Shown: positions 1 to 13,472 of the stretch, piece after piece | How positions within the stretch are numbered: the first letter of the stretch is position 1 | Layout: every line of letters begins with the position of its first letter | Assembly (NCBI GenBank): GCA_016845225.1 | Contig: JAERTB010000015.1 | Span: forward strand, 1 to 13,472 | Source of the DNA: Candidatus Woesearchaeota archaeon | Lineage (GTDB): Archaea; Nanobdellota; Nanobdellia; SCGC-AAA011-G17; UBA489 | Length of the DNA stretch: 13,472 nucleotides | Direction: 5' to 3' | Program-made: the position numbers and the translations under genes | The notes under the pieces: model-generated | Database searches by the model: none | Told to the model about the DNA's origin: nothing | The model's input: the letters and a program-made list of their open reading frames with translations, nothing else

Positions 1-1
1 A

Positions 2-2095
2 ATGTTTTTCATGTTTGCCGCTATGTACTATTATGTTAGGGCGTGGCAAGAAAAGAGATTAAGAACTGCAATGTTCTGCGGATTAACTTCAGGTATTTTA
101 ACTGGATTGATGGGCTTGACCTGGGGAGGAGTTAGTTTACTATTCTTAATCTTTGGATTATTTGTATTAATAGAAGTAGTCTTGGATAAATTTAGTGAAA
201 AAGATTTTTATGTTTATTCTGTTTGGTTGTTTTCTTTATTGTTTATCTTAAAAGTGTTCTTCGGACAAAGATATACGGTATCTACTTTGGCGTTGAGTGT
301 TACTAGCGGATTTATGTTTTTGGCATTTTTAGTTGGTTTGATTAATTTAATTATAAGAAAGAAAAATTTGTTTGGGATTAAAGATAAGATTGAAGGGAAG
401 TTGCCTCTCGGTTTTGCAAGTTTGATTATCTCTGGAGCATTAGGGGTATTTTTTGTTACAATTTTAGAAGGATTTGGAGCAATAGCTGGAAAGGTCTCTT
501 CCTTTATTCGTAACTTGTTGGAACCTTTTGGATTTACTAGATGGAATTTGACTGTTGCAGAAAGCCATCAACCATATGTATTTGATTGGATTTCAAGATG
601 GGGTTGGAGTTATATGTTGCTTATGATCGTGGGTTCAATTATTTTAGTATATAATCTGTTGAAAAAAACTAAACTAAAATGGAAAGGTACGGCATTTTAT
701 ACTTTCTTTATTTTTGCTTTTATTTTTAGTAGATATAAGGCAGATGCAACTTTGAATGGAGTAAATACTCTTTCTAAATCACTTTATGTTGGATCCTTGA
801 TTGCGTTGGGATTGGGCGCCATTTGGACTTATTTTTATGCTTATAGGAAAGATAAAGAATTATATAATTCAATTTTAAATTTTGATAAAAATACTATTTT
901 TGTGATTGTTTGGTTCTTATTATTGACAGTTGCAGCTAGAGGGGCAATTAGACTATTACATATTTATTCACCAGTTACAACGGTATTGGTGGCATATGCA
1001 TTCGTTAAGATATTTGATTATGCAAAGGGTTTAGAAATTAAATGGGCCAAATTTGGAGTTTATGGGATATTATTGATTTTATTATTCTTGCCTGCTGTTC
1101 AGGGAAGTTTAACAAATATGTATACAAGTGCAAATAATCAAGCTAAATATACTGGTCCAAGTTATGGATCACAATGGCAAACTTCTATGAAATGGGTTAG
1201 AGAAAACACTGATGAGGATGCAGTGTTTGCACATTGGTGGGATTATGGTTACTGGGTGCAAACTGGTGGAGAAAGAGCAACACTTACTGATGGTGGAAAT
1301 GCCGGAGGATATGCATTAAATTATTTCATGGGGAGACATGTGATTACTGGTCAAAGTGAAACTGAAGCTTTAGAATTTTTATATGCTAAAAATGCAACAC
1401 ACTTATTGATGGTTAGTGATGAAATTGGAAAATACCCTGCTTTTAGTAGTATTGGTAGTGATGTAGATTATGATAGATATGGGTGGATAACTACTTTCCA
1501 AATGGATAAATCTAGAACTCAAGAAAGAAGAAATGATACTAATTTGTTTTATGCTGGAAGTTATGCATTTGATGAAGACTTTGTTTTTGCAGATACTTTA
1601 TTTGTAAAACAATCTGGAGGAATTGGAGCATTTTTACTTCCTGCAGTTCCTCAAGAAGATGGAACTATGGTGTTAAAACAACCTGAAGCGGTTGTTGTTC
1701 AAAACGGTCAACAATATAGTATTCCTGTCGAATGTATCTTTATTGAAGGTAAAGAAATTGAATTTGAACAACCAGGATTGAAAGGATGTTTGATGATTCT
1801 TCCAAGAGTTAATGGAAATCAAAATGAGCCGTTCGGTGCTGCTATTTGGATTAGTCCTAAGATTAGAAGAACTTTATTTACTCAGTTGTATCTTTATGGG
1901 GTTGAAAGTGAAAACTTCAAACTAGTTTATGATGATTCTGCTCAATTCTTCCCTGAAGGATTAAGTTTGGGAGTATATAATGGAAGATTAATTGGTCCTC
2001 AAAAGATTTGGGAAATGAATTATCCTAAGGGTCTTGAACCTAGTGAATTCTATTATAGTAATGTTTTACCTGATGAAAGAGTTAGAGAATCTTAA
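2..2095 (+). CDS. aglB: Archaeal oligosaccharyltransferase AglB/STT3 (dolichyl-phosphooligosaccharide-protein glycotransferase), 5'-truncated by the window edge
   Basis: The ORF is open to the left edge. A polytopic membrane part is followed by a soluble C-terminal domain. It carries the catalytic signature WWDYGYW (AHWWDYGYWVQTGG). The loop motif TVAESHQP resembles STT3 SVSEHQP / TIXE. A DK-like segment, SDEIGKYPAFSSI, lies roughly 60 aa after WWDYG. Confidence 0.88.
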   Translation: MFFMFAAMYYYVRAWQEKRLRTAMFCGLTSGILTGLMGLTWGGVSLLFLIFGLFVLIEVVLDKFSEKDFYVYSVWLFSLLFILKVFFGQRYTVSTLALSVTSGFMFLAFLVGLINLIIRKKNLFGIKDKIEGKLPLGFASLIISGALGVFFVTILEGFGAIAGKVSSFIRNLLEPFGFTRWNLTVAESHQPYVFDWISRWGWSYMLLMIVGSIILVYNLLKKTKLKWKGTAFYTFFIFAFIFSRYKADATLNGVNTLSKSLYVGSLIALGLGAIWTYFYAYRKDKELYNSILNFDKNTIFVIVWFLLLTVAARGAIRLLHIYSPVTTVLVAYAFVKIFDYAKGLEIKWAKFGVYGILLILLFLPAVQGSLTNMYTSANNQAKYTGPSYGSQWQTSMKWVRENTDEDAVFAHWWDYGYWVQTGGERATLTDGGNAGGYALNYFMGRHVITGQSETEALEFLYAKNATHLLMVSDEIGKYPAFSSIGSDVDYDRYGWITTFQMDKSRTQERRNDTNLFYAGSYAFDEDFVFADTLFVKQSGGIGAFLLPAVPQEDGTMVLKQPEAVVVQNGQQYSIPVECIFIEGKEIEFEQPGLKGCLMILPRVNGNQNEPFGAAIWISPKIRRTLFTQLYLYGVESENFKLVYDDSAQFFPEGLSLGVYNGRLIGPQKIWEMNYPKGLEPSEFYYSNVLPDERVRES

Positions 2096-2523
2096 TTTCT
2101 TCTTTTTATCCAGGCTATTAATGATATTGCTCTTGCGTCTAAATGTTTTTTTCTAAGAAGTAATGTAAAATCTAGTGAAAGATGAAGCATCATTCCTAAG
2201 AAAGTTATTGTGAACATGTAAAATAAGAATTTTTGATTGAAGTAATAAGATGCAATGCTAGATAATATCATAAATAACCAAAATTCCCAAGTGTGAAATA
2301 AATGTAGTAAATCTCTTTCATAGTGTTTATTTTTATGCCTATTAAAGTGATAGTGATAGGATTTCTTCAAAGATAGAGTTTTTAGTTTGAATACTGTCCA
2401 AAGATAGTGATCAAAATCAATTAACCATCCGCCAACTAATGCCCATAATGCATAGAGTCCTAAGTACGGATATAAAATAAAACTTAAAATTAAGGAAGTG
2501 ATAAAGTGTACTGAAACATTCAT
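2092..2523 (-). CDS. Small polytopic membrane protein, probable DUF457/YdjM-like membrane-bound metal-dependent hydrolase
   Basis: 143 aa with about 4 hydrophobic segments. His near the N-terminus (VSVHF) and the WLIDFDHYLW motif resemble the H...PD-x-DH pattern of the YdjM/DUF457 family. The start lies 1 nt after the secD stop (2525-2527), so it is the last gene of the secF-secD operon. Its stop overlaps the aglB stop convergently (2092-2095). The family call is from memory only. Confidence 0.5.
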   Translation of the reverse strand: MNVSVHFITSLILSFILYPYLGLYALWALVGGWLIDFDHYLWTVFKLKTLSLKKSYHYHFNRHKNKHYERDLLHLFHTWEFWLFMILSSIASYYFNQKFLFYMFTITFLGMMLHLSLDFTLLLRKKHLDARAISLIAWIKRRN

Positions 2524-2524
2524 C

Positions 2525-4255
2525 TTAATCTAATACTTTTTCAACTATTGATGCGAATGCTGGCCTTGTAATTAATACTCCAATAGTTACTCCTGCTATT
2601 GTTGTGATTGCGAATTGTTTTAGTAATCCTGCACCTGCAAACATTAGGGGCAACATAGCAACAACCGTTGTTGCATAAGCACTGAAAATGATAAAGAATG
2701 CTCTCTTAATCTTCTCTTTCCAGTTAAGAACTCTAATTCGTTGTTTAAGAACTTCGTCAGCAATGATAATTTGATCATCAATTCCTGTTCCCACTGCTGC
2801 AATAATTCCTGCAATAGCTGCTAGATCTAAGTTCCATTTGAATAACGTTGCAAAACCTAGAATTAATACTACTTCTGATATGCTTGTGAATGCCATAGGC
2901 AATACTATTTTGAATTTTCTGTATCTAATATAAACTACTATTCCTACAACGAATAATGCTAGGAAACCTGCCATAAATGCGTTCTTGATGAAAGCTTTAC
3001 CCATCATTGGACTTATAGTATCCATTTTAACAATATCTAATTTGTGAGGTAATGAACCTGTAATTAACACAGTTTGAAGATTATTCATACCTGCAACTGC
3101 ATCATTATATGCTAATTCTTCTGTTGCCCCATTTCCTGAACCTGAAATTGAAATTTGGGTTGTTTCTTCTCCTTTAAGATCTTCTGAGATTAGTAATGTG
3201 TCTACTAATTTTCCATCTAAGTATAAGTCTAAAGGTTTGGAAAGATATGCATTTGTTCCACTGTAATTGATTTCCAATTTATCTGTTATCTCGGCGTGTT
3301 TTTTAGCAGCATCTGCTGAAAGTGTGATTGCGAATCTAAAGTTACAATAAGCAACTTCTGGAGATTGAGTATTACAAGATTCAATAACTGCACATGAACC
3401 ATCATCTCTACATACATAAGGAATGTCTTTTTTCCCGCCTTCGAATACTGTTTCGTCACCTATTTTTGCTTCGAAAACTCCTTGCTTAGAAATAAGATCT
3501 TTTACTTCTTCTCTTGTTGCTCCTGCGATTTCAATTAATACAAATCTTGTTCCCTCAAGATCTTTTGCTGGCCTTATTTTAATATCTGCTAATCCATAGA
3601 TATTCATACGTTTATTCATAACGTCAATGATGTTGCTGATATCTTCAGAACTTACAGGTTCTTCAGAAATAGGTTTAAGCATTACTCTTGTTCCGCCTTG
3701 TAATTCTAGGCCTTTTTCGATATTGCTTGTTTTTGCTTTTCTTGCAGTTATTCCATGATCTCCCGTAGTTAGGAAAGCATAATCTGCCTTGTTTGTTTTT
3801 AGTATGAATTTGTTTTTAGTAATTAATTTTGAGACTATTCTATTGAATGCTTCTACGTCTTCTACAGCTTCATTGTTTATTTTTAATAATGTCAATCCAT
3901 TTTCTAATGGATTTTCTGAATCTGCTGCAATTATTGTTAAGTTTGAATCTACTTTGAATCCAATTGAAGAAACTATTTCGTATTTGGTAACTCCTGCTGA
4001 AGTTGTGATTGCTACTTCTTGTGGTTCTGGGATTAGTTTATCTGTTTCTATTTTGAAGTTAGATAAATCATTTATTTTAACTCCATTAATTTCTAAGATT
4101 TTTTCTCCAGGTTCTATTCCTTCTGCGAATGCAGGTGAATTTGAATCAACAGATCTGATTTCTACTCCTGTTGAGATTGGAGAAGGATCAATAACTAATA
4201 ATGCTAGGAACAAGAATGCAATTAATACCCAAACTCTTCCGCCTAATTTAGCCAT
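2525..4255 (-). CDS. secD: Protein-export membrane protein SecD (archaeal type) with an N-terminal tandem PDZ-like insertion
   Basis: TM1 is WVLIAFLFLALLVI. The canonical archaeal SecD entry motif GLELQGGTRVMLKP is present, as is a C-terminal multi-TM block with GTGIDDQIIIADE. The ATG at 4255 lies 1 nt after the secF stop and has GGAGG 11 nt upstream. The longer ORF start at 4288 has no SD and would overlap secF by 32 nt. An extra ~150 aa between TM1 and GLELQGG looks PDZ-like. Confidence 0.87.
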   Translation of the reverse strand: MAKLGGRVWVLIAFLFLALLVIDPSPISTGVEIRSVDSNSPAFAEGIEPGEKILEINGVKINDLSNFKIETDKLIPEPQEVAITTSAGVTKYEIVSSIGFKVDSNLTIIAADSENPLENGLTLLKINNEAVEDVEAFNRIVSKLITKNKFILKTNKADYAFLTTGDHGITARKAKTSNIEKGLELQGGTRVMLKPISEEPVSSEDISNIIDVMNKRMNIYGLADIKIRPAKDLEGTRFVLIEIAGATREEVKDLISKQGVFEAKIGDETVFEGGKKDIPYVCRDDGSCAVIESCNTQSPEVAYCNFRFAITLSADAAKKHAEITDKLEINYSGTNAYLSKPLDLYLDGKLVDTLLISEDLKGEETTQISISGSGNGATEELAYNDAVAGMNNLQTVLITGSLPHKLDIVKMDTISPMMGKAFIKNAFMAGFLALFVVGIVVYIRYRKFKIVLPMAFTSISEVVLILGFATLFKWNLDLAAIAGIIAAVGTGIDDQIIIADEVLKQRIRVLNWKEKIKRAFFIIFSAYATTVVAMLPLMFAGAGLLKQFAITTIAGVTIGVLITRPAFASIVEKVLD

Positions 4256-4256
4256 T

Positions 4257-5147
4257 TTAGTTTTTTCCTCCAAGTTGTTTTTCTGCATAATCTGCTAACA
4301 TTGGAGCGTTAAGCATGTAAGTTAAAATGATATCTACTAATAATCCAATTATAATAATCAAGAACATTTGTTTTAGGATTAAAGATGAAGATACGAAGTA
4401 TGCTGCCGAAATAGCTGCAATGGTGGTTATACTCATGGTTAGTCCTGTTTTCATTGAACTAATAACACTCTCAAGAATTGTCCCTTCTCTGTTTTTTAGT
4501 AACCTTGTTGTTAATAATACATCAGTGTCAATTGAATAACCAATTAATAATAATAGTGCTGCGATTCCTGCTGAAGAGATTCTCATGTCTAATATGTTAA
4601 TTATAGACAATGTAATCATTAGATCTCCTAAGGCTACAATAACCACTGCAAATGAAGGTAATAATTTTCTAAATGTAATTAATACCACTAATGACATGAA
4701 TAGGAAAGCAAAGATTAATGCCTTAACCATTTGTTTGTAAAAAGAATCTCCTAATGATGAACCTACAACTTCAATTGAAGAGTTTTCTTCTGTTAATTTT
4801 ATTCCTGTAACTTCTAGAATTCCTTTTTTCATGTCTTCTTCATTAATATCTGGGGTATCAATTACTATCCCGACTTCTTTATCTGTTCCAAACTCTGAAA
4901 GTCCTCTGATTAAAACTTCTGAAAAGTCTTTTTCTAAGGTTGTTGTTAGTAATGCTTTATCTATTTGAACGTCTGTGTAGAGTGTAACAGTCATTCCTCC
5001 ACTCAAAGAAATATCTTTTTGAATTATTTCTCCAGTAGTTATTTGTTGATTAATTAGTAAGATTGCTGAAAATAAGATTAATAGAATAGGTAAAATCATT
5101 AATTTTTTCGGATGATTCTTGAATATCTGTTCTATTTTCTTTTCCAT
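4257..5147 (-). CDS. secF: Protein-export membrane protein SecF (archaeal type)
   Basis: 296 aa. It has an N-terminal TM (LMILPILLILFSAILLI), a small extracytoplasmic domain and a C-terminal TM bundle with GYSIDTDVLLTTR (SecD/F RND-like motif). It sits directly upstream of secD. Confidence 0.87.
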   Translation of the reverse strand: MEKKIEQIFKNHPKKLMILPILLILFSAILLINQQITTGEIIQKDISLSGGMTVTLYTDVQIDKALLTTTLEKDFSEVLIRGLSEFGTDKEVGIVIDTPDINEEDMKKGILEVTGIKLTEENSSIEVVGSSLGDSFYKQMVKALIFAFLFMSLVVLITFRKLLPSFAVVIVALGDLMITLSIINILDMRISSAGIAALLLLIGYSIDTDVLLTTRLLKNREGTILESVISSMKTGLTMSITTIAAISAAYFVSSSLILKQMFLIIIIGLLVDIILTYMLNAPMLADYAEKQLGGKN

Positions 5148-5163
5148 GGTGTGATTTTGATGA

Positions 5164-5177
5164 TTTTATATTAAAAA
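5164..5177 (-). promoter_or_regulatory. TATA-box-like element for the secF operon
   Basis: The minus strand reads TTTTTAATATAAAA, centred about 24 nt upstream of the secF ATG (5147). There is no SD in between, which suggests a leaderless or very short-leader transcript. Confidence 0.4.
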
Positions 5178-5226
5178 CCTTTGGTTCAGACCAAATATCA
5201 TAACTTTTAAATAGTTTTGACTGGCA

Positions 5227-5236
5227 TTTATAAATA
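5227..5236 (+). promoter_or_regulatory. TATA-box-like element (TTTATAAATA) upstream of the surface-protein operon
   Basis: TTTATAAATA lies 30-39 nt upstream of the ATG at 5266. A second candidate, TTTTAAATA, is at 5205-5213. GAGGT (5256-5260) lies 5 nt before the ATG as an SD. The identical 10-mer occurs upstream of the gene at 13068. Confidence 0.35.
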
Positions 5237-5265
5237 GTTGTGAATACGGTAAAAAGAGGTTTAAT

Positions 5266-7854
5266 ATGGTCATAAGATGGTATGAAAAGAAGGGGGTATT
5301 TGGAAGTTTATTATTCTTAATTTTATGTTCATTTATTGTCTTTGGAGCTACTAATTCTGAACCTTCTGAAATTTATTTAGATGGAAATGTTAGTGAACTT
5401 TCTTTTGTTTCTGGAGAGCCAGTTTTATTGGATTTTATTATTAATTTTACCGGACCTATTTCTCCTAATACTTTACTGAATATTTCATTTGATGATGAAA
5501 GTAAATCTAAAAAATTGAAAAGTTTGTTAGATTATCAGGGAATTTTATATGATATTGATGGTGAAAATTATAGATTGTTAAATTCTAATCCTAATGTGGA
5601 TTTGATTTATAATTCTGCAGGGGATCATGTTGTTTATTTAATGGTCGATACGCCTGAAGATGTATTTGAATCTATTTCATTTGGCATAACTGGTTCTGGA
5701 ATGAATCCTTCTTATTCACCGTATTTAGATTTTGGAAATGATGGATTAATTGAGTGGCAATATTTTGGAGGACTTACTAATTATGTTGAGGACTTTAGTT
5801 TACCTGAAGAACTTAATGAAAATGGAAATCCTAGTGAGATTATATTAAAAAATGAAGCAGCCATAGATAGGACTTATTGGTGTGAAGAGATTAAATTACC
5901 CTATACTCGAGATTTGGAAGTTTATGTAGCTATTGAAGATTTGTTGGGATTAAATTTAACTGCAACATTGTTGCAACTTGAAGCTCCTGGATGTACAGAT
6001 TCTACTGGATGTGAAGCTTATGGTGGACAATTTGAATGTGACCTTGAGACTAATTTAGGTACACCTTCTAATTATTATAATTGTTCGATGGACATTGGTT
6101 ATGCTGTGGAAGATAAATATCTTGTTTGCATCTATAATAATGTAGATGGTGATGGTACAATTCATCAAGGAAAATTGAAAGCTGAGATGGGCGGAGATAC
6201 TTCCGCATATACTTGTGAACTTTCTGGTTCTTCGTATGTTTGTAATGATTTTTCTTCTGATGATTTTTTTATTAAAGTTAAAGGGGGAAATTATACTTAT
6301 GAATTAGGAAATTTTTCAGCAGATTTTGGATCAAGTTTAGTTAATAGTTATGCTGCATTTGAAAATAATCTTAATGGTTTAATCGAAGATTGCGTTGAGT
6401 TAAGTGATGGTGGGTGTGCTATTCCTGTAAGGATTGGAAGTTTGAGTCCTGCAGCAATTGCAATTCATAGTTTGGATATGTATTATACTTCTAGTGGGGC
6501 TACAAAATCTAAAACTTCGTTTTATATGACTTTGATTGCAGAAGAAGGCTCGCTTATTGAAATTGGAGATATAGATCTATTAGATTTGAGTGACGGAAGC
6601 AGTTTAAATATGGATACCTCAGGTATGTTTTTTTATGTTCCTCAAGTTGATGAAGAAGATGATTATGAATTCAATATGGGGTTAATGCCTGGGCCTAAAG
6701 TTACATTAGATGCAAGTATTAGCCCTTCAGAGGAATGGAATAATTCATTATATAATGAATCTACGACTGAAGATTTTATTAAAGAATATATCGCTAGTTT
6801 GAATTATCAAACCTCTAATTATGCAGATGTTTTAGAATTCTTAGAATTAAGTAGTACTGTGACTTCTGCACTTAGTGGATTAAATTCTTATTTGAATGAT
6901 TCCTATAATGTTAATTATTCTAATTCAAATGAATCTCAAACTTTTTTAGAAAATTTGACTATTAATTTAGATTCAATTGTGCTGGGTACCCCAAAATCAA
7001 TTGAAGTTGTTGTAGATATTTCAGAACAAATAATTGCTGAACCTCAAGACATCTTGATTGATATGGTTGCAGGTGGAGAAACAGAAAGAGTTAATGCTTA
7101 TCACCATCAAAATGATTTTGTGGTTAATTCTAGGGCAAGACATTTGAAAGTAGAACTTCATGGAGGAGTAATTATTGAAGGTACTTGGATTGAAAAAAAT
7201 ATTGTTGGGACTGGAAATGATTATTATCTTTATGAAACTATTCCTGGAAACTTGTATGTTGATCCAATATATGAACTTTCCTTTAAAGAACCTTTTGAAA
7301 TGCACAGACAAGTTCCAAATTTAGTTTATATGAAAGAGTATAGTTCGTTGAATAATGCTGCTTATTCATATTTTGTTAGGAAGAATATTGCCTTTGATTT
7401 GAGTAGTTTGAAAACAATATTAATACCTCAAACAGGTGTTTCTGAAGTAGAATATGAAACTGTTCCTGTTTGTGGCGATGGCGTATGCAGTGTATTGATT
7501 GTGGATGGAGAAAGAGTTCCATTGGAAGATAAATTATCTTGTCCAGAAGACTGTTCAAAGAAGGTTAATTGGACAGGAATTTTAGTTGCTTTTATGATTG
7601 GATTATTGTTGATTGTTGGAATGGTACTTTATTTTAAATTAACTGGAAGGGATTCTTCGGATTCTAGGTTGAAAAAACAATTTGGAATTTTTAATAATCC
7701 TGGAGATGAATTTAAACTTAAGAAATATGTTTCTGATTCAATCAAAGGAAAGAAAACTAAAGAAACAATTGTTGCAGATTTATTGAAAAGAGGATGGAGT
7801 AAGGAGCAAGTAGATTATGTTTTTAAAAATCTAAATATTGCTAAGAAAAAATGA
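5266..7854 (+). CDS. Large type-I surface-anchored, probably N-glycosylated protein of unknown family
   Basis: 862 aa. The N-terminal signal/anchor is VFGSLLFLILCSFIVFGA. The ~750-aa ectodomain has at least 14 N-x-S/T sequons and scattered Cys. The juxtamembrane motif is CGDGVCSVLIVDGERVPLEDKLSCPEDC. There is a single TM (ILVAFMIGLLLIVGMVLYF) and a basic cytoplasmic tail ending LLKRGWSKEQVDYVFKNL. An SD (GAGGT) precedes the start. I recognised no family. Confidence 0.8.
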   Translation: MVIRWYEKKGVFGSLLFLILCSFIVFGATNSEPSEIYLDGNVSELSFVSGEPVLLDFIINFTGPISPNTLLNISFDDESKSKKLKSLLDYQGILYDIDGENYRLLNSNPNVDLIYNSAGDHVVYLMVDTPEDVFESISFGITGSGMNPSYSPYLDFGNDGLIEWQYFGGLTNYVEDFSLPEELNENGNPSEIILKNEAAIDRTYWCEEIKLPYTRDLEVYVAIEDLLGLNLTATLLQLEAPGCTDSTGCEAYGGQFECDLETNLGTPSNYYNCSMDIGYAVEDKYLVCIYNNVDGDGTIHQGKLKAEMGGDTSAYTCELSGSSYVCNDFSSDDFFIKVKGGNYTYELGNFSADFGSSLVNSYAAFENNLNGLIEDCVELSDGGCAIPVRIGSLSPAAIAIHSLDMYYTSSGATKSKTSFYMTLIAEEGSLIEIGDIDLLDLSDGSSLNMDTSGMFFYVPQVDEEDDYEFNMGLMPGPKVTLDASISPSEEWNNSLYNESTTEDFIKEYIASLNYQTSNYADVLEFLELSSTVTSALSGLNSYLNDSYNVNYSNSNESQTFLENLTINLDSIVLGTPKSIEVVVDISEQIIAEPQDILIDMVAGGETERVNAYHHQNDFVVNSRARHLKVELHGGVIIEGTWIEKNIVGTGNDYYLYETIPGNLYVDPIYELSFKEPFEMHRQVPNLVYMKEYSSLNNAAYSYFVRKNIAFDLSSLKTILIPQTGVSEVEYETVPVCGDGVCSVLIVDGERVPLEDKLSCPEDCSKKVNWTGILVAFMIGLLLIVGMVLYFKLTGRDSSDSRLKKQFGIFNNPGDEFKLKKYVSDSIKGKKTKETIVADLLKRGWSKEQVDYVFKNLNIAKKK

Positions 7855-9068
7855 GAGTTAAATTATTTTTAATTAGTTTTTTATTGTTGACGGTTTCTGT
7901 TAGTGCACTTCCTTGTCAGGATGGACAAGAAAGAGTTTGCGGGGAATATGATTTAGGAATTTGTAGTTATGGAATTCAATATTGTGAAAATGGTCAGTGG
8001 AGTTTTTGTATGGGCCAGAAATTGCCTGAGGTTGAAGTATGCGGTGATGGATTGGATAATGATTGTGATGGTTATGAAGATGAGGGATGCGAATGTGTTT
8101 CTGGGGATTTTAGGGAATGTGGAAATTTTACTTCCGTAGGTATATGTGAAAAAGGTAAAGAATATTGTGTTGATGGAGAATGGTCTGGAGATTGTTTGAA
8201 TGCTACTTTGCCAGATGCTGAAAAATGTGGAGCTCAGGGAACTGGTGATGGATTGGATAATGATTGCGATGGTTCTGTTGATGAAGATTGTGCATTGGGT
8301 GCAGGGGGAGTTCCATTACATTGTACTGATAGAGTAAAGAACGAGGATGAAACGGGTGTTGATTGTGGGGGCTCTTGCAATGAATGCAATGATTGCAACG
8401 ATGGAATTTTAGAGTTGGATGAAAAGAAAACTTCTATAGATTTGGGCGCAGGAGTAATAAGTGATTGTGGAGGACTGAACTGTCCTAAATGTCCGACATG
8501 TAATGATAAGGTTAAAAATCAAGGCGAAGAGGATGTAGATTGTGGAGGTCCTTGTCCTGCAAAATGTTATGATCCTACTTTGGGTGATGAAGATGGTGAC
8601 GGATTAATTTATTCTGAAGAATTATTGAAAGGAACTAATCCTAAAAATGCAGATAGTGATGGCGATGGATTAAAAGATGGAGTAGATAAATTGCCGTTAT
8701 GTCCAAATTCTATATGTGGTAAGGGAGAGACTGAAGATAATTGTCCTCAAGATTGTAAATCTGAAAGTTCTGGAAGCGGAGTTTTAGTAGTAGTTATGAT
8801 TTTAGTTCTTTTATTTTTTGGAGTAATATTATTCTTTTATTTTAATATGAAATCTTCTTCAAAGAATGTTAAAAAGAAAAGTTTAGGGGGTTTTTCAGAT
8901 TTGGAAAGTTATGTTCCTAAGAGAGAAAATGTGAAAAAAAGACTTCAACAAAGAAATTTCCCAAGAACTTATGTTCGTGGTTCAAGTAGGGGCGCAAAAG
9001 CTAAGCAAAAAGAAACAGATATTGAGAAAAAATTAAGAAAAGCTGTTGAAGATATTAATAAAAAATAA
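7851..9068 (+). CDS. Cys-rich modular type-I surface protein: 2x MopE-like CGDGLDNDCDG repeats, 2x DCGG-x-C modules, thrombospondin type-3-like Ca-binding repeats, TM anchor and basic tail
   Basis: 405 aa. The ATG overlaps the upstream stop (ATGA at 7851-7854). The signal peptide is LFLISFLLLTVSVSA. I count about 32 Cys in a ~290-aa ectodomain. Two ~60-aa repeats end in GDGLDNDCDG-x3-DE-x-C. Two modules read C-x-D-[RK]-VKN-x-[DG]-E-x2-VDCGG-x-C. The TSP3-like stretch is DEDGDGL...NADSDGDGLKDGVD. The motif CGKGETEDNCPQDC precedes the TM (VLVVVMILVLLFFGVILFFYF), which is followed by a Lys/Arg-rich tail. Confidence 0.85.
   Translation: MRVKLFLISFLLLTVSVSALPCQDGQERVCGEYDLGICSYGIQYCENGQWSFCMGQKLPEVEVCGDGLDNDCDGYEDEGCECVSGDFRECGNFTSVGICEKGKEYCVDGEWSGDCLNATLPDAEKCGAQGTGDGLDNDCDGSVDEDCALGAGGVPLHCTDRVKNEDETGVDCGGSCNECNDCNDGILELDEKKTSIDLGAGVISDCGGLNCPKCPTCNDKVKNQGEEDVDCGGPCPAKCYDPTLGDEDGDGLIYSEELLKGTNPKNADSDGDGLKDGVDKLPLCPNSICGKGETEDNCPQDCKSESSGSGVLVVVMILVLLFFGVILFFYFNMKSSSKNVKKKSLGGFSDLESYVPKRENVKKRLQQRNFPRTYVRGSSRGAKAKQKETDIEKKLRKAVEDINKK
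8043..8073 (+). repeat. Copy 1 of a 31-nt intragenic direct repeat (encodes GDGLDNDCDG)
   Basis: ggtgatggattggataatgattgtgatggtt matches 8244-8274 at 30 of 31 positions. Confidence 0.9.
8244..8274 (+). repeat. Copy 2 of the 31-nt intragenic direct repeat (encodes GDGLDNDCDG)
   Basis: ggtgatggattggataatgattgcgatggtt carries a single synonymous Cys-codon difference (tgt/tgc) from copy 1. Confidence 0.9.
9060..9065 (-). terminator. Oligo-T (T6) tract immediately downstream of tRNA-Gly, embedded in the last Lys codons of the plus-strand CDS
   Basis: After the tRNA 3' end the minus strand reads CTTATTTTTTATT. Archaeal termination typically uses oligo-T. Confidence 0.4.
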
Positions 9069-9069
9069 G

Positions 9070-9141
9070 TGCGCGGGCCGGGATTCGAACCCGGATCAAG
9101 AGCTTGGAAGGCTCCTATGCTAGCCATTACACTACCCACGC
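9070..9141 (-). tRNA. tRNA-Gly (anticodon UCC)
   Basis: The reverse complement is GCGTGGGTAGTGTAATGGCTAGCATAGGAGCCTTCCAAGCTCTTGATCCGGGTTCGAATCCCGGCCCGCGCA. It has a 7-bp acceptor stem (one G-U) and an anticodon stem GGAGC/GCTCT. The anticodon loop is CTTCCAA (U33, UCC, A37). The T arm is CCGGG-TTCGAAT-CCCGG and the discriminator is A. No CCA is encoded. Confidence 0.93.
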
Positions 9142-9166
9142 TTGGTTCAAATTGTATAATGTTTTG

Positions 9167-9174
9167 TTTTTAAA
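9167..9174 (-). promoter_or_regulatory. TATA box (TTTAAAAA) for tRNA-Gly
   Basis: The minus-strand TTTAAAAA spans -33 to -26 relative to tRNA-Gly position 1 (9141), the canonical archaeal spacing. Confidence 0.5.
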
Positions 9175-9194
9175 GATTTCTGAAGAAATTGATT

Positions 9195-9199
9195 AAAAA
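9195..9199 (-). terminator. Oligo-T (T5) tract 1 nt after the tRNA-Arg 3' end
   Basis: After the discriminator the minus strand reads G-C-TTTTT-AATC. Confidence 0.45.
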
Positions 9200-9200
9200 G

Positions 9201-9296
9201 CGGACCTGGAAGGATTTGAACCTTCGACCTACAGCTTAGGAGGTTCGACCCATTGTTCTATGGTCTGTCGCTCTATCCAAGCTGAGCTACAGGCCC
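9201..9296 (-). tRNA. tRNA-Arg (anticodon CCU) interrupted by a 21-nt non-canonical BHB intron at position 30/31
   Basis: The reverse complement is GGGCCTGTAGCTCAGCTTGGATAGAGCGACAG[ACCATAGAACAATGGGTCGAA]CCTCCTAAGCTGTAGGTCGAAGGTTCAAATCCTTCCAGGTCCG. The acceptor stem is GGGCCTG/CAGGTCC, the D stem GCTC/GAGC and the T arm GAAGG-TTCAAAT-CCTTC. After intron removal the anticodon stem is ACAGC/GCTGT and the loop is CTCCTAA. Confidence 0.85.
9244..9264 (-). other. tRNA-Arg intron (21 nt) with an hBHBh' splicing motif
   Basis: Outer helix GAG/CTC; bulge AAC; central 4-bp helix CGAC/GTCG; bulge AGA; inner helix CCAT/ATGG closed by AGAACA. Cutting after the second nucleotide of each bulge gives exactly the exon junction that restores the anticodon stem. 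Confidence 0.8.
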
Positions 9297-9411
9297 AGTT
9301 TTTTTTGAAGTTTTTTCATTCGTTTGTTCTTAATTGGATTTTTTAAGACCATATATTTTATGAGTGGTTAGTCTTTATTAAATTTCCCTCACTATCTACG
9401 CGGATAGAATT

Positions 9412-9437
9412 AAAAAATAAAAAGAGAAGACTCTTTT
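9412..9437 (-). terminator. Hairpin plus oligo-T terminator after the PIN-ATPase-KH gene
   Basis: The minus strand reads AAAAGAG-TCTT-CTCTTTT (7-bp stem overlapping the stop codon), followed directly by TATTTTTT. Confidence 0.5.
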
Positions 9438-11217
9438 AAGCCTTTACTTCTATTTTTCTTTTCTTCTTCAATGCCTTACTAATGTCCTTTCCTTGAAGAC
9501 TATTTTTGTTGATTTTTACTTCGCCTTTTTTGCTAGAAATTGCAGAGGTAATAAACTTATTTCCTGCATAAACTTCTATTGAAGTTCCAGGACTTACACA
9601 AAAGATATAGTTTTTTTTATTTTCTTCCAAATCAAACTCAATTTGATTCTTTTCTTCTTTGAGTTCTCTTATATCTATACTCATCCCTAAATCTTTTTCA
9701 CACTTAGTGATATTCTTTCCTGCTTGTCCGATTATTTTAGAAATCTTACTTTCTGGAACATAAACCACTGCCTTGTTTGTACTTAAAACTTCTACTTGAA
9801 CAAATTTAGAGTACTTTGAAAAGAAATTTTCTATTTCTTTTTCTGCAAGTTTTAATGCACCTGAACTTTTAGTTGAAGTTTTAGAAACGGGAATTACTAC
9901 AGTTTGTTCTCCATATGTGTAAATTTCGTAATCTAAGTTATTTGTTAATTCATCTCTTACTTCTACTACTGGTCTTGCAAGATCTGACTCAGTCATTCCA
10001 CTTGGAACTTTAACTAACATCTTTAGATTTAGGACTTTTTTTATTTCTCCTCCTTCCATGAAAATGATTGTGTCTACTACACTGGGAATCATTCCAATAT
10101 CCAATCTTGAAATAAATCTTTGTACTGCATCAATCGCTTGTGCTGCATGTAATACTCCTATCATATTTGATCCTGCCAACCTTAAATCAGTGTATAGTTG
10201 GAAATCTGGAGTTGAACGCATTTCATCAAATAAAATGTTATCTGGTCTTGATAAGAATAAGATGTCATGAATTTCTCCTTCTCCTGTAAAATTTTTAGAA
10301 TACTGTGTTACTGCGTCAGGCAGTTGTAAATCTCTAGGAGATTCAATTGTTTTTACAATCCTTCTATCATTTACGTACCATTCTGCAATTGCTTGTGCTA
10401 GTGTTGTTTTTCCTGAACCAGTTTCTCCACAAATTACAATCCCTCTTGCCTGATTTTCTATTTTGTTTGCTAAGTTTTCTGGAATTTTATATTCAGAAAT
10501 ATCTAATTTTTTAATTGGATGAACTATTGTGATTTCCCATCCGTCAGATACAGGAGGTCTTACTATCACAACTCTTAAGTTCCTGTATTGAACTACTGTT
10601 GTGCAACGTTTAGAAATTTCTGTATAAGAATTAGGATCTATTTTTGTTTTTTCAATTATTTCTTTTGCAAATTCTTGAATTTCTTCCCCTGTTAAGGTTT
10701 CTTTAGAAACTTGAATTAAATTTACTTCTCCGGGTTTTCCTTTTTTTGCTAAAATTGGATTTCCTTCTTTGATGTGAAGAGACAATGTTTCATTATCAAT
10801 GTATTTTTGTATACTTAGTTCTTTATCATATTTGGATACTTCAACAAATTCCACTAGAATTCCCAACGCTTTTGCAGACTCTGCTTGGACTTTATCTGCA
10901 GTAATTAATATGGAATTGTTTTTATCTGCTAAATCTCTGATATATGCATCAATTTCTCCAGATTTTGCATGTTTAATTTGGTGATCTGAAGGTCTTTCTC
11001 CGACGAATTCTAATTCTATTTTTTTATTATTTCTTAATTCTTGAATTTCTTCTAATCCTATTAATCCAATTTCTTTCCCTCTGTTTGCTTGGTTTTCTAA
11101 TTCTGCTATAACTGCATGAGGAATTAGTATTTTTCCTGTTTTGAGAGATTTATCCTTAAGCTTTCTAGTTGGTATCTTTTCAATTATTGCTGAGGTGTCT
11201 ATTACGTATGTTTTCAT
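9436..11217 (-). CDS. PIN domain / PilT-like ATPase / KH domain protein (archaeal COG1855-type PINc-domain ATPase)
   Basis: 593 aa. The N-terminal PIN domain carries acidic residues in the expected contexts (VIDTSA, AELE, EIDAYIRD, ITADK). The Walker A motif is GETGSGKTT, Walker B-like is ILFDEMR, and VLHA is also present. The C-terminal KH domain has a GxxG loop (IIGQAGKNI). The SD GGAG lies 5 nt upstream of the ATG. Confidence 0.88.
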   Translation of the reverse strand: MKTYVIDTSAIIEKIPTRKLKDKSLKTGKILIPHAVIAELENQANRGKEIGLIGLEEIQELRNNKKIELEFVGERPSDHQIKHAKSGEIDAYIRDLADKNNSILITADKVQAESAKALGILVEFVEVSKYDKELSIQKYIDNETLSLHIKEGNPILAKKGKPGEVNLIQVSKETLTGEEIQEFAKEIIEKTKIDPNSYTEISKRCTTVVQYRNLRVVIVRPPVSDGWEITIVHPIKKLDISEYKIPENLANKIENQARGIVICGETGSGKTTLAQAIAEWYVNDRRIVKTIESPRDLQLPDAVTQYSKNFTGEGEIHDILFLSRPDNILFDEMRSTPDFQLYTDLRLAGSNMIGVLHAAQAIDAVQRFISRLDIGMIPSVVDTIIFMEGGEIKKVLNLKMLVKVPSGMTESDLARPVVEVRDELTNNLDYEIYTYGEQTVVIPVSKTSTKSSGALKLAEKEIENFFSKYSKFVQVEVLSTNKAVVYVPESKISKIIGQAGKNITKCEKDLGMSIDIRELKEEKNQIEFDLEENKKNYIFCVSPGTSIEVYAGNKFITSAISSKKGEVKINKNSLQGKDISKALKKKRKIEVKA

Positions 11218-11262
11218 TTTTACTCCGAAACCCTTTAAAAGGGCGATTTGTTATGTTATAGT

Positions 11263-11316
11263 GTACTAGATATCAAATTTAATAGGTAAATTAGGTAAAA
11301 ATTAGGTATCTAGTAC
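11263..11316. promoter_or_regulatory. 10-bp perfect inverted repeat (GTACTAGATA / TATCTAGTAC) enclosing three phased TAGGTA direct repeats; candidate operator/promoter region of the PIN-ATPase gene
   Basis: The arms are at 11263-11272 and 11307-11316. TAGGTA occurs at 11283, 11292 and 11303 (spacing 9 and 11 nt). On the minus strand the enclosed region contains a T5 tract and a TATTAAAT TATA-like box. Confidence 0.4.
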
Positions 11317-11340
11317 GTTGGTTTTATGTTTTTTAAAGGT

Positions 11341-12054
11341 TTAGTATTTTCTAAAGAAGACTAAGAATGCAGTATGCCCTAACATTTGATGATTTGGCCT
11401 ACAAACTTTATCTTTTACAGTCCATTCTCTTTCTAGAGTTTCTGATACTTTTTCTAGAATGAAATTATGTTCCTTTGAATTTCTAATTAATTCATGAACT
11501 TGGGTTATGCTTGGAAGATAACAAACTAAATAGGCTCCCGATTTTAAGGACTTATAGGCATGTTTTAGGATTGGTCCTGGTTCTGGAAGATCAAGAGTGA
11601 TTAAATCTAAATTTATTTCCTTTATTCCTTCGGAAATATCTTGATTTTTAATTTTAGCCTTAGAGCCTAATTTTTTTAAGTTTGATTTTGAGATTTCATA
11701 ATGTTTTTTTACTATTTCATATGTTGTAACATTATCTGTAATGTTTGAAAGATATGCTGCAAGAATGCCTGAACCTGAACCTGCATCAACAATTTTACTT
11801 TTAGAATTAATTCCTGTAGTTGCAATTATGGTTCCAATATCTTTAGGAATAATTGTTGCGGGGCCCCTTTTTAGATCTTGAATTTTATCTGGAAATTGGG
11901 CTTCAAATTTGTGCAATACTTTTCCTAAATTTGTTGAAACTGTTGAACAGTTTTTTTTAATTTCTTTCTCTGTTATAGATCCCTCTTCAATATGTAGGTC
12001 TCCGGATTCCCAGTAATGCCTTTTGTTTTTTTTATCAATTATTATTTTGCTCAT
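11341..12054 (-). CDS. trmI: tRNA (adenine(57/58)-N1)-methyltransferase TrmI (Gcd14 family)
   Basis: 237 aa. The SAM motif is VDAGSGSGILAAYL. DLITLDLPEP matches the TrmI/Gcd14 LDLP-x-P motif. The YLPSITQVHEL and C-terminal RPNHQMLGHTAFLVFFRK blocks are typical of the family. An ATGA overlap links it to the upstream hydrolase gene. Confidence 0.85.
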   Translation of the reverse strand: MSKIIIDKKNKRHYWESGDLHIEEGSITEKEIKKNCSTVSTNLGKVLHKFEAQFPDKIQDLKRGPATIIPKDIGTIIATTGINSKSKIVDAGSGSGILAAYLSNITDNVTTYEIVKKHYEISKSNLKKLGSKAKIKNQDISEGIKEINLDLITLDLPEPGPILKHAYKSLKSGAYLVCYLPSITQVHELIRNSKEHNFILEKVSETLEREWTVKDKVCRPNHQMLGHTAFLVFFRKY

Positions 12055-12884
12055 TTTATGAATTTTAATATTTCTTCGTATGCTTTTTTTCTATGTTTAT
12101 CTAATATAAATACATGGTATGATTCTGGAATTGTAACTAATTTTTTTGTTTTGCTTTTAGAATTGTTTAATATATATTTTCCGCTGCTTTTGTCTACCAC
12201 AGTATCATTCTTAGTTTGAACTATTAATAGTGGCTTCTTTATGTTTTTGATGCTTTTTTTGGATAGTTTGATTACTTTTAGTAAATGTCCCAGAGAAATT
12301 AAAGGAATAGAATTATAGCAAACTCTTTTTTTGTTAATATTTTTTATTCCTTTTTTATATTTCTTTTTTTGAAATAGTTTGATTCTTTTTAATATAGGAA
12401 TGACAAAAAATCTATTTATTTTTTCTCTTTTGAAATGAATTGGAGTTCCTAATGTGACGATTCCTTTAATTTTTTTAGATTTGTTTGAAGAAACTAATGC
12501 GAGATTTCCTCCAAATGAATTTCCAATTAAATAAATTTTATTACAAGTTTTTTCTAATACTTTGATCGCTTCATCTACTGCCTCTATCCATTGATAGTAT
12601 TTAGTTACAACTAATCTTTCTGGAGAGGTTCCATGTCCAGGTAAAAGGGGAGTATAAACTGTAATGTTCTTTTTTGTTAATATTTTTCCTAGTTCTTCAA
12701 ATTCTTTAGGACTACTTGTAAATCCGTGTAGAAGTAATGCTCCAGTTTTTCCTTTTTTAGAATAGTATGATTCAGCACCTTTCATAATTTTTATTGGATT
12801 TTTATTGTGTCTTTTAATTAAGAAGAAATTTATCTCTGTATAAATTCTTAACAATGCGAAAAATCCTATGATGTACTCTATCAT
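12051..12884 (-). CDS. Alpha/beta-fold hydrolase (carboxylesterase / lysophospholipase-like, Est/COG1647-like)
   Basis: HG oxyanion motif LLLHGFTSSPKEF, nucleophile elbow GNSFGG (G-x-S-x-G), a later Asp (KNDTVVD) and a C-terminal His (ESYHVF), in catalytic-triad order. A Lys-rich cap insertion is present. The first 33 aa are hydrophobic and may form an anchor. M34 (ATG at 12785) is an alternative start. Confidence 0.78.
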   Translation of the reverse strand: MIEYIIGFFALLRIYTEINFFLIKRHNKNPIKIMKGAESYYSKKGKTGALLLHGFTSSPKEFEELGKILTKKNITVYTPLLPGHGTSPERLVVTKYYQWIEAVDEAIKVLEKTCNKIYLIGNSFGGNLALVSSNKSKKIKGIVTLGTPIHFKREKINRFFVIPILKRIKLFQKKKYKKGIKNINKKRVCYNSIPLISLGHLLKVIKLSKKSIKNIKKPLLIVQTKNDTVVDKSSGKYILNNSKSKTKKLVTIPESYHVFILDKHRKKAYEEILKFIK

Positions 12885-12894
12885 TTTAGTATTC

Positions 12895-12978
12895 TGTGGG
12901 TGCTAGGGTTCGAACCTAGGTAGGCACTAAGCCAATGGATTTTGAGTCCATCCCGTTTGACCACTCCGGCACACCCAC
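12895..12978 (-). tRNA. tRNA-Leu (anticodon CAA), class II with long variable arm
   Basis: The reverse complement is GTGGGTGTGCCGGAGTGGTCAAACGGGATGGACTCAAAATCCATTGGCTTAGTGCCTACCTAGGTTCGAACCCTAGCACCCACA. The acceptor stem is GTGGGTG/CACCCAC and the anticodon stem is ATGGA/TCCAT. The loop is CTCAAAA (U33, CAA, A37). It has a 15-nt variable arm and a T arm CTAGG-TTCGAAC-CCTAG. The discriminator is A and no CCA is encoded. Confidence 0.92.
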
Positions 12979-12998
12979 ATATATTTAATTTTTTGAAG

Positions 12999-13011
12999 AT
13001 TTATTATTAAA
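12999..13011 (-). promoter_or_regulatory. TATA-like element (TTTAATAATAAAT) for tRNA-Leu
   Basis: It spans about -33 to -21 relative to tRNA-Leu position 1 (12978) on the minus strand. Confidence 0.35.
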
Positions 13012-13037
13012 CCTTATGTTTTTGATTTATCAAAAAC

Positions 13038-13047
13038 TTTATAAATA
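13038..13047 (+). promoter_or_regulatory. TATA box (TTTATAAATA) for the downstream surface-protein gene; predicts a leaderless mRNA
   Basis: The box centre is about 26 nt upstream of the ATG at 13068, with no SD in between. It is preceded by an A-rich BRE-like CAAAAAC. The 10-mer is the same as at 5227-5236. Confidence 0.45.
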
Positions 13048-13067
13048 AAATTAGGGTTGTAAATTAT

Positions 13068-13472
13068 ATGTTCGATATAAAGAGGTTAGGTTCCGAACTA
13101 AGCAGAAAGTTTAGTTCTATTTTAGTTTTAAGTTTATTTATTATTTTAGGTGCTATGTTTGTATCAGCAGCGACTGTTACAATTGTTTCACCAACTACTG
13201 GCAGTTATTATGGTACAGGTCAAAATGTAACCATCAATGCTACTTTTGATACAGGAACAAATGTTACAGCTTACGCAGTAAATGTAATTGATACAACCGG
13301 TGCTCAAACATATTTTGAAGAAGTTACCGATCAAGAAAATCTTACAGGATTTACAGGTTTAATACAATGGAACGCATCAGATGAAACTGTAGACGGAACT
13401 TACACTATTAATATTAGTGCAACTGATGACGGTACAAGTTATGAAAATACAATAACTACTATTGTAGATCAT
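13068..13472 (+). CDS. Secreted sequon-rich surface protein with an Ig-like domain (5' partial; runs off the right edge)
   Basis: This ORF is not in the supplied track. ATG at 13068 opens 135 codons that run in frame to the window end. The translation is MFDIKRLGSELSRKFSSILVLSLFIILGAMFVSAATVTIVSPTTGSYYGTGQNVTINATFDTGTNVTAY...DGTYTINISATDDGTSYENTITTIVDH. It has a signal peptide with an SAA cleavage-like site and 6 N-x-S/T sequons. The beta-rich pattern (I.SP..G...V.I.A, DGTY.I...A.D) is typical of bacterial/archaeal Ig-like surface domains. Confidence 0.6.
   Translation, partial: MFDIKRLGSELSRKFSSILVLSLFIILGAMFVSAATVTIVSPTTGSYYGTGQNVTINATFDTGTNVTAYAVNVIDTTGAQTYFEEVTDQENLTGFTGLIQWNASDETVDGTYTINISATDDGTSYENTITTIVDH

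What the first reader, a model, noticed from the sequence alone, without database searches (positions are those of the whole stretch)
5266..9068. Translationally coupled pair of type-I surface proteins: candidate uncharacterised cell-surface (attachment) module
Two consecutive genes overlap by ATGA (7851-7854), so they are almost certainly co-expressed. Both products share one architecture: signal peptide, large ectodomain, a juxtamembrane Cys motif, a single TM and a Lys/Arg-rich cytoplasmic tail. The 862-aa protein matches no family I can recognise and is heavily sequon-decorated. The 405-aa protein is a mosaic of metal/Ca-binding and disulfide-knot modules (MopE-like DGLDNDCDG, DCGG-x-C, TSP type-3-like DxDGDG). 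About 32 Cys in ~290 extracellular residues is striking for an archaeon. The pair sits between the SecDF/AglB envelope genes and a tRNA block. In small-genome, episymbiotic-type archaea, such paired surface proteins are prime candidates for cell-cell or host attachment. I know of no characterised function for this architecture pair.
Basis: partly seen in the sequence, partly recalled or inferred. Interest (0 to 1): 0.72.

Follow-up and report, generated by a model that had tools for sequence, protein, structure and literature searches.

The report
Conserved paired surface proteins of Woesearchaeota
Two overlapping genes encode a large and a small cysteine-rich membrane-anchored surface protein that stay together, next to the protein-export genes secDF, across a whole order of tiny uncultured archaea; no function is known, and they most likely form a core cell-envelope complex.

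Summary
ORF A (5266-7854, 862 aa) and ORF B (7851-9068, 405 aa) overlap by ATGA. Both have a signal peptide, an acidic ectodomain, one TM helix and a basic tail. A matches nothing in Pfam, NCBIfam, PHROGs or PDB. It nonetheless founds a coherent family: 455 cluster representatives at E<=1e-3, and every named member is a Woesearchaeota or Nanoarchaeia hypothetical protein. B has 32 Cys. Its orthologues carry MopE-type motifs (37/43) and bacterial TSP3 repeats (13/43).

New findings:
- The order secD-secF(-)|A(+)-B(+) is kept in nearly all of about 17 lineages, although A falls to 24% identity and the flanks reshuffle.
- The juxtamembrane 4-Cys knot plus TM of A and B are homologous (hhalign 99.1%, E 1.8e-18).
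- The knot and a cytoplasmic three-helix domain are the best conserved parts of A.
- A and B distances co-vary beyond phylogeny (partial r 0.65, against about 0 for controls).

Best reading: a constitutive, Sec-exported A/B envelope complex, with B as a Ca2+- and disulfide-stiffened stalk, loosely like SlaA/SlaB. The A structure model was poor, so A's ectodomain fold is unresolved. I rate it a new variant of a known kind, of moderate interest.

The parts
2525..4288 (-). secD, with a PDZ domain just after TM1. It belongs to the conserved four-gene neighbourhood.
   Evidence: Pfam SecD_SecF_C 1.1e-18 and PDZ 9.7e-8. It is adjacent to secF and A in 16 of about 17 lineages.
4257..5147 (-). secF, transcribed divergently from gene A.
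   Evidence: Pfam SecD_SecF_C 8e-28. The divergent adjacency to A is conserved.
5148..5265 (.). 118-bp divergent intergenic region between secF and A. It is AT-rich with TATA-like TTTTAAATA and TTTATAAATA boxes, and has an AAGAGGT Shine-Dalgarno-like site 7 nt before the ATG.
   Evidence: Read from the sequence. The equivalent spacer is 55-153 bp in other loci. Promoter function is inferred, not tested.
5266..7854 (+). Gene A: 862-aa type-I membrane glycoprotein and founding member of an unannotated family.
   Evidence: ORF. No Pfam, NCBIfam, PHROGs or PDB match. Exhaustive HMMER found 455 representatives at E<=1e-3 and 107 at E<=1e-30.
5266..5361 (+). A signal peptide (aa 1-32).
   Evidence: Hydrophobic segment 8-32. 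An N-terminal hydrophobic segment is present in most family members.
5362..6690 (+). A N-terminal beta-rich half (aa 33-475), covering modules N1 and N2. It holds invariant Cys 206, 258, 273, 288, 317, 326, 376 and 384 and the DFGxDGxxEW motif. Residues 200-340 are possibly a jelly-roll or lectin-like sandwich.
   Evidence: Alignments A1 and A5. AF2 gave strands with pLDDT 55-73 in 200-340. Foldseek hits to CBM27, the Cwp84 lectin-like domain and CBM4 were weak, at E about 0.01-0.3. Pacearchaeota PKD variants share this half.
6691..6990 (+). A helical region (aa 476-575). It is the least conserved module and carries the conserved sequons N550 and N553.
   Evidence: AF2 helices 498-572 with pLDDT 72-88. 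Mean identity 18%. Sequon columns conserved in 9-11 of 12 sequences.
6991..7461 (+). A membrane-proximal beta domain (aa 576-732).
   Evidence: AF2 strands 576-721. The module HMM is found in most family members and in short SP+BETA-CYS-TM-TAIL paralogues.
7462..7563 (+). A juxtamembrane 4-Cys knot (aa 733-766): C736-G-D-G-x-C741 ... LED ... C759-P-E-D-C763.
   Evidence: Invariant in 74 sequences. It is the most conserved module at 50% identity. It is homologous to B's knot.
7564..7650 (+). A transmembrane helix (aa 767-795).
   Evidence: Hydropathy and AF2 helix 769-793.
7651..7851 (+). A cytoplasmic tail (aa 796-862). It contains a conserved domain of about 45 aa with three helices and the motif F..(D/E)E..L..Y......I...L..KGW...Q(I/V).Y.F.
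   Evidence: F809, L839, W844 and Q848 are invariant or nearly so. AF2 helices 812-827, 832-841 and 846-861 have pLDDT 72-81. The domain is duplicated in tandem in about 30 of 150 representatives. Pfam matches were all sub-threshold: RepB_primase_C, RecX and UBA-like.
7851..7854 (+). ATGA overlap of A's stop codon with B's start codon.
   Evidence: Read. A -4 junction is possible in 8 lineages.
7851..9068 (+). Gene B: 405-aa type-I membrane protein with 32 Cys.
   Evidence: ORF and Cys count. About 45 full-length orthologues at 36-56% identity. AF2 pLDDT 81.5 and pTM 0.32.
7908..8291 (+). B tandem 8-Cys modules I and II (aa 20-147). Each is a beta-hairpin unit followed by a G(D/N)GLDNDCDGxxDExC MopE-type motif.
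   Evidence: Alignment A4 shows the Cys invariant. PF11617 scores 20.2 bits here and matches 37/43 orthologues at E<=0.01. pLDDT is 85-96.
8322..8567 (+). B three small 'DCGG' disulfide modules (aa 158-239), of the form C.(D/N)...N..E...DCGG.C..C.
   Evidence: Nearly invariant columns in A4. No Pfam or PDB match.
8580..8690 (+). B TSP3-like Ca2+-binding segment (aa 244-280): DEDGDGL...GTNP...DSDGDGLKDGVD.
   Evidence: TSP3_bac scores 13.5 bits here and matches 13/43 orthologues, best 2.4e-8. There is a local match to the Ca-binding segment of Bap: Foldseek probability 0.91 with 39-46% identity, and profile E 0.6.
8691..8762 (+). B juxtamembrane 4-Cys knot (aa 281-304): C284-P-N-S-I-C289 ... 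GETED-N-C298-P-Q-D-C302.
   Evidence: Invariant Cys in A4. Homologous to A's knot: hhalign 97.4%, E 1e-11; with the TM included, 99.1%, E 1.8e-18.
8772..8861 (+). B transmembrane helix (aa 308-337).
   Evidence: Hydropathy and AF2 helix 308-337.
8862..9065 (+). B basic cytoplasmic tail (aa 338-405). It is disordered except for a conserved C-terminal amphipathic helix (aa 390-404, nt 9018-9062).
   Evidence: pLDDT is below 50 for 339-385 and about 88 for 390-404. The consensus E(K)xLxKSxxKxxKxxKK appears in A4.
9069..9141 (-). tRNA-Gly(UCC), convergent, starting at the base after B's stop codon. It bounds the operon.
   Evidence: ARAGORN.

Best explanation
A and B are the two subunits of a lineage-specific, constitutive cell-envelope complex of Woesearchaeales-type DPANN archaea.

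Shown:
- The two genes form a co-directional, usually overlapping pair beside secDF.
- Both products have a signal peptide, an acidic Cys-containing ectodomain, one TM helix and a basic tail.
- Their juxtamembrane 4-Cys knot plus TM are homologous.
- The knot, the TM and A's cytoplasmic three-helix domain are the best conserved parts of A.
- A and B co-vary in evolutionary rate.

Inferred:
- Both are exported by Sec (helped by SecDF), N-glycosylated by AglB and disulfide-bonded outside the cell.
- They pair side by side through the homologous knot and TM modules.
- B, a string of small disulfide knots with DxDxDG-type acidic loops, acts as a Ca2+-stiffened stalk.
- A carries the larger, faster-evolving beta-rich and helical ectodomain that forms the exposed layer.
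- The conserved cytoplasmic domain of A and the terminal helix of B tie the complex to a cytoplasmic or membrane partner.

Functionally this would be an S-layer-like or pseudo-periplasm-forming scaffold, analogous to the bicistronic SlaA/SlaB pair. The same surface may secondarily mediate contact with other cells.
For: - Architecture of both proteins.
- Operon-like junction in most lineages.
- The order secD-secF|A-B is conserved while the flanks change and A falls to 24-28% identity.
- Family size and restriction to Nanoarchaeia.
- Homologous anchors.
- Conservation profile, with the knot at 50% and the tail at 33.5% against 18-27% for the ectodomain.
- Tandem duplication of the tail domain, which marks it as an independent domain.
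- Co-variation: partial r(A,B|SecD) = 0.65, against -0.005 and 0.08 for the SecF controls.
- Both ectodomains have a calculated pI of about 4, and sequons are modestly enriched with conserved positions.
- Ca-binding-type modules in B.
- Adjacent, bicistronic large and small subunits are the known design of Sulfolobales S-layers, and nothing is known about Woesearchaeota S-layers (PMC5744192).
- In Pacearchaeota, A-like proteins also sit next to Cys-rich type-I membrane proteins.
Against: - No direct evidence of abundance, lattice formation or physical A-B contact.
- The A model is poor (pLDDT 49), and no multimer prediction could be run.
- S-layer proteins are usually Cys-poor and do not carry conserved cytoplasmic domains. 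Here both subunits are TM-anchored, unlike SlaA.
- A Woesearchaeota metatranscriptome study lists annotated 'S-layer protein genes' among its top transcripts (PMC11606122). At least some lineages may therefore have another S-layer protein, though its identity could not be checked.
- B is missing downstream of A in L024 and not found within 950 bp in L026. secDF is not upstream in L017.
- The mirror-tree signal could reflect shared extracellular rate effects rather than contact.
Confidence: 0.42

Rival explanations
1. This is the first reader's idea: a host or cell-cell attachment receptor. The A/B heterodimer would be an adhesin whose lectin-like and Ca-binding ectodomains bind a partner cell's surface. 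Its conserved cytoplasmic domains would relay or anchor that contact, in the manner of integrins.
For: - Ca-binding TSP3 and Bap-like segment and MopE-type modules, which are typical of adhesins and matrix proteins.
- Weak jelly-roll, CBM or lectin-like fold hits for A residues 200-340.
- Ectodomains evolve faster than the anchors and faster than SecD and SecF.
- Conserved cytoplasmic domains on both chains.
- The Pacearchaeota A-like gene sits in a locus with type-IV-pilus-like assembly genes.
- DPANN archaea are mostly episymbionts, and their lineage-specific membrane or extracellular families are suspected to be symbiosis-related (PMC8204110).
Against: - The pair occupies one conserved locus with stable architecture across the order, linked to housekeeping secDF. 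It shows no sign of the copy-number expansion, domain shuffling or hypervariability usual for host-range adhesins.
- The fold hits are weak and rest on a low-confidence model.
- No ligand or host is known.
Confidence: 0.27
2. An accessory of the export or envelope-biogenesis machinery. A and/or B would work with SecDF on the outer face of the membrane, for example as a holdase, a folding or disulfide scaffold, or a glycoprotein quality-control factor, rather than being structural end products.
For: - The divergent secF|A arrangement, with a spacer of only 55-153 bp, is the most conserved feature of the locus. It is more conserved than the A-B adjacency.
- AglB lies nearby in the closest relatives.
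- SecD here carries an unusual extracytoplasmic PDZ domain.
Against: - After controlling for phylogeny, A and B do not co-vary with SecF: partial r about 0 and 0.08.
- Pacearchaeota A-like genes and L017 lack the secDF linkage.
- Large, acidic, glycosylated, fast-evolving ectodomains and 32 structural Cys are not typical of chaperones.
- There are no thioredoxin-type CxxC catalytic motifs in a recognisable fold.
Confidence: 0.1
3. B is a MopE-like extracellular copper or metal-acquisition protein, and A is its membrane partner or receptor.
For: The PF11617 'Cu-binding_MopE' motif occurs in 37/43 B orthologues. Some sources label relatives as 'MopE-related'.
Against: - PF11617 is only a short Cys/Asp motif, and this protein scores 20.2 bits against a cut-off of 27.
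- B's ectodomain has a single, non-conserved His (sequence), so a His-based Cu site is unlikely.
- There is no PDB-level similarity to MopE.
- No metal transporters are in the conserved neighbourhood.
Confidence: 0.05
4. The two proteins are functionally unrelated membrane proteins. Their adjacency is inherited synteny, and the shared motif is a generic lineage-specific anchor cassette.
For: The knot-TM-tail cassette also occurs with other ectodomains, in PKD variants and short paralogues. Some lineages have lost or separated B.
Against: - Adjacency and co-orientation persist where everything else around them has reshuffled, with overlapping reading frames in 12 lineages.
- B stays downstream even where a toxin-antitoxin cassette was inserted.
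- There is a specific A-B rate co-variation.
Confidence: 0.1

Closest known systems
Sulfolobales two-component S-layer SlaA/SlaB (bicistronic slaAB operon)
   Same: The large glycoprotein gene is followed directly by the gene for a smaller protein that has a C-terminal TM anchor and acts as a stalk. The genes are co-transcribed and both products are Sec-exported and N-glycosylated. SlaA contains Cys, which is unusual for S-layer proteins (PMC5744192).
   Different: No sequence or profile similarity to any solved structure was found, although whether SlaA/SlaB chains are in the PDB copy searched was not checked. Here both subunits are TM-anchored and both have conserved cytoplasmic elements. 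B is built of disulfide knots and Ca-binding loops, not beta-sandwiches plus a coiled coil. Lattice formation is unknown. According to the 2017 review, two-protein S-layers are so far known only in Crenarchaeota.
MopE-related / 'putative metal-binding motif' proteins (Pfam PF11617) of Myxococcota, Patescibacteria and others
   Same: B modules I and II carry the GxxLDNDCDGxxDExC motif. Hundreds of bacterial proteins align to this roughly 30% of B at 40-50% identity.
   Different: Only the repeat is shared. The full-length architecture (two 8-Cys modules, three DCGG modules, TSP3 segment, 4-Cys knot, TM, basic tail) is confined to Woesearchaeota and Nanoarchaeota orthologues. This protein falls below the Pfam cut-off. 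Nothing indicates copper binding.
Thrombospondin type-3 / bacterial TSP3 repeats (PF18884) and the Ca2+-binding segment of staphylococcal Bap
   Same: The DxDxDGxxDxxE acidic loops at B 244-280 match locally. Against Bap (7c7r, 7c7u) identity is 39-46%, with Foldseek probability 0.91.
   Different: The match is a single short segment and is not significant as a whole (E about 0.6-1.3). Ca2+ binding is inferred from the motif and was not tested.
Integrin-type alpha/beta heterodimers (analogy only)
   Same: Both consist of two type-I membrane glycoproteins, one large and one smaller with a Cys-rich stalk. Both have divalent-cation-binding acidic loops, single TMs and short conserved cytoplasmic tails.
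   Different: No homology was detected. B has no vWA/beta-I domain, and no beta-propeller was recognisable in A. Heterodimerisation is not shown.
Lineage-specific DPANN membrane and extracellular protein families of unknown function (Castelle et al. 2021, PMC8204110)
   Same: Like those families, these are hypothetical proteins restricted to DPANN lineages and predicted to be membrane-bound or extracellular, with a possible link to symbiosis.
   Different: That study treats such families in bulk. In the passages read, it does not describe this pair, its secDF linkage, the shared anchor or the cytoplasmic domain.

Membership tests
Pfam PF11617 Cu-binding_MopE (putative metal-binding motif) | Score at or above the gathering cut-off of 27 bits | tested here: not met
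   Window protein B scores 20.2 bits, E 7e-4, in two stretches.
Pfam PF11617 Cu-binding_MopE (putative metal-binding motif) | Motif present across the orthologous family | tested here: met
   37 of 43 B orthologues match at E<=0.01, best 2e-12. The motif columns D69, D71, C72, D73, D77 and E78 are invariant or nearly invariant.
MopE copper-binding proteins (Methylococcus MopE type) | Copper site and overall fold shared with MopE | tested here: not met
   No PDB match by sequence, profile or fold. The ectodomain has only one His, and it is not conserved.
Pfam PF18884 TSP3_bac | Score at or above the cut-off of 25 bits | tested here: not met
   B scores 13.5 bits. 13 of 43 orthologues match at E<=0.01, best 2.4e-8, so the repeat is real in the family but degenerate in this protein.
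Sulfolobales SlaA/SlaB S-layer | Adjacent, co-transcribed genes in the order large subunit then small subunit | tested here: met
   A then B, overlapping or no more than 45 nt apart in 16 lineages. Co-transcription is inferred.
Sulfolobales SlaA/SlaB S-layer | Sequence or fold homology to SlaA or SlaB | tested here: not met
   No PDB or Pfam match for A or B, or for their family profiles. The A fold model is too poor to exclude remote similarity.
Sulfolobales SlaA/SlaB S-layer | Only the small subunit is membrane-anchored; the large one forms the outer lattice | tested here: not met
   Both A and B have a C-terminal TM helix.
Archaeal S-layer proteins in general | Very high abundance and self-assembly into a lattice | not testable with these tools
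   No expression or imaging data could be accessed, and the supplement of PMC11606122 is not held.
C-terminal sorting signals (PGF-CTERM or CGP-CTERM type) | The TM is followed by only a few basic residues at the extreme C-terminus and is cleaved by a sortase | tested here: not met
   The tails are about 67-68 aa (A 796-862, B 338-405) and carry conserved folded elements. No NCBIfam CTERM model matched.
Archaeal fusexins / viral fusion glycoproteins | Fold or sequence similarity to class I or II fusogens | tested here: inconclusive
   No PDB sequence or profile match. Foldseek against PDB and BFVD gave only weak lectin or jelly-roll hits with TM no higher than 0.15, but the model itself is of low confidence.
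A-family (new, unnamed) | The architecture SP - N1 - N2 - helical - beta - 4-Cys knot - TM - KGW three-helix tail | tested here: met
   82 of about 150 representatives show the complete module order, and most of the others differ by one undetected module or are fragments. The window protein is the query.

The most novel reading that the evidence does not exclude
The pair is an integrin-like transmembrane adhesion and coupling heterodimer of DPANN archaea. A and B would pair through their homologous 4-Cys knot and TM modules and bind a partner cell or matrix with Ca2+-dependent ectodomains. They would transmit or anchor that contact inside the cell through a previously undescribed cytoplasmic three-helix 'KGW' domain. 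This would be the first molecular handle on how Woesearchaeota contact their hosts.
Probability: 0.12. Interest if true: 0.85.

Novelty: new variant of a known kind. Interest (0 to 1): 0.58.

Why it matters
Woesearchaeota are abundant, uncultured, small-genome archaea, and neither their envelope nor their mode of host contact is known. This pair is a conserved, order-wide candidate for their main surface complex. It comprises a large unannotated family (455 cluster representatives), a partner made of disulfide knots and Ca-binding loops, a shared membrane-proximal knot, and a conserved cytoplasmic domain.

If it is the envelope scaffold, it would be a two-protein, doubly anchored design not described in the 2017 review outside Crenarchaeota. 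If it is the attachment receptor, it gives a concrete target for studying DPANN symbiosis. Either way it supplies antigens for labelling and sorting these cells, and two families worth curating.

Tried and rejected
- Pfam, NCBIfam, PHROGs and PDB sequence searches on A gave nothing. A 74-sequence profile against PDB returned only coiled-coil noise at E>=0.9.
- The word-indexed homologue search found only 4-6 relatives of A, even when queried with a 12-sequence alignment. As a result the alignment allowed for structure prediction had only 7 rows, and the A model is poor (pLDDT 49).
- Foldseek of the A model against PDB and BFVD gave only weak jelly-roll or lectin-like hits. I treat these as a hint for residues 200-340, not as an assignment.
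- Foldseek and a profile search of B against PDB gave nothing except the local Bap segment.
- Tail-only Pfam scans gave sub-threshold hits to three-helix domains: RepB_primase_C 23.6 bits against 26.1, RecX and UBA_6. They suggest a fold class but give no membership.
- The bacterial promoter and terminator scan was uninformative, as expected for an archaeon. It found no terminator between A and B.
- Literature searches found no description of this pair. The supplement that might have identified the 'S-layer genes' of Woesearchaeota is not held.
- Rejected: a sortase-type C-terminal signal, because the tails are long and conserved.
- Rejected: copper-binding MopE function, because there is no His and no fold match.
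- Rejected: a mobile-element or viral origin, because the genes are core and syntenic and have no PHROGs hits.

Full report
**1. The observation**

The window is low-GC (about 31%). It carries an archaeal gene set: AglB/STT3, SecD, SecF, a PIN-ATPase-KH protein, a GCD14-type tRNA methyltransferase and two tRNAs.
- ORF A runs 5266-7854 (862 aa) and ORF B runs 7851-9068 (405 aa), both on the + strand. The A stop and B start share ATGA at 7851-7854.
- Hydropathy shows one N-terminal signal-like segment and one C-terminal TM segment in each protein, followed by basic tails. AF2 places long helices at A 769-793 and B 308-337.
- B has 32 Cys between residues 22 and 302, which is 7.9% Cys against 0-0.7% in the neighbouring proteins. 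A has 15 Cys.
- A's ectodomain has 13 N-x-S/T sequons against 7.9 +/- 2.5 in shuffles (p = 0.04). This is a modest enrichment, but several positions (N60, N230, N550, N553) recur in homologues.
- Both ectodomains have a calculated pI of about 4, and both tails a pI of about 10.
- The descriptive part of the finding is therefore correct. The corrections are that the sequon density was overstated, that the MopE and TSP3 hits of this particular protein are sub-threshold (20.2 bits against 27; 13.5 against 25), and that the 'tRNA block' is a single tRNA-Gly abutting B's stop codon.

**2. Protein A is unannotated but belongs to a large, coherent family**

A matches nothing in Pfam, NCBIfam, PHROGs or PDB sequences.
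- The word-indexed search found only four relatives at 98, 85, 46 and 40% identity. Those that carry names are Woesearchaeota or Nanoarchaeota hypothetical proteins.
- An exhaustive HMMER search with a profile of these found 455 cluster representatives at E<=1e-3, 214 at E<=1e-10 and 107 at E<=1e-30. Most are 800-900 aa long.
- The few members with names are 'hypothetical protein' from Candidatus Nanoarchaeia.
- I cut the family alignment into modules and searched each module back against the family. This gave a stable architecture: SP - N1 - N2 - helical - beta - 4-Cys knot - TM - tail.
- About 30 of 150 representatives have the tail domain duplicated in tandem. A few short paralogues keep only SP plus the C-terminal half.
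- Across 54 members the only Pfam domain seen repeatedly is PKD, in 8 divergent members. These include Pacearchaeota proteins that share A's N-terminal half and C-terminal anchor but have PKD domains in the middle.
- A 74-sequence profile finds nothing in PDB.
- The tools allowed only a 7-row alignment for the AF2 model, and the result is poor (pLDDT 49, pTM 0.30).
- The better-predicted parts are a beta-sandwich at about 200-340, a helical region at 498-572, a beta domain at 576-721 and a cytoplasmic three-helix unit at 812-861.
- Foldseek gives only weak jelly-roll, CBM, lectin or F5/8-type-C hits. I take this as a hint, not an assignment.

**3. Protein B is a string of small disulfide and Ca-type modules**

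About 45 full-length orthologues at 36-56% identity exist, and the named ones are all Woesearchaeota or Nanoarchaeota. Hundreds of bacterial 'MopE-related' proteins share only the first roughly 30% of B.
- Nearly all Cys are invariant in the alignment.
- The modules, in order, are:
  - two tandem 8-Cys modules, each ending in GxxLDNDCDGxxDExC;
  - three small 'DCGG' modules;
  - a TSP3-like acidic segment;
  - a 4-Cys knot;
  - a TM helix;
  - a basic, disordered tail ending in a conserved amphipathic helix.
- At family level, PF11617 matches 37/43 orthologues and TSP3_bac matches 13/43.
- AF2 is locally confident (pLDDT 81.5) but has a low pTM of 0.32, as expected for beads on a string.
- No solved structure matches. 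The one exception is the Ca-binding segment of Bap, which aligns locally to the TSP3-like stretch: Foldseek probability 0.91 at 39-46% identity, and profile E 0.6.
- The ectodomain has a single, non-conserved His, so a MopE-like copper site is unlikely.

**4. Synteny**

I looked up the contigs of seven B orthologues at 39-51% identity and scanned one genome per GTDB species with A-derived patterns, which gave 18 loci. I then mapped A, B, SecD, SecF, AglB and the PIN-ATPase by tblastn.
- secD-secF on the minus strand lie immediately upstream of A and diverge from it, with a spacer of 55-153 bp. This holds in every lineage whose contig reaches that far, except L017, where a 413-aa secreted protein sits upstream instead.
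- B follows A on the same strand in almost all lineages. A -4 overlap is possible in 8 lineages, a -32 to -53 overlap in 4, and a +3 to +45 gap in 4.
- In L021 and L027 a nucleotidyltransferase/HEPN-type cassette on the opposite strand has been inserted between A and B, yet B is retained downstream.
- B is absent within 6 kb in L024 and was not found in the 950 bp available in L026.
- The outer flanks differ widely between lineages: AglB, polysaccharide synthase genes, glutamate synthase, carbamoyltransferase, CofD. The four-gene core is therefore kept against a reshuffling background.
- In these same comparisons A falls to 24-28% identity, B to 39-45% and SecD to about 51%.
- In Pacearchaeota the PKD-type A-like gene is not next to secDF. 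It is, however, again adjacent to Cys-rich proteins, most with both a signal peptide and a C-terminal TM helix and one bearing MopE-like motifs. In one case the locus also holds FlaJ/TadC-like genes.

**5. Links between A and B**

A profile of A 728-800 aligned against a profile of B 276-340 gives 99.1% probability, E 1.8e-18, over 49 columns. The knots alone give 97.4%, E 1e-11. The consensus is P-(V/L)-C-x-(D/N)-x-x-C ... E-x3-(N/S)-C-P-x-D-C.
- Within A, this knot (50% mean pairwise identity) and the cytoplasmic tail domain (33.5%) are the most conserved parts. The ectodomain modules lie at 18-27%.
- In 14 lineages the pairwise distances of A and B correlate at r = 0.947. After removing the SecD distances the partial correlation is still 0.65. 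By contrast, A with SecF gives -0.005 and B with SecF gives 0.08. This is suggestive only, since extracellular proteins may share rate shifts, but it is specific to the pair.

**6. The cytoplasmic domain of A**

The tail carries an invariant or nearly invariant pattern: F809, D814, E815, Y821, L839, G843, W844, Q848. AF2 predicts three helices with pLDDT 72-81. Its tandem duplication in many members shows that it is an autonomous domain. Pfam gives only sub-threshold hits to small three-helix domains: RepB_primase_C at 23.6 bits against 26.1, RecX repeats and UBA_6. A conserved folded domain on the cytoplasmic side is not expected of a passive surface coat. It implies a partner inside the cell.

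**7. Interpretation**

Shown:
- a conserved, co-directional, mostly overlapping gene pair;
- type-I topology for both products;
- homologous anchors;
- a constrained anchor and tail with freer ectodomains;
- linkage to secDF.

Inferred:
- export by Sec/SecDF, N-glycosylation and extracellular disulfides;
- side-by-side pairing through the knot and TM;
- B acting as a Ca2+-stiffened stalk and A as the exposed subunit.

The reading I favour (0.42) is a constitutive envelope complex. It is functionally comparable to the bicistronic SlaA/SlaB S-layer of Sulfolobales, in which a large glycoprotein gene is followed by the gene for a smaller TM-anchored stalk (PMC5744192). It is not homologous to that system, and it differs in that both chains are anchored and carry cytoplasmic elements.

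Adhesin-like Ca modules, possible lectin-like folds, fast ectodomain evolution and cytoplasmic coupling fit it. The order-wide single conserved locus and stable architecture fit it less well.

The remaining rivals are less likely:
- an accessory of the Sec machinery (0.10);
- mere inherited synteny (0.10);
- MopE-like metal acquisition (0.05).

**8. Novelty and score**

Neither family is curated, and nothing in the searched literature describes the pair. Castelle et al. (PMC8204110) note in bulk that DPANN-specific families are often membrane-bound or extracellular and of unknown function.

The general kind of thing is known: membrane-anchored archaeal surface glycoproteins encoded as a two-gene unit. 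The particular design is new: two homologous knot-TM anchors, a stalk of disulfide knots and Ca-binding loops, a cytoplasmic three-helix domain, and the secDF linkage. I file it as a new variant of a known kind with interest 0.58. It is a real and well-supported conserved module in an important uncultured group, but it has no functional evidence and no confident structure for the larger subunit.

Noticed in passing
window 2525-4288 (-), SecD aa 33-80: SecD carries a PDZ domain directly after its first TM helix, which places it on the extracytoplasmic side (PDZ 9.7e-8, PDZ_2 and PDZ_6 above or near cut-off). The same PDZ hits recur in the SecD orthologues of the related loci. I do not know of a PDZ-bearing SecD as a described feature.
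   Followed up: partly
L021 3562-4574 and L027 8659-9249 (- strand): A cassette on the opposite strand has been inserted exactly between the A and B genes in two lineages. In L021 it consists of a roughly 200-aa nucleotidyltransferase-like ORF plus a 137-aa HEPN/DUF86-like ORF, a toxin-antitoxin-type pair; only the 196-aa nucleotidyltransferase-like ORF was seen in L027. In L021 the B ORF is also N-terminally disrupted, starting at GTG with 298 aa.
   Followed up: partly
L028 1-9712 and L029 259-5081: In Pacearchaeota, a PKD-containing A-like protein lies directly downstream of Cys-rich proteins with signal peptides (12-38 Cys), most also with a C-terminal TM helix. The 531-aa protein among them has DNDGD/DDDCDG MopE-like motifs. 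In L028 the cluster follows two T2SSF (FlaJ/TadC-like) genes and a protein with a type-IV-pilin-like class III signal peptide. Several of these proteins end in a shared (P/G)FF(T/N)xANLIV + TM + basic motif that looks like a lineage-specific C-terminal sorting signal.
   Followed up: partly
window 9068/9069; tRNA-Gly 9069-9141 (-): The tRNA-Gly(UCC) gene on the opposite strand begins at the base immediately after B's stop codon, with no spacer. No terminator-like hairpin is detectable anywhere in 5000-9500.
   Followed up: no
family members P0154, P0158, P0163, P0182 and others: About 30 of 150 A-family representatives carry two tandem copies of the cytoplasmic KGW three-helix domain. Short paralogues (P0227, P0233, P0235, P0237, P0240, P0243, P0253, P0257; 300-490 aa) have a signal peptide followed only by the helical/beta/knot/TM/tail half.
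   Followed up: partly
window 9436-11217 (-): A 593-aa PIN + T2SSE-type ATPase + KH protein lies a few kb downstream of the A-B pair in many related loci, on the opposite strand and at 56-94% identity. It is a conserved neighbour of unknown relevance.
   Followed up: no
L024 8845-9744: In the one lineage with A but no B within 6 kb, the gene after A encodes a 299-aa protein with an N-terminal Cys4 zinc-ribbon-like motif. Its sequence resembles a LAGLIDADG-type homing endonuclease by eye only. A PIG-L-like gene and a glycosyltransferase-like gene follow. This A also has an extended C-terminal tail.
   Followed up: no
window 2092-2523 (-): A 143-aa, His-rich, multi-TM ORF with no significant family match (DUF6122 at E 0.07) sits between AglB and SecD. 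Its 3' end overlaps the AglB stop codon by 4 nt on the opposite strand.
   Followed up: no
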